Assembly (NCBI GenBank): GCA_046347035.1
Contig: JAXMGY010000001.1
Coordinates: 18,485 to 82,484 of the forward strand
Reading direction: 5' to 3'
DNA length: 64,000 bases
DNA from: Gammaproteobacteria bacterium
GTDB taxonomy: Bacteria > Pseudomonadota > Gammaproteobacteria > JAJPIJ01
In this document: positions 1 through 64,000 of the stretch, piece after piece
Layout: the number at the start of each line of letters is the position of its first letter
Position numbering within the stretch: position 1 is the stretch's first letter
Made by a program: the position numbers and the translations under genes
Notes under the pieces: model-generated
What the model was told of the DNA's origin: nothing
Database searches by the model: none
Seen by the model: only the letters and a program-made list of their open reading frames with translations

Positions 1-3
1 CGG

Positions 4-2706
4 TTGATCCAACAAAACCCGGTTACACCGGAACGCGGGTTGAGTTTTAACAACTTACTTACCCTGCAGGAAGACAATGAAGGTCATATTTGGATCGCTA
101 CCGACGGCGGCGGACTTAATCGATTCGATCCAAAAAGCGGAATGTTCAAACATTATCGTCACAGCGATGTGGACGAGAATTCAATCAGCAGTGATTCGGT
201 ACTCAGTATCGCGTTCGATAGCGATGGGATTCTCTGGGCCGGAACCTGGGGCGGGGGACTAAATCGATTTGATCCGCGTACCGAGCAGTTCGCGCACTAC
301 AGCAGCAACATCGAAGGTGCCGCGGGAGAACATCGAACTGGCCTGCTCGGTAATAACGTATTTCACGTTCGACCGGATGCGAAAGGCGGGATCTGGCTCA
401 GTGTTTGGGACACAGGCCTGCAGTATTTCGATCCGAAGACGAAAACGTTTACAAGCTTTCGCAAGGATGATCATGCAGCGCCCTTCACAATTGCCAATGC
501 GCACATCCACTTCATTCGCGAAGATCGCAAAGGCAACTTATGGGTCGGAGGTCACGATGGTCTGGAGCGCGTTGACGCGGACCGGCGCCATGTTGAGGCC
601 GTGCGGTTGAACGCGCAGAACAATATTTACGATAGCTTTGAAGCTGCAGATGGCATGCTTTGGTTCGCTACTGCCGACGGACTGGTGCGTTACGACCCGC
701 AGACAGGAGTCACTCGCAGTTGGAGCAAGAACGAAGGCCTGGCGAGTAATTTCATTGTGGGCATCGAAGGTGACAATTCCGGCAAGCTTTGGCTTGCCAC
801 GCGTCGTGGACTCACACGTTTCGATCCGGCAAATGGCGAGCTGCAAAATTATGGCGTTGAAGACGGCTTGCAGGGCTGGGAGTTTAGCCGCTACAGCCAC
901 ATCAAGAGCCGCGACGGCTTGATGTATTTTGGTGGTACCAATGGGTTGAATCAATTCAATCCTGAGGACATGCCTGTCAACAAGAATGTGCCGCCGGTTT
1001 TCATAGACGATTTGCAATTATTCAGTAAGCCAGTATCTGTTGGTCGTGACTCATTCTTACCGCAGAACGTTCGATACCTGGATCATTTGACGCTGCCCTA
1101 TTCGCAGAACGACATCACTTTTGCCTTTACCGCACTAGATTTCACTGCGCCGCAGAGCAATCGTTATCGATTTCGCTTGCACGGGTTTGACAACGAATGG
1201 ACCACGGTTGATAGCAGTCAACGCCGCGCGCGGTACACTAATCTCGCTCCTGGCAACTATCGATTTCAGGTTACGGCATCAAACAATGATGGAATCTGGA
1301 ACAATAACGGTGCTTCGATTGCGTTGACAGTGCGGCCGCCGTGGTGGATGACGTGGCAGTCAAAACTTGCAGTCATTGTAGCTCTTGTACTGGGTATTTA
1401 CTCATTGTTTGCGGCGCGTTTGCGCGCAAGCGAGCGTCGTCAGAAGCTATTGGCCGAATCTGTACGCCAGAAAGCGCATGAAAACGAATTACTGGAATCG
1501 CGCGTGGCGGAACGCACCGTTGATCTCGCGCAGGCCAATGCAAGCCTGCGCGAAGAAATCGCCCAGCGCGAGAAATCGGAAGCCGCACTGCGCGAAAGCG
1601 AGGCGCGTTTTCGCGAATTGGTCGAGACGACTCAAGTTGGTTATCAATCGTTGGATCTCGGCGGCCGTTACCTCGATGTAAATCCTGGCTTATGCACGAT
1701 GTTAGGCTATACGGCAGATGAATTACGCGGCCGCCGATTCGATGAAATATGGGCGTCAGTACCTGCCGAAAGCTTTGAAACCGAATTCGCGGCTTTTGGT
1801 CATGAACCACAGGCCACCAAGGAACTTGCACTGTTGAAGAAGGACGGTTCAAAGATAGATGTGATTTTGGAAGGTCGCGTACAGCGCGATCCACGAACCG
1901 GCGCCAAACAACTACATTGCTTTCTGGTCGATATTAGTCAGCACAAACAGGTTGAAGCCGCCCTGTTGCGAGCCAAGGAAGCCGCCGAATCGGCCGATCG
2001 CACCAAGTCCATGTTCATCGCGTCAATGTCGCACGAACTGCGTACGCCATTGAACTCCGTCATCGGATTTTCGGGCGTCATGCTAAGAGGCCTCAGCGGC
2101 GAATTAAGTGAGGCGCAGCGCAAGCAGCTTGAGCTTGTTTCCGGCGCAGGCAAGCATCTGCTGGCGTTGATCTCCGAGATCATTGACATTTCAAAAATCG
2201 AGGCTGGCTACTACGACTTAGTCAAAGAACCAGTCGATCTGAGTTCCGTCATCAACGAAGCAATGGAGACTGTGCGCGCTCAGGCGCAAGCGAAATCGTT
2301 GGAACTGACCGCGTACGTGCCAACTGGCGTGACATTGCAGTCAGACCGCAAGCGCCTGCTGCAATGCGTGCTGAATTTACTGAGCAACGCCGTGAAGTAC
2401 ACCGAAAAAGGCGGGGTAAAAATTGAAGTGCAGCAGTTGTCGCAGGAAGTTTGGATATCGGTAACCGATACTGGTCTGGGCATTGACACTGAAGCACTGC
2501 GGCAACTCTTCCAACCCTTCGAACGAGTTCGCTCGCCCCAGCACTTGAAAGAATCGGGAACCGGTTTGGGGCTTTACCTTACTCGCAAAATTGCGCGCGA
2601 ATTGCTTGGTGGAGACGTCGTCGTGCAAAGTACCCCAGGCCAGGGCAGCACCTTTTCACTGCGACTGCCGCATGGCACCACGACTGGCAAACTGAATTTG
2701 CAATAG
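4..2706 (+). CDS. Sensor histidine kinase (5'-truncated by window edge) with periplasmic two-component-regulator beta-propeller/Y_Y_Y repeats, one TM helix, coiled coil, PAS domain, HisKA and HATPase_c
   Basis: 900-aa ORF running from window start. Repeated WIAT/WVGT...GL.RFD propeller motifs. TM segment 'LAVIVALVLGIYSLF'. H-box 'SHELRTPLN'. G-box 'GTGLGLYL' at the C-terminus. Confidence 0.85.
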   Translation: MIQQNPVTPERGLSFNNLLTLQEDNEGHIWIATDGGGLNRFDPKSGMFKHYRHSDVDENSISSDSVLSIAFDSDGILWAGTWGGGLNRFDPRTEQFAHYSSNIEGAAGEHRTGLLGNNVFHVRPDAKGGIWLSVWDTGLQYFDPKTKTFTSFRKDDHAAPFTIANAHIHFIREDRKGNLWVGGHDGLERVDADRRHVEAVRLNAQNNIYDSFEAADGMLWFATADGLVRYDPQTGVTRSWSKNEGLASNFIVGIEGDNSGKLWLATRRGLTRFDPANGELQNYGVEDGLQGWEFSRYSHIKSRDGLMYFGGTNGLNQFNPEDMPVNKNVPPVFIDDLQLFSKPVSVGRDSFLPQNVRYLDHLTLPYSQNDITFAFTALDFTAPQSNRYRFRLHGFDNEWTTVDSSQRRARYTNLAPGNYRFQVTASNNDGIWNNNGASIALTVRPPWWMTWQSKLAVIVALVLGIYSLFAARLRASERRQKLLAESVRQKAHENELLESRVAERTVDLAQANASLREEIAQREKSEAALRESEARFRELVETTQVGYQSLDLGGRYLDVNPGLCTMLGYTADELRGRRFDEIWASVPAESFETEFAAFGHEPQATKELALLKKDGSKIDVILEGRVQRDPRTGAKQLHCFLVDISQHKQVEAALLRAKEAAESADRTKSMFIASMSHELRTPLNSVIGFSGVMLRGLSGELSEAQRKQLELVSGAGKHLLALISEIIDISKIEAGYYDLVKEPVDLSSVINEAMETVRAQAQAKSLELTAYVPTGVTLQSDRKRLLQCVLNLLSNAVKYTEKGGVKIEVQQLSQEVWISVTDTGLGIDTEALRQLFQPFERVRSPQHLKESGTGLGLYLTRKIARELLGGDVVVQSTPGQGSTFSLRLPHGTTTGKLNLQ

Positions 2707-2816
2707 ATGGAATTCAAAGCCGAGCGACTGGTAATGATTAGCACCAAGCTGCAATTGAGCATGTTTGTATGGATACGCCTAGCTTCAATAAGAAGCAAGT
2801 AGCTGCTTGACAGTTA

Positions 2817-4333
2817 TCACTTCATCGTCGGCATGGAGAATTCCGCGCGCGCACTCTTACCCGTGGGCCAACGCCCGGTGACGGTTTTCAGTCGCGTGTA
2901 AAAGCGCACACCGTCCGGACCGTGAACATGCAGTGGACCGAACAGGGAATTTTTCCAACCGCCGAAGCTGTGGAACGCCATCGGTACGGGAATTGGAATA
3001 TTGACACCCACCATTCCTGCTTCGATGCGTTGCGTGTAGCGCCGTGCGTTGTCACCGTCGCGCGTGAAAATTGCCGTGCCGTTGCCGTACTCATGTTTAT
3101 TGACTAGTTCGATGGCGGAGTCGAGATCGGGTACGCGCACGACGCACAACACCGGACCGAAGATTTCTTCACGATAGATCTTCATATTCGCGGTGACATG
3201 ATCGAACAGACAGCCGCCAAGGTAAAAGCCTTTTTCATGTCCCGGCACGCGCAGGCCGCGTCCGTCGACGACCAACTTTGCGCCTTCAGCAACACCGGCA
3301 TCCACGTACGCGGAAACCTTGTCACGATGCTCACCCGTCACCAGCGGCCCCATCTCTGCGTCGCGATCAGTGCCGATGTTGATGCGCAGTGCTTTCACGC
3401 GCGGTGCTAACGCGTTGACCAGCGCGTCGGCGACATCACCCACCGCCACTGCCACCGAAATCGCCATGCAGCGCTCGCCCGGGATCCATAGGCCGCGCCC
3501 ATCAAGCGTTCGCCGGCCATGTCGAGATCGGCATCCGGCATCACAACCATGTGATTTTTCGCGCCACCCAGCGCCTGCACGCGCTTGCCGTGGCGCGATC
3601 CTTCACTGTAGATGTATTGCGCAATCGGTGTGGAGCCGACAAAACTCACCGCACCCACGCGCGGATCCGACAGCAGTGTATCTACGGCTTCCTTGTCGCC
3701 ATTGACGACGTTGAGCACACCGTCCGGTAAGCCCGCTTCCTTCAATAGTTCCGCCAACCGCAGTGGCGGCGATGGATCGCGCTCGGACGGCTTCAATACG
3801 AAGGTATTGCCGCAGGCGATCGCCACCGGAAACATCCACATTGGCACCATGCAAGGGAAGTTAAAGGGCGTGATGCCGGCGCAAACACCTACCGGTTGGC
3901 GCAGCGACCAACTATCCACATCCGAGCCGACGTTTTCGGAAAACTCGCCTTTCAGCAAATGTGGAATGCCGCAGACAAATTCCACCACTTCCAGGCCGCG
4001 CGTCAGTTCACCGCGCGCATCGCTCAGTACCTTGCCATGTTCGGAGGTGATCAGCGCGGCGAGTTCGTCGGCGTTGCGCTCGATCAATTCTTTGAAGCGA
4101 AACATCACCCGCGCACGATTCAACGGTGTTGTGGCAGCCCATGCCGGCAAGGCTTTGGTGGCGGCGCTGATGGCCGCTGCCGTTTCAGACTGATTGGCCA
4201 GCGCTAACTTGGCAGTGACTTCGCCCGTGGCGGGATTGAAAACATTGCCAAGCCGCCCACTGTTGCCAGCGACGTGCGCGCCATTGATGAAATGACCTAG
4301 TTGTTTCACTCCAGTCTCCAGTAAATCATTCAT
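2817..4333 (-). pseudogene. mmsA: CoA-acylating methylmalonate/malonate-semialdehyde dehydrogenase (MmsA/BauC family), split by a frameshift near 3407-3470
   Basis: The 308-aa ORF 3407..4333 is an ALDH N-terminus. The 216-aa ORF 2817..3467 is the matching C-terminus ('EIFGPVL', 'PFGG'). Together they span about 505 aa, the expected MmsA length. Confidence 0.8.
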
Positions 4334-4364
4334 GAAGGAACTGCAACCGCGAATCGTAATTCAT

Positions 4365-4443
4365 CCGTCGTTCCCGCGAAGGCAGGACCCAGTCTAAGAA
4401 GCGTTGTTCTTCAACTGGATTACCGCTTGCGCGGGAATGACGA
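4365..4443 (-). repeat. MITE-like palindromic intergenic repeat, family copy A (reverse orientation)
   Basis: Reverse complement reads GTCATTCCCGCGCAAGCGGtAATCCAGTT..ACTGGGTCCtGCCTTCGCGGGaACGACG. Same architecture as seven other copies in the window. Confidence 0.75.
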
Positions 4444-4481
4444 TACATCTAATCGGATGTCAGAAGGCGTCACCTAGCAAT

Positions 4482-5599
4482 TTAGTGCCGCAGTGCTTCG
4501 GCCGCTGGCGTGTAATGACGTTTCAGTGCCTTCGCCACCGCTTGATGCGTAATCAAGCCATTGTGCACATTCAAACCATTGCAAAGATGCGGATCCTCGG
4601 CACAGGCGCGGCGATAACCTTTGTTCGCCAGCGCAATCGCAAATGGTAGTGTCGCGTTGTTGAGTGCAAAGGTTGAAGTGCGCGCCACGGCGCCGGGCAT
4701 ATTCGCCACACAGTAGTGCACAATGCCATCCACCACGTAAGTCGGATCAGCGTGCGTGGTCGCCTTGCTGGTTTCGAAGCAGCCGCCCTGGTCGATCGAT
4801 ATATCCACCAACACCGAGCCCGGTCGCATCTTCTTCAGCATCGGTCGCGTCACCAGTTTGGTGCCGCGGCGCCGGGGACCAACACTGCGCCAATGACCAA
4901 ATCCGCACTGACAACCTGTCGCTCAATGGTGTCGACGGTCGCATAAGCGGTATACAGCTTCGAGCCGAATTGCTCATCAAGTTGCTTTAAGCGATCAAGC
5001 GAAAGATCCACCACCGTCACATGCGCTTCCAGGCCCATGGCCATGCGTGCAGCATTGGTGCCGGCAACACCACCACCGAGCACGACCACTTTCGCGGGCG
5101 GTACGCCAGGAACGCCGCCGAGCAAAATGCCGGATCCACCGCGTTCTTTTTCCAAACAATGCGCACCGACTTGGATTGACATGCGACCCGCCACTTCGCT
5201 CATCGGCGACAACAACGGCAGCGTGCCACGTGGGCTAGTCACCGTCTCATAGGCAATGGCGGTGCAGCCGGATTTCATTAACGCCGACGCCTGTTTTGGA
5301 TCTGGCGCCAGATGCAGATAAGTGAAAAGCAGTTGCCCCTTGCGCAGCATGCGGCATTCGCCTGGCTGCGGCTCTTTTACCTTGACGATCATCTCCGCCT
5401 TGCGGAAGACTTCGGCGGCATTGGCGGCGATGCGTGCCCCGGCGGCGCGGTAGTCGCGATCAACGAAGCCGATGCCAAGTCCTGCGCCGGTCTGAATCAG
5501 AACGCGATGGCCATGATGAATCAACTCCCGCACGCTGGCGGGCACTAGGCCAACGCGGTATTCGTGGGTTTTTATCTCTTTTGGTACGCCGATGAGCAT
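4482..5599 (-). pseudogene. ald: Alanine dehydrogenase, split by a frameshift near 4850
   Basis: ORF 4850..5599 has the N-terminal Rossmann motif '[14 protein letters not shown]'. ORF 4482..4853 has the C-terminal Ald region. Combined length about 372 aa. Confidence 0.8.
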
Positions 5600-5681
5600 C
5601 GCAACCTCCTCGCGCCAAGGCGCGTTGGTGAAACGAAGTGATATTCGCTAACTATCTGCACGCCAATGTGCAAATGATGTC

Positions 5682-5756
5682 GTCATTCCCGCGCAGGCGG
5701 GATTCCAGTTCAATATGAACTCATTTTGAATCGGTAGCCGCTTACGCCGCGACGAC
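5682..5756 (+). repeat. MITE-like palindromic repeat, copy B (degenerate 3' hairpin)
   Basis: GTCATTCCCGCGCAGGCGGGATTCCAGTT followed by an AT-rich spacer and a degenerate second arm ending GCGACGAC. Confidence 0.65.
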
Positions 5757-5839
5757 AGGTTTATGTCTGATTGCGGCGAGCAGCTCCATTAAATTTGCTA
5801 CCCATCTATCCTTCTGACGCTTGTGGCGAATCGGAATTA

Positions 5840-7165
5840 CTACCCAACAGCGCGAATCGCCTCGGCCAAGGTCCCCAGCATCTGATCAATGTGTGGCTTC
5901 TCAACGATGAGTGGTGGCGATAGCGCAATGGTCTCGCCGGTCTGCCGCACCAGCACGCCCTTCTCAAAGCAGCGTATGAATACTTCGTAGGCGCGTGTGC
6001 CCGGCCGATCCGGCCGCGGCGCCATCTCCACCGCGCCGACTAGGCCGATATTGCGAATATCGATGACATTGGGCAGCCCTTTCATCGCGTGTAGGCCATC
6101 CTCCCAATACGAGGCCAGGGACGCCGCGCGCGTGAACAAACCCTCGTGTTCATATATATCCAGCGACGCCAGGGCTGCCGCGCAGGCCACCGGATGTCCC
6201 GAGTAGGTATAGCCATGGAAGAGCTCAATGGCATTCTCGGGCAAGCCCGCATTCATGAACGCGTCGTGGATGGCCTTGCGCACGAATACCGCGCCCATGG
6301 GAATGGCGCCGTTGGTGATGCCCTTGGCGGTGGTAATCATGTCCGGCACCACATCGAAATACTGCGCACCAAATGGCGCACCCAGTCGCCCGAAGCCAGT
6401 AATCACTTCGTCGAAGATCAAGAGAATTCCATGCTTGGTGCAAATCTCGCGCAGCTTCTGCAGGTAGCCGTGCGCGGGCAGAATCACACCCGCCGAGCCC
6501 TGCACCGGCTCGACAATGACCGCGGCAATGGTCGAGGCATCGTGCAGTGCAACGATGCGCTCTAAGGCGTCCGCCAGATGCGCGCCCCACTTTGGCACGC
6601 CGCGGCTGAAAGCATTGTGCTCCAGGTCGAAGGTATGCGGCAGATGGTCTACGCCGGGCAGCAAGGGCCCGAAACTCTTGCGATTATTGCCCAGGCCACC
6701 GACCGAAATGCCGCCAAAGCCAACGCCGTGGTAACCCTTCTCGCGGCCGATAAAGCGCGTGCGTGCGCCCTCGCCGCGATTGCGGTGGTAGGCAAGCGCG
6801 ATTTTCAGCGCCGTGTCCACCGACTCAGAGCCGGAGTTGGTAAAGAAAACGTGCTGGATGTCGCCCGGCATGTGCTTGACCAGCCGCGCGGCCAGCTCGA
6901 AAGGCAGCGGATGCGCCATCTGGAAAGTTGGCGCAAACTCCAGCTCGCGGATCTGCTTTGCCACCGCTTCGTTGATGCGCTCACGGCTGTGGCCGAGATT
7001 CACACACCACAGGCCCGCCGTACCATCAAGAATTGACCGGCCGTCGGCGGCGGTGAAATGCATGTCCTTGGCCGCGACAAGCAGTCGCGGTGCGCCCTTG
7101 AACTGGCGGTTGGCAGTGAAGGGCATCCAAAATGCGTCGAGATTGGTAGAGGCTTTACTGGTCAT
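5840..7165 (-). CDS. bauA: Class-III (omega) aminotransferase, beta-alanine:pyruvate transaminase-like
   Basis: Intact ORF. N-terminus 'MTSKASTNLDAFWMPFTANRQF' and the body strongly recall omega-amino acid:pyruvate aminotransferases. PLP-lysine region 'DMITTAKGITNGAIPMGAV'. Start taken at the internal Met (7165); the ORF track begins at 7234. Confidence 0.8.
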   Translation of the reverse strand: MTSKASTNLDAFWMPFTANRQFKGAPRLLVAAKDMHFTAADGRSILDGTAGLWCVNLGHSRERINEAVAKQIRELEFAPTFQMAHPLPFELAARLVKHMPGDIQHVFFTNSGSESVDTALKIALAYHRNRGEGARTRFIGREKGYHGVGFGGISVGGLGNNRKSFGPLLPGVDHLPHTFDLEHNAFSRGVPKWGAHLADALERIVALHDASTIAAVIVEPVQGSAGVILPAHGYLQKLREICTKHGILLIFDEVITGFGRLGAPFGAQYFDVVPDMITTAKGITNGAIPMGAVFVRKAIHDAFMNAGLPENAIELFHGYTYSGHPVACAAALASLDIYEHEGLFTRAASLASYWEDGLHAMKGLPNVIDIRNIGLVGAVEMAPRPDRPGTRAYEVFIRCFEKGVLVRQTGETIALSPPLIVEKPHIDQMLGTLAEAIRAVG

Positions 7166-7402
7166 GGCTCGTCGGTAAGCTTGGGTTGAACAGATGAAAG
7201 TCGCGGCCTCGGGATGAAAAAATTTTCCGCGCACTGCATTAGTAAATTGCTGCGCCGCTCAATCGCTATGCGCTGACCCGTAGATGGTCAAATCATAGCA
7301 CGCAATGATAAAAATAATAGACACCTCGGCATTCGATTCGCCGAAATGCTCAGTTATACTATGGGCGGTGTTTAGTATTTTGTGACCCCCGGAGAGCAGG
7401 CG

Positions 7403-8011
7403 ATGGCCAAAAAGAAAACCGCCGGCCGCTCAAAACGCGAACGGCCTGCTGAGAAAACTCGCGCCACCGAGGACATCGGTGCACGCCTGCAAGCCATTCG
7501 CACAATGGTGGGGCTGTCGCAGCGCGAGCTTGCCAAACGCGCCGGCGTCACCAACGGCATGATTTCGCTCATCGAGCAGAATCGCGTCAGCCCATCGATC
7601 AGCTCGCTGAAAAAAGTGCTGGACGGCATTCCGATGTCGTTGGCGGATTTTTTCACCATGGATCTCGGCGCCAACGGCCAGATTTTCTTTCATGATGAAG
7701 ACCTGCCCGATTTGGGCAGCGGTAAGATTTCGTTTCGTCTGGTGGGTTTCAATCGCCACAATCGCGCCATGTCCATTTTGCACGAACGCTATCATCCGGG
7801 CGCCGATACCGGTGAGGAAATGCTTTCGCACGCCGGCGAAGAAGGCGGTGTGATCGTACAGGGCAGCATTGAGCTGACCGTTGGCGGGCAGAAACGCATG
7901 CTCGGCCCCGGCGATGCCTATTATTTTGAAAGCCGGCTGCCGCACCGGTTTCGCAATCTTGGTGACGACATCTGCGAAGTGATTAGCGCTAACTCTCCGC
8001 CGACATTCTGA
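7403..8011 (+). CDS. XRE-family HTH plus C-terminal cupin transcriptional regulator (PuuR-like)
   Basis: HTH 'LSQRELAKRAGVTNGMISLIEQN'. Cupin 'GEEGGVIVQG...GDAYYFES..PHRF'. GGAGAG RBS sits 6 nt before the ATG at 7403. Confidence 0.75.
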   Translation: MAKKKTAGRSKRERPAEKTRATEDIGARLQAIRTMVGLSQRELAKRAGVTNGMISLIEQNRVSPSISSLKKVLDGIPMSLADFFTMDLGANGQIFFHDEDLPDLGSGKISFRLVGFNRHNRAMSILHERYHPGADTGEEMLSHAGEEGGVIVQGSIELTVGGQKRMLGPGDAYYFESRLPHRFRNLGDDICEVISANSPPTF

Positions 8012-8017
8012 TCAGCC

Positions 8018-9524
8018 ATGAACGCACCCACTTCCATAAATTGGTCGCAGCGCGCCCAGACTGTTCGGCCGCGCTCGCAGTGCTACATCGACGGCGGGTT
8101 TGTCGATGCGGCCAGTGGCGAGCGATTCGATTGCATCAGCCCCATCGATGGGCGTGTGCTGGCGCAGGTCGCGCGCGGCAGCAGTGTTGACATTGATCGT
8201 GCTGTTGCCAGTGCGCGCGCCGCATTCGAAGACGGTCGCTGGTCGCGGCAGGGTACCCGCTACGCGCAAGAAAATCTTTAGCCGCTTGCTGCGCGCATCC
8301 TTGCCGCATGGGCGAGGAACTGGCGCCGTTTGAGACGTTGGATGTCGGCAAACCGATCCGCAGCTTGAGTGTTGATGCGCCGCCACCGCGCGATGCATAA
8401 ATTGGTACGCCGAAGCCATCGATGGCATGATGACGAACAGCCCAGATGGCGCACTCGGCGCTGGCGCTCATCACACGCGAGGTCATGGGCGTCATCGGCG
8501 CCGTGGGTGCCGTGGAATTACCCCATGATTATGGCGGCATGGAAGTTGGGCCCCGCGCTCGCGACCGGCAATTCGCGGTGTTGAAGCCCAGCGGAAATCT
8601 CCGGCTCATGCGCTACGCTTGGCGGAGTTGGCTGTGGAATCAGGTTTGCCGCCAGGTGTATTCAATGTTGTGCCGGGTTACGGGCATGAAGCCGGTGAAG
8701 CATTGGCGCTGCACATGGATGTTGATGCCAGGGCTTTACGGGGTCGACGCGCGTTGGGCGGCGCATGCTCGACTATTCCAGCCGCAGCAATTTGAAACGC
8801 GTGTACAACGAAGCTGGGCGGCAAATCAGGCGCTGATTGTTTTCCCGGGATTTCAAGGATCCGGATCGCGCCGCCAGCGTCTGCTGCCGCTGGTGCGATG
8901 TTTTTCAACTGAAGAATCCTGCAACGCGCCGTCGCGCTTGCTGGTGCACGAAAGCATTGCCGAAGACTTCGTCAAGCGCATCACGGCCGAGGTTCCGCAC
9001 TACACGCCAGCTGATCCATTGCATTCAGATACGGTGATGGGCGCGATGGTGGATAAGCGCAGATGCGCACGGTGAAGAGCCATATTGATAGTGGGCGTAA
9101 GGGCGGCGCGCGTTGCGCTGTCGGCGAGCGCGCGCGACTCGACAGTGGTGGTTACTATGTGCAGCCGACGGTTTTCGATGGCGTGCGCAATGACATGGCC
9201 ATCGCACGCGATGAAATTTTCGGACCAGTGCTCAGTGTCATCCGGTTTCGCGATGAAGCCGAAGCGTTGCGCATCGCAAACGATTCAACATATGGTTTGC
9301 AGGCTAGCGTATGGAGTTCCGACATCGATCGCGCTCATCGCGTGGCGCGTTCGCTGCGCGCCGGCACCGTACACGTCAATCAATACGACGAGGATGACAT
9401 GACGGTTCCGTTTGGCGGATTCAAGCAATCTGGCAACGGCCGCGACAAATCACTACATGCTTTTGACAAGTACACCGAGTTAAAGACGACATGGATAAGA
9501 ATACAAATGGATGAGAGTCAGTAA
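8018..9524 (+). pseudogene. NAD-dependent aldehyde dehydrogenase (PuuC-like), disrupted by at least four frameshifts
   Basis: ALDH N-terminus in ORF 8018..8281. '[21 protein letters not shown]' in a second frame. C-terminus 'EIFGPVLSVIRF...PFGGFKQSGNGR' in ORF 9063..9524. Confidence 0.7.
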
Positions 9525-9593
9525 ATCGGAATAAACGTGGTTTTGAAGTCCTACCAACCCGAGATTGTGGTGACGACAGCGAGGACAATAGTC

Positions 9594-10760
9594 ATGACAA
9601 CATTTACTATGAAAAATAAGCGCGTTGCTTGGAAATTAAGTGTAGTAACGGTCGGCGCCTTCATCGGCGTTGCCACATCGGCCATCGCCGTGGCTGAAGA
9701 GGACAAATTCGTCGACATCGTCGCTTGGCCTGGTTACATCGAGCGAGGCGAAACCGACAAAGCTTACGATTGGGTGACGGAATTCGAAAAGGCCAGTGGC
9801 TGCCAGGTGCGGGTGAAAACCGCTAACACCTCTGATGAGATGGTGGCACTGATGAATGAAGGCGGTTTTGATTTGGTGACCGCGTCGGGGGATGCGAGTT
9901 TGCGCCTGGTTGCCGGCGGCCGCGTGCAGGAAATCGACACCAGTAAAATCCCGAGCTGGAAGAACGTTGATGAGCGCCTGCAAAACGCGCCCTGGCACAC
10001 CGTGGATGGCAAGCATTACGGAGTTCCTTATCAATGGGGTCCAAATGTGCTGATGTACAACACCAATGTTTTCAAGGAAGCACCGAAAAGCTGGAAAGTG
10101 GTGTTCGAGCCCATGGATTTGCCGGACGGCAAGCCCAATCAAGGTCGTGTGCAAGCCTACGACGGTCCTATCTACATTGCCGATGCCGCGCTCTACCTCA
10201 TGCACAATAAGCCAGAGCTGGGCATTAAGGATCCATACGAACTGAATGAGGATCAGTACAAGGCCGCGCTTGATCTGATGCGCGGACAACGCAAGCTGGT
10301 GTCGCGCTACTGGCATGACGCGATGATCCAGGTCGATGATTTCACCAACGAAGGCGTGGTGGCTTCGTCAAGCTGGCCGTTCCAGGTGAATCTCTTGCAG
10401 TCGAAGAAAGCACCCATCGCCAGCACCGTGCCAGAGGAAGGCGCCACTGGTTGGGCTGATACCACGATGATGCACGTTAATGCGCCGCATCCTGGTTGCG
10501 CCTACAAGTGGCTGGAGCATTCGCTTGATCCGAAACTGCAAGGCGATCTGGCGGCATGGTTTGGTTCGGTACCTGTTGTCACTGCGGCCTGCAAGGGCAA
10601 TGCGCTACTGACGGATGAGGGCTGCAAAACCAACGGTCTGGAGTTATTCGATCGTATTCATTTCTGGAAGACGCCGGTCAGCAAGTGCGCCACACAGAGC
10701 GAATGCGTACCTTACTATCGGTGGGTAACCGATTCGATTGCTGTCATCGGCGGCCGTTGA
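9594..10760 (+). CDS. Polyamine ABC transporter periplasmic substrate-binding protein (PotD/PotF/YdcS family)
   Basis: Signal peptide 'MKNKRVAWKLSVVTVGAFIGVATSAIAVA'. GAGGA RBS 8 nt upstream of the 9594 ATG. SBP fold. Confidence 0.8.
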   Translation: MTTFTMKNKRVAWKLSVVTVGAFIGVATSAIAVAEEDKFVDIVAWPGYIERGETDKAYDWVTEFEKASGCQVRVKTANTSDEMVALMNEGGFDLVTASGDASLRLVAGGRVQEIDTSKIPSWKNVDERLQNAPWHTVDGKHYGVPYQWGPNVLMYNTNVFKEAPKSWKVVFEPMDLPDGKPNQGRVQAYDGPIYIADAALYLMHNKPELGIKDPYELNEDQYKAALDLMRGQRKLVSRYWHDAMIQVDDFTNEGVVASSSWPFQVNLLQSKKAPIASTVPEEGATGWADTTMMHVNAPHPGCAYKWLEHSLDPKLQGDLAAWFGSVPVVTAACKGNALLTDEGCKTNGLELFDRIHFWKTPVSKCATQSECVPYYRWVTDSIAVIGGR

Positions 10761-10853
10761 TAGATCAATGCTACATGTAAGGCATAGAGGTTAACTTGCT
10801 CCTCTCGCCGAGTCTGAATGACGGAGCAGAAATCGGTACTAGCGCGCAATGCC

Positions 10854-10930
10854 GTCATTCCCGCGCAAGCGGGAATCCAGTTAAAGATGAATTTATTTTT
10901 AACTGGGTCCCCGCCTGCGCGGGGACGACG
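10854..10930 (+). repeat. MITE-like palindromic repeat, copy C
   Basis: GTCATTCCCGCGCAAGCGGGAATCCAGTTaaagatgaatttatttttAACTGGGTCCCCGCCTGCGCGGGGACGAC. Confidence 0.8.
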
Positions 10931-11099
10931 GCTTGTCTTTGTTTGCATTAAATGACTCGCTGGGAGTGATAGCTATCTTCATGGCCGTTCCCTCTCCCCT
11001 CGCGGCAGAGGGTCAGGGTGAGAGGGAATGTTGGCACCAACGCCGACTATTCCCTTGCGTCTCCTGCCGTGTGCGAGAAATAGAGAATAAGGAGGATGC

Positions 11100-12122
11100 T
11101 TGTCAGTAGCTGTTCAATTCATGGGTGCTTCGCGTCGATATGGTGAAGTGCGCGCCGTGGACAAAGTTGATCTTTCGATCAATGACGGTGAATTCTTTGC
11201 CATGCTCGGGCCTTCGGGGTCAGGCAAAACCACTTGCCTGCGCCTTATTGCCGGCTTCGAGCAACCTGACGATGGCACGGTATTGATACACGGCCGCGAT
11301 ATGCGCGGCGTGCCGCCATTCGAACGCGACGTCAACACCGTGTTTCAGGACTACGCGCTATTTCCGCATATGAATGTGCTGGAGAACGTCGCCTACGGGT
11401 TGATGATCAAGAAAGTTCCACTTGCCGAGCGTCAGAAACGTGCCGAAGAGGCCTTGGAAATGGTGCAACTGGGCGGATTCGGCAGCCGCAAACCCTTTCA
11501 GCTTTCCGGCGGCCAACGTCAACGTGTGGCGTTGGCGCGGGCGCTGGTCAACCATCCCAAGGTGTTATTGCTTGACGAGCCGCTGGGTGCGCTCGATTTG
11601 AAACTGCGCGAGCAAATGCGCACTGAACTCAAGGCGCTGCAGCGCCGTGTTGGCATTACCTTCATTTTCGTTACGCACGATCAGGAAGAGGCGCTGGGCA
11701 TGAGTGATCGCGTGGCGGTGTTCAATCGTGGCCGCATCGAACAGCTCGGTACGCCCATGGAGATTTACGAACGGCCGAATACTGAATTCGTCGCCGGCTT
11801 TGTCGGGCTGTCGAATATTCTGCGCGCAGACGTTGCGCAGCGGTTGGTGGGATCGCCCGCGACGGTTGCCATCCGTCCCGAGAAAGTTTCACTGCAACCC
11901 GAAGGCTCTCATGTCGACGCCGCGAATTGCCAGGCACCGGGCATCATTGAGGATATGGAATTTCTTGGCGCGATAACTCGTGTCACCGTGAATCTGGCAG
12001 ATGGCACACCCATGGTGGTGCTGACGCAGAACAATGCCGCGCAGGAAGCAATCAAAATGAAAGCCGGCGATCGGGTCGTTTTGAGTTGGCGGCGCGGTGA
12101 CGTGCATACGCTTTCGCAATGA
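11100..12122 (+). CDS. ABC transporter ATP-binding protein, polyamine importer type (PotA/YdcT-like)
   Basis: Walker A 'GPSGSGKT'. Signature 'LSGGQRQRVALARA'. Walker B 'LLLDEP'. C-terminal TOBE-like extension. TTG start at 11100 after an AAGGAGG RBS. Confidence 0.85.
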   Translation: MSVAVQFMGASRRYGEVRAVDKVDLSINDGEFFAMLGPSGSGKTTCLRLIAGFEQPDDGTVLIHGRDMRGVPPFERDVNTVFQDYALFPHMNVLENVAYGLMIKKVPLAERQKRAEEALEMVQLGGFGSRKPFQLSGGQRQRVALARALVNHPKVLLLDEPLGALDLKLREQMRTELKALQRRVGITFIFVTHDQEEALGMSDRVAVFNRGRIEQLGTPMEIYERPNTEFVAGFVGLSNILRADVAQRLVGSPATVAIRPEKVSLQPEGSHVDAANCQAPGIIEDMEFLGAITRVTVNLADGTPMVVLTQNNAAQEAIKMKAGDRVVLSWRRGDVHTLSQ

Positions 12123-13063
12123 ACGTTGAGATGAGCTCCGTCAGCGCTGCAACGGCTACACCGGGTTGGCGTGCGCTTTCCATCGCCTTCTATCGTCGGC
12201 CAAAGTTGTTGTTGCTTTTGTTGTTAGCGCCACCTGTGCTATGGCTCGGGGTCGTATATCTCGGTTCGCTGCTCGCGCTATTGGCGCAAAGCTTCTTTTA
12301 CATAGACGAGTTTTCTGGACGTATTGTTCGCGAGTTCTCCTTGCGCACCTATCAACAGCTTTTTTCCGCCGCCAATGTCGACATCATCCTGCGCACGGTG
12401 TTGATGGCCACCATGGTTATCTGACCGACGCAATTATTGCGTTTCCGATTGCGCTTATGTTGCACGCTATGCGACGGACGTGCGCGCCATCTTTTTATAT
12501 CGGTGTGATGCTGCCACTGTGGTCGAGTTATTTGGTGAAGGTATACGCGTGGAAACTTCTGCTTGCGAAGGAAGGCGCGATCAGCTGGCTGTTCGCGAAG
12601 CTGAACTGGGCTGGTTACTCGATGCGCTGTTGGCGTTGCCGGTGATTGGCGGTAATTCCTTGTCGACGTCGTACATCGGACGTACCTGGTGTTTTGTTAT
12701 ATCTGGCTGCCCTTCATGATTTTGCCAATCCAGGCCGCGCTTGAGCGCGTGCCTAAAACATTTATTGAAGCATCCTCGGATCTGGGTGCGCGACCAGCGG
12801 AAACGTTTCGCAATGTCGTCCTGCCGCTGGCCCTACCCGGGGTTATCGCCGGATCAATTTTCACTTTCTCACTGACGCTCGGCGACTACATCATTCCGCA
12901 AATCGTCGGCTCGTCGCGCTATTTCATCGGTCAGGCGGTGTACCAGCATCAGGGTACAGCGGGCAACATTCCGCTGGCGGCAGCCTTGTCGGTCGTGCCC
13001 ATCGTGATCATGATGATCTACCTCAGCATCGCCAAGAAGAAAGGCGCCTTCGATGCGCTCTGA
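12119..13063 (+). pseudogene. ABC transporter permease (PotH/YdcU-like), with at least two frameshifts
   Basis: Three consecutive ORFs in different frames (12119..12424, 12166..12645, 12689..13063) tile one permease. The EAA-loop '[21 protein letters not shown]' is present. Confidence 0.65.
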
Positions 13064-13859
13064 AGCTGGCAGCCTTGGATTGCGCGCTGCAGCTTTTGGC
13101 GGACTGCTGTTTCTGCATCTGCCGTTGCTATTCATTCTGCTCTACGCGTTTACCACCGAAGACAAGTCATACATGTTCCCGCCACCTGGCCTGACGCTGA
13201 AGTGGTTTGCCGTCGCCTGGGATCGCCCCGATGTGTGGCAGGCATTGAAGCTTTCGCTCAAAGTCGCCAGCGTGGCGACCTTACTGGCCATGGTATTGGG
13301 AACCCTGGCGGCGGCAGCGGTGTGGCGTGGCAAATTCTTTGGGCGGGAAACCATCTCGCTGTTGCTGATTCTTCCGATCGCCCTGCCCGGCATCATCACC
13401 GGCATTTCGCTGCGTTCCGCATTCAACCTGCTCGACATTCCCTTCAGTTTCTGGACTATTGTCCTTGGCCACGCGACATTTTGCATCGTAGTGGTCTATA
13501 ACAATGTCATTGCGCGATTCCGCCGCACGTCAACATCGCTGATCGAGGCCTCCTCGGATCTGGGCGCCGACGGTTTTCAGACCTTTCGTTACGTGATCCT
13601 GCCCAATATCGCCACCGCCCTGCTTGCAGGCGGCATGCTGGCCTTTGCGCTTTCATTCGATGAGGTTATCGTGACAACATTTACTGCCGGGCAGAGCGCA
13701 ACCCTGCCAATCTGGATGCTGGAGGAACTGGTGCGCCCGCGACAGCGGCCGGTGACCAACGTGGTGGCGGTGGCAGTGATCACACTGACTTTCATTCCAA
13801 TTTTGTTAGCCTTCTATTTGACTCGCGGGACTGAGACCACTGCGGGTTCGGGCAAATAA
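13053..13859 (+). CDS. ABC transporter permease (PotI/YdcV-like)
   Basis: Intact 268-aa ORF with six TM segments and EAA-loop '[21 protein letters not shown]'. Confidence 0.8.
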
Positions 13860-13886
13860 ACCATTGAATAGTGCGGGAGACTCAAG

Positions 13887-15299
13887 ATGATTACCAAAGA
13901 CATGCTGATCAACGGTCGGATGCAGGCCGGCACGGGAGGTGACTACGATGTGCTCAATCCCGCCACGGGCAAGTCACTGATCAAGGTCCCACAGGCAGGT
14001 GCCGAGCAGATCGACGCGGCGGTCGCCGGCGCGCAGGGCGCGTTTGACGCCTGGTCGCGCACTACGCCGCAGGAGCGCTCGTTGATTCTGTTGAAGTTGG
14101 CCGATCGCATCGAAAGTAACGCTGAGGTTTTTGCCAAGCTCGAATCGCAAAACTGCGGCAAGCCCTACGCACGCGTGCTGGTCGATGAAATGCCGGCCAT
14201 CGTCGATGTGTTTCGTTACTTTGCCGGCGCCGTGCGTTGCATGACCGGCAGTGCCGCTGATGAATATATCTCCGGCTTCACCAGCATGATCCGCCGCGAT
14301 CCCGTGGGCGTGGTGGCTTCGATCGCGCCATGGAATTATCCATTGATGATGGCGGCATGGAAAATTGCGCCCGCCATCGCCGCCGGTAACACCATTGTGC
14401 TGAAGCCGTCCGAGCAAACACCGCTGACAACTTTGAAGCTTGCCGAGATCGCCGCGGAGTTTCTGCCGCCTGGAGTGCTCAACATCGTCACCGGCGTGGG
14501 CGATCCGGTGGGCACCACGCTCATCAATCATCCCGGCGTGAAGATGATTTCACTGACTGGCAGCATCGCCACTGGCCATAAGGTGCTCGAAGCCGCCTCA
14601 CGCAGCATCAAGCGCACGCATCTGGAATTGGGTGGCAAGGCACCGGTGATTGTCTTTGACGATGCTGACATCAACGAGGTGGTGCAGGGGATTAAAGTGT
14701 TTGGCTACTACAATGCCGGCCAGGATTGCACAGCCGCCTGCCGCATCTACGCCGAAGCGCGCATCTATGAAAAATTGGTGGCCGATCTGGGTGCCGCCGT
14801 CAGCGACATTAAATATGGACAGCCGGAAGACGATGCGTCGGAAATCGGGCCGTTGATCAGCGCGCGGCAACGCGATCGCGTTGCCGGCTTTGTCGATCGC
14901 GCGCGCACCAAGAAGCACATCGAAGTAGTCGCCGGTGGCAATCCTGGGGAAGGCGCGGTTTTTTCTATCAACCCACACTCGTCGCCGGTGCGCATCAGGA
15001 TGATGAAATCGTGCGCCAGGAAGTGTTCGGCCCGGTGGTATCGGTAACGCGTTTTGCCGATGTGGATCAGGCGGTCGCTCTGGGCGAATGACTCGAATAC
15101 GGCTTGGCTTCCTCGGTGTGGAGTCAGGAATATCAGTCGCGCCATGCAGGTGGCTTCACGGCTGCAATATGGATGCACGTGGATCAATACGCACTTCATG
15201 CTGTGTTCGAAAATGCCGCATGGTGGCTTCAAACAATCCGGCTATGGCAAGGATCTTTCCATGTACGCGCTGGAAGACTACACCACGTGCGCCATGTGA
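13887..15299 (+). pseudogene. patD: Gamma-aminobutyraldehyde dehydrogenase (PatD/YdcW family); the 3' third is disrupted by about three frameshifts
   Basis: ORF 13887..15047 carries the ALDH core ('PWNYPLMMAAWK', 'ELGGKAP'). Shifted frames downstream still read 'GFFYQPTLVAG...EVFGPVVSVTRF' and 'PHGGFKQSGYGKDLSMYALEDYT'. Confidence 0.75.
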
Positions 15300-15309
15300 T
15301 GGTCAAGCT

Positions 15310-15882
15310 TTGACTACGGTAACGGCGCCGAACCTCAATACGCTGCCGGCGGATCTGCCGGTACCGAAGGATGATGGTGCCGCGGATCACTTGGTTGGTT
15401 TGTCATTGCCTGCTGTATCGCTGCCGGCAACCACCGGTCCGGCTATCAATCCGGCCACACTGCGTGGCATCGCTGTCATCTACTGCTATCCGATGACGGG
15501 CCGGCCCAACGTGCCCTTGCCGGAGGGTTGGGATGCCATACCCGGCGCGCGCGGCTGCACGCCGCAGTCCTGCGCCTTTCGCGATCACTATTCGGAACTG
15601 CAGCAGTTGGGCGCGAAGGTGTTTGGCGTCAGCACACAGAGCACCGACTACCAACGCGAGGCCGCCGAGAGACTGCACCTGCCGTTCGCGTTGCTCAGCG
15701 ATGTGGATTTGAATTTTGCGAATGCATTGCGATTGCCAGCATTTCAAGTCGATGGTATGCAGTTGATCAAGCGGCTGACTTTGATTGCCCGCGACGCGTC
15801 AATCGTCAAAGTGTTCTATCCGGTATTTCCATCGGATCGGAATGCCGGAGATGTCGTCCAGTGGTTGAAGTCACATGCATGA
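15310..15882 (+). CDS. Peroxiredoxin (AhpC/TSA-Bcp-like)
   Basis: 'GCTPQSCAFRD' peroxidatic-Cys context and 'KVFGVSTQS'. The upstream part of track ORF 15088..15882 is read-through of the patD tail. Start proposed at TTG 15310, just after the patD stop. Confidence 0.6.
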   Translation: MTTVTAPNLNTLPADLPVPKDDGAADHLVGLSLPAVSLPATTGPAINPATLRGIAVIYCYPMTGRPNVPLPEGWDAIPGARGCTPQSCAFRDHYSELQQLGAKVFGVSTQSTDYQREAAERLHLPFALLSDVDLNFANALRLPAFQVDGMQLIKRLTLIARDASIVKVFYPVFPSDRNAGDVVQWLKSHA

Positions 15883-16505
15883 TCGGCTCAACGCCAAACA
15901 GATTCCGCGCGGCAGGCATCAGGATCGCTACCTAAGTTTCGAGGAACTTGCTGCGGTCGAACGCGAGGATATCGACTACCGCATCGTGGTGCGCGAAGTG
16001 CCAGGTGCGTCGCATGCTGTTATCACACCGCATGGCGGCGGCATCGAGCGCGGCACCACGCAAATCGCGCGCGCCATCGCTGGCGACACGCATCATCTCT
16101 ATCTGTTTGAAGGGTTGAAACCGCGCGGCAATCTCAATGCACTCCACATCACCAGCCGCCGCTTCGATGAGCCCCGTTGCCTTGAATTAGTTGCGCGCAG
16201 CGAGACTGTCATCAGTGTGCATGGTTGCGGGTCTGGATGAGCGGGTGTACATTGGTGGTTTGCACGAAGAGCTGAAGTTGGCTGTCGCGAGTGCATTGGA
16301 AGGAATTGGTGTTGAAGCGTGTCTTGACGATCACGCATTCCCAGCTATCAACTCTGACAACATATGCAATCGCGGCGTAAGCGGACGCGGCGTGCAACTG
16401 GAATTCACAACGGGTATTCGGCGGCTGATGAAATCGCCGCTCATCGGTACGGCGATCAGAGATGTTCTAGCCAACACAATAAATCCAAGTATTCAAATAG
16501 GTTAG
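15875..16505 (+). pseudogene. Poly-gamma-glutamate hydrolase family protein (YjqB/UPF0714-like), frameshift near 16235
   Basis: ORFs 15875..16240 and 16191..16505 tile one protein ('VITPHGGGIERGT', 'SVHGC'). Confidence 0.5.
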
Positions 16506-16777
16506 TCAAAATATTTAACAAGCGCTGTAAGGCTGTAGAACTACAGCGCAAGCTATTGATCGCAACGTTAAAGGATAGATATGCGCTTGGGATGAGAATC
16601 AACAGCGCTCGTTGTAGTAAAAAATTCACTTGACGAATTCGTGACGAAGTGAACTAAACTAAATGCCATGGAACGATGGCGGCTATAGCTGAGATCGTTA
16701 CTGGAAACGCTTGTCGCTAAACAGCGATTGAGCGTTCCCTTAAAGGTGCAACGGAATTTGTCCTAAGGGGAATGGAC

Positions 16778-17461
16778 ATGGGAGAGGTGTTGCGCATATG
16801 GATTTCAGAGGGACGACGGCTTCGCGTTACACTCGCGCTGCTGTTCTGCTTGCATTTTCTCCTCTACTCCCCGCTTCTCTTTGCAGGCTCCGGCTCGTTG
16901 CTGGATTGCACGCAACATCGCTGTGATCTTCTGAAAGATGGTGCGTATCAAGAATTTATTATCGGTACCGTTGCAGCTGTTGGCACCGATGATGACACGC
17001 GCGGCCTCGTCAAATGGGCCAAATTAAATGGCTTTTGGTCGTCCGCACTTGACGATACCGAAGCTTATGTTCGCACCGCTACTGTCGTTCTAATCAACGT
17101 CGCTGGCATCACGCCCACCGCTCCCATTCCGGTTCTCGTCACCAAGACGGAGTTGGGTGCCGCCACCCTCAAGCCGGGCGATTTGCTTAGGTATGGACCA
17201 CATATTGAAAGGTACAAGCATTGGCGTGGCGATCCGGCCGAAACGGGAATCTACAACGAGCTTACCGGCTACTACATCATTCTGTGTGGCCACCAAAATA
17301 TGGACTGTTTTAAAGACTACGTGCAGGGAGCCTTTAATCGCCAAAGTGGCCGACAAATTGAAATCTTTGGCAAGCAAGAAATCGCAAATGGCGTGGTGAT
17401 TGACACTAAACGGCTACAGCCCGTGTCAAATCCAAGTGTCGAGGAAAGTGAATCAAAGTAA
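16778..17461 (+). CDS. Hypothetical secreted/membrane-anchored protein immediately upstream of the RHS toxin gene
   Basis: N-terminal hydrophobic segment 'LRVTLALLFCLHFLLYSPLLFAG'. AAGGGGA RBS 6 nt before the ATG at 16778. A Cys-Gly-His triad-like stretch 'YYIILCGHQNMDC'. No family recognised. Confidence 0.5.
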   Translation: MGEVLRIWISEGRRLRVTLALLFCLHFLLYSPLLFAGSGSLLDCTQHRCDLLKDGAYQEFIIGTVAAVGTDDDTRGLVKWAKLNGFWSSALDDTEAYVRTATVVLINVAGITPTAPIPVLVTKTELGAATLKPGDLLRYGPHIERYKHWRGDPAETGIYNELTGYYIILCGHQNMDCFKDYVQGAFNRQSGRQIEIFGKQEIANGVVIDTKRLQPVSNPSVEESESK

Positions 17462-17569
17462 CAGCTATCGCTGGGAACAAAGTATTGCGACCGCAAGTAA
17501 TTTGAGGGCATTTCGAGAACTACAAAGCACCGTCACTAGAGCTGTAGGAGAAGGGAAAGGAGATCGGCA

Positions 17570-20500
17570 ATGAAAAAGGTGTCTTGGACGATATGGGCTG
17601 TCGTTGTAGTTGTGGTGACACTGGCATTTGAAAAAGCAGGGGCGACCCCAGTACCGGAAAATGGACTGTCAGATCTCATTACAGCCTTGCAGCTAACAGA
17701 ACCGGTCGTCGCGACGACTAAATCAACCGACCAAGACCGAGCCGAAATCGAACGTCTCATCGAGCGCACCGCTTCGATGTCTCGTGCGGAGAAAGCTGAA
17801 GCGATTGCCGAGTTTATCGATCATCACCCCCACTCGCCTTTTCGAGTTGCACTCGAAGCTAATCTGGGCTTTCAGTACCTGCATGACGGATATGTTTCCA
17901 GGGCGATCACGTCGCTCAGCGCTGCCTGGGAGCACGGGCGAGAGGCGCGCGGATTAGCCATTGAAGCGCTTGTAGACAAAGCTGTTGGTGACCTGCTTGT
18001 CACCCACGCACGTCTGGGGCACAGCAATGAGACCGAACGTTTACTGACTGAGATTTCCGGGCGACCCATCATGGGTAGCGCAGATGTCGCAGTCAGCACC
18101 GCTCGGGACGGCCTGTGGCAAATCCAACATGAACCGGAACAGGCACTGCGCTGTGGGGCTATGGCATTGAACGCACTGCTGCAGTCGCGGCACAGCGACG
18201 CGGCTCTGCGATCCGAATTGATGAACATCGCGGTCGATAAACAAGGCATGAGCCTCGCGCAGATTGCTAAACTGGCTGAGCACCACGGCGTTACCTTGAA
18301 AGCGGTCAGGTCCCTGCAACGCGATGCTGTTGTACCGGTGCCCGCGATTGTGCATTGGAATGTGGGCCACTACGCGGCGGTGCTTGCGAAAAACGGCAAG
18401 GAATATCTAGTCGATGACCCGGTATTCGGCGGACGTAAATGGATTTCGTCGGATGCACTGCAAGCAGAGACAAGCGGACACTTCCTTGTTCTTGCCGATG
18501 CGCCGGCTACAGATTGGGCCGAGCTTGCGACAAAAGAGGCTGCAAACATTCGTGGTGCGGGATACACAAACACCGACGATCCTCTCTACACCCGCCCGCA
18601 GGATCACAAGGAGTGCGACCAACCTTGCGGCAGCAGCAACCCTCCTGGGGGAATGCCGGTCCCTGCTGTGCACTCGATGCTGGTGAGCCTGAACATTGTC
18701 GACCGACCCGTGAGTTACACCCCGCCCAAGGGGACCGACGTCGACGTGGTGCTGACCTACAACCAGAAAGAATCAGACCTTCAACCAGCCGTATTCACGT
18801 ACTCAAACTTTGGTCCCAAATGGAACTTCAACTGGCTAAGTTTCATACAGGATGACCCAAACTCGCCCGGCAACAGTGTTATGCGTTACGTCGCTGGTGG
18901 TGGTGGGCAACGTTATTCCGGCTTCAATTCGTCGACGGGTGCCTTTACACCCGAGAAGCGCAGCGGCGCCCAGTTGGTGAAGACGGCTGCGAATACCTAC
19001 GAATTGAGGGATGCCGACGGTTCTAAGGAAGTGTTCGGATTTTCCGACGGAAGCACGGGTTATCCTCGCAAGATATTCATGACACAACGTGTTGACGCAG
19101 CCGGTAATGCCGTGACGCTGCAGTACGATGCACAACGTCGCCTCACCGGAATCGTCGATGCCATCGGGCAGACCACGACACTGCAATACACCCACACCAA
19201 TCCGTTACTGATAACAGCGATAACCGATCCTTTTGGTCGAAAAGCGACTGTTACGTACGATACGTCGGGAAGGCTGTCTTCGATCAAGGACGCGATCAAT
19301 CTAACGTCCTCGTTTACCTACGATACAGGTACATTCATCACCGCGATGACTACCCCGTACGGAACCACCCAATTCGCTTACGGGGAGGGAGATAACCGCC
19401 AGCGATGGCTTGAGATCACCGATGCGCTCGGTAAGAAGTCGCGCGTCGAGTTCCGGCACAACGCACCATATCCCGCTTTTGATCAGACGCCACCGACAAA
19501 CGACTTTCGAACCACGTGGTTTCACTCACGGAATACCTACTATTGGGATCAAACCGCGATGGCATTAGCGCCAGGTGACTATACCAAGGCCCGCATCAAG
19601 CACTGGGTGCATCGAGGAGACAAAGACAGCGAAACCGACGGTGTTCTTGAGTCGGTAAAATATCCACTCGAAAACCAGATTTGGTACAAGTACCCTGGTC
19701 AAGGTGACACAGCCTTCAGTGGCAGCTTTGACAAACCAATTCTGATTGCGCAGACGCAACCTGACGGCACGGCAAAACTGGAGAGATATGAATACAACCA
19801 GTTCGGCAAAGTGACCCGCTACATCAACCCACTCGGCCACGAGTACGTCTACGAATATGACACTAACCAAATCGATTTGCTGCGGATCAAGCGACGCAGG
19901 GTAAGCACTGACACGCTCGATACCTTTGCGCAATACACTTACAACACGCAGCACCGCGTTCTCACATATACCGATGCTGCAGGCGGTATCACGAGATATA
20001 CGTACAACACCGCTGGGCAGCTTCTCTCTCAGATCACGCCGGCAAACGAGACGACCAGTTACGCTTATGACGCCAAGGGCTATCTCACCAGCATCACCAA
20101 TCCCCGCGCGCAGACAGCGGTAACCTATACATACGATGCCGTCGGCCGCGTCAACAAGCGCACTGATTCGCAAGGATCTATCCAATATGCCTATGACAAT
20201 TTGGATCGGCTGACGACAACGACATACAGCGACACGACGACGGAAACGAACACATACGACAAGCTGGACGTGAGCGTTGCAAAAGATCGCAACGGAAAGC
20301 TTACCCGCTATGCATACGATGCGGTTCGCAATCTCGTCTCAGTCACCGATCCGCTTAATCAGGTGGTGCAATACACCTACTTCGAGAACCGTTTACCCAA
20401 GACAGTTAAGGATGCACGCAATAATGTGACAAGCTGGACGCGTGATATTCAGGGGCGAGTACTCAGCGAAAGCAGTCCTGATCGCGGCGCTACCACATAT

Positions 20501-22378
20501 ACATACGATGTGGTCGGCAATCTCGCAACGACGACGGACGCAAGAGGAAACACCACAACCTATACTAGGGACAAACTCAGACGTCTCACCAAAGAGCTGT
20601 ACAGCAATGGCGAAACGTCAGATTTTGCTTACGACGGCACAGTCAACGGCGAGCTAGGGACTCTTACGAACGCAACCAAGGTCGGTCCGTTCAAGTATGA
20701 TAGCCGCGGTTGGTTGGTTGAGCAGGGCGGTGGTAGTACGCAAACCGAAACCGTCTCCGTCGTTGGAGTAATCTTAATTGCTGGGCGACCTTTCCTGACT
20801 CGAGTCCCGCAGGTGGTTGTAGCGACACCTCCACGCACATTGTACAGCTACACATCCGCTGGACGGTTAGCATCAATCACGTATCCGTCTGGCAAAGTTG
20901 TTACTTACAACTACAGCGGTGGAATGGTATCCGACGTGTCAGTCAATGGAACCACAATTCTAAGTAATGTTACCCATACTCCCATGGAGCCCATCACGGG
21001 TTGGACGTGGGGTAACGGTACGGTGCACCCGAGAACGCTTGATGCGGACTATCATGTGAGAAGTTACAAGATTGGATCAGCCACACGAGACCTCACCTAT
21101 GATTCCGAAGGGAATCTACTCATCGTTGTCGATAGCGCGACGTCCAGTCTTGGTCCCACCTATACAAACGCAGATGATTTGGGCAGGGTGATCAGTGAAA
21201 CGAATCTTGCCAAGAACCTGGCTTGGACGTACGACTCAAATGGCAATCGAATTTCAACACGAATTGGACTTGGAAATACGCCCTACAGCCTTACGTACAG
21301 CGGTTCGAGCAACCGCTTGCTCTCGCTCTCTGGTCCCACAGCACGTACCTTTACGTATGATGCGGCGGGCAATATTACTTCAAACGGAAGCTTGATATAT
21401 CAGTATAGCGCACGTGGCAGATTAGCCGCGGTGAATCCACAGGCGCTTACCAGTTGGTCTAACTATCGGTACAACGCACTGGGCCAGCTGCGTGCCCGCG
21501 ATATGGACGCGGATACGAATCGTCGATTTGCCTACGACCCGGCCGGTCACCTGCTTGGTGAGTATTCGTCTTTGAGTGGTGGCTTCAGCCAGGAGACGGT
21601 ATGGCTAGGCGACATCCCGGTGGCGGTGCTGTCGGGCACCAACACCATTCAGTACATCCACGCCGACCATCTGAACACGCCGCGGGCGCTCACGGACACG
21701 ACGGGCAAGGTGCTGTGGCGCTGGGACTCCAACGCTTTTGGCGAGGGATTGCCGAATGAGGATGTGGACGGCGACGGGGTGAAGGTGACCTACAACCTGC
21801 GCTTCCCTGGTCAGTACTACGACAAGGTCACGGGCAAGCACTACAATTACTTCCGCGACTACGATCCGGAAACCGGGCGCTACCTGGAGTCCGATCCGAT
21901 TGGACTCGCGGGGGGCTTGAATACTTACGCCTATGTCGGTGCGAATCCGCTGACTAGATTTGATCCGTTTGGGTTGGCTTGGAACTGTACTTATGTTCAA
22001 TCAACCGGCCGGTTGTATTGCGTCGACGATGAAACCGGGAAATCTGTTTATGAGCGCTGCTATTCCGGCTCAGAGAGTCGAGGTGGGAAAAACGATCCCG
22101 ATAAGGAATCAGAGAGAAGAACCGGACCGATACCCCGTGGAGGTTGGGACATAGGCGGCTATGATAACTCCAAAGGCCCCCGAACCATCGACCTCTCTCC
22201 CAGATCGGGTACGGAAACATACGGTCGTGATCTGTTCCGAATACACGGTGACAGTCGCAGGCACCCTGGCAACGCGTCGGAAGGGTGTATTATCTGCGAC
22301 CTTTTAACACGTGAAAAGCTAACCAATGGATCAGGCGGTACTGTAACTGTCATCCGCGCAGAACCATTTGCAAACTAG
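17570..22378 (+). CDS. RHS-repeat polymorphic toxin with Sec signal peptide, C39-like peptidase domain, YD/RHS repeats, RHS core (ending ...DPIGLAGGLNTYAYVGANPLTRFDPFGL) and a C-terminal L,D-transpeptidase-like toxin tip
   Basis: Intact 1602-aa ORF. Signal peptide 'MKKVSWTIWAVVVVVVTLAFEKAGA'. C39-like motifs 'ALRCGAMALNALL' (Cys195) and 'VHWNVGHYAAVL' (His267). Many YD-type repeats ('YTYD', 'YAYD', 'TYTYD'). Core 'RFPGQYYDKVTGKHYNYFRDYDPETGRYLESDPIGL'. Tip motif 'RIHGDSRRHPGNASEGCII'. Confidence 0.9.
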   Translation: MKKVSWTIWAVVVVVVTLAFEKAGATPVPENGLSDLITALQLTEPVVATTKSTDQDRAEIERLIERTASMSRAEKAEAIAEFIDHHPHSPFRVALEANLGFQYLHDGYVSRAITSLSAAWEHGREARGLAIEALVDKAVGDLLVTHARLGHSNETERLLTEISGRPIMGSADVAVSTARDGLWQIQHEPEQALRCGAMALNALLQSRHSDAALRSELMNIAVDKQGMSLAQIAKLAEHHGVTLKAVRSLQRDAVVPVPAIVHWNVGHYAAVLAKNGKEYLVDDPVFGGRKWISSDALQAETSGHFLVLADAPATDWAELATKEAANIRGAGYTNTDDPLYTRPQDHKECDQPCGSSNPPGGMPVPAVHSMLVSLNIVDRPVSYTPPKGTDVDVVLTYNQKESDLQPAVFTYSNFGPKWNFNWLSFIQDDPNSPGNSVMRYVAGGGGQRYSGFNSSTGAFTPEKRSGAQLVKTAANTYELRDADGSKEVFGFSDGSTGYPRKIFMTQRVDAAGNAVTLQYDAQRRLTGIVDAIGQTTTLQYTHTNPLLITAITDPFGRKATVTYDTSGRLSSIKDAINLTSSFTYDTGTFITAMTTPYGTTQFAYGEGDNRQRWLEITDALGKKSRVEFRHNAPYPAFDQTPPTNDFRTTWFHSRNTYYWDQTAMALAPGDYTKARIKHWVHRGDKDSETDGVLESVKYPLENQIWYKYPGQGDTAFSGSFDKPILIAQTQPDGTAKLERYEYNQFGKVTRYINPLGHEYVYEYDTNQIDLLRIKRRRVSTDTLDTFAQYTYNTQHRVLTYTDAAGGITRYTYNTAGQLLSQITPANETTSYAYDAKGYLTSITNPRAQTAVTYTYDAVGRVNKRTDSQGSIQYAYDNLDRLTTTTYSDTTTETNTYDKLDVSVAKDRNGKLTRYAYDAVRNLVSVTDPLNQVVQYTYFENRLPKTVKDARNNVTSWTRDIQGRVLSESSPDRGATTYTYDVVGNLATTTDARGNTTTYTRDKLRRLTKELYSNGETSDFAYDGTVNGELGTLTNATKVGPFKYDSRGWLVEQGGGSTQTETVSVVGVILIAGRPFLTRVPQVVVATPPRTLYSYTSAGRLASITYPSGKVVTYNYSGGMVSDVSVNGTTILSNVTHTPMEPITGWTWGNGTVHPRTLDADYHVRSYKIGSATRDLTYDSEGNLLIVVDSATSSLGPTYTNADDLGRVISETNLAKNLAWTYDSNGNRISTRIGLGNTPYSLTYSGSSNRLLSLSGPTARTFTYDAAGNITSNGSLIYQYSARGRLAAVNPQALTSWSNYRYNALGQLRARDMDADTNRRFAYDPAGHLLGEYSSLSGGFSQETVWLGDIPVAVLSGTNTIQYIHADHLNTPRALTDTTGKVLWRWDSNAFGEGLPNEDVDGDGVKVTYNLRFPGQYYDKVTGKHYNYFRDYDPETGRYLESDPIGLAGGLNTYAYVGANPLTRFDPFGLAWNCTYVQSTGRLYCVDDETGKSVYERCYSGSESRGGKNDPDKESERRTGPIPRGGWDIGGYDNSKGPRTIDLSPRSGTETYGRDLFRIHGDSRRHPGNASEGCIICDLLTREKLTNGSGGTVTVIRAEPFAN

Positions 22379-23060
22379 AGAGCATGCAGCTATGCGTTCC
22401 GAGATAAGACAAGCCAAAATCTTTCGTTTGTTTTTGGTGATATGTTGTTTCTGTTGTTGGCCGTTGACTCGCTGCTTGGCGAGCAGCAGCCAGATTGCGT
22501 TACCTGAATATGTCGATGACATATTTGGGTGGCACGCTGGTACGACAACATTAACTAATGTGCAAGGACTGATGGGGCAGTCACCATTTCATGTTCGCGG
22601 AGATGCTGCGTCGTCAGAAACATTCATTTGTTATGTCATCAGAGACACCAACCAGTCTTGGATAGTCACGTTTACGTCTGACAATGAACTTGCAGACGTG
22701 TCGTCTCACGAATTAACCGGAATTGAGCTGACTCGTCTCGATGCAGGGTTGCATGCTAGCAACGATTGCACGGTCGCACTGGATAATCGTGACGTAATGA
22801 CCCTTGTAAGGATGAGTGAGACTGATTTTATGGCGAAGTTTTCTCCACCGGTTGTTCATAAAGGCGAATACGGCGGCTCTATCTGCGTCGAAAATCCAAT
22901 TGATCGGAAAGATCCTGCATACCAGTACTGGCGGGGGAAGAAGAACTGTTTCCCGGAGGGGAAGGAACCATATGTCAATGTGTGCACGACATGGGGCGCG
23001 CAGTTTCGAGATAAAGTTCTCACGAAGTTGACGGTGAAAAGGGTTTCTAGTGTGTGTTAA
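22368..23060 (+). CDS. Putative periplasmic immunity protein cognate to the RHS toxin tip
   Basis: Overlaps the RHS stop, suggesting translational coupling. Signal peptide 'IFRLFLVICCFCCWPLTRCLASS'. Alternative start Met at 22392. No known family. Its position directly after the toxin tip follows the usual RHS toxin/immunity arrangement. Confidence 0.55.
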   Translation: MQTREHAAMRSEIRQAKIFRLFLVICCFCCWPLTRCLASSSQIALPEYVDDIFGWHAGTTTLTNVQGLMGQSPFHVRGDAASSETFICYVIRDTNQSWIVTFTSDNELADVSSHELTGIELTRLDAGLHASNDCTVALDNRDVMTLVRMSETDFMAKFSPPVVHKGEYGGSICVENPIDRKDPAYQYWRGKKNCFPEGKEPYVNVCTTWGAQFRDKVLTKLTVKRVSSVC

Positions 23061-23099
23061 TGTTCTTGGAGCAATTTGGAGAGGCAGCACAAAAACAAT

Positions 23100-23320
23100 C
23101 GAGGACGTAGGGCGGACGGCATCAATACATATACGTACAATGGCCGTGGCCGGCTCTACACGGCACAAGATATTTCGATCACGCCCCGTGGGTTAGACGG
23201 TTGGTCGTACTATCGCTACGACGGATTAGGTCTGATGTCGGGGCGCGATATTAACGGAGAGAGCCGACGCTTTACTTACGACCCGGCCGGACATTTGCTT
23301 GCTGAGGCAGGAAATAGGGG
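23100..23320 (+). pseudogene. Degenerate RHS fragment (displaced cassette remnant), truncated at the junction element
   Basis: Reads 'NTYTYNGRGRLYTAQDISITPRGLDGWSYYRYDGLG...RRFTYDPAGHLLAEAGN'. Parallel to the start of the next cassette but stops at 23311. Confidence 0.5.
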
Positions 23321-23378
23321 TCGGAGTGAATTAATTTGGTGCATGGAAACGGTCGCGCCAATTCAAACACTTCGATCC
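23311..23378 (+). repeat. Conserved ~70-bp junction element, copy 1, at an RHS cassette boundary
   Basis: GAAATAGGGGTCGGAGTGAATTAATTTGGTGCA..GCGCCAATTCAAACACTTCGATCCC. About 80% identical to 24966..25036. Contains an imperfect hairpin (GAATTaatTTGG / CCAATTC). Confidence 0.6.
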
Positions 23379-24235
23379 CGTTACTCTTCGCTGTACAGGG
23401 CAACGCATTCAATCCGCGTGGTTTGGATGGGTGGGTGTACTATCGTTACGACGGATTGGGGCGCATGCGTGGACGAGATGTTAATGGAGAGGTAAACCGA
23501 CGCTTTGCCTACGATCCGGCCGGACATCTGCTCGCTGATGCAGGCCAGGAGACGGTGTGGCTGGGCGACATTCCGGTGGCGGTGCTGTCGGGCACCAACA
23601 CCATCCAGTACGTCCACGCCGACTATCTGAATACGCCGCGTGTGATCACGGACATGACGGGCAAGGTGCTGTGGCGGTGGGACTCCAACGCTTTTGGAGA
23701 GGGATTGCCGAACGAGGATGTGGACGGCGATGGCGTGAAGGTGACCTACAACCTGCGCTTTCCTGGGCAGTACTACGACAAGGTTACCGGCAAGCACTAC
23801 AATTACTTCCGCGACTACGATCCGGAAACCGGGCGCTACCTGGAGTCCGATCCGATTGGGTTGGCGGGCGGCATTAACACATATGCGTATGTGGGCGGCA
23901 ATCCACTGGCATTCATAGATCCAACCGGTGAAATAAGGATCCCCAGGAAATGGCTAGAGTGTTTAGTATTGCTGGGCTGCTTGCATGGGAAGCCAGAAGA
24001 ACCTGGTTCTACCCGTCCGGTTCGGCCTGAAGTTCCGACACAAGTTAAGCCGCCTGTGCCCGTATCCGGCTCAAAAGATCCCGATAAGGACGACTGCGAA
24101 TCGCCGGATAGTGAGCCGGCACCTAAAACGACTCCGACACCGATGACCCCCATATCTGAGCCGTCCGTTCCTTGGTGGTTGCCGCTGATACCACTAATAC
24201 CGTTCCCTGGGAATCCGATTTATGGTGGACTCTGA
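23336..24235 (+). CDS. Orphan RHS C-terminal cassette: RHS core with an alternative, Pro-rich C-terminal tip; no RHS body
   Basis: A 315-bp segment (23545..23859) is about 93% identical to RHS 21589..21903. Core 'DPIGLAGGINTYAYVGGNPLAFIDPTGE', then the novel tip '...KDPDKDDCESPDSEPAPKTTPTPMTPISEPSVPWWLPLIPLIPFPGNPIYGGL'. The apparent TTG start lies inside the junction element. Confidence 0.6.
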   Translation: MVHGNGRANSNTSIPLLFAVQGNAFNPRGLDGWVYYRYDGLGRMRGRDVNGEVNRRFAYDPAGHLLADAGQETVWLGDIPVAVLSGTNTIQYVHADYLNTPRVITDMTGKVLWRWDSNAFGEGLPNEDVDGDGVKVTYNLRFPGQYYDKVTGKHYNYFRDYDPETGRYLESDPIGLAGGINTYAYVGGNPLAFIDPTGEIRIPRKWLECLVLLGCLHGKPEEPGSTRPVRPEVPTQVKPPVPVSGSKDPDKDDCESPDSEPAPKTTPTPMTPISEPSVPWWLPLIPLIPFPGNPIYGGL

Positions 24236-24292
24236 CCGTTCAGCGACACGTGGAGGATGCCTTGGGTACGAAAGAGATTCTGGGAGGTAGCT

Positions 24293-24886
24293 ATGAATAT
24301 CCGTTTACGAGCCGAAAGTGACGACAAGTATTTGGGGGATATTTCCGATGCGCTAAAACTGCAGGATCGTGATCCTGTGCGAGTATTTCAGGAACTCCTG
24401 CGCCTTGCTCAGAATGGCTCGATAAACAGCATGCTTGAGCTGGGCTGGGCTTATAAGAAAGGATTGGGAACAAAAACGGACACTGATGAGGCAGCCAGGT
24501 GGTTTCGACGAGCATATGACGGTGGGGCTACACAGGCAGCTCTGTATCTTGGAGGCATTTATTGGCGCATGGAGAAGTATGCGGATGCCCGTGATATATT
24601 TGCTAAAGGCGGCGAAGACGGAGATCCAGTGTGTCTCTATTGGCTTGGGCGAATGTATCAGGACGGCATTGCTGTCGAGAAAGCTCCCGACAAAGCCTAC
24701 GACCTATACGTGCAGGCCTCAGCAGGCGGTAGTTTGATCGCAAGAGCTGCTGCTGCGCGACTTCTAATGTCCGGGAGGTGTGGTGCCTCGCGTATTCTCG
24801 TTGGAGTGTACCAGTACGTCATAACGATGTTTTCTGCACTAGTATCATGCTTCCGAAAGGAGACCAATCACAGCCTTAGGCATTAA
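24293..24886 (+). CDS. Sel1/TPR-like repeat protein, putative immunity protein for the orphan cassette
   Basis: Sel1-like repeats ('LGWAYKKGLGTKTDTDEAARWFRRAYDGG', 'LGRMYQDGIAVEKAPDKAYDLY'). GGGAGG RBS 6 nt before the ATG at 24293. Sits directly 3' of the toxin tip. Confidence 0.55.
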   Translation: MNIRLRAESDDKYLGDISDALKLQDRDPVRVFQELLRLAQNGSINSMLELGWAYKKGLGTKTDTDEAARWFRRAYDGGATQAALYLGGIYWRMEKYADARDIFAKGGEDGDPVCLYWLGRMYQDGIAVEKAPDKAYDLYVQASAGGSLIARAAAARLLMSGRCGASRILVGVYQYVITMFSALVSCFRKETNHSLRH

Positions 24887-24929
24887 CGCAAATTGAAAAT
24901 GGGTCGTTGTTGTTTATCTTTCCGCCGCC

Positions 24930-25036
24930 CGCACGTACACATACGATGCGGCCGGCAACATCACAGGAATAAGGTGTCGGAGTGAATTACTTTGGTGCAC
25001 GCGAAGCGGTAGCGCCAATTCGATTTACTTCGACCC
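24930..25036 (+). repeat. Third RHS remnant ('RTYTYDAAGNITGIR') fused to junction element copy 2 (24966..25036)
   Basis: GGAATAAGGTGTCGGAGTGAATTACTTTGGTGCA..GCGCCAATTCGATTTACTTCGACCCC. The YD-repeat remnant compares with 'TFTYDAAGNITSNGS' at RHS ~21340. Confidence 0.55.
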
Positions 25037-25331
25037 CATCTCCTCGGTGTCACGTGCTATCGTTGCCATCATGACCGCGGTCAAGCAAGCCGAACTGGCT
25101 GGGTTCGATATAGGTCTGATTGATGAGAGCAAGCGTTGTTCCTACGAGCAACGCGCGCTTCAACATCAAGAAGCGCTGAGTCTGGCGTTAGAACTTGAGA
25201 GAGTGGGGCAGCAGCTGCGTAATGGATCTCAACCGACTGCTGTTACGCCTGAGCGAAGCTGAGGTGAGTTAACGGGTTGGATGAATTTGCTTTGTCGAAT
25301 GTCACTTTTCGCCTTGCTGCTTCAACATCCG

Positions 25332-25625
25332 CTACGTTCGTGTGGAGCCATAAGTTGGGCGTCGGCGATCATGTTTGACCACCAGAACGAGGATGCCTTC
25401 AGTCACTACCCTGTATACGACGGTATAGGGAAAGCCAGAGGTCGGGAAGCCACGGCGACCGCGAGATCGGGGTGTACCAATGCTTGGGTTTTGAAGTAGA
25501 AGTTTTGCAACGCGCTCAAACTCCGCGATGAATTTGTCAGCGAGTGCTGTTGAAGCTTGGGATTCCTAGAACGCGGCTGCCTCGGCAACGTCTCGCGCTG
25601 CGCCTGGATGTAGAACGACTCTCAT
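25332..25625 (-). pseudogene. parE: ParE/RelE-family toxin inactivated by an in-frame amber stop at codon 20
   Basis: My own translation of the reverse complement gives MRVVLHPGAARDVAEAAAF*ESQASTALADKFIAEFERVAKLLLQNPSIGTPRSRGRRGFPTSGFPYTVVYRVVTEGILVLVVKHDRRRPTYGSTRT*. ATG at 25625-25623. Its start overlaps the stop of the antitoxin (ATGA). The TAG at 25568-25566 is where Tyr is expected (FYE). Confidence 0.6.
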
Positions 25626-25849
25626 CCAGGGAATCGCGCCCGGAGTCGTGCCATGGCCCCCTCAAGTGGTACGGCTACAACTTGTCCAGATTGAAGCTCT
25701 GCCTCACGCGATTCGGCGAGTTGCTCCCACTCTTCTTCCGCCGCAACATCCACATCCAGACTCGCGACGAGATGTTCAAGCAGGCGTGTGCGATCGGCTT
25801 TCGAAAGACTGAGAATTTGAGCTTGCAGGATTTCAAGGTTGGTACTCAT
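25622..25849 (-). CDS. Addiction-module antitoxin component (TIGR02574-like), partner of the ParE pseudogene
   Basis: 'MSTNLEILQAQILSLSKADRTRLLEHLVASLD...EEEWEQLAESREAELQSGQV' is the typical small acidic antidote. Start at the internal Met (25849) of track ORF 25622..25897. Confidence 0.6.
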   Translation of the reverse strand: MSTNLEILQAQILSLSKADRTRLLEHLVASLDVDVAAEEEWEQLAESREAELQSGQVVAVPLEGAMARLRARFPG

Positions 25850-26508
25850 AGGTTCTCTGGTCTCCAAGCTGCACAGTGCATGGCAAGCTTGCCACATCTG
25901 GAAGAACGGAGTCAGAGTTATTTACCTTGCCAAACGCAGAAAAAGCAAAGGGGCCGCGAGGGCCTTTGCGTTACAACCTAGCGAACCGATTAACGGTTGC
26001 TGATGTACATCGTGACTTCGAAGCCAAAACGGACGTCAGCGAAAGCAGGAGTTTCCAAGCCATGTTCGTATCCTCTAATAAGTATGTGAATTCGGGGTAA
26101 TGAACGACTACTAATCTATATAGAGCAGGGCCCGTGCCACGATCTGCCCGCACCAGCAAGATCGGCTTTTATGTTAATAATAACAATAGGTTATGTGCAC
26201 GTGTCCAAGATTGTGTGGTAGCAGCAGTCACCCGATCCAGGGCTCAAAATTGATGTAGAAAACCAACCAGTTGGTTGCCAGTAACCAATTGCACCAGCCG
26301 GTTCTTCGTTCCAATTCATCCCGAAGTCAGCCTGCCAGCCGCGAAACGAGGGCACTCTGAAAGCCCGCAATCACTATTAACGGCGTGACTCGCGCCGTTT
26401 CCCGCCGTGTTTTCGACGCCGAAAAGTGTGTCGTCATCCGCAGGTTGCGCGCCATCCAGCAAATAGTATGAGACTACAAAAGTGTCACCAAGCGGTGGAG
26501 GCAGGAGC

Positions 26509-27859
26509 ATGAAAACAACACTTCGATGTGTATCGATATTGGCTGGGCTGGTCATCACAAGTGGCGCTCACGCCGCCGTGCAACTGGAACGCCTTACTAT
26601 GGGCGCCAACAGCCTGGTTATTCCACCGCCATCGGCAACCAACTTTTCATGCTGGAGCAGGGTGGCAATATCAAGCTTTACGACATGCAGACCAAGACCA
26701 CCACGAATTTTCTGAATGCCAACCAGCTCGGCAGTACTTTCGTGACCGGCGGTGAAACTGGTTTACTTGGCATCGCCTTCGATCCCGACTACGCGAAGAA
26801 CGGTTACTTTTACGTCAACACCACGCATCGGGATGCGAATTACAATGGTAATCGAATTTATGGCGAGGTCACTCGCTACACTCGATCTGCCACTGATCCC
26901 GCAAAGCCGACGCGAGTTCGGCGATGTCAATGATCAAGATTCCGAAGAATGAGATTAAAGTGAACGGTGTTCCCACTGACTTCACCAATCACAACGCCGG
27001 CTGGATTGGATTTGGCAACGACAAGATGCTGTACATCTCCACCGGTGATGGCGGCAGTGGCGGCGATCCCACTGGCAATGCGCAAAATGGCCAGAGCCTG
27101 CTCGGCAAAATCCTCCGTCTTGATGTAAGCAATCCAACGATCAGCTACGCCATTCCCAAGGACAATCCCTTTGCCAATGGGAATGGCGGTGCCAACGCCA
27201 ATTTCCTGGATGAAATTTGGGCCTACGGACTTCGCAACCCTTTCCGTGCTGGCTTCGATAGTAAGACTGGCAATTTATTCATTGGCGATGTCGGGCAAGG
27301 TGCCTGGGAGGAAGTCGATCGCGCGATGGCTGGCGTGGGCGGCATAAATTTTGGTTGGAACCTGAGAGAGGGAGCGCACAACTATGGCGGCTTTAATGGC
27401 AGTACGGCCGGCCTGACTGATCCAATTTTCAACTACGACCATTCCCAAGGTCAGTCTGTCATTGGCGGTACCGTATTCCACGGTGGCGGTGAACTCGATG
27501 GCAAGTACCTGTTCAGCGATTTTTACAACGGCGGCAAAATTTGGGCACTGGATCCAAACTGCACCGCGAACTGTCAGATGACGAACGTGATTTTCACCAC
27601 CACAGCTGGAACGATAGGTGCCATATCGAGTTTCACCACCGATGCCGCTGGCAACATGTACATCACGGACTACAACGGTGCGGTTTATCGGCTCTCGGCG
27701 GTATCGCCGGCGCCAGTTCCCGCACCGGCTGCCGCGTGGCTGTTGGGATCCGGATTGCTGGGACTGACGCGCGCGCGCCGCAGGCAGTGGCAGATCAAAT
27801 TGATTCAAGCCAGCGCTGAGCGCCGTCATTCCCGCGCAGCCTGCCCCGGCAGGTTGTAA
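26509..27859 (+). pseudogene. Soluble glucose/sorbosone dehydrogenase-like beta-propeller protein with C-terminal PEP-CTERM sorting signal; two frameshifts
   Basis: Signal peptide 'MKTTLRCVSILAGLVITSGAHAA'. Propeller motifs 'GLLGIAFDPDYAKNGYFYV' and 'WAYGLRNPFRAGFD' spread over three frames (26482.., 26526.., 26924..). C-terminus 'VSPAPVPAPAAAWLLGSGLLGLTRARRR' is the PEP-CTERM pattern. Confidence 0.6.
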
Positions 27860-27965
27860 GCCGGGAGCGGGAATCCAGTTGAAAAATTACTTTGACTGGG
27901 TCCCCGCCTTCGCGGGGACGACGGAAGTAGCGCTGCGGGGATCGTCGCGAAGTGGTGTCCATTGC
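27835..27965 (+). repeat. MITE-like palindromic repeat, copy D (expanded first hairpin) plus partial 3' extension module
   Basis: GTCATTCCCGCGCAGCCTGCCCCGGCAGGTTGTAAGCCGGGAGCGGGAATCCAGTTgaaaaattactttgACTGGGTCCCCGCCTTCGCGGGGACGACGG, followed by ..GTCGCGAAGTGG.. related to the extensions of copies G and H. Confidence 0.7.
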
Positions 27966-27999
27966 GGAGGCTTATGACCGCAATACGCACGCGGGCTAT

Positions 28000-28329
28000 T
28001 TATTTGCACAAGGTGCTTGGGCAGTTAACGCCCGCGCACCGCCAGCAACTGGTGAACGCTGGTTCCATCCATTCTCCGCATTGCTGACACTGCCACGCGG
28101 TATTCTTCATCGCTACTTGCGGCGTAATACTTTGTAGCAATTTCAGCGCCGGCACCTCATCCCGCTCGTCCAGTACCCAGATCTCCTGCCAGCACTCCTG
28201 CGCGGGAATGTCGCCGATGCCACCGGCGATAAACTCGTTTTTCAGCCAGGTCTGGATGTGATTGTCCTCAAGCAGGGCTTGCAGCATGCCCGCCATGGTG
28301 CGATCCGGTGTCGAGAGGATTCTTTTCAT
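28000..28329 (-). CDS. DUF2007-like small protein with C-terminal zinc ribbon
   Basis: 'MKRILSTPDRTMAGMLQALLEDNHIQTWLKNE' is the DUF2007-like fold. C-terminus 'CQQCGEWMEPAFTSCWRCAG'. Confidence 0.45.
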   Translation of the reverse strand: MKRILSTPDRTMAGMLQALLEDNHIQTWLKNEFIAGGIGDIPAQECWQEIWVLDERDEVPALKLLQSITPQVAMKNTAWQCQQCGEWMEPAFTSCWRCAGVNCPSTLCK

Positions 28330-28342
28330 GATTCCGATCATA

Positions 28343-29308
28343 ATGCAGCAAGTACGCTGTTGCTTGCCGTCGAACTTAAATCAATTGAACACCTCGAGGA
28401 ATCTACGCGCAGTCATTGCCTTGCTCGCCGGTGCATCGGCCATCGCACTGGCGCCCATCTGCGTGCGGCTGTCGGAAACCGGACCGGTGGCTTCGGCATT
28501 CTGGCGGGTGGCGCTTTCTACTCCGCTGCTCATGCTGCTTGCTGCACTGACCACTCGCAGTCACCGTGGAGCCATAGTCGGAATGCCACCGCTGCGGAAC
28601 GCAGCCATGGTTGGATTCTTCTTCGCCGCCGATTTGGCCTTCTGGCATTGGTCGATACGCATGACCTCCGTGGCCAACGCGACGTTGCTGGCGAACTTCG
28701 CGGTGTTATTCGTCACCCTATTCACCTGGGTGACCGGCCGTGAACGGATTACTGGCACCTTTCTTTTTGGTCTGATGTTGGCGATGGGCGGCGCGACCGC
28801 GATGATGGGAACCAGCCTACGCATTGATCTTCAGCATATTCATGGTGACATGCTGGCCATCGTCACCGCCATCTTTTACGCTGCCTACATTCTTGGCACC
28901 AAGAGTCTGCGTGAGGCACGCTACCCGGCCGTGATGGTGATGGCATGGGTGACGCTGTTCGCGGCGATTTTCTTGCTGCCGGTTGCACTGCTATCCGGCG
29001 AAGTGATGCTGCCTTCGACGCCACGCGGTTGGGCTGTGCTGCTGGCTCTGGCGGTTTTCTCACACACAGCCGGACAGACGTTAATTGCCTACGCGCTGGC
29101 GCATTTGCCGGCAACGTTCTCGTCGGTCGCACTATTATTGCAGCCCGTGCTCGCGACCTTAATTGCCTGGCAACTTTTCAATGAACACCTTAGCGTGCTG
29201 GCGTTAGTTGGTGCGGTGTCGGTGTTGATTGGCATTACCATCGCCGGACGCGGATCGCATTCGTATCAGAAAGAATCGAAGGTACTCATAAACCCCAAGC
29301 AGAATTAG
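28343..29308 (+). CDS. DMT-superfamily (EamA-like) transporter
   Basis: Ten predicted TM helices and two EamA halves. Start uncertain; the first plausible Met after the divergent gene is used. Confidence 0.7.
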   Translation: MQQVRCCLPSNLNQLNTSRNLRAVIALLAGASAIALAPICVRLSETGPVASAFWRVALSTPLLMLLAALTTRSHRGAIVGMPPLRNAAMVGFFFAADLAFWHWSIRMTSVANATLLANFAVLFVTLFTWVTGRERITGTFLFGLMLAMGGATAMMGTSLRIDLQHIHGDMLAIVTAIFYAAYILGTKSLREARYPAVMVMAWVTLFAAIFLLPVALLSGEVMLPSTPRGWAVLLALAVFSHTAGQTLIAYALAHLPATFSSVALLLQPVLATLIAWQLFNEHLSVLALVGAVSVLIGITIAGRGSHSYQKESKVLINPKQN

Positions 29309-29319
29309 ATAAGTCCTTA

Positions 29320-29455
29320 GAACCCGTCTCAAAATTGCTGCGCTCGCCATCTTGCGCCCTGGCGGTGCTCGAAATCCTCATTTACTACTATGTAAACTCC
29401 GGTTTCTGCGCTCCGACAGGGCGCAACCTGACTTCGCTCGCTAATTTTGAGACGG
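29320..29455 (+). mobile_element. Candidate non-autonomous MITE: 20-bp perfect terminal inverted repeats flanked by TA
   Basis: TA|GAACCCGTCTCAAAATT...~95 bp...AATTTTGAGACGGGTTC|TA. The perfect IR TTAGAACCCGTCTCAAAATT / AATTTTGAGACGGGTTCTAA is seen directly. Confidence 0.35.
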
Positions 29456-29470
29456 GTTCTAAATAGTGCA

Positions 29471-29546
29471 GTCATTCCCACGTACGCGGGAATCCAGTGA
29501 AAAGCGAATTATCTATTGCTGGGTCGCCGCTTTCGCGGGGACGACG
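29471..29546 (+). repeat. MITE-like palindromic repeat, copy E
   Basis: GTCATTCCCACGTACGCGGGAATCCAGTGaaaagcgaattatctattgCTGGGTCGCCGCTTTCGCGGGGACGACG. Confidence 0.75.
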
Positions 29547-29609
29547 CAGATTGCTTTGTCTGCGCGGACGAAGTCGCGCTCTCGTGGAATCTTTAGTAAA
29601 GCGTTCTAG

Positions 29610-32508
29610 CTAGAGTGCGTGTGCCTCGAGGCCCAGGTCGCGATGCTTATCAAACGTCTCGCGATTGACGATGACTGCCGTGCTCGCCGTCTCAGGGCGT
29701 AGGTATTCGCGGCCAATACGTTGCAGATCAGCGATGGTGGTTGATAACACGCGACTGCGGAATTGCCGCCGGAATTCCGGTGTACGTCCATGCAGGGTCT
29801 GGAAGTAAGCCTGGATCGCCTCACCCGATGGTGAGCTCGGCTGATCGATGCTTTGAATGATGCCAAGCACCGCTTCCTCAAGTTCGCGATCCACGTGCGC
29901 GCCTTGTAACCATTCAAGCGCGGCGTCGAAATCCTTCAACGTGCCTTCCAGGCGCGGATCGCGATAAGAGAAGAAACGGAAGCTTCCCGAATCGGAGTCG
30001 TAACGCGCGCCGCTGCCGTAGGCGCCGCCTTGCTCGCGGATGGCGCGATGTAGGTAACCATTGTGCAGGAACTTGCCAAGCACGCTGAATACGGGCGCGT
30101 CAGGATGACTGGCGGGAACCGCGGCATAGGCCTTGGCGCAGAAATTGACCTGCGTGTTGGTGATCCAGGCGTCATGCACACGTTGTGTCGCAGACGTCCA
30201 GCCAAACGTGGATTCGGAACGGTTCGCGCTGTTTCGCGCCAGTGTGGCAGACAGACTTTGCTCCAGCGCGGCATGCTCGCTTTCCTGACTGACGACCAAC
30301 AGCCGTGACGGTTGTTGTGCCATCTTCTCGCGCATGGTCCGCAGTTGTTCTGCAAAATGCTTGCAGCTTGACCTGATCGTTTAATGCAGCGTCGAGCCGC
30401 TTGAGATTGGCGATGGACAGCGGCCCGTCCCAAAGGTTGTCGAGCTGACCGACAGTGCCCATGCCCGCGGCGGCGGCCAGCATGGCCAAGGAATGGCCAC
30501 GATCAGTAATGGACGATTCCTGTGCCGCGCGCAATTGCGCGATCACCTCGCGCAACCGCTGTGGCTCGTCGAAATGAACTGTCTGGATGGTATCAACCAT
30601 CAACTGCGCCAATGCGCGTTGATCACGCGCCAGCGACTTGCCTGCCAAGGCGAGATAGCCGCTTACCGTGCCAGTATCGGCAATGCTGGCGCGCAGCGTG
30701 GCATTGGCAGCGAGACTGCCGAGGCGCGCCTGCAACGCCTGGGTATCAAGGTAGCTGCGCCCGCCACTACCCACTTCAGTGAGCAACGTGTAAAACAACA
30801 CCAGATGTTCAGTTTCTTCGCGCGTCAGCGCCGGCAAGTCGGCTACCCATTGCGCATAGATCAAACCGTTAGTGCCTGCGCTATACCAACTGACGGGATG
30901 CTCGTTGATGCGGCTATTGCGCGCGAGTGGAATGCGCAGATCCTTGGGCACATCGGCGATACCGACCTTCGGCAGCAGATCAGGATTGTTACCATGCCGT
31001 TGCCTGTCATCGAGGGTGCGTGCCTGCTCGAGAACCTTCGCTCGCCGTGCTTTGTCCATTTCCTTGGCGATGGCATCTAACTGCTTACGTTCTTCAATCT
31101 CACGGCGCTTGGCAAGTTCGGTATCCGGACTCATCACCAGCCGCACGCGATGTGGATTGTCCAGCAGGCGGCGCACTTGGCGTTTGATGAATTCGGGATC
31201 TTGAATTTCAAGGCGCAATTCGGCGATGGCGGCGTCAATGTCGAGGAATGCAAACGGATCGCCGCCGTGCGTCGTGGCGCCCAACACGCGGGTGAGCAAT
31301 TGCAAGCCGTGCGGGAAGTGTCCACCGCCGAGTTCGCGTTGCGCGATTTCCAATTGCGTGAGCACGGCCTCCAGTGTTTCAACCGGAACACCGTCGCGCG
31401 CAATTGTTTCCAGGACGTCGAAAACGAGACGCTCCACCGCATCGGCATGTTCGCTTCTGCTGCCCTCAAGACCGCAAATGAACATGGCTTCGCGCGCCGA
31501 GTCATCCAGCCCACAGAGTTCCAGCGGTGCGGTGCCGAGATCGGTGGTCTCCAAGGCTTGCCGCAGTGGCGAGCCGCTGTGCTGCAGCAATACATTTGTC
31601 AGCAATAGATCATGGAGGTGATGACGCGCATCGCCGGTATGACCCAGCAACCAACCGATCGCAATGTAAGTCGCGTTGGTATCTTCACCGCCTTCATGAG
31701 TGTATGAACTCTCGACGCGCAGAGGCGTACCGTAGCGGCGCTCGTCATGCAGATGCAGATCCAGAGTTCGCCGATCAAAATGCCTTAACGCCCAATCCTC
31801 AAACCTCGCCTGGTGGTCGCGTACGGGAAAATCACCATAGGTCATGAACGTGGCGTTCGATGGATGGTAATGGCTGCGATGAAACGACTGCAATTGCTCG
31901 TAGCTCAACGCTGGAATCCTGGCCGGATCGCCGCCGCTGTTGAAGTGGTATGTGGTGGTCGGAAACAGCAGGGCCTGCAATTGCATTTGCACCTGTGCAA
32001 TCGGTGAACTCATCGCTCCCTTCATCTCGTTGTAGACGACGCCGCGATAGACCAGCGGTGTCGATACATCCTGCGGATTGGCAAATTCGATGCGATGTCC
32101 TTCCTGCGCAAAATCCAGTTGATCGAGTTTGGGAAAGAAGACCGCGTCCAGATAAACACCTAACAGATTTTCGAAGTCCTTGCGATTCTGAGTCGCGAAC
32201 GGATATGCCGTGGCATCGCTGCTGGTGAAAGCGTTCATGAAAGTATTGAGTGAACGCCGCAACATCATGAAGAACGGATCGCGCACCGGATATTTCCTAC
32301 TGCCGCATAGCACGGTGTGTTCGAGAATATGTGCAACGCCGGTGTCGTCCATAGGCACGGTGGGGAAGGCCACCATGAAGCAATTGTTGCTGTCCTCCGC
32401 GACCAGATGATAATGCGTGGCGCCGGTTTTGAAGTGCCGATACTGTTGCATCTCCACGTTCAAGGTGTCGATACGCTGGGTTCTGACCAATTCGAAAGTC
32501 GAAGCCAT
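29610..32508 (-). pseudogene. M16-family zinc metallopeptidase (pitrilysin/PreP-like, ~965 aa); frameshift near 30330-30400
   Basis: The 778-aa ORF 30172..32508 has the inverted zinc motif 'HILEHTVLCGS'. ORF 29610..30335 supplies the C-terminal M16C region. The tail of the 778-aa ORF is out-of-frame garbage. Confidence 0.8.
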
Positions 32509-32529
32509 GTTCGCCTCAGTTGATTGTTT

Positions 32530-33024
32530 CTACTGTTCCAGCAGACTACGCAACATCCAAGCGGTTTTTTCGTGGATGTCCAAGCGTTGCGTGAGCAAAT
32601 CAGCGGTGGGCTGATCATTTGCCGTTTCAGCCAACGGAAATACCGCGCGTGCAGTGCGCGCAACCGCTTCATGTCCTTCGACCAGTATTTGCACCATTTC
32701 CAGCGCCTTGGGCGGCGTCGCCGGCGCATCGGCAATGCTGCTCAACTTGCCGAATTGCGCATAGGAACCCGGCGCCGCATGTCCAAGCGCCCGAATACGT
32801 TCTGCAATGGGGTCGACCGCGTTCCACAGTTCCGTATATTGCTCCATGAACATCACATGCAGGGTATTGAACATGGGGCCGGTGACATTCCAGTGGAAGT
32901 TATGCGTTTTCAAGTACAACGTGTAAGTGTCAGCGAGAAGTTTCGACAAGCCTTGCGCGATCTTCTTCCGATCCGAATCGCCAATGCCGATGTCAATTTT
33001 TGCGTTTCTGGTTGCCTTTGCCAT
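32530..33024 (-). CDS. dps: Dps (DNA protection during starvation) ferritin-like protein
   Basis: '[35 protein letters not shown]' is the Dps ferroxidase-site region. 164 aa. Confidence 0.9.
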
Positions 33025-33166
33025 GATGAGTCCTCCGTCTTGCTTGCCGAAGTTTACCTATCGGATTGATTGCAAGTGTAGAAGTTCCGAGCAGTTCATT
33101 CCAATCAATAATACTTGGATTATCGATAGCTATAAGCTATCGAACGTCAAAGGCTGCCATCTCCAA

Positions 33167-34090
33167 TTAAATTGATTTGGCTCCCGGCAGATCGCAGGCG
33201 TGCACCGCTTTGCTCAATGCGTCGACAGCCGCTGCGCGCGCAAAACTGCTGCGCCAGGCAAGCACGATGCGGCGATCCGGAACCGGCTTTGCGAAAGGCA
33301 GGTACTTGACCAGCGAATTCTTGCTGGTGTGCGCAGCCGCCGCGGTCGACGGCATCACAGTGACGCCAGCGCCAGATGCCACCATCATGCGCAGGGTTTC
33401 CAGCGAACTGCCTTCCATGGTTCGCGTCATGCTGCCCGCCGCGTCAGTGGTGCGATTGAGCGCCGGGAAGCTCTGCAAGACTTGATCGCGAAAGCAATGA
33501 CCGGCGCCGAGCATCAATAAGGATTCATCGCCTAGTTCCTCGCCGCGAATGAATTTTCGTGCCTCCCAGGCGTGGCCTTTGGGTACGGCTACCATGAAAG
33601 GTTCGTCGTACAACGCCCGCACTTCAATGCCGGCTTCGCCAAATGGCTGCGCAACAATCACTGCATCAAGCTCACCTTGCTTCAACAATTCCGCAAGCCG
33701 TGCCGTGTAGTTTTCTTGAATCACCAGCGGCATTTGCGGTGCGATCTTGCGCAGGCGCGGGATTAATTGCGGCAGAAGATAAGGACCGACAGTGAATATC
33801 ACGCCCAGCCGCAGTGTTCCGGAAAGCGGATCCTTGCCCTGCCTGGCGATTTCCTTGATCGCCGCGGCTTCATCCAGCACGCGCTGCGATTGCGCGACAA
33901 CCTGCTCACCGACCGAAGTCAGGTGAACTTCACCCGCCGTGCGCTCAAACAATGTGACGCCCAGTTCATCTTCCAGCTTGCGTATAGCGATGCTGAGCGT
34001 GGGTTGACTGACAAAACACTTCTCTGCCGCTCGACCAAAATGTCGCTCGCGCGCCAAAGTCACCACGTAGCGCAACTCGGTAAGCGTCAT
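33167..34090 (-). CDS. oxyR: LysR-family regulator, OxyR-like
   Basis: HTH 'MTLTELRYVVTLARERHFGRAAEKCFVSQPTLSIAIRKLE'. Redox-Cys context 'GAGHCFRDQ'. Adjacent to dps and trxB. The second OxyR cysteine (C208 equivalent) is not evident. Confidence 0.7.
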   Translation of the reverse strand: MTLTELRYVVTLARERHFGRAAEKCFVSQPTLSIAIRKLEDELGVTLFERTAGEVHLTSVGEQVVAQSQRVLDEAAAIKEIARQGKDPLSGTLRLGVIFTVGPYLLPQLIPRLRKIAPQMPLVIQENYTARLAELLKQGELDAVIVAQPFGEAGIEVRALYDEPFMVAVPKGHAWEARKFIRGEELGDESLLMLGAGHCFRDQVLQSFPALNRTTDAAGSMTRTMEGSSLETLRMMVASGAGVTVMPSTAAAAHTSKNSLVKYLPFAKPVPDRRIVLAWRSSFARAAAVDALSKAVHACDLPGAKSI

Positions 34091-34108
34091 TTTCGCCTGT
34101 GCACAACA

Positions 34109-35071
<963 letters not shown>

Positions 35072-35240
35072 CTATCCTCCCAGGGTTGGACTGCAATTCT
35101 ACCCGGAGGAGGCACTCCGCTGCGACGGATAACCACACGGCTGCCGTAGGATCAGGTTTGTGCATCCGTGGAACGCCGCGGCCCGATCCGCCTGGGAGCG
35201 GGCCGCGGCAGAAGTAAGAACGTCGTCGGACCATTGATAA

Positions 35241-35734
35241 TTATTGGACGGTATCGCCCGATTTTTCCGGCATGACGGAGGAATGGTGTGAGCTGATCAG
35301 CCACTTGTTCTCATGCAGCTCGTAGGTGAAGGTGTAGCGCGCCTGCACGGTGGTAGGTTTTCCGTCCTTTTGCAAGGTAAATGTATAGATGCCCGCGTCC
35401 GTAGCGCTGTTGCAGCCCAGTTTAATGACGCGTTCGTCGATTTGTCCTTGTGGTTTCATGGCAGGTGTCGTTTGAAATAGTCGGTGATCTCAGTGCGATT
35501 GCGCATGTCGTTGGAGACGGTCGGTAGGAGCACACCGTCTTCGGCGTAGTTAGCCGCCACCGCAGCCGGATCAAGTGTGGCAAGCGAGCTGTTCCAGCGA
35601 TCGAACAAACCGGCGATTTGCGAGGCGGTAACGTTTGCACATTGCATGTTTGCGGAACTTCCGCCAGTGCGGGCATGAAGCTGCCAGCAGCTAGCAGCCC
35701 AGTGACAAATAACAGATTTGCGACGATATTTCAT
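35241..35734 (-). pseudogene. SnoaL-like/DUF4440 (NTF2-fold) periplasmic protein, frameshifted near 35456
   Basis: ORFs 35456..35776 and 35241..35459 tile one NTF2-like protein. AAGGAGG RBS 6 nt before the ATG at 35734. Confidence 0.4.
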
Positions 35735-36199
35735 GACGACCTCCTTTTGTTTGGGGAAATTGCGAGTGATTTGCATGGTTCTGTTTCTATGCAGTGAGTC
35801 AGCGGTGACGTAGCCGTAAGTTGACGATATTTTGGAAAAAGTTATCCGACGGCATCAGGCACGATTCTGGTTTTGTCGTTTCGTCTCACTCGCTGCGGTT
35901 TAGCCGCAAGCACATTGCATTGGTCATAGACACAAGTATCAGCAAGGGCGTGCGCCCGAAAAAGCAGATTCGCCGGCATCGATCATTCGGAAAAACCGAT
36001 GACTGCTTTTTGGCGCGTGGTCGGGATATGGCTTCGGTGACCTCCACGGCATGCGTATGGCGAGCGTTGTGCTCCTCGCAATAGCTACGTTATGACGCCC
36101 GGGCGCCTCTGGTATTCAAGAGAAGAGCCTGAAGTTCTCACTGACCGTAGCGCAGCTTCGCCTACACTCCGAAACTATCATCCAAGAGAAACGTCGCCG

Positions 36200-36676
36200 A
36201 CGCCGTCTTTTGATGTCGTCTCCGAGATTAATCGACACGAACTGACCAACGCGTTGGATCAGACCAATCGCGAGGTCGCGACGCGATTTGATTTCAAGGG
36301 CAGCAATGCACGCGTGGAGAACAAGGAACTTCTGCTGACATTGATCGCGCCTTCGGAATTCCAGGTTCAGCAATTGCTGGATGTTTTGAAAGGAAAAATT
36401 GACCAAGCGCGGCATCGATCTGGCCACGCTGAAAATCGATGATGTTGTTGTCAGCGGCAGCGAAGTGCGCAGGTGACCGTACGCGAAGGCTTGACCTCGG
36501 ATCTCGCCCAAAAGGTGGTGAACTGGTCAAGGAGAGCGGATTGAAAGTGCAAGCGCAGATCCAGGACAAGCAGGTGCGCGTCATAGGCAAGAAACGCGAT
36601 GACCTACAAGCGGTTATCGCTCTTCTGCGCGGCGAAGCTGGAGCTGCCGCTGCAATACACCAACTTCCGCGACTGA
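36200..36676 (+). pseudogene. yajQ: YajQ family nucleotide-binding protein (UPF0234), with 2-3 frameshifts
   Basis: '[34 protein letters not shown]' and '[30 protein letters not shown]'. True C-terminus '[11 protein letters not shown]' is read in a third frame, ending at 36676. The initiator codon is not evident. Confidence 0.6.
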
Positions 36677-36678
36677 AA

Positions 36679-36873
36679 ATGATTGCCGAACCACTGGAAC
36701 AGGAATGCGAGTGCCCTTACTGTGGTGAGGAAATCTCCGTGATTGTCGATTTGTCCAATGATGGTTACCAGGACTACGTCGAAGACTGCGAAGTGTGCTG
36801 CCGACCTATGCAGATCCGAATCAATATCGAAGATGGTTTCCTTTCCTTCTTTGCCTGCGAGCGATCTGACTGA
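36679..36873 (+). CDS. CPXCG-motif cysteine-rich small protein (zinc ribbon)
   Basis: '[40 protein letters not shown]'. The ATG lies 3 nt after the yajQ stop. Confidence 0.45.
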
Positions 36874-36882
36874 GTTATTCGT

Positions 36883-37230
36883 GTGTTTGGTGCACTGGTA
36901 TTTCTTTTGATACTAATTGGTGCGGTGTGGTTCTGGGCCGATAGCACCAAGGCGCGCGAATTCGCCATTCAGCGCTGTGTGCAAGCCTGCCGCGAGGCTA
37001 ATGTGCAATTCCTCGATCAAACCGTTGCCCTTGCCGCTTTGGGCGCCGCGCGAAATTCACGCGGACATTTGGTTCCACGGCGGCGCTACGGATTCGATTT
37101 CAGCACCAACGGCCAGGATCGACATCGCGGACAAGTCGTTATGATTGGGCGGCATGTTGAGTTTGTCAGGCTCGAACATCCCGGCGGGCCATTTCTTCTC
37201 ACAGGTAGCAACGTGCATGTCATTCACTAA
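36883..37230 (+). CDS. DUF3301-like small membrane protein
   Basis: N-terminal TM 'MFGALVFLLILIGAVWFWAD', then 'AREFAIQRCVQACREANVQFLDQTVAL...YGFDFSTNGQDRHRGQVVMIG..VEFVRLE'. Confidence 0.45.
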   Translation: MFGALVFLLILIGAVWFWADSTKAREFAIQRCVQACREANVQFLDQTVALAALGAARNSRGHLVPRRRYGFDFSTNGQDRHRGQVVMIGRHVEFVRLEHPGGPFLLTGSNVHVIH

Positions 37231-38098
37231 GAACTCGTGGATCGATCTGCACGCGCATTCCACGGCCTCCGATGGTGGACTGTCGCCAACCGAGGTGATC
37301 GAACGTGCCGCCAATCGTGGCGTGAGAGTCATGGCGCTCACTGATCACGACACCATCAGTGGCCTGGAAGAAGCGCAAGCGGCTGCGAAAAAAATCGGCG
37401 TTCTATTGATCAACGGCATTGAGATCTCGACGGCTATCGACAATCGTCCATTGCATGTGGTCGGTTTGAATGTCGATCCGTCGTCAGCCTCGCTGCACAG
37501 CGCGCTGTCGCAGTTGGCGGATCTGCGCCTTGAGCGCGCAATGGCCATCGGCAGGCGCTTGGAGAAGCTGGGTTTTGCCGATGCGTATGCTGGTGCAAGT
37601 CAGGAAGCACATTCACCGCGGCCCGGTCGCGCGCATTTCGCGCGCTGGTTAATCGGCAAGAGTCATTTTAAAGACATGAGTGAGGTCTTTGAACGCCTGC
37701 TTGGCCGTGGCAAACCAGCCTATGTGGCCACCAAGTGGCCGCAGCTGGAAGAAGTGGTGACCTGCATCCGAAACGCCGGCGGTATGGCCGTGTTGGCGCA
37801 CCCACTGCGGTACAAGTTGACAGCGAGTTGGCTGCGGCGGATCGCGCAACAGTTTAAGGAGATGGGTGGTACTGGCTTGGAAGTCAGCGTGGCCAGACAA
37901 AGTCACCAGGAGACTGACATGGCCGCAAATGTTGCGCGTCGTAGTGGGCTACACGGCTCGGTTGCATCGGATTTTCACAGCATTGGTCAATATGCCGCCG
38001 ACCTGGGTGGTTTCTGTTCGTTACCGAGCGACATTGACCCGGTGTGGACGCAGCTTCCGGGTGAAATTGATGGATGCAAGATCGCTGAATTGAAATAG
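37217..38098 (+). CDS. PHP-domain phosphoesterase (TrpH/YciV-like)
   Basis: 'IDLHAHSTASDGGLSPTEVIERAANRGVRVMALTDHDT' is PHP motif I/II. Start taken at the internal Met; the ORF track begins at 37145. Confidence 0.7.
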   Translation: MSFTKNSWIDLHAHSTASDGGLSPTEVIERAANRGVRVMALTDHDTISGLEEAQAAAKKIGVLLINGIEISTAIDNRPLHVVGLNVDPSSASLHSALSQLADLRLERAMAIGRRLEKLGFADAYAGASQEAHSPRPGRAHFARWLIGKSHFKDMSEVFERLLGRGKPAYVATKWPQLEEVVTCIRNAGGMAVLAHPLRYKLTASWLRRIAQQFKEMGGTGLEVSVARQSHQETDMAANVARRSGLHGSVASDFHSIGQYAADLGGFCSLPSDIDPVWTQLPGEIDGCKIAELK

Positions 38099-38119
38099 CT
38101 GCAGTTGGCCGACAAATGC

Positions 38120-38200
38120 GTCATTCCCGCGTACGTGGGAATCTGGGTCAAATTGAAATCTCATTCATAACTGGATCGCCGCTTTCACGGGGACAACGGG
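38120..38200 (+). repeat. MITE-like palindromic repeat, copy F
   Basis: GTCATTCCCGCGTACGTGGGAATCTGGGTcaaattgaaatctcattcatAACTGGATCGCCGCTTTCACGGGGACAACGG. Confidence 0.7.
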
Positions 38201-38260
38201 ATGGAGTCTATTTGAAACTGAGAGACGCCATAAGGGCGATAGTTGTTTTTAGACTCCTAC

Positions 38261-38686
38261 CTAATCCTCGTGTATTGGCGCGCGGCGGGTGGATTTCACG
38301 GCCGATCGACGTTGTTTGTTTTCCAGGCGTGCGCGCTTCACGCTGCGTGGAACTTTGGTTTTAAGTCGTGGTTTGGGCGCTACCAATGCCGAGCGAATCA
38401 GGGTTGCCAGCCGTTCAAGTGCATCGTCGCGATTGCGCTCTTGGGTGCGAAAGCGAAACGCTTTGATGCTAATTACCCCCTGGCTGGAAGCGCGCTGTCC
38501 AGCCAGTTTCAGCAAACGTTCTTTGACAACATCACTTAGAGCACTTGATTGACGAACGTCAAAACGCAACTGCGCGGCGGTGGCAAGTTTGTTGACATTT
38601 TGTCCGCCCGGCCCGGCAGCGCGAACAAAGCTGAGATCGATTTCCGCGTCCGGGATGGAGAGCGATGCGCTGATATGCAATGCCAT
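38261..38686 (-). CDS. arfB: Alternative ribosome-rescue factor ArfB (peptidyl-tRNA hydrolase, YaeJ family)
   Basis: 'GPGGQNVNK' GGQ motif and a basic C-terminal tail. 141 aa. Confidence 0.8.
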   Translation of the reverse strand: MALHISASLSIPDAEIDLSFVRAAGPGGQNVNKLATAAQLRFDVRQSSALSDVVKERLLKLAGQRASSQGVISIKAFRFRTQERNRDDALERLATLIRSALVAPKPRLKTKVPRSVKRARLENKQRRSAVKSTRRAPIHED

Positions 38687-38738
38687 GCGCCATTGTCGCT
38701 TGAAACGTTGCCGGTCGTCAGCTAACTTCCGCGTTCAG

Positions 38739-39520
38739 ATGATCGATCCAACCGACAACCTGCACGGCGCGGCAATTCTCATTACCCGACCAGCGGGCCA
38801 ATCTTCTCATCTGGCGGAAATGGTTGAAGCGCGCGGCGGTATCGCCCTGCTCCTGCCATTGATTACGATCCGGCCGCTCGTGCTTGCTCCGGATGCTATA
38901 CCCACCGTGCCGCCTGACATGGCTTATCTTCATCAGTGTGAATGCCGTCCGACATGGCCTGTCACAGATCCGTGTTCAGCAATAACGCCAAGAACTATCA
39001 TTGCGTGTGTGGGCATGGCGACGATGTCAGCATTGAAGTCGGCGGGTCTGGAACCCATCACGTCGGAAAATCAAGCGGGTGGTTCGGAAGGATTGCTGGG
39101 TCTTGCAGCGTTGTCCGCCGAGGCAGTGCGCGGAAAGCGTGTGTTGATCGTGCGCGGGGAAGGTGGGCGAGAGCTTCTGGGCGATACGCTGCGGCAACGC
39201 GGCGCCATTGTGCAATACGTTGAGATCTATCAGCGTGTGCGCGTTGAAGGTTCCATCCAGGCGACACTCGACGCCGCTGGTGTTATGCGGCAGATGGATC
39301 GTACTCACCAGCAACGAAGCAGCCGATCAATTGTTACATCTTATGCAAGAGCAGCAGGTCATGCACCTGTGCCACTGCGGCATCGCCACAATGAGCGTGC
39401 GAATCGCTGACCATTTGCGTAAGAAAGGTTTTGATGGTCGTATCGAGATTGCACCGGATACCAGCGATGCGGGCATCATGGTGGCAATTCGGAAGCTGAC
39501 ATCGCTGGTTCTTGACCCCC
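38739..39520 (+). pseudogene. Uroporphyrinogen-III synthase-like (HemD family); multiple frameshifts, 3' end uncertain
   Basis: 'AAILITRPAGQSSHLAEMVEARGGIALLLPLITI' at the N-terminus and 'WIVLTSNEAADQL' later, spread over three frames (38580.., 38942.., 39163..). Confidence 0.4.
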
Positions 39521-39582
39521 GCCCTAGCCCACTGCCGCAAAGACGAGCAACTTTGTCGTGCTGCGCGCCGGCAAGGCGACTC

Positions 39583-41664
39583 TTACTCGCAATACAATTG
39601 CAGCAGAGTTTGCTGCGCCCCGCGCTGTTTGTGCGATCCATGCGTGACACGTTTGTAGCTACCATCACTTTGTAGAATCCACGCATTGACGTTATCAGCC
39701 AGATAGTTGGTGAGTGATTCCTCGATGGTGCGCGCCAGCAGGCGTTTGTCTTCGATGGGGAAGCACACTTCCACGCGCTTGTATAAATTCCGCTCCATCC
39801 AGTCGGCGCTGGACAGAAACACTTGCGGGTCGCCGTCGTTGTGAAAGCAGAAGACACGCGAGTGCTCGAGAAATCGTCCCACAATGGATCGCACCTGAAC
39901 GTTCTCCGAGATGCCCTTAACCCCAGGGCGCAATACGCACACGCCACGCACGATCAAGTCGATTCGCACGCCGGCCTGCGAAGCTTCGTACAAGGCACGA
40001 ATGATGGTCGGATCGGTGAGCTGGTTCATTTTCGCGATGATGCGCGCCGTCTTTCCCTGGCGTGCAAACTCCATCTCACGCGTGATCAAACTCAACACAC
40101 CTTTCTGCATAGTGAAAGGTGACTGCAGCAGCTTGCGCAATTTCCCCGGTTTGCCCAGCGCAGTCAGTTGTTGAAACACTTTGTGCACATCCTCGCAGAT
40201 AGCCGCATCGGATGTGAGCAAACTGAAATCGGTATATAGCCGCGCCGTGCGTACGTGATAGTTGCCGGTTCCCAAATGAACGTAGCGCTTTAGCTGTCGT
40301 TCCTCGCGGCGCACGATCAGCGCCATCTTGGCGTGCGTCTTGTACCCCACCACACCGTACACAACGTGTGCGCCGGCCTCCTGCAGTCGGTCGGCTAGTT
40401 CGATATTCGCTTCCTCATCGAAACGCGCCCGCAGCTCAATGACCACCGTCACTTCCTTGCCCTTCTTGGCGGCGTCAATCAACGCCTGCGCAATAATGGA
40501 ATCAGCACCGGTACGATACAAAGTTTGCTTGATCGCCAGTACCTTTGGATCGTTGGCGGCCTGGCGCAAAAAATCGACCACCGGCGTGAACGACTGAAAT
40601 GGATGCATCAACAGCAGATCGTCCTTGCGGATGACCTCGAATATGTCGCTATCGGCGGTTACTCGCTTTGGCACATCGGGAACAAACGGTGGAAACTTCA
40701 AATCGGGGCGATTTACCAAATCGGTAATGGTCATCAAGCGTGACAAATTCACCGGTCCATTGACTTGGTAAATGTCGTCTTCGGAAAGATTGAACTGCGC
40801 CATCAGGAAGTGAATCATTTCAGTGGGACAGTTATCGGCGATTTCGATTCGCACCGCGTCGCCGAAACGCCGAGATGGCAATTCGCCCTTCAATGCGCGC
40901 AACAAGTCCTCGACTTCTTCGTCATCCACAAACAGATCGCTGTCACGCGTGACGCGAAATTGATAACAACCGGTTGCGCTCATGCCGGGAAACAGATCGC
41001 CGACATGGGCGTGAATGATCGAAGACAGAAACACGAAATCGTGCGGTCCATCGGCGTAGCTCTCCGGCACGTTGATTAGCCGTGGCAGCGAGCGAGGCGC
41101 CTGCACGATGGCAATGCCGCTGTTGCGACCAAAAGCGTCCTTGCCTTCAAGAGAAACCATGAAGTTGAGGCTCTTGTTGAGGATTTTTGGAAAAGGATGC
41201 GCGGGATCCAGTCCGATGGGACTGAGAACCGGCAGTAGTTCACGATTGAAGTAACGCTTGACCCAGTCCGCCAGCTTGGTGTCCCAGTGCCCTCGGCGCT
41301 GGAAGCGTATGCTTTGCTCCGCCAATTTCGGAATCAGTACATCGTTTAACACGCGATATTGTTCATGCACCAACGCGTGCGTGACCTCGCTGATGCGCTT
41401 GAGCTGGTCCGTCGGACTCATTCGGTCCGGGCCGCGATTGTCTGACCGATACTCGACCTGTTGTTTCAGGCCGGAAACCCGGATCTCGAAGAACTCATCA
41501 AGATTGGTGCTGACGATGCAAAGGAATTTCAAACGTTCCAGCAGTGGCAGCGATTCATCTCGCGCCAGATCAAGCACCCGCCGGTTGAACTCTAACTGCG
41601 ACAACTCACGGTTGATGTACAGTTCCGGGCGTTGAAGATCGCTGAGGTCGCTGTGCATGGTCAC
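39583..41664 (-). CDS. ppk: Polyphosphate kinase 1
   Basis: Intact 693-aa ORF. N-terminus 'ELYINRELSQLEFNRRVL' and PLD-like HKD regions as in PPK1. Confidence 0.9.
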   Translation of the reverse strand: MTMHSDLSDLQRPELYINRELSQLEFNRRVLDLARDESLPLLERLKFLCIVSTNLDEFFEIRVSGLKQQVEYRSDNRGPDRMSPTDQLKRISEVTHALVHEQYRVLNDVLIPKLAEQSIRFQRRGHWDTKLADWVKRYFNRELLPVLSPIGLDPAHPFPKILNKSLNFMVSLEGKDAFGRNSGIAIVQAPRSLPRLINVPESYADGPHDFVFLSSIIHAHVGDLFPGMSATGCYQFRVTRDSDLFVDDEEVEDLLRALKGELPSRRFGDAVRIEIADNCPTEMIHFLMAQFNLSEDDIYQVNGPVNLSRLMTITDLVNRPDLKFPPFVPDVPKRVTADSDIFEVIRKDDLLLMHPFQSFTPVVDFLRQAANDPKVLAIKQTLYRTGADSIIAQALIDAAKKGKEVTVVIELRARFDEEANIELADRLQEAGAHVVYGVVGYKTHAKMALIVRREERQLKRYVHLGTGNYHVRTARLYTDFSLLTSDAAICEDVHKVFQQLTALGKPGKLRKLLQSPFTMQKGVLSLITREMEFARQGKTARIIAKMNQLTDPTIIRALYEASQAGVRIDLIVRGVCVLRPGVKGISENVQVRSIVGRFLEHSRVFCFHNDGDPQVFLSSADWMERNLYKRVEVCFPIEDKRLLARTIEESLTNYLADNVNAWILQSDGSYKRVTHGSHKQRGAQQTLLQLYCE

Positions 41665-41815
41665 AATTTTTATTGGACTGATGTTGGCGCTGTCCGGGCT
41701 GAAGGCGCATGAATTTCGTATTGAAATGCTATCATGACGGCCTTGTTACAATTATGACAAAGCCGCCCGCGACGGTGGTTCTCCCGCAACTTCCAAACGA
41801 AATCGGAGCCAATTG

Positions 41816-42640
41816 ATGGCAAAGACAGCCAAGCCCCGCCGTGCCCGCAGCATGGCACAGAAAGCCGATCGACAGGTCTACTATCAGCGTTCAGTGCAGT
41901 GCGCCGAGTCCGAAATTGATTTCGTGGACGACGTCTATCGCAAACTGCGGCGGCGGCGTGCGGTCACGCTGCGCGAGGATTTTTGTGGCACGGCGTTAGT
42001 GTGCTGTGAGTGGGTCAACCGTCGGCCGGGTAACATCGCCTTTGGTGTCGATCTCGATCCCGAGGTGCAGGACTGGGGCCGCAAACATAATGTGTCGGCA
42101 TTGAAACCTTCGGCGCAGGCGCGCCTGAGCCTTATCAACGACAATGTGCTGACCGTTCGCACCCGGCCGGTGGACATGATCCTGGCGATGAATTTCAGCT
42201 ACTGGATTTTCAAGACCCGTAAGCTGATGTTGGAATACTTCCGCAGGGTGCGCGCTGGTCTGGCGGCCGACGGAATTTTCTTCCTTGATGCCATGGGAGG
42301 CTATGATGCCTTTCGCGTCTTAAAAGAGCGCACCAAGCATCGCGGGTTCACCTATATATGGAATCAGGCCGAATATAACCCGATCACGGGCGACTATCTC
42401 TGCCATATCGAGTTCACCTTCCCAGACGGTTCGCGCCTGCCCAAGGCTTTTACCTATGACTGGCGTTTGTGGACGCTGCCGGAGCTGCGCGAAATCCTGC
42501 TCGAAGCGGGCTTCCGTAAGGTGACGGTTTATTGGGACGAATGGGACGAGAAAAAACAGAAATCCACCGGCGAATACGTCCCGATGGAAAAGGGTGAAGC
42601 GGACGCCGGTTGGATCGCCTATATCGCCGCGGAGAAGTAG
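41816..42640 (+). CDS. Putative class I SAM-dependent methyltransferase-like protein
   Basis: 'LREDFCGTALVCCEW' resembles MTase motif I. No closer assignment possible. Confidence 0.4.
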   Translation: MAKTAKPRRARSMAQKADRQVYYQRSVQCAESEIDFVDDVYRKLRRRRAVTLREDFCGTALVCCEWVNRRPGNIAFGVDLDPEVQDWGRKHNVSALKPSAQARLSLINDNVLTVRTRPVDMILAMNFSYWIFKTRKLMLEYFRRVRAGLAADGIFFLDAMGGYDAFRVLKERTKHRGFTYIWNQAEYNPITGDYLCHIEFTFPDGSRLPKAFTYDWRLWTLPELREILLEAGFRKVTVYWDEWDEKKQKSTGEYVPMEKGEADAGWIAYIAAEK

Positions 42641-42759
42641 TGCATTTACTCTGTAGACAAGAGTAATCCTCTGGTTTTTCAATAGGATCCAGGACTACTG
42701 CGGCGGATGGGACGTTCGGTGTACTGATGCCATCGCCGGTGCCGAAACCCATCACCGCT

Positions 42760-42777
42760 CTGTCACATTCTCGTAAC
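42760..42777 (+). promoter_or_regulatory. Candidate Pho box upstream of pstS
   Basis: CTGTCACattcTCGTAAC about 75 bp upstream of the pstS ATG. The first half-site is good; the second is weak. Confidence 0.35.
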
Positions 42778-42850
42778 AAACACTCCGTCTAATGTCGCGG
42801 CATGGGCATCGACTTGTCCGCGCCCAACCCTTTCTACTGACGGAGGATTT

Positions 42851-43840
42851 ATGAATTTGAACAAGAAGACACTGTTGGCGTCGGCCATTGGCGCGCTATG
42901 CCTGATCCAGGCCTCGGCGACGCTGGCCGAAGGGGCGGCGCAGCTCGATCCAGCTCTCAAGGACTATGAAAAGGCCAGTGGTGTTTCTGGCAGCCTTACC
43001 AGCATCGGTTCGGACACGCTGGCAAACCTAATTGCATTATGGTCCGAGGATTTCAAGAAGTTTTATCCGAACGTCACTACGTCTGCGCAGGCGCAGGGCT
43101 CCGGCACCGCACCACCGGCGTTGACCGAAGGCACGTCCAACCTCGGTCCGATGAGCCGCAAGATGAAGGATGAAGAAGAGCAGGCCTTCGAAGGCAAGTA
43201 CGGCTACAAACCGACGGCGGTGCCGGTCGCCATCGACGCCTTGGCGGTGTACGTCAATAAGGACAATCCCATTCAAGGCATGAGCCTGGCGCAGGTTGAC
43301 GCGGTGTTTTCCGCCACGCGCAAATGCGGCTATGAAAAGGACGTCCTCACTTGGGGTGATCTCGGCTTGACCGGTGATTGGGCGTCAAAGCCCATGCAGC
43401 TATTCGGCCGCAACTCCGCCTCTGGCACGTATTCGTTCTTCAAGGAACATGCGCTGTGCAAGGGCGACTACAAGGACACGGTCAATGAGCAACCGGGATC
43501 GGCGTCCGTGGTGCAGGGCGTTACCAAATCGATCAATGGTATCGGTTACTCGGGTATAGGTTACAAGACCTCCGGCGTGCGCGCGGTACCGCTGGCTAAG
43601 GAAGGTACGGATTTCATCGAAGCGTCGCCTGAGAACGCTTTGTCCGGCAAGTATCCGCTGGCGCGCTTTCTCTATATTTATGTCAACAAGGCGCCGGACA
43701 AGCCGCTTGAGCCAACCGTGCTTGAGTTCCTGAAGATGGTGCTGTCGAAGACCGGGCAGGAAGATACGGTCAAGGATGGTTACATTCCATTGCCCGCGTC
43801 GGTGGTGGACAGTGCCATGGCGAGCATTGGTGCGAAGTAA
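42851..43840 (+). CDS. pstS: Phosphate ABC transporter substrate-binding protein
   Basis: Signal peptide '[26 protein letters not shown]'. PstS fold ('[23 protein letters not shown]'). Confidence 0.9.
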
Positions 43841-43901
43841 AGCGCAAATACTTGTCGCAATCGAAACTGTAGTTTGAACAGCGGGCATTGCCATCGCGGC
43901 A

Positions 43902-46217
43902 ATGCCCGCTTACTGGTTAAGGAATGCAATGGCCACCGCCGTCGATGACATCGAAATTGCGGAGTACCTAAAACCCGCTGCGGTGGGTAGGCGAAGGATG
44001 TGGCGCGAGATCAAGGACCGCGCCTTCAAGTACACGATGTGGGTGGGTGGCGTGGCGGTAATTGCCGCCATCGCTTTGATCTTTTTCTATCTTCTCTACG
44101 TCGTCTTTCCACTTTTCCGATCCGCGGAAATTACGCCGCTGCGGCAATACCCGGTACCTGGCGGCGTTGAGAGCCGAACGGCGTATCTCAACACCGAGGA
44201 TTATGGAGAAGTAGGCTTCCGCCTGACCGCGGCGGGCCAGGCAATCTTATTCGATGTGGTCGGTGGCAATATTCTTAGCACGGTTGCCGCTTCCGGCATT
44301 GGCAATGCCAAGGTAACAAGCGTTGCGCACGGTCGGGTCAACGATTCTTCTGTGGCGCTGGGTCTTGATAACGGCCAAGCGATTATTGCCAAACCCGTCT
44401 ATGCGATCAGCTATCCTGATGGCAAGCGCAAGCTCGACGCTAAAGTGGGCTATCCGCTTGGTGAAGCTGCAATAGGCGTCGATCCCAAGGGACAGCCGTT
44501 GGAACTTCTGGCTTTGCAGGCTGGCGAAGAGAAGTCGACGTTGGTGGCGTTAACGTCAGATCATCGCCTGCAGATGGCACGTGTCAGCAAGGAAGCACCG
44601 ACGCTGGACCTTGGCGATGCGAAAGAAACCTTCAATACAGAAAGATTTACGCTGCCCATGGAAGGTGCGCATGTGACCGGGTTGTTGCTTGACTATTCGC
44701 AATCGCATCTGATTCTAGCCAAGGATGACGGCAGCATCGATTACTACAGCTTAGCCAAGCCAGAAGATCCAATCTTGGTGGATCACAAATCTGTGGTTCC
44801 CAGCGGTGCGCGGATTACCGATATGCAGTGGCTGTCTGGCGGCATATCTCTGCTCATTGGCGATTCGCGCGGAATGGTCACGCAGTGGTTTCCAGTTCGT
44901 GATGCAAACAATAAGATTTCGCTGGCGCATGTGCGCGAATTTCACGTTGGTGATGCGGCGGTAACGTCGATCGTGCCGGAGTTCTCGCGCAAGGGCATCG
45001 CCGTGCTTGATGCCGCCGGCCGCTGCGTGCTGCTGCATACCACCGCGGAGCGCATATTGCTAACTGAAAAAGTCGCCGGTGAGCCGCTGGTCGCCGGTGT
45101 GATTAGTCCGCGTGCCGATCGGATGATTGTCGAAGATGGCAACGGATCCATGCACGTGTATTCGGTTCGCAACAAACATCCGGAAATTTCCTGGCACGCG
45201 CTGTGGGGCAAGGTTTGGTACGAGAGCCGGCCGGGGCCGGAATACGTGTGGCAGTCCTCGGCTGCGAACAGTGATTTCGAACCCAAGTTCAGCCTGATGC
45301 CGCTGAGTTTTGGAACCTTGAAAGCAGCTTTCTACGCCATGTTGTTTGCGGTGCCGTTTGCGATCATGGCGGCGATTTACACTGCTTACTTCATGAATCC
45401 GCGCATGCGTGAATGGGTGAAGCCCATCATCGAATTAATGGGCGCCCTGCCGACGGTGATCCTTGGCTTTCTTGCTGGCCTTTGGTTGGCGCCATTGGTC
45501 GAAGCCAATCTACTGGGCGTGCTGTTGTTTTTCGTGTTGGTACCTACAGCCATTCTCACTTGTGCCTGGTTATGGTCACGCTTGCCGGAAAGCATCCGTC
45601 ACCGTGTGCCTGATGGAAATGAGTCGGTCTTGCTTGTTCCTGTGGTTGTCGCGGCGTGCATCCTGGCGATGTGGTTGGGGCCCTACGTTGAAAATGCATT
45701 CTTCGATGGCAATACCACGCACTGGATCACCCAGCACTTAGGGTTGCGCTATGACCAGCGCAATTCGTTGGTGGTTGGCATTGCCATGGGTGTGGCGGTG
45801 GTGCCGATTATTTTCTCCATCAGCGAGGATGCCATCATCGGCGTGCCGCGACATCTGACCATTGGGTCGCTGGCGTTGGGCGCAACGCCGTGGCAGACAT
45901 TAATCCGGATCGTATTGCTGACTGCAAGTCCAGGCATTTTTTCGGCGATCATGATTGGCCTCGGCCGCGCAGTCGGTGAGACGATGATTGTGCTGATGGC
46001 CACCGGCAATACACCAGTGATGGATTTCAACATCTTTGAGGGATTCCGCGCTTTATCGGCGAACACGGCGGTGGAAATGCCTGAGTCAGAGGTCAACAGC
46101 ACACACTATCGCTTGCTATTCCTCGCCAGCTTGCTGCTATTTCTGTTTACTTTCATTTTCAATACCGTGGCGGAAGTCGTGCGGCACCGGCTGCGCGCCA
46201 AGTATAGTCACCTATGA
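43902..46217 (+). CDS. pstC: Phosphate ABC transporter permease PstC (long Pseudomonas-type form)
   Basis: 771 aa. Large periplasmic N-terminal domain, then permease with EAA-like loop. Confidence 0.85.
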   Translation: MPAYWLRNAMATAVDDIEIAEYLKPAAVGRRRMWREIKDRAFKYTMWVGGVAVIAAIALIFFYLLYVVFPLFRSAEITPLRQYPVPGGVESRTAYLNTEDYGEVGFRLTAAGQAILFDVVGGNILSTVAASGIGNAKVTSVAHGRVNDSSVALGLDNGQAIIAKPVYAISYPDGKRKLDAKVGYPLGEAAIGVDPKGQPLELLALQAGEEKSTLVALTSDHRLQMARVSKEAPTLDLGDAKETFNTERFTLPMEGAHVTGLLLDYSQSHLILAKDDGSIDYYSLAKPEDPILVDHKSVVPSGARITDMQWLSGGISLLIGDSRGMVTQWFPVRDANNKISLAHVREFHVGDAAVTSIVPEFSRKGIAVLDAAGRCVLLHTTAERILLTEKVAGEPLVAGVISPRADRMIVEDGNGSMHVYSVRNKHPEISWHALWGKVWYESRPGPEYVWQSSAANSDFEPKFSLMPLSFGTLKAAFYAMLFAVPFAIMAAIYTAYFMNPRMREWVKPIIELMGALPTVILGFLAGLWLAPLVEANLLGVLLFFVLVPTAILTCAWLWSRLPESIRHRVPDGNESVLLVPVVVAACILAMWLGPYVENAFFDGNTTHWITQHLGLRYDQRNSLVVGIAMGVAVVPIIFSISEDAIIGVPRHLTIGSLALGATPWQTLIRIVLLTASPGIFSAIMIGLGRAVGETMIVLMATGNTPVMDFNIFEGFRALSANTAVEMPESEVNSTHYRLLFLASLLLFLFTFIFNTVAEVVRHRLRAKYSHL

Positions 46218-47878
46218 CGGGCAAATTTAAGACCTGGCTGGACAGTGGCGCGCCATGGATTTGGTTGAATGCCGGCATGGTGAGCGTCGCACTGATCATG
46301 ATCGTCAGCTTGCTACTGTTTCTGGCGGTGCGCGGCATGGGACACTTTTGGCCTTCTCAGATTGTTGCCTTTGAATCTCAGAACAACGATGGCTCGGTTG
46401 AGAAAGTGCTGGGCGAGATTGTTGACCATGAGACGCTGAGCGCGACACGGCTCAAGGAGTTGGGCATGAAACCGCCGCCGGGCGAAAGCCGCGTTGATCG
46501 CGTACTGCTGAAGACTGGCAATCGCGACATCAGCGGCATCGATTTTCGTTGGTTCGCGCGTAATGACATTAGCAATCAGACCGTACCGCACGAAGCCATG
46601 GAGCTGGAGCGCACCGAGTGGGGCAACTTTATCGGTTTCCCCGTTACGCTCAAGGAAAACGGCAAGGAAGTGTCAGCAGGGGGCGATCTGCTTCCGGCGT
46701 TGCAGGAACGACTGGCGCGACGTAACAAGCTGGAAGATCAAATCGACGACATCCAGCGCAATCGCATTGGTCACGTCAACTATCAGCTGGAAAGCATTCG
46801 CCTGCAAGAACGCGCTGACACCAATGCCGGTAATTTGGATGCGCAAGCCAAGCAAAACTACGCCGATGCACGTCAGTTGCTGCAGGTTGAGTACGAATCA
46901 CTGACCAAAGAGCTTTCTGACCTCAATCAGCAAATCATGCGCGACACGCTCGTCATGCGCACGGTGGATGACAAGAGTTTGGAAATTCCGCTGGCGAAGA
47001 TCGTTCGCGCGTATCAACCCAATGCCATGAGCGTTGCGCAGAAAATAGGCCACTACTTGAGCAAGATCGTGGAATTCGTCACCGCCGATCCACGTGAAGC
47101 CAACACCGAAGGGGGGATCTTCCCGGCGATTTTTGGCACCGTGCTGATGGTCATCATCATGGCGATGTTGGTGACACCGTTCGGTGTCATTGCCGCAGTC
47201 TACCTCAGCGAATACGCCAAGCAGGGGCCATTCACACGCATGGTCCGCATCGCGGTCAACAATCTTGCCGGCGTGCCGTCGGTGGTTTACGGCGTATTCG
47301 GCCTTGGCTTCTTTGTTTACTTTGTCGGCGGCAGCATTGATCGGGCGTTCTTTTCGACGGCCCTGCCGACGCCGACATTTGGAACGCCAGGATTGTTGTG
47401 GTCGGCACTCACGTTGGCATTGCTTACCGTGCCCGTTGTTATCGTCGCTACCGAAGAAGGGCTTTCGCGCATTCCCAAGTCAATCCGCGAAGGCAGCCTG
47501 GCACTGGGTGCCACCAAAGCCGAAACGTTGTGGCGCACGGTGCTGCCCATGGCCACACCCGGCATGATGACCGGCGTCATCTTGGCGATTGCGCGCGCTG
47601 CGGGCGAAGTTGCGCCGCTGATGTTGGTGGGCGTGGTCAAGCTGGCGCCATCGCTGCCCATCGACGCCAACTCTCCTTACTTGCACCTTGACCGCAAGTT
47701 TATGCACTTAGGTTTTCATATTTATGACGTCGGCTTTCAGAGTCCGAATGTCGAAGCGGCGCGACCGCTGGTTTACGCCACCGCATTTTTGCTGGTTTTG
47801 GTGATTGTGGCCTTGAATCTGACGGCAATTCGAATTCGCAACCGACTCCGGGAGAAGTACAATGCAGCTGAAAGCTGA
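46214..47878 (+). CDS. pstA: Phosphate ABC transporter permease PstA (long form)
   Basis: 554 aa. Overlaps the pstC stop by 4 nt. EAA motif '[22 protein letters not shown]'. Confidence 0.85.
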
Positions 47879-48746
47879 GGGTTACGGCGTGAACGATAGC
47901 AGCGAATCATCTGGCCGAAGCGGCAACGTGCCTACGCACGCGGTGGAACTTGGCGCCCCGGAAGCGGGTGCGCGCGATGTGGCTGGCGAAAGCCGAACCT
48001 GTCTCAACGTCGAAGATCTCAATCTGTACTACGGATCGAAACAGGCGCTCAAGGGGATCAATATGGGGATCACCGAGAAACAGGTGACTGCCTACATCGG
48101 TCCCAGCGGCTGTGGCAAGTCAACGCTGTTGCGTTGCTTCAACCGTATGAACGATCTATATGACAACGTGCGGGTAACTGGATCAATTTCCCTTCACGGC
48201 CAGAACATTTACGACAAGTCGGTTAACGTTGCAGATCTGCGTCGGCGTGTCGGCATGGTGTTCCAGAAGCCCAATCCGTTCCCGAAATCGATTTATGAGA
48301 ACGTTGCTTACGGGCTGCGGTTGCAGGGCATCAACAAACGCCGCGTGCTTGATCGCGTGGTCGAACGTTCACTGCGTGGTGCGGCGCTTTGGGATGAAGT
48401 GAAAGATCGGCTGCACGATAATGCGCTTGGCTTGTCTGGTGGACAGCAACAACGATTGGTCATTGCGCGCGCCATCGCCATCGAGCCTGAGGTGCTACTG
48501 CTTGATGAACCCTGCTCGGCGCTGGATCCGATTTCGACGCTCAAGATTGAAGAGCTCATCTACGAGTTGAAGTCGAACTACACCATCATTATTGTGACGC
48601 ACAACATGCAGCAGGCAGCGCGCGTCTCGGATTACACCGCCTTCATGTACCTCGGTAGTCTTGTTGAATTCGGCCCGACCAAGCGGATATTCACCAATCC
48701 GAAGGAGAAGCAAACCGAGGACTACATCACCGGCCGCTACGGTTGA
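47862..48746 (+). CDS. pstB: Phosphate ABC transporter ATP-binding protein
   Basis: 'GPSGCGKST', '[14 protein letters not shown]', '[12 protein letters not shown]'. Confidence 0.9.
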
Positions 48747-48778
48747 TCGCTCGACCAGGCTTCAACGGAGAAACGCTC

Positions 48779-49486
48779 ATGCAAATGCCTGCTCACATAT
48801 CCCAGGAGTTCGAGCTCGAACTGGAGAACATTCGCGCCAAGGTGTTGACCATGGGTGGCTTGGTGGAACAGCATCTGGCGAAAGCGACGGATGCCTTGCA
48901 GCAGCGGCGCGCGGAGTTTGCCGACGAGGTCAGTACTAACGATTTCAAGGTCAACACCATGGAGGTGTCGATCGATGAGGAGTGCACGCAGATCCTGGCG
49001 CGCCGTCAACCGGCCGCGAGCGACCTACGCCTGGTGCTGGCAGTCATCAAAATCATTCGCGATCTTGAACGTGTCGGCGATGAGGCTGCCAAGATCAGTC
49101 GCATGGTACTGAGGTTGATCGAAAACGAAAGCCCGAAGAGCTACTACATCAACGTGCTGGCCATGGCCAATCACGTGCGGCACATTCTGCGCGATGCATT
49201 GGACGCCTTCGCGCGCTCGGATGCGGCAGCGGCGCTGCGCATCGCACGCGAGGATCCTTCCGTCGATCGAGAGTATGACGCCATTATGCGCCAATTGGTG
49301 ACCTACATGATGGAAGACCCGCGTAGCATCGGCACGGTGCTGAATGTGGTGTGGGTGGTGCGCGCGCTGGAGCGTATCGGAGATCATGTCAATAATATCT
49401 GCGAGAGCATCATTTATCAGGTCAAGGGCATGGATATCCGCCATGTCGATCTGGATGAAGTAGCGTCCAATATCCACGACGAATAG
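48779..49486 (+). CDS. phoU: Phosphate signalling complex protein PhoU
   Basis: Two PhoU repeats ('LERVGDEAAKI', 'LERIGDHVNNI'). GGAGAAA RBS before the 48779 ATG. Confidence 0.85.
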   Translation: MQMPAHISQEFELELENIRAKVLTMGGLVEQHLAKATDALQQRRAEFADEVSTNDFKVNTMEVSIDEECTQILARRQPAASDLRLVLAVIKIIRDLERVGDEAAKISRMVLRLIENESPKSYYINVLAMANHVRHILRDALDAFARSDAAAALRIAREDPSVDREYDAIMRQLVTYMMEDPRSIGTVLNVVWVVRALERIGDHVNNICESIIYQVKGMDIRHVDLDEVASNIHDE

Positions 49487-49551
49487 CTCGTCCCCTCAGC
49501 GTTGACGCTGTCATTGCGTCAAAGGCCAACGCTGCGACACAATGTCGGCCT

Positions 49552-50157
49552 ATGCTGACTGAACACATCGCTGCCGTAGCCATTAAGGTTCTCGATAGCA
49601 CGCATTATCTCGGTGCTGCCGTTCTCATGGCGCTGGAAAGCATGATCGTGCCGCTGCCCAGCGAGGCGGTCATGCCCTTTGTGGGGTTTCAGGTCGCGGA
49701 TGGCAAGTGGGCCCTGGTTCCTGCCTTGGTTGCAACCACCTTGGGGTCGATCACAGGGTCACTGCTTTCTTACGCCATGGGTTACTTTGGCGGCCGGCCG
49801 TTTGTATTCAAAGCCGGAAAGTATTTGCTGCTCAATGTCCGAGACTTGGAGCGCGCCGAAACCTTCTTTCACAAACGGCAAGGCGCCTGGACAGTATTCA
49901 TCGCGCGCTTCGTTCCAGTGGTTCGCCATTTTATTTCCATCCCCGCCGGTGTCGGCCGCATGCCGCTGTTGCCTTTTTGCGCGATGACCGCGATGGGCGC
50001 AGCCATGTGGAATGGATTCTTGCTGTGGTTGGGAATGCAGCTGCGCGAGCGCTGGAACATTGTCCAGTCATACTCGCATCAAATCGACATCGTCGTCGTC
50101 GCGCTGCTGTTGCTAGCCAGCGTGTGGTATGTGCGCAGCCGTCGAGTGGCGAATTGA
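49552..50157 (+). CDS. DedA/SNARE-associated family membrane protein
   Basis: 'ARFVPVVRHFISIPAGVGRMP' is the DedA signature. Confidence 0.7.
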   Translation: MLTEHIAAVAIKVLDSTHYLGAAVLMALESMIVPLPSEAVMPFVGFQVADGKWALVPALVATTLGSITGSLLSYAMGYFGGRPFVFKAGKYLLLNVRDLERAETFFHKRQGAWTVFIARFVPVVRHFISIPAGVGRMPLLPFCAMTAMGAAMWNGFLLWLGMQLRERWNIVQSYSHQIDIVVVALLLLASVWYVRSRRVAN

Positions 50158-50248
50158 AGATGTAGGGGACAGACCACGGTTTTTCAACATGCTCGCTGCC
50201 TGCACTGTTGTTTGCAGCTAGAAAAAACCGTGGTCGGTCCCCCACGCC

Positions 50249-51553
50249 CTAAGCAGTGTCGGCGTTGGGAACTCTAATGACGCGCTCGGGTGCAAAATCG
50301 CAGCGGAACAAGCTGCCTTTGCCGGGCGTGCTTTCGATGTGTAGCTTTGCATCGTGCCGGTTGAGGACGTGCTTGACGATGGACAAGCCCAAGCCGGTTC
50401 CGCCGCTGTTGCGCGAACGGCCGGCATCGACGCGATAGAATCGCTCAGTCACGCGCGCGAGATGTTGTTCGGGGATGCCGATGCCGTTGTCTTCGACGGC
50501 AAAGTGAGCGCCATCCTCGTCACCATACCAGCGGATGCGGATGAGCCCGCGCGCGGGCGTGTATTGCACGGCATTTACCACCAGATTCGAAAAGGCGCTG
50601 TACAGCTCGCTCTCGACGCCAAGCAAATGCAAGTTCGGGTCGGCTTCGATCGCAAACATATGTCGCCGCTCGCCGCTCAGGGTCTGTGCTTCACCATGAA
50701 TGCGGCGGAGCATTTCCGGAACATAAACCTGTTCGTTGGGCGCGGTGGATTGGCCGCTTTCCAGGCGCGATATCAGTAGCAAGTCCTGAATCACTGATGT
50801 CATACGGTCGGTCTGCGCCTGCATTTCCGCCAGCACCGGCTTCCACGGTTCCGGGCAAATTTTCTCCTGAGCGCGCAATGTTTGTAGATATCCGCTGACG
50901 ACGGTCAGCGGTGTGCGCAACTCATGCGAGACATTGGCGACGAAGTCGCTACGGATCTGACTCAGCTGATGCAGCCGCGTGACATCGCGCGCGACAAACA
51001 GCCGCAGGTCCTCGGCATAAGGCACGATGCGCAAACTCAGCTGCATGTTTGGATCCACGGGCGAGGCGATGTCGAGTGTGACCTCCTGGGGCGCCGGCGA
51101 TTCAAGCAGCGCCGCCACGTCCGGGTGTCGTACGAGATTGGTCAAGCGTTGACGACCGTCCTGCGGCCACTGCACACCCAGTTGATCATTGGCGGCGGCG
51201 TTCGCCCAGCGGATATCGCCTTCAGGACCGAGGATGACGGTGGCATCGGGTAACGCGGAGGTGGCGTCCTCGAATTGCTTGAGCATCTCCGTCAGCCGGC
51301 GCTTGCGGCGACGATGTTTTTTGCGCAGGAACTCGATTTCGCTGCAAATGGCTTCCATCGTGCCCGGCACATCGGGTGCGGGCCTGTTATGTCGATCGCG
51401 CAGCCACATCAACAGTTGATGCATGCGCCAATGCGACCACAGCGCCAATCCCGCAGTGGCGATCAGCAGACATGGCAGCACTTGGTGAAAGGTAAGGCCG
51501 ACAATCAGCCCCAGAATCAACACCCAGAACGCGCGCCAGAGGTCCGTTTGCAT
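50249..51553 (-). CDS. phoR: Phosphate regulon sensor histidine kinase PhoR
   Basis: N-terminal TM pair. H-box 'SHELRTPLT'. HATPase 'GTGLGLSIVKH'. Lies directly downstream of phoB. Confidence 0.85.
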   Translation of the reverse strand: MQTDLWRAFWVLILGLIVGLTFHQVLPCLLIATAGLALWSHWRMHQLLMWLRDRHNRPAPDVPGTMEAICSEIEFLRKKHRRRKRRLTEMLKQFEDATSALPDATVILGPEGDIRWANAAANDQLGVQWPQDGRQRLTNLVRHPDVAALLESPAPQEVTLDIASPVDPNMQLSLRIVPYAEDLRLFVARDVTRLHQLSQIRSDFVANVSHELRTPLTVVSGYLQTLRAQEKICPEPWKPVLAEMQAQTDRMTSVIQDLLLISRLESGQSTAPNEQVYVPEMLRRIHGEAQTLSGERRHMFAIEADPNLHLLGVESELYSAFSNLVVNAVQYTPARGLIRIRWYGDEDGAHFAVEDNGIGIPEQHLARVTERFYRVDAGRSRNSGGTGLGLSIVKHVLNRHDAKLHIESTPGKGSLFRCDFAPERVIRVPNADTA

Positions 51554-51643
51554 CTAGGCAAGTCTAGACGACGTTATGTTCTGCCGCGAGAGCATCAGAA
51601 GAGCGAACAGAGAAGGCCGAATGCATCGGCGGAGGGTTAATGC

Positions 51644-52330
51644 TTACTGCGCCGAAAAACGGTAACCGACGCTGCGTACAGTCTGAATGTAATGATCGGC
51701 GCCATGATTGGCTAGCACCTTGCGCAAGCGGCGGATGTGCACGTCCACGGTGCGCTCTTCAATGTAAACATGATCGCCCCACACCTGGTCAAGCAATTGA
51801 TTGCGGCTGAACACGCGTTCCGGGTGGCTGATGAAGAAGTGCAGCAGCTTGAATTCCGTTGGACTGAGATCCAGCGTTGCACCATTGGCCGTCACGCGGT
51901 GTGTCTGCGCATCGATGCGCAAGCCACCTGCTTCAACCGTGTCGGTCACGTTATGTGGCGAAGAGCGTCGCAGTACCGCCCGCACCCGCGCCAGCAACTC
52001 CTGGGTGGAAAATGGCTTGGTGACATAGTCATCGGCGCCACCGTCCAGGCCGCGGATCTTGTCGGCCTCTTCGTCGCGGGCGGTCAGCATGATGACCGGG
52101 ATATCCTGAGTTTTCGGGTCGCGCTTTAGCCGCCGCGCGAAGTCCAGACCGCTTACGCCGGGCAGCATCCAATCCAGCAGAATCAAGTCCGGCGTCTTGC
52201 TGCTCAGGCATTCGCTGGCCTCATCGACATTGCCCGCTTCACTGCAGCTGAATCCCTCGCCGGCCAGGGTGAATTGCAGCATCTGCCGAATCGCCGGCTC
52301 ATCGTCAACAATCAATATCTGGTGACTCAT
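51644..52330 (-). CDS. phoB: Phosphate regulon response regulator PhoB
   Basis: 'ILIVDDEPAIRQML' receiver plus OmpR-type winged helix. Start taken at the internal Met (52330); the ORF track begins at 52459. Confidence 0.9.
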   Translation of the reverse strand: MSHQILIVDDEPAIRQMLQFTLAGEGFSCSEAGNVDEASECLSSKTPDLILLDWMLPGVSGLDFARRLKRDPKTQDIPVIMLTARDEEADKIRGLDGGADDYVTKPFSTQELLARVRAVLRRSSPHNVTDTVEAGGLRIDAQTHRVTANGATLDLSPTEFKLLHFFISHPERVFSRNQLLDQVWGDHVYIEERTVDVHIRRLRKVLANHGADHYIQTVRSVGYRFSAQ

Positions 52331-52429
52331 TGTCTTAGGGGACTCCAGCGACCACAAGGATTTAGACGAATTAGATGTCAGCCATGTTACAAGTTTATGA
52401 CGGCATGAGCCCCCTGCAATCGGGTTGAC

Positions 52430-52460
52430 GTCGTCATCATATTGACATGGTTTTGTCATA
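52430..52460 (+). promoter_or_regulatory. Pho box with three 11-bp-phased TGTCA half-sites in the phoB/oprP divergent region
   Basis: cGTCATcatatTGACATggtttTGTCATaaac; consensus is CTGTCAT-N4-CTGTCAT. About 95 bp upstream of the porin ATG. Confidence 0.5.
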
Positions 52461-52554
52461 AACCACCCGTACCATCCTTTCGCCCATATTGCGCAGGCCG
52501 ACCTACGGGGATTCGGCTTCGTGATGTCAAAACCATAATTACGAGGATTTCACC

Positions 52555-53952
52555 ATGTCTCAAACCCACAAATTGCTGGTACCGGCGGTACTGGCGGTGT
52601 CGGCCGCGCTGGCCGCCCCCCCCGCCTTTGCGGCCAACGATGCAATGATGCAACTGCTAAAGGTGCTGAAAGACAAGGGCACCATCGACCAGGAAACCTA
52701 TGATGGCCTGGTCAACGCCGCCAAGGCCGATGACGAGCATGTGCAATTTGCCGAGGACGAGGTCAAGAAGGCGCAAAAGGAACAGCCCAAGATCGACACC
52801 AAGGGTAAGCTTGAAGTCACTTCCGCTGACAAGGATTTCAAGTTCCGCATTGGCGGCCGACTGCACATCGACGCCACGATTCCGGATAACGATCGCGGCA
52901 CCACCCGCAACACCAACTTCGAAGATCGCGCCACCGCGCGCCGCATGCGCCTGTACGTCGAAGCGCAGTTGTGGAAAAAGTGGGCGTTCAAGACCGAATA
53001 TGACTTCGCCGACGCCACCACCGGCGGTTCGCCGCAGACCGGCCTGCGCGATGCGTGGGTGCGTTACCTGATTGGCGAGAAGGGCGACAACATCACCGGC
53101 AATGTCACGCTGGGCCAGTTCGTCGAGTACATCGCGCTCGAAGAGATCAACAGCTCCAATGAAATGACGTTTGCGGAACGTTCGGTGGCTGCACAGGCCT
53201 TCGATGCCGCCAATGGCCGCCGCCTTGGTCTCGGCACACAGTTGGCGCTGTACGACAAGTTCAATGTTTCATTGGGTTTGTTCGGACGTGAACTGGGCGT
53301 GACGAGTGCGGACGACAGCAAACGTGTCACTGGCCGGTTGGTCTACTCACCCGTGCACTACCCCGGTCGCGTGTTGCACCTTGGTGTGGCTGGCTCGTAC
53401 ATCAGCGATTTCGATGGCAACACCTTTACTTCCAATCCGCGTTCGGAGTTTGACAATCCGGGTGGCAATCGCCTGCTCAATACGTCGATTGCGAATGCGG
53501 ACGACGGCTATCGACTTGCCGCCGAAGCCGCGGCCGTATACGGACGCTTCTCGCTGCAGGGCGAGTATCAGAACTTCAACGTTAACCGTCGCGGCGTTTT
53601 GTCCGATCCGAGCTTCGACGCCTGGTACGTGCAGGGCACGGTCAGCCTGACCGGCGAGCCACGCAACTACTCCTTCGAAGAAGCGCGCTTCAAGGCGCCC
53701 AAGCCCAATGGCATCGTTGGCAAGGGTGGCTGGGGTGCATGGGCGTTGGCACTGCGTTACTCCAGCATCGATATGCTGGACAAAGGTCTGGGCGGCGGCG
53801 AAGAGGATACACTTACTGCGGGCTTGAACTGGTATGCGACGCCGAACCTGCGCCTGCTTGCCAACTACGTGAAGGTGCTGGACCTCACCGGCGGCAACTT
53901 CAATGGCGCCGAGCCCAGCGCATTCATCCTCGGATCGCGTCTGTACTTCTAA
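52555..53952 (+). CDS. Phosphate-selective porin (OprO/OprP family)
   Basis: Signal peptide 'MSQTHKLLVPAVLAVSAALAAPPAFA'. Porin_O_P-like barrel with C-terminal 'RLYF'. Pho box upstream. Confidence 0.8.
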   Translation: MSQTHKLLVPAVLAVSAALAAPPAFAANDAMMQLLKVLKDKGTIDQETYDGLVNAAKADDEHVQFAEDEVKKAQKEQPKIDTKGKLEVTSADKDFKFRIGGRLHIDATIPDNDRGTTRNTNFEDRATARRMRLYVEAQLWKKWAFKTEYDFADATTGGSPQTGLRDAWVRYLIGEKGDNITGNVTLGQFVEYIALEEINSSNEMTFAERSVAAQAFDAANGRRLGLGTQLALYDKFNVSLGLFGRELGVTSADDSKRVTGRLVYSPVHYPGRVLHLGVAGSYISDFDGNTFTSNPRSEFDNPGGNRLLNTSIANADDGYRLAAEAAAVYGRFSLQGEYQNFNVNRRGVLSDPSFDAWYVQGTVSLTGEPRNYSFEEARFKAPKPNGIVGKGGWGAWALALRYSSIDMLDKGLGGGEEDTLTAGLNWYATPNLRLLANYVKVLDLTGGNFNGAEPSAFILGSRLYF

Positions 53953-53990
53953 ATGGCGGTCGAAATAGGTTCCGGTTGGCGCGACTTGCC

Positions 53991-54130
53991 GTCATTCCCG
54001 CGGAAGCGGGAATCCAGTCAAAAACTTATTTTTACTGGTCCCCGCTTTCGCGGGGACGACGGAAATAGCTCTATTTGAGCCAATGCGGTCGTTGCGAAGT
54101 GGCACCTATTTGCAGTCTTCTATTTAGTCA
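53991..54130 (+). repeat. MITE-like palindromic repeat, copy G, plus ~70-bp 3' extension module
   Basis: GTCATTCCCGCGGAAGCGGGAATCCAGTcaaaaacttatttttACTGGTCCCCGCTTTCGCGGGGACGACGG, then AAATAGCTCTATTTGAGCCAATGCGGTCGTTGCGAAGTGGCACCTATTTGCAGT, which is shared with copy H. Confidence 0.8.
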
Positions 54131-54566
54131 TTACTTCGCTTCCACGTTCCTTCCCCTGCATCGCGGGGGAAGGTTAGGATGGAGGTAATTCAATTCTTGC
54201 TCGAGCCAATGAGCTCGGTGCATGGATTCATGCACTGAGCAATTCATTTCACTTCTTCTCCTAGACCGTCCGGCATCAGTCCCATCGATAGGCTGTTACC
54301 AAGGTCGGAATCGGCCACGAGCCGCCAGTCGCACCTTCCCGAAAGCAGACATTGCAACGCGGCAAAGCGGACATTGATGCTTGTCCGAATTGTGGTTTAA
54401 TTTAGTACTGTATAAAACCTGAACCAAGGAGCGGGTTCTTATGCGATTTCAGCCCCTTATCCTCGATTCGTTGTCCGATGTTATCGGATAACGCGCCATG
54501 TTATACGACATTTTCGTTTCTTCTATATCGAGTTAGGCATTTGCCATAACAGGGGAACTACAAGTA

Positions 54567-55097
54567 ATGAACTCGATTTTCTTGCTATTGATTGTCGTCG
54601 TCGCAGTGGTTGTGATATTAGCTGCTGTTAAAGCCAATTCAAAAGGTGGCGTCGGAGATCAAATTTGGCCGTTCTACGCCAAGAAACCCCTTTCACAGCC
54701 AGAACAGGTGCTGTATTTCCGTCTTATCCAAGCATTACCTGACCATATCGTTCTCGCTCAAGTGCAGCTCTCAAGATTGCTTGGTGTCAAGAAAGGCAAT
54801 AACTATCAGGCTTGGTTTAACCGCATCAATCGCATGAGCGCTGACTTTGTAGTGTGCAAAAAAGATTCAAGCGTTGTTGCTGTCATCGAACTTGATGACG
54901 CCACTCATCAAAAAGAAGACCGGCAGGCCGCAGACGCAAAGAAAGACAAAGCTCTGTCCTCTGCTGATATTCGTGTCGTGCGCTGGCAAGCCAAGTCAAT
55001 TCCTGATATTGCTGCAATTCAGGCTGCGTTTATGCCTAACACTGCGGTCAACAGGGGCGCCCCAAAAGCTGCGCTTTCGGGGCGCCCGTTACCTTGA
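54567..55097 (+). CDS. DUF2726-domain protein with N-terminal TM anchor (restriction-endonuclease-like fold family)
   Basis: N-terminal TM 'IFLLLIVVVAVVVILAAV'. Core 'QPEQVLYFRLIQALPDHIVLAQVQL...MSADFVVCKKDSSVVAVIELDDATH' matches the DUF2726 pattern. Lies in a low-GC islet. Confidence 0.55.
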   Translation: MNSIFLLLIVVVAVVVILAAVKANSKGGVGDQIWPFYAKKPLSQPEQVLYFRLIQALPDHIVLAQVQLSRLLGVKKGNNYQAWFNRINRMSADFVVCKKDSSVVAVIELDDATHQKEDRQAADAKKDKALSSADIRVVRWQAKSIPDIAAIQAAFMPNTAVNRGAPKAALSGRPLP

Positions 55098-55116
55098 ACG
55101 TTAGACGCATGCAACA

Positions 55117-55554
55117 ATGCCTCAGTACTTCTGCCAAGAATGTGCGCGAATCAAATGCCTGTTACCCGAAATTGTCGGCTCTCGCTTCACGGATAACCAA
55201 TATCAGCTCGATAAGTATATTAAGCACACCGCGCCGACAAGCTTGTGTGGATACAAAACTGTATTTAAAGATCCGTCCACGGCCACGTACTCAAACTATA
55301 TTATTTCTACGCTGGCGGACGGTTATGTTGAAGTCGACGACAGAAATCGAATAAACGTAAATTATTTTGCGTCAGCGACCGCTGGATACGCGATATCCAT
55401 GGGTCACGTGGAAGGTCCAGTCTTTGGAGTCAAAGTCGTACTTGGAAATGAGCCAGATAGGATTCACGCTTATCCAATAGATGTGAGCAATATCGAAGTG
55501 ATTCGATGCCAACAGTGTGACAAGGAAATTATCCATGACAAACCATCCGCGTAA
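55117..55554 (+). CDS. Hypothetical protein with terminal CxxC pairs (split zinc ribbon)
   Basis: 'FCQEC' at the N-terminus and 'RCQQCDKE' at the C-terminus. AT-rich codon usage unlike its neighbours. No family recognised. Confidence 0.35.
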   Translation: MPQYFCQECARIKCLLPEIVGSRFTDNQYQLDKYIKHTAPTSLCGYKTVFKDPSTATYSNYIISTLADGYVEVDDRNRINVNYFASATAGYAISMGHVEGPVFGVKVVLGNEPDRIHAYPIDVSNIEVIRCQQCDKEIIHDKPSA

Positions 55555-55816
55555 CAAGCAGCTTATGCGGAACTGCGGGATTAGGTGCCTTTTTGCGCGT
55601 GTTGCTTCGTGCAACAGCTGCTCCACCCAAGGGCTGCTTAGCTAGTAGTTGAACGACCGCTTTGGAGAAATCTAGGCAACGCCCCGGTGCGTCTACTTCG
55701 GGTCGCACTCAATCATTGAACATGGTACGGTGGCAGCAGAAGCTATAGGAGAGCAAAAGGGAAAGGACGACAAGCGTAGCCGTAAGCAGTTTCTTACGTA
55801 ACTGAAGAAGTCCACT

Positions 55817-56197
55817 ATGACCGAAGACAAGGTTATTGAACTCGGGAAGCAATATTACGAGAGTCTCTTTCCAAGAAACTGTCCAAAATGTCAACGGCAG
55901 TTCCGAACGCTTCGGGAGTACTTGTTAGCTACCACCCCGATTGGACATGCCCATTCCTATGATGCAGAGATTGGCGATTGGGAACCTCTGATTCCTGTTG
56001 GTACAGCAATGTGTTCCAATTGCCGGTGCGGCACGACTATCGTGTTGCTCACCGACCAAATGGAACATTCACAAAGGTTGGCGTTGTTGGATTGGATTCG
56101 GAGCGAAACTAGAAGGCAAAGTATAAGCCCGACAGTGTTACTTGACAGCTTGCGAAATAAAGTTCGCCAACTGGTGTTGGACGAACAGGACAATTGA
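55817..56197 (+). CDS. Hypothetical protein with two CxxC motifs (zinc ribbon)
   Basis: 'NCPKCQRQF' and 'MCSNCRCG'. AT-rich. No family recognised. Confidence 0.35.
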   Translation: MTEDKVIELGKQYYESLFPRNCPKCQRQFRTLREYLLATTPIGHAHSYDAEIGDWEPLIPVGTAMCSNCRCGTTIVLLTDQMEHSQRLALLDWIRSETRRQSISPTVLLDSLRNKVRQLVLDEQDN

Positions 56198-56546
56198 AAC
56201 TTGTTCACGGTTTGCAAGCGCATTAACACAAAATGCAAATCGGGGTCAGACCACGATTATCGCAAAGAAGGTTAGCAATAGGTCGGCGACGCTTTTTGAT
56301 CGCGTGGCTGTCGCAATTGTGTCTGGGTTTTGCGCACTGGCCCTCGGCAGCATTGTCTGGTATTGATTGTCGTGGAAGTTCGCAAGTGAGAGTCTTCTGC
56401 CGATTGCACCGATAGTCTACTTGGCTATCGGCGTAGCAATGCTTGGATTTTTCTTCGTCGACAATGTCATCGTGATGCTTTTTGTATGGGTAGTCGAATT
56501 GCTGCTCCTTGTTGGAAAGTTTTAGGCCAAGCGCGGTAGAGCAAGA

Positions 56547-57266
56547 TCAATATGTACTCCGCCGCGGCCGTCCATACGCTTCGCCGGGTAGTTCAAATGG
56601 CGTAGTGCGTCCAACCAGCGATTCGATCAGAGCCAGTTCCGCATCAGTGTGGTTCTTGAAAGGCGCTGGGCGAATGCGCTCATCGCCTTTTGCAAGAATA
56701 TAGCGCGGCGCGTCGTGGTGCTGCGAAGTGATGGTCTCGGTGGCATCGGGCTTGTCGTTGGCGGAGAGTTCGGTGGTGCCGTAGCAGGTGCAGATGTAGG
56801 TTTCATCCGGATCGGCTTCGACGTAGACGCCAGTGCCGCGTATGCCGATGGTGGCGGTGGCGGTTTGCACGCTGTGCGTGGATTTGCCAAACACGGATAG
56901 CAGTTTGCCGGTGACCAGTCGCAGAGTGCCGACGACAAATTCCTCCGCGCCCGCGGCGGCGAGCTGCAGCTTGGTATTGCTGCGCGTAATAAATGCATCG
57001 CGGCCGACAACAAAGATCACGCTTGAGTTGGCGCCGGTTTCGACCAGATCGCTGGCGCGAATGGGCGTGGATGTCTGCACAGGCTTGCCGTTGACGCGCA
57101 CGTCACCCTCTACGCTGTAAACAGACTGTCCTGCTGGCAATGGATTGGGCACGGCGCCCAGCAATCGTGCCGACACGGCGCCGGAGCCCAGTGCGAAAGC
57201 CCCCATCGACAGCAATTTCACCAGAACCTGGCGTCGATGTTCATCGAAATCCGCTGGCGTTTTCAT
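56547..57266 (-). CDS. FecR-domain periplasmic protein with Tat-like signal
   Basis: 'MKTPADFDEHRRQVLVKLLSMGAFALGSGAVSA' (RRxVL twin-arginine-like). 'ATATIGIRGTGVYVE' FecR-type beta-sandwich motif. Confidence 0.5.
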   Translation of the reverse strand: MKTPADFDEHRRQVLVKLLSMGAFALGSGAVSARLLGAVPNPLPAGQSVYSVEGDVRVNGKPVQTSTPIRASDLVETGANSSVIFVVGRDAFITRSNTKLQLAAAGAEEFVVGTLRLVTGKLLSVFGKSTHSVQTATATIGIRGTGVYVEADPDETYICTCYGTTELSANDKPDATETITSQHHDAPRYILAKGDERIRPAPFKNHTDAELALIESLVGRTTPFELPGEAYGRPRRSTY

Positions 57267-57378
57267 TGCGAACTCCTCCAATGGCTAAGCTCTATAGCTC
57301 TCGACCATAACATAGCACTGCGACGCGTCCGTAGTCCCGGCTTGAGATATATCGAGCCCCGTAACAGAATAGCGATTC

Positions 57379-58275
57379 ATGAACCCGCTCCACCGCCGGC
57401 TGTGCGTTTTTCCCTTGCTTTGTTGCGTACTGCCAGCCGTGTTGGCGCAGCCGGGCTACCTGGATGTGGGCGCCGACTATTTATATGAGAGCAACATTGG
57501 GCGCGCCGAGCATAGCCATGACGTTCTCAGTGACAACATCGCAGCGTTTTCCGCTGCCTACAATTTGCCCTACCCGCTTGGCGAACGCAGCGGCCTGCTG
57601 AATACCGCGCGCTTGGACTATGCGCGCCACGCCGATCAAGAGGACTTAAGCGAATTCGACGCCAGCCTGGGTTCGCAGTGGCGCTACAAGCCCGGTGCGG
57701 CTTTCACCGCACCATGGCTGGAAGCGTCCGCGCGCGCTGCCGTGATGCAATTTCAGGACAGCGATATTCGTGATGGCGCCTCGTTGCGTGTGGGTGCCGA
57801 TATTGGCCGCAACTTCACCGATCGGCTGATCGCGCGTATCGGTTATCGCTACGAATGGCGGCATGCGTGGGACGCGGATGTTTTCAATCTGTCCAATCAT
57901 CGTCTGGCGGGTAGTTTCGATTTGACGCTAAGCGATCGCCTGGCGCTTTACGGCAGCGTCGGTTGGCAGATTGGCGATCTGGTTTCGACGGCTACACCAT
58001 CGCCGGCAATTCTAAACATATCCGAGGCACGCGCACTCGATACCGCACTCAGTGATCGCGCGCCTGGAGCACTCAGAGTCGGCAACTACTATCAGGGCGA
58101 TCGCGTGGCGTATCGACTGGAAGGTCAGACACTGACTGGCGAGATCGGCATCAACTATGCGCTGTCGCGTACGTTAGCGCTGGATCTTTCGGTGTTGCGC
58201 TTTGATGCCGCCGGCGATGGCGACAATGATTATCACGGTTATCAGGCTCGCGCTGGATTGCTGTATCGGTTCTAG
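57379..58275 (+). CDS. Putative outer-membrane beta-barrel protein
   Basis: Signal peptide 'MNPLHRRLCVFPLLCCVLPAVLAQ'. Alternating amphipathic strands. C-terminal 'GLLYRF' OMP signature. Divergent from the FecR-domain gene. Confidence 0.5.
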   Translation: MNPLHRRLCVFPLLCCVLPAVLAQPGYLDVGADYLYESNIGRAEHSHDVLSDNIAAFSAAYNLPYPLGERSGLLNTARLDYARHADQEDLSEFDASLGSQWRYKPGAAFTAPWLEASARAAVMQFQDSDIRDGASLRVGADIGRNFTDRLIARIGYRYEWRHAWDADVFNLSNHRLAGSFDLTLSDRLALYGSVGWQIGDLVSTATPSPAILNISEARALDTALSDRAPGALRVGNYYQGDRVAYRLEGQTLTGEIGINYALSRTLALDLSVLRFDAAGDGDNDYHGYQARAGLLYRF

Positions 58276-58317
58276 CGCGGAGAAAGAAAGGTTTCAATTA
58301 AGTTGGTACCAAATGTC

Positions 58318-58470
58318 GTCATTCCCGCGCAAGCGGGAATCCAGTTATAGATGAATTCATTTTTAACTGGATCCCAGCCTACCCGGGAACGACGGGATTA
58401 GCTCCGTTTGAACCGATGCGGTTGTTGCGAAGTAGCACCTATTCGCAGTTGTCTATCTTGGTGGAATAAG
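58318..58470 (+). repeat. MITE-like palindromic repeat, copy H (degenerate second hairpin), plus 3' extension module
   Basis: GTCATTCCCGCGCAAGCGGGAATCCAGTTatagatgaattcatttttAACTGGATCCCAGCCTACCCGGGAACGACGG, then GATTAGCTCCGTTTGAACCGATGCGGTTGTTGCGAAGTAGCACCTATTCGCAGT. Confidence 0.75.
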
Positions 58471-58716
58471 TTCCATGTGGCCGAAACTGATTTTGGACTT
58501 TGCCGCTAGACTGCGATTCCCGCAGTTATTTCTCCTTGCGCTGGGATTGTTTGTCGTCGATCTTGTCGTTCCCGATACAATCCCTTTCATCGATGAAATC
58601 TTGCTTGGCTTGGCGACGTTGCTGCTGGCGAATATTCGCAAGCGTCCGCCGCCGCCCACGACAAGTGGTCGCGTTTTCGACAACGAGGACTCCACGCGTT
58701 AGCAACTGATTGCCTG

Positions 58717-59027
58717 TTCGTGAGAGATAACCCCCCCCGCGCTGCGCGCGGCCCCCTTTTCCAAAGGGTGCATTATTTGCGTTGGTGCTTCCCATTTGCG
58801 ATGGCGTCACTCACAGATCACGCTCACAGCGAAATCGCCAAAAGAGGCTTTTTCGTTCTTCAACCCGAGCTTTGTTCTATTTCTGCATTTTAGAGGATCA
58901 CGACGCTCGTCCCCCCTTTGCAAAGGGGGGTGAGGGGGGATTTCGAAGAGCGAAACAAGTGAGTGTGGTTCGTGAGAGATAAATCCCCCCGCGCTGCGCG
59001 CGGCCCCATTTTTCAAAGGGGGCGATT
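58717..59027 (+). repeat. Pair of ~58-bp direct repeats (58717-58775 and 58969-59027) flanking a perfect 20-bp G/C palindrome
   Basis: GTTCGTGAGAGATAAcCCCCCCCGCGCTGCGCGCGGCCCCcTTTTCCAAAGGG versus GTTCGTGAGAGATAAatCCCCCCGCGCTGCGCGCGGCCCCaTTTTTCAAAGGG. The central palindrome CCCCCCTTTGCAAAGGGGGG is at 58908-58927. Confidence 0.6.
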
Positions 59028-59029
59028 AA

Positions 59030-60301
59030 CTAGTCGTGGACGGTGCGGCCGCCGAGGATGGTGCGCCGTACTCGCCCACGCATCTCCTGGCCAAGGAAGG
59101 GCGAGTTCTTGCCGTGACTGAGCATGGTCGATTCGCTCAATGTCCATTTCTCGTCGGGATCGAAGATGCAGATATCGGCTAACGCGCCTTCGCTCAATGT
59201 GCCGGCTTCGACGCCAAGAATTGTCGCTGGGCCAATGGTCATCGCCGCAATTGCGGCGGAGAGATCGAGCACGCCTTGTTCGACAAGACGCAGCATCAAA
59301 GGCAACCACGTTTCGAGCGATGAAACGCCGGGTTCAGTGGCGTCGAACGGCACACGTTTGGCGTCGCTGTCCTGCGGCTGATGATCCGCGCACACGGCGG
59401 TGACAACGCCCTTCTTCACCGCCTTGCGCAAACCGTCGCGATCGCTCTTCGCACGCAATGGCGGGCGCACGTGGCAAAGACTGTTGTACGAATCGATATC
59501 TTCATCGGTGAGCATCAGGTGTTGAACGCTGACATCGGCGGTCACCGGCAAGCCGCGACGCCGTGCCTCGGCAATCATCGCCGCGGATCGCGCCGATGAC
59601 AGGCGACAGAAATGGGCGCGCACGCCAGTTTGCTCGATCAACAACAAGTCACGCGCAACGGAAATCGTTTCAGCTGTTTCAGGTATTCCGGGCAGACCCA
59701 GGCGTGTGCTGACTGCACCTTCGTGGACATGCCCGCTGCCAGCAAGCCACGGATCTTCCGGATGCAGAAACACGGTGATGCCCACGGTTGCAGCATACTC
59801 CATCGCACGCCGCATCACTTCGGTATTCGGCAAGGGCACGCGCGCATTCGATACACCGACACAACCCATTTGTTTCAAACCGCTCATGCCCGCCAGCAAT
59901 TCGCACTTCAATTCGCGCGTAAGTGCGCCAAGACAAACCACGCGCGCCTTGCCGCTGCTGGTGGCGCGTTGATGAATCAGCTCCACCACCGCCGGCGTGT
60001 CGATGACCGGAAGCGTATCCGGCGGACAACAAAGTGTGGTCACACCACCTGCGGCAGCAGCGCGCGTTTCGCTGGCGATGGTGCCCTTCTGCGTGTATCC
60101 CGGTTCGCCCATGCGTGCACTGAGTTCAACGAAACCCGGCGCGACAATGAGACCAGCCGCATCGATCGTGCGGTCGGCATTGAAACCGCGTGGCGCGCGG
60201 CCCACGGTCGCGATGCGTTGGCCGTCGATGTGCACATCGCAGACCTTGTCGATGTCGTTAGCGGGATCGATGAGGTGGCCGTCAGTGATGCTTATGCGCA
60301 T
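59030..60301 (-). CDS. Dihydroorotase-like protein PyrC' (probably non-catalytic ATCase partner)
   Basis: Amidohydrolase fold. The canonical N-terminal HxH zinc motif is replaced by 'CDVHIDG' (single His), as in Pseudomonas PyrC'. Located directly 3' of pyrB. Confidence 0.75.
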   Translation of the reverse strand: MRISITDGHLIDPANDIDKVCDVHIDGQRIATVGRAPRGFNADRTIDAAGLIVAPGFVELSARMGEPGYTQKGTIASETRAAAAGGVTTLCCPPDTLPVIDTPAVVELIHQRATSSGKARVVCLGALTRELKCELLAGMSGLKQMGCVGVSNARVPLPNTEVMRRAMEYAATVGITVFLHPEDPWLAGSGHVHEGAVSTRLGLPGIPETAETISVARDLLLIEQTGVRAHFCRLSSARSAAMIAEARRRGLPVTADVSVQHLMLTDEDIDSYNSLCHVRPPLRAKSDRDGLRKAVKKGVVTAVCADHQPQDSDAKRVPFDATEPGVSSLETWLPLMLRLVEQGVLDLSAAIAAMTIGPATILGVEAGTLSEGALADICIFDPDEKWTLSESTMLSHGKNSPFLGQEMRGRVRRTILGGRTVHD

Positions 60302-60308
60302 GGCGACC

Positions 60309-61274
60309 TCATTCGGAATGACTGCCGGCGCAGATGGCCATCACCGCCATGCGAATGGCGATACCATGACTGACCTGCTGCAGAATGACGGAGCGTTTGC
60401 CATCGGCCACGGCGGAATCGATTTCAACACCGCGATTGATGGGGCCTGGATGCATGACGATGACATCGCGCTTGGCCACTTTCAATCGCTCTTCAGTCAA
60501 TCCATAAAGGCGGAAATACTCCGACGTGCTGGGCAACAGTGCACCGCGCATGCGCTCCTGCTGCAGTCGCAACATGATCACCACGTCGATATCACGCAGC
60601 CCCTCGTTCATGTCGTGAAACACGCGTACCCCCATAGCTTCGATTCCCGTGGGGATCAGCGTGCGCGGTCCGACCACGCGCACATCGGGCACGCCGAGAA
60701 TACGCAGCGCATGAATGTTCGAGCGTGCCACACGCGAGTGCAGAATATCGCCAACGATCGCAACCGATAGTTTGCTGAAGTCACCCTTGTGCTGGCGAAT
60801 GGTGAAGGCATCCAGCATGGCCTGCGTGGGATGCGCGTGACGGCCGGCGCCGCCGTTGACCACGCTGATATGTGGCGCCACGTGCGATGCGATGAAGTGT
60901 GCCGCGCCGCTTAGGTTATGGCGCACAACGAACATGTCGCAGTGCATGGCTTCGAGATTGCGCAAGGTGTCGAGCAGCGACTCGCCCTTCTTCGCCGAAG
61001 ACGCTTCGATATTTAAACTGAGAACATCCGCCGAAAGACGATTGGCGGCGATTTCAAAGGTGGTGAGCGTGCGCGTGCTCGGCTCGAAGAACAGGTTGAT
61101 GACGGTCTTGCCACGCAGCAGCGGCACTTTTTTCACCGCGCGCGCCTTGCCCAAGCCGACAAAGCCTTCGGCGCGGTCGAGAATATCGATTAACTGCTGA
61201 CGGGGGAGTCCTTCGACGGTAATGAAATGCTGCAGGCGGCCTTGTTCGTTGATCTGTAGGTCCGTTGCAGTCAT
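60309..61274 (-). CDS. pyrB: Aspartate carbamoyltransferase catalytic subunit
   Basis: 'STRTL', 'HPTQ' and 'HPGP' motifs ('[19 protein letters not shown]', '[11 protein letters not shown]', '[10 protein letters not shown]'). Confidence 0.9.
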
Positions 61275-61795
61275 GCCGACTTCTGCAGTGAGAGTGCCAG
61301 TGGTTCCGGTCCGGTCAGTTTAACATGTTCGCCGGCCGCCAGAGTCATTTGCATGCCCGCGACATCGGCTTCGATGGGCAATTCACGGCCGCCTCGATCC
61401 ACCAGCACGACCAAGGTCACGCTCGCCGGTCGGCCAAAATCAAAGATTTCGTTCAGCGCCGCGCGCACCGTGCGTCCGGTGTAAAGAATGTCATCGACAA
61501 GCACCACATGGCGGCCCTCGATGCCGAATGGCAAGTCGGAAGCTTCCACCGTCGGATGTAATCCTTTACGCGCAAAATCATCACGATGGTAAGCGATGTT
61601 GAGCCCGCCCACCGGCTCGCTGAATTTCAGTCGCTTATGCAATGCATCGGCCACCCATACACCGCCGGTGCGAATGCCAATTAGTACGGCATGGTCGCGG
61701 CCACTGCTTCGCAGAAGCTCGGCCAATTTGTTCGCCATCTCATCGAGGGCGGTATTGATATCTGCGGTCGATTTTTTATGTGCCGCGATTTTCAT
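61271..61795 (-). CDS. pyrR: Bifunctional pyr operon regulator / uracil phosphoribosyltransferase PyrR
   Basis: PRTase motif '[19 protein letters not shown]'. 174 aa. Overlaps pyrB by 4 nt. Confidence 0.85.
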
Positions 61796-62190
61796 TGAAC
61801 CAGGTCTCCAGTATCACCTGCGCGGCCAGTGCATCGACTTGCGCCGTGATTGCATCCGCCCGCCGCTCGGCTTCAACCGATGTGGAAATTCGTTAATTGC
61901 TCCACGGGCAGTTGGTAGCGTTCATGTAATTGGCGGCAGACGCGCTCAACGCGATCAGCCACGCGTGCCGGCTGCCGTTGTCATGGGTGGGCATGCCGAC
62001 CGCATTACGCGGTCGTAATCGCGCACCATCTGCGTCAGCGCTGCCCAGTCCGGCTGGCCGTCACGCACGCCGATAATACCGGCGGCGTGGCCGAACGGGT
62101 GATGGTCTGGCCGACGGCCACGCCATCAGGCGTTCGCCGAAATCAAAACCGAAAAGCGAGGTTGTTTCTGCGCGCGGCCTCGGCGCTCAT
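61776..62190 (-). pseudogene. ruvX: Holliday-junction resolvase-like YqgF/RuvX, apparently with several frameshifts
   Basis: The reverse complement reads 'MSAEAARRNNLAFGFDFGERL..' then, in a shifted frame, 'GVAVGQTITRSATP', and later '..ILETWFNEN*', matching RuvX landmarks. Conserved algH-ruvX-pyrR-pyrB-pyrC' order. Confidence 0.45.
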
Positions 62191-62747
62191 GCGTGGCCGG
62201 CGTCGTGGGCGATGGTATCGATGTTAATGCCCAGAAGAGCGGCCGCACGGTGCCAGCGCTGCTGCGGGTATTGAAGATGCACATCCCTGTCAGCGGGGCT
62301 GGAGAGCCAGGCGTTGTCCAACATTTCCTGCTCAAGCTGGCCACCAGCCCAGCCGGGCATATCCCAGCGCCACCAGGCTGTCGGCAGGGCCTTCGCCGCG
62401 GGAAATGGCTTCCAGAATGTCGCGCGAAGTGGCCATGCCGACGTCATCTGTTATCTGGATGCTGGAGCTCCACTGCCCGTTGGGACGGAAAAGCACAAAA
62501 CCGCGATCGCGCTGCACGGGGCCGCCTTGGTAGACCGGCAGTTTTCCAATGCGCACATCGGTGGGTTCCATCTGCATCTGCGCCAGGACCTCACCCAGGC
62601 CAAAATTCAGCGGCCGATTGATGACAATGCCCATCGCACCTTCGGGCGTGTGCGAACACACGTAAGTGACGGTTTGCGAAAAATTGGGATCGGCCAGGCT
62701 CGGCATGGCGATGAGAAAATGATTGGTGAGATTAATGGGAACCATGA
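62187..62747 (-). pseudogene. algH: YqgE/AlgH family protein (UPF0301), frameshift near 62340-62450
   Basis: 'LTNHFLIAMPSLADPNFSQTVTYVCSHTPEGAMGIVINRP' in ORF 62332..62865. C-terminal 'GWAGGQLEQEMLDNAWLSSPAD' is in ORF 62187..62447. Confidence 0.55.
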
Positions 62748-63013
62748 TAGAAGTATAACGAGGTATCTTCGCAGTTGGACCGGCAGAGAAAGTGTTTGGT
62801 TGCTCAGAACCGGCAGTCTGGATAATGGCGACCAGGTTGCGGTGTTGGCTGCCCGGTTTGCGCATGGCTCATCTAGCAGCAACTTATTGAAATTCTGTGT
62901 AACAATTGACTTGGTGCAAGTTGGCGCAATGCCTGCACCGGTATACAGCAAAAATGCTGCTCATGATTGGCAAGAGCGGCATGTGTATCGAAAAAACTAA
63001 AAAAGGGGGAGTC

Positions 63014-64000
63014 ATGAAGTTTCTGCATCGCACCAGCAGCCGGATTGGGCCGGTCTCTTACCTACTTGCTTCGATGATTTTGAGTTTCCGAGTTCCAAGT
63101 GTTGCGGCGGCTGGCGATGAGTCCGCACAGGTATTGCCTGACGTCACCGTTTCCGCCACGCGCGTGGAGAAATCCGCGCTGAAGGTGCCCGCATCCGTGA
63201 GCACCGTGGGACGGGACGATATCCAACTCGGACGCCAACAGCTGGGGCTCGACGAGTCGTTGAACAGCGTGCCGGGGCTTTTCTTTCAGGATCGCTACAA
63301 CTTCGCACAGGATTTGCGCGTGGCAATACGCGGTTTTGGCGCGCGTTCAAACTTTGGTATCCGTGGCATCCGCATGTATGCCGACGGCATCCCGCTGACG
63401 ATGCCGGACGGTCAAAGCAATGTAGATGAACTGGATCTCGGGGTTACCGATCACATCGAGGTTATCCGCGGCGCAACTTCTTCACTCTATGGCGCATCCT
63501 CCGGCGGCGTTATCAATCTTTACACCGAAGACGGTCCAGAAACACCCTTTGTCTCCGCCGGCGCCACCTACGGTAGCTACAACCAGCAGCATTACGAATT
63601 GAAAGGAGGCGGCCAGTACCAACAACTCAATTATCTGTTGGGGCTCTCGAGGTTGAATTTGGATGGCTTCCGCGATCACAGCAAGGTGGAAAGCAACAAC
63701 CTCAATACCAAGTTGCGCTATGACATTGACTCGTCTTCGGCGCTGACGTTTACGCTGAGCTTGGTGAATCAGCCAGTCTCCGATGACGCGGGCGCATTGA
63801 CGGCCGCGGAAGTAGCGGGTACAGCGACACAGGCCGCTTGTCGCGCCGCGGGCTTCAAGGACAGCGACGGGCGCTCCGCGGCGTCATGCCGCAATGTCGC
63901 TTACGATGCCGGTGAATCCGTCGATCAGCAGAAATTCGGATTCAACTACCACAAGAAGTTTGGCGAGAAACACGAAATTACGCTGCGCAATTACTATCTC
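63014..64000 (+). CDS. TonB-dependent outer-membrane receptor (3'-truncated by window edge)
   Basis: Not in the ORF track because no stop falls inside the window. AAGGGGGA RBS. Signal peptide 'MKFLHRTSSRIGPVSYLLASMILSFRVPSVAAA'. TonB-box-like 'VLPDVTVSATR'. Plug domain 'IEVIRGATSSLYGASSGGVINL'. Confidence 0.8.
   Translation, partial: MKFLHRTSSRIGPVSYLLASMILSFRVPSVAAAGDESAQVLPDVTVSATRVEKSALKVPASVSTVGRDDIQLGRQQLGLDESLNSVPGLFFQDRYNFAQDLRVAIRGFGARSNFGIRGIRMYADGIPLTMPDGQSNVDELDLGVTDHIEVIRGATSSLYGASSGGVINLYTEDGPETPFVSAGATYGSYNQQHYELKGGGQYQQLNYLLGLSRLNLDGFRDHSKVESNNLNTKLRYDIDSSSALTFTLSLVNQPVSDDAGALTAAEVAGTATQAACRAAGFKDSDGRSAASCRNVAYDAGESVDQQKFGFNYHKKFGEKHEITLRNYYL

Follow-up and report, generated by a model that had tools for sequence, protein, structure and literature searches.

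A low-GC islet in a gammaproteobacterium-like genome is probably a decaying row of integron gene cassettes without an integrase

The integron integrase, IntI, recombines the folded bottom strand of an attC site; the partner may be attI, a further attC or a secondary genomic site. In a complete integron the array adjoins an attI and an intI gene, which encodes a tyrosine recombinase bearing the IntI-specific insertion. Clusters of attC sites and single attC sites that lie without an integron integrase are known as CALINs and SALINs, respectively, and have been interpreted as a step between integron capture and fixation in the genome (Cury et al. 2016, PMC4889954; Loot et al., bioRxiv 10.1101/2022.09.11.507474). 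Most CALINs have no intI remnants nearby, and insertion at 5'-GWT-3' sites is one way in which small CALIN or SALIN elements can originate (PMC4889954; bioRxiv 10.1101/2022.09.11.507474). Integron cassette arrays also store single-gene phage-defence functions (bioRxiv 10.1101/2024.07.02.601686; 10.1101/2024.07.02.601719), examples being the BRiCs of mobile integrons and, in the Vibrio cholerae superintegron, Epona, which combines a Mrr_cat nuclease with a two-TM holin domain (bioRxiv 10.1101/2024.07.02.601719; 10.1101/2024.07.02.601686). The very-short-patch-repair-type endonucleases, Vsr/DUF559, make up group 58 of the PD-(D/E)xK superfamily (Steczkiewicz et al. 2012, PMC3424549).

We report the analysis of a three-gene islet of low GC content within a 64,000-nt stretch of DNA (the window, to which all positions refer). 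With a probability that we put at roughly 85%, the islet is a short, decaying row of integron gene cassettes, chromosomal and without an integrase, of the CALIN/SALIN type; such integrase-less cassette elements are a known and fairly ordinary kind. The islet resembles them in its attC-bearing cassette content, in having no intI or intI pseudogene nearby, in the small size of the array, in its uncharacterised cargo and in its foreign composition, and it differs in retaining only one recognisable attC, which strictly makes it a SALIN followed by two genes derived from cassettes with decayed attC sites. In IntegronFinder's definition a CALIN has no intI nearby and two or more attC sites within 4 kb. 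The window has one clear attC, and a second, possible fossil site (55547-55797) is left unscored by our covariance model, R1; on the single site that R1 detects, the islet would fall short of the strict CALIN class and count as a SALIN.

The islet, which runs from 54124 to 56546, is the GC minimum of the window: its GC content is 0.48, where 2.4-kb stretches average 0.557 +/- 0.022, so that the sharp drop in composition described in a first-pass annotation of this DNA is borne out. The GC3 of its three genes is 0.47-0.50, whereas that of the flanking genes is 0.64-0.74. The genes, here called P1, P2 and P3, were recovered at the positions which that annotation had given; they are co-oriented and compact, with a P1-P2 gap of 19 nt, and all three are intact and, judged by dN/dS, under purifying selection. 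Its description of a foreign, compact, horizontally acquired segment, with a DUF2726 protein that has a TM anchor and a pair of small cysteine-rich proteins of no known family, likewise stands. The features of the locus are as follows, where '/' in a core site marks the recombination point.

53975-54123, + strand: left flank, a copy of a dispersed MITE/REP-like inverted repeat lying outside the array; core GTCATTCCCGCGnAAGCGGGAATCCAG ... GGTCCCCGC..GCGGGGACGACG
54124-54531, + strand: low-GC leader, 408 nt, GC 0.488
54532-54538, + strand: core site GTTAGGC (G/TT), where cassette 1 begins at its 5' end, 35 nt upstream of the P1 start codon
54567-55097, + strand: P1, 176 aa, membrane-anchored DUF2726 protein (PD-(D/E)xK, Vsr/DUF559-like), cargo of cassette 1
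55034-55106, + strand: intact attC of cassette 1, 73 bp, from covariance model and fold
55100-55106, + strand: R' core GTTAGAC, junction of cassettes 1 and 2, 17 nt upstream of the P2 start codon
55117-55554, + strand: P2, 145 aa, uncharacterised family, cargo of cassette 2, with homology from the attC core
55547-55797, + strand: possible fossil attC of cassette 2, a tentative assignment read by hand from the sequence
55817-56197, + strand: P3, 126 aa, small uncharacterised family, probable cargo of cassette 3 from the contexts of its relatives
56198-56546, + strand: low-GC tail, GC 0.484, ending at the stop codon of a convergent FecR-like gene

P1 matches Pfam DUF2726 (PF10881) with an E-value of 1e-21 and 77.4 bits, the gathering cut-off being 24.7, and has a secondary, weak match to DUF559 (E 1.6e-4). 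Its residues D93, E108, D110, D111 and H114 are invariant across 120 relatives, and residues 3-21 form an N-terminal hydrophobic helix with a Kyte-Doolittle mean of 3.45. Most likely, therefore, P1 is a DNA endonuclease tethered to the membrane, with its catalytic domain in the cytoplasm, a reading based on the Pfam match, on these conserved acidic and histidine residues and on the positive residues that follow the TM helix. With the Vsr/DUF559 enzymes it shares the weak family match and the common motif D ... (I/V)ExDD..H; it differs from them in matching no solved structure in sequence (a search against PDB sequences found nothing), in its N-terminal membrane anchor and in being carried on a mobile cassette rather than beside a cytosine methyltransferase. 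At E <= 1e-10 the relatives of P1 fall into more than 2,200 clusters, and among the 120 matches listed identity is 74-93%; a PHROG family also matches the protein, and its dN/dS is 0.08. The tail of the protein, residues 157-176, is unconserved among the relatives because the reading frame there runs through the attC.

The attC of a gene cassette has R''-L''...L'-R' architecture, with RYYYAAC ... GTTRRRY cores, unpaired spacers and extrahelical bases, and lies on the strand of the ORF, at its 3' end. The attC of P1 consists, in order, of R'' GCCTAAC, a 5-nt spacer, L'' GGTCAAC, which carries an extrahelical base, a G+C stem, a 3-nt loop, L' GTTACC, a spacer and R' GTTAGAC. Model R1, which is not IntegronFinder's own and was trained on 17 attC sites, mostly from arrays recovered through P1 and with every copy of the attC of P1 left out, gave a single hit in the 64 kb, at 55034-55106 on the + strand (54.2 bits, E 5e-12; 9 bits on the - strand), and no hit in ~125 kb of control loci. 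A structural scanner returned the same site as the sole canonical one, and it folds with z-scores of -3.3 for the top strand and -4.5 for the bottom strand, the boxes being visible in the fold.

The boundaries of the cassette follow from comparison with fetched public loci, which are numbered from L001. BLASTN of the cassette against L025-L034 matched 54532-55102/55111 at ~84% identity, and in more than ten other contigs the homology block extends from the G of GTTAGGC (54532) to the GTT of R' in the cassette's own attC, with flanks that differ between contigs (five unrelated left contexts and four unrelated right contexts). Different arrays thus contain this one cassette, with every junction precisely at a core, and several copies lie next to IntI. 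In L025, L026 and L030 it is the first cassette, adjoining a divergent integrase that scores 498.6 bits with TIGR02249, 'integron integrase' (cut-off 265); in L033 it stands second, after a different IntI (364.1 bits with TIGR02249, 45% identical to the first), and in a Novimethylophilus kurashikiensis assembly (L048) it is again second, after an integrase gene called as pieces of 267 + 60 aa. All of these are small chromosomal integrons of Betaproteobacteria, and they hold the same DUF2726 cassette (~84% identity in nucleotides, 88% in amino acids) with the same core boundaries and the same attC, which in the IntI-adjacent copy of L025 differs from ours by three substitutions. They differ from the islet in possessing IntI, attI and arrays of 2 to >9 attC sites, none of which the window has, and in that the islet's host is a gammaproteobacterium-like genome of ~56% GC. 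Adjacency to IntI is a feature of the P1 cassette, the contigs of the P2 and P3 relatives being too short to show it. Among the cassettes that neighbour P1 in the related arrays are HEPN and a restriction-modification pair of the EcoRV kind. Judged by these boundaries, cassette 1 (54532-55100) is a complete integron gene cassette, bounded by G/TT core sites and made up of a promoterless DUF2726 ORF and an intact attC.

In P2 the pairs C6xxC9 and C131xxC134, a split C4 zinc site, are conserved across 73 relatives, together with a KxxKH motif and H117, so that the two CxxC pairs noted earlier in each of the small proteins are present in this one. The protein has 6 close clusters of relatives, a profile search extends these to 291 clusters at 50% identity, and dN/dS is ~0.15. 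Searches against Pfam, NCBIfam, PADLOC and PHROG gave no significant family (the best PADLOC result was a partial, non-significant hit of 12 bits, E 0.0085, to PDC-M65B), profile searches against the PDB and Pfam gave nothing, and the AlphaFold model, at pLDDT 41, is unusable. Its homology to L002-L006 begins at 55098/55099, at the attC core (GTTAGAC, 55100 in the window; G/TTAGAC or GTTAGGC among the contexts), and to the left of this core three contexts are unrelated. In the homologues the stop codon overlaps an R'' GCCTAAC; attC hits lie directly upstream of the P2 relatives in L002 and L006 and of 8 of 13 distant relatives in metagenome loci, in all cases on the strand of the gene.

The attC of cassette 2 itself may survive as a fossil at 55547-55797. 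Its near end has R'' GCGTAAC over the P2 stop codon, the spacer AAGCA and L'' GCTTATGCGG; its far end has L' CCGTAAGC, the spacer AGTTT and R' CTTACGT, in which the G of the cleavage triplet has become C. The segment folds no better than shuffled sequences (z -0.4 to +1.1) and gave no hit to the attC model with filters off. A MITE insertion was considered as the disruptor of this site and rejected, the spacer having no significant similarity to the repeat copies.

In P3 the cysteines C22xxC25 and C69xC71, a zinc site, are invariant and C66 is conserved only in part, so that the motif is CxxC plus CxC and the second CxxC pair of the first-pass annotation falls away. The protein has a C-terminal helical hairpin, a dN/dS of 0.11-0.23 and a family of 14 clusters only. 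Its AlphaFold model (pLDDT 86.7) found no fold match in the PDB or the viral BFVD, and no significant family emerged from Pfam, NCBIfam, PADLOC or PHROG. P2 and P3 are both putative small zinc-binding proteins. In L008/L009 and in L024 an attC hit ending in GTTAGGC or GTTAAGC lies 17-18 nt before the start of the P3 homologue, with different genes upstream. Of the four independent contexts of P3, two (L007 and L020) show no attC and no core sites. L020, where 18 small unidirectional genes surround a relative of 51% identity, was considered as an integron and set aside, with a GC content of 71%, no cores and no attC hits. Within the window the 5' core of P3 is degenerate (GTAACTG), and its cassette status here rests on the relatives, from which we conclude that P3 is probably the cargo of a cassette 3.

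The sequences on either side of the genes are less readily accounted for. The tail after P3 has a trace of the 5' half of the P3 attC, GCGCATTAAC (compare GCGAATTAAC in L008), with the R'' core lost; it gave no hit to the attC model, no excess folding (z 0.06) and no homology in the fetched loci. It also holds the two hydrophobic ORFs, split by an in-frame TGA (56364-56366), that had been described earlier; the TGA and the 74-aa ORF are as reported, and the second ORF has 52 aa and ends at 56525, rather than 53 aa ending at 56529. Both are left uncalled by the gene caller in L001, the public contig of this region, and match nothing across the other fetched loci. The leader gave no attC-model hit, no homology in the fetched loci and no IntI remnant, and has no recognisable attC or attI. 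The palindromes reported upstream of P1 are present there, as hairpins at 54149-54173 and 54213-54240 and a palindrome at 54480-54492, and fold beyond shuffled sequences (z -3.8 to -5.8); each of the two hairpins is unique within the window. The most informative palindrome of the islet, overlooked in that annotation, is the 73-bp attC at 55034-55106, which overlaps the 3' end of P1. The MITE/REP-like repeat of the left flank has 6 copies in the window, including a second long copy at 58302-58456 that is 81-84% identical, and L001 (4309 bp) breaks at both long copies. Rfam returned sub-threshold noise only, and scans for sigma-70 promoters and terminators showed no enrichment.

Taken with their relatives, the three genes are each either an independently mobile integron cassette or a member of a family found as cassettes, as far as homology boundaries and attC hits indicate. 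No ORF of at least 150 aa with tyrosine-recombinase motifs occurs in the 64-kb window (54 kb upstream and 7.5 kb downstream), and tblastn with two IntI proteins found no remnant there, the best E-value being 0.37. Because P2 and P3 have only decayed attC sites here and the window has no integrase or integrase remnant, the islet reads as a fossil mini-array with one intact attC; with the conserved cores gone from their attC sites, P2 and P3 are no longer excisable. The three genes would have arrived by integrase recombination or within a piece broken from a cassette array. The integrase would then have been lost, or would never have been nearby, and the array would now be in the course of fixation in the host genome. 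What counts against an array is that one attC alone is detected in the window, the P2-P3 spacer and the tail giving neither excess folding nor a model hit, and that the leader (408 nt) and the tail (349 nt) are also of low GC content and are unaccounted for by it.

A variant of this account also takes the cassettes as real and departs from it solely in where the array came from: insertion at a secondary site (attG) by an IntI encoded elsewhere, in place of a local integron whose intI was lost. We regard it as possible and rather unlikely. It would suit a window with no IntI pseudogene and a left junction that reads ...ATCGA-G/TTAGGC; the GC content of leader and tail (0.488/0.484) suggests instead a larger foreign fragment rather than a clean insertion into host DNA, and three successive insertions, or a multi-cassette circle, would be needed. 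A scan of genome contigs for an empty site, with the FecR-like neighbour as query, found relatives of at most 52% identity and no synteny, and there is thus no insertion-free relative for comparison.

The first-pass annotation had taken P1, P2 and P3 for one acquired module, plausibly of defence or abortive infection; in such a three-gene system the nuclease would be the effector and the zinc-ribbon proteins sensors or regulators. A nuclease fold with small zinc-binding proteins is a common make-up of defence systems, and the genes are co-oriented and compact and all three foreign in composition. The 19-nt gap between P1 and P2, however, is the place where two cassettes join at an attC core. 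When all three proteins were run by tblastn against every fetched locus no co-occurrence was found: in ~35 contexts no homologue of one gene neighbours either of the others, and homologues lie scattered and unlinked, which that annotation had itself named as the observation that would speak against a module. None of the three genes has a significant match among the defence-system HMMs of PADLOC-DB 2.0. The very different family sizes (>2,200 clusters for P1 against 6 and 14 close clusters for P2 and P3) imply that P1 works without P2 and P3. The three-gene defence reading is close to refuted, and of the defence cassette idea a weakened form persists, in which any single gene could be one.

Equally improbable is a remnant of some other mobile element (a prophage, an ICE, a transposon or a MITE-bounded unit) with the attC-like palindrome as a terminator or REP, for although MITE/REP-like repeats bracket a 4.3-kb segment that includes the islet, and DUF2726 genes of at most 41% identity are carried by conjugative plasmids and appear in a small number of phage or satellite records (the only protein matches of P1 among plasmids and phages, the cassette DNA matching no plasmid) alongside the PHROG family match, the islet has no integrase, transposase or phage gene, the repeat is genome-wide with 6 copies, the bracketed segment also carries host-GC genes (FecR-like and OMP), and the palindrome, at 54 bits and on one strand only, has both integron cores, the spacers and the extrahelical base and travels with P1 in true integrons.

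For the decaying cassette row, a single-gene phage-defence role of the nuclease cassette is plausible. Like the known phage-defence cassettes, P1 is a one-gene cassette with a nuclease fold of the PD-(D/E)xK superfamily and a membrane helix, and the arrays related to it also carry HEPN and EcoRV restriction-modification cassettes; it differs from them in having no PADLOC match. From Epona it differs in that its DUF2726 domain is Vsr/DUF559-like, not Mrr-like, and in having a single TM anchor and no holin domain. A DUF2726 endonuclease of the P1 type at the inner face of the membrane would cut incoming DNA. P1 is the best candidate of the three. It has a very large number of relatives (>2,200 clusters), and in three contigs it is the first cassette next to IntI, which is the best-expressed position of an array. 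That at least one of the three cassettes carries a previously unrecognised single-gene function against phage or foreign DNA is a tentative proposal with the odds against it; if it were true, P2 (~290 clusters) and P3 (14 clusters) would represent new families of zinc-binding proteins stored in the same 'biobank'.

The analysis replaces an appealing but, in all likelihood, wrong reading of a three-gene defence system with a mechanistic one, in which cassettes became neighbours by recombination and not by function, and guilt by association should not be extended across attC junctions. The islet would offer a clean natural example of cassette fixation, with one live attC, two decayed ones, no integrase and coding sequences that remain under selection. 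It may also provide three inexpensive candidates for single-gene screens: a very widespread membrane-anchored DUF2726 cassette and two uncharacterised, putatively zinc-binding families.

The low-GC islet at 54124-56546, which lies between the Pho porin and the FecR-like/OMP pair, is a SALIN/CALIN-type element, that is, a set of stranded integron cassettes with one or more cassette recombination sites (attC, R''-L''...L'-R') but without an integrase. The sharp drop in composition reported in the first-pass annotation is borne out: the stretch beginning at 54101 is the GC minimum of the window (0.479, against a mean of 0.557 +/- 0.022 for 2.4-kb stretches), the GC3 of the three genes is 0.47-0.50 as compared with 0.64-0.74 in PhoR, PhoB, the porin, the FecR-like protein, the OMP, dihydroorotase and ATCase, and the leader (408 nt) and tail (349 nt) of the islet are also low in GC. 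The features of the islet are as follows.

54567-55097, plus strand: P1, ORF of 176 aa, membrane-anchored DUF2726 protein
55034-55106, plus strand: attC of cassette 1, a 73-bp imperfect palindrome overlapping the 3' end of P1
55117-55554, plus strand: P2, ORF of 145 aa, small Cys-rich protein
55817-56197, plus strand: P3, ORF of 126 aa, small Cys-rich protein

All three coding sequences are full length with dN/dS of 0.08-0.23, and purifying selection acts on each. The annotation also lists two hydrophobic ORFs with an in-frame TGA between them; they do exist and find no support as genes. The palindromes that it lists sit where they were placed and fold more stably than shuffled sequences (z -3.8 to -5.8); two of these were searched and each is unique in the window.

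Linkage was examined by fetching the contigs of the relatives of each gene and searching them with all three proteins. P1 has relatives in more than 2,200 clusters (74-93% identity among the 120 listed), and only six clusters of close relatives of P2 and 14 of relatives of P3 were found among 5.8 billion. A second member of the trio was absent from every fetched contig except the window's twin, the public contig L001; the neighbours of P2 relatives are other small ORFs and a group II intron, and those of P3 relatives a response regulator with a Sel1 protein, a Y1 transposase or other settings. With their homologues unlinked in the fetched contigs, P1, P2 and P3 are not a unit, and the single three-gene module proposed earlier is not supported; this is precisely the result by which the annotation said it would be refuted.

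The decisive evidence that the islet genes are integron cassettes comes from P1. The protein matches Pfam DUF2726 (E 1e-21, 77.4 bits, cut-off 24.7); DUF559 is a weak second match. The N-terminal helix of P1 is strongly hydrophobic, in agreement with its first description as a TM-anchored DUF2726 protein. A relative that is 88% identical, P0024, is encoded on at least 24 contigs. On L025, L026 and L030 it directly follows a divergently transcribed 327-aa recombinase that scores 498.6 bits against TIGR02249 'integron integrase' (cut-off 265), and on L033 it is second after a different integron integrase (IntI), 45% identical to that of the other three; the remaining contigs are one-directional arrays with varying neighbours (DUF1643, methyltransferases, a metallo-beta-lactamase-fold protein, an EcoRV restriction-modification pair). 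In a Novimethylophilus kurashikiensis assembly the integrase gene is called in pieces of 267 and 60 aa, and a P1 relative occupies the second place behind it. Junction alignment of the window with the relatives places the DNA homology between the G of GTTAGGC (54532) and the GTT of GTTAGAC (55100), with five unrelated flanks to the left of the first core and four to the right of the second; judged from this alignment, the boundaries bear the hallmark of cassettes exchanged by IntI at G|TT.

Along the attC at 55034-55106, R'' (GCCTAAC) is followed by five unpaired spacer nucleotides and then by L'' (GGTCAAC), which has one extrahelical base; after a G+C stem with its 3-nt loop come L' (GTTACC), a second spacer and R' (GTTAGAC). 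It folds with z of -3.3 on the top strand and -4.5 on the bottom strand, and the last 20 residues of P1, which are C-terminal and unconserved, are its translation. Our covariance model, R1, was built from 17 aligned attC sites (A3) from the fetched arrays, all copies of P1's own attC being excluded. On both strands of the whole window it gave a single significant match, 55034-55106 on the plus strand (54.2 bits, E 5e-12); the same site on the minus strand scored 9 bits, and nothing was returned at E <= 1 from about 125 kb of unrelated control loci. By a rule-based scanner it is the only canonical site in the window, and 3-9 sites were found per array in L025-L034. Since only three substitutions separate it from the copy beside IntI in L025, the window's attC looks intact.

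The DUF2726 cassette of L025, L026 and L030 and that of L033 are identical (same protein sequence) beside integrases that share just 45% identity, direct evidence that different integrons have recently exchanged cassettes. The loop motif AAAAGCTGCGCTTTT is common to P1's attC and several unrelated attC sites in these arrays. Arrays with the P1 cassette also include an EcoRV-type endonuclease and D12 methyltransferase as one cassette (L034 617-2361) and a HEPN-domain cassette (L025 7160-7894), both cargo of the defence type. The two-piece integrase of N. kurashikiensis (L048 6434-7423) adjoins a two-cassette array holding the P1 relative and may be a frameshifted integron integrase on the way to a CALIN. 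P0037 (L049 1509-2336), a 275-aa ORF with Pfam matches to DUF2726 (91% identical to P1) and HEPN_AbiU2, lies between the core genes carA and thioredoxin. The 10-kb locus has no called integrase, and the ORF may be a further stranded cassette that is read through into the following cassette.

The homology of P2 to L002-L006 starts at 55098/55099, the GTTAGAC core that ends P1's attC; its contexts are three unrelated ones to the left of the core and are aligned to the right of it (GTTAGRCGMA...ATG). The R'' over the P2 stop codon is GCCTAAC in the homologues and GCGTAAC in the window, and attC sites found with R1 end precisely at the core preceding the P2 relatives in L002/L004 and L006. Profile searches place P2 in an uncharacterised family of about 290 clusters at 50% identity and returned no Pfam or PDB relative; attC matches at E < 1e-3 accompany distant members in 8 of 13 metagenome loci, all on the gene's strand. 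Two CxxC pairs had been ascribed to each small protein: those of P2 (C6xxC9 and C131xxC134) are conserved, and the invariant cysteines of P3 are C22, C25, C69 and C71. Neither protein has a meaningful Pfam, NCBIfam, PADLOC or PHROG match, as the lack of a recognisable family had suggested.

A group II intron with Rfam D1-D4 and domain V/VI matches and an RT ORF split in two (L002 1547-4941, L003 1363-3419) begins directly behind the attC of the cassette with the P2 homologue and is oriented as the cassettes; it may belong to the class C introns that target attC sites. The L002 intron encloses a second one, whose 437-aa RT/maturase is intact. In L006 (584-1869) a repeat unit of ~230 nt (GAGCTAACCAGGGAGC...CTGGTTAGCTC-CAC-GTTAxxC) stands between cassettes near the P2 homologue. 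These units, unusually long attC-like spacers, hold a 30-aa ORF; 2 kb from the repeat-separated cassettes there is a Y1 transposase of the RAYT type that has a DnaA_C domain.

For P3, an attC match precedes the relatives in L008/L009 and L024 (R1, E 0.011 and 0.019), and the core that closes it, GTTAGGC or GTTAAGC, lies 17-18 nt ahead of the start codon; the genes upstream differ between L008/L009 and L024, with CCCTAAC or GCCTAAC over the stop. Because the contexts in L007 and L020 have no integron features, the cassette status of P3 in the window is the weakest link, and we consider P3 to be probably a cassette. Its AlphaFold model (md4267f633e3e) is confident (pLDDT 86.7) and predicts a helix at the N-terminus, a small beta sheet with bound zinc and a helical hairpin at the C-terminus, for which PDB and BFVD gave no credible match, none being better than TM 0.3.

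Beyond P1's attC, R1 has no match in the window even with filters off, and neither the P2-P3 spacer nor the tail behind P3 folds better than shuffles. By eye, the outer parts of a long attC can still be read at 55547-55797: R'' GCGTAAC and L'' GCTTATGCGG with AAGCA as the spacer between them at one end, and L' CCGTAAGC and R' CTTACGT with AGTTT between them at the other. The cleavage triplet is mutated from GTT to CTT, and the stretch is only a possible fossil attC. The stretch after P3 (GCGCATTAAC) resembles an attC start in L008, its R'' core gone. Neither a tyrosine recombinase nor a remnant of IntI is present in the 64 kb. One attC would thus still be intact and the others decaying, with the genes kept, and the islet matches the step between capture and stabilisation that such elements represent in the view of Cury et al. 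(PMC4889954). The array may be the leftover of an integron at this locus, a piece translocated from such an integron, or the product of insertion at a secondary site, a route shown experimentally by Loot et al. (bioRxiv 10.1101/2022.09.11.507474). No close relative was found for an empty-site comparison; the low GC of the leader and tail makes us lean towards a larger foreign fragment.

Elsewhere in the window, a MITE/REP-like dispersed inverted repeat of ~95 nt (GTCATTCCCGCGnAAGCGGGAATCCAG ... GGTCCCCGC..GCGGGGACGACG) occurs in six copies in 64 kb.

4415-4441(-), 5682-5708, 10854-10880, 29471-29497, 53991-54017, 58318-58344: copies of the MITE/REP-like repeat

Its translation accounts for the recurrent spurious peptides 'SFPRKRESS' and 'VIPAEAGIQ'. 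Only the copies at 53975-54123 and 58302-58456 have an extra ~60-nt 3' extension (81-84% identity); they are direct repeats around 4.3 kb comprising the islet and the host-GC FecR-like/OMP pair, and L001 (4309 bp) breaks at both. The pair may stem from a duplication or from recombination, or the two copies may simply share their ancestry. Immediately upstream of the copy at 29471 is a 146-bp near-perfect palindrome (29317-29462, ends TTAGAAC...GTTCTAA, about -33 kcal/mol), which was picked up by the attC scanner but left unscored by the attC covariance model.

The residues D93, E108-x-D110-D111 and H114, invariant in the Vsr/DUF559-like PD-(D/E)xK group (PMC3424549), are retained in P1, and the lysines that follow its TM helix suggest that the catalytic domain would be cytoplasmic and membrane-tethered. 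Many compact phage-defence genes reside in integron arrays, among them Epona, a single-gene example of a nuclease plus TM (bioRxiv 10.1101/2024.07.02.601719, 10.1101/2024.07.02.601686), and arrays with P1 relatives also hold HEPN and EcoRV restriction-modification cassettes, so that P1 alone as a putative defence gene is a reasonable hypothesis, albeit one that we think unlikely to be correct; PADLOC gave no match for P1. The islet is one more case of a type already known, integron cassettes without an integrase. It is of modest interest as a clear worked example, and provides three candidate cassettes for functional screens.
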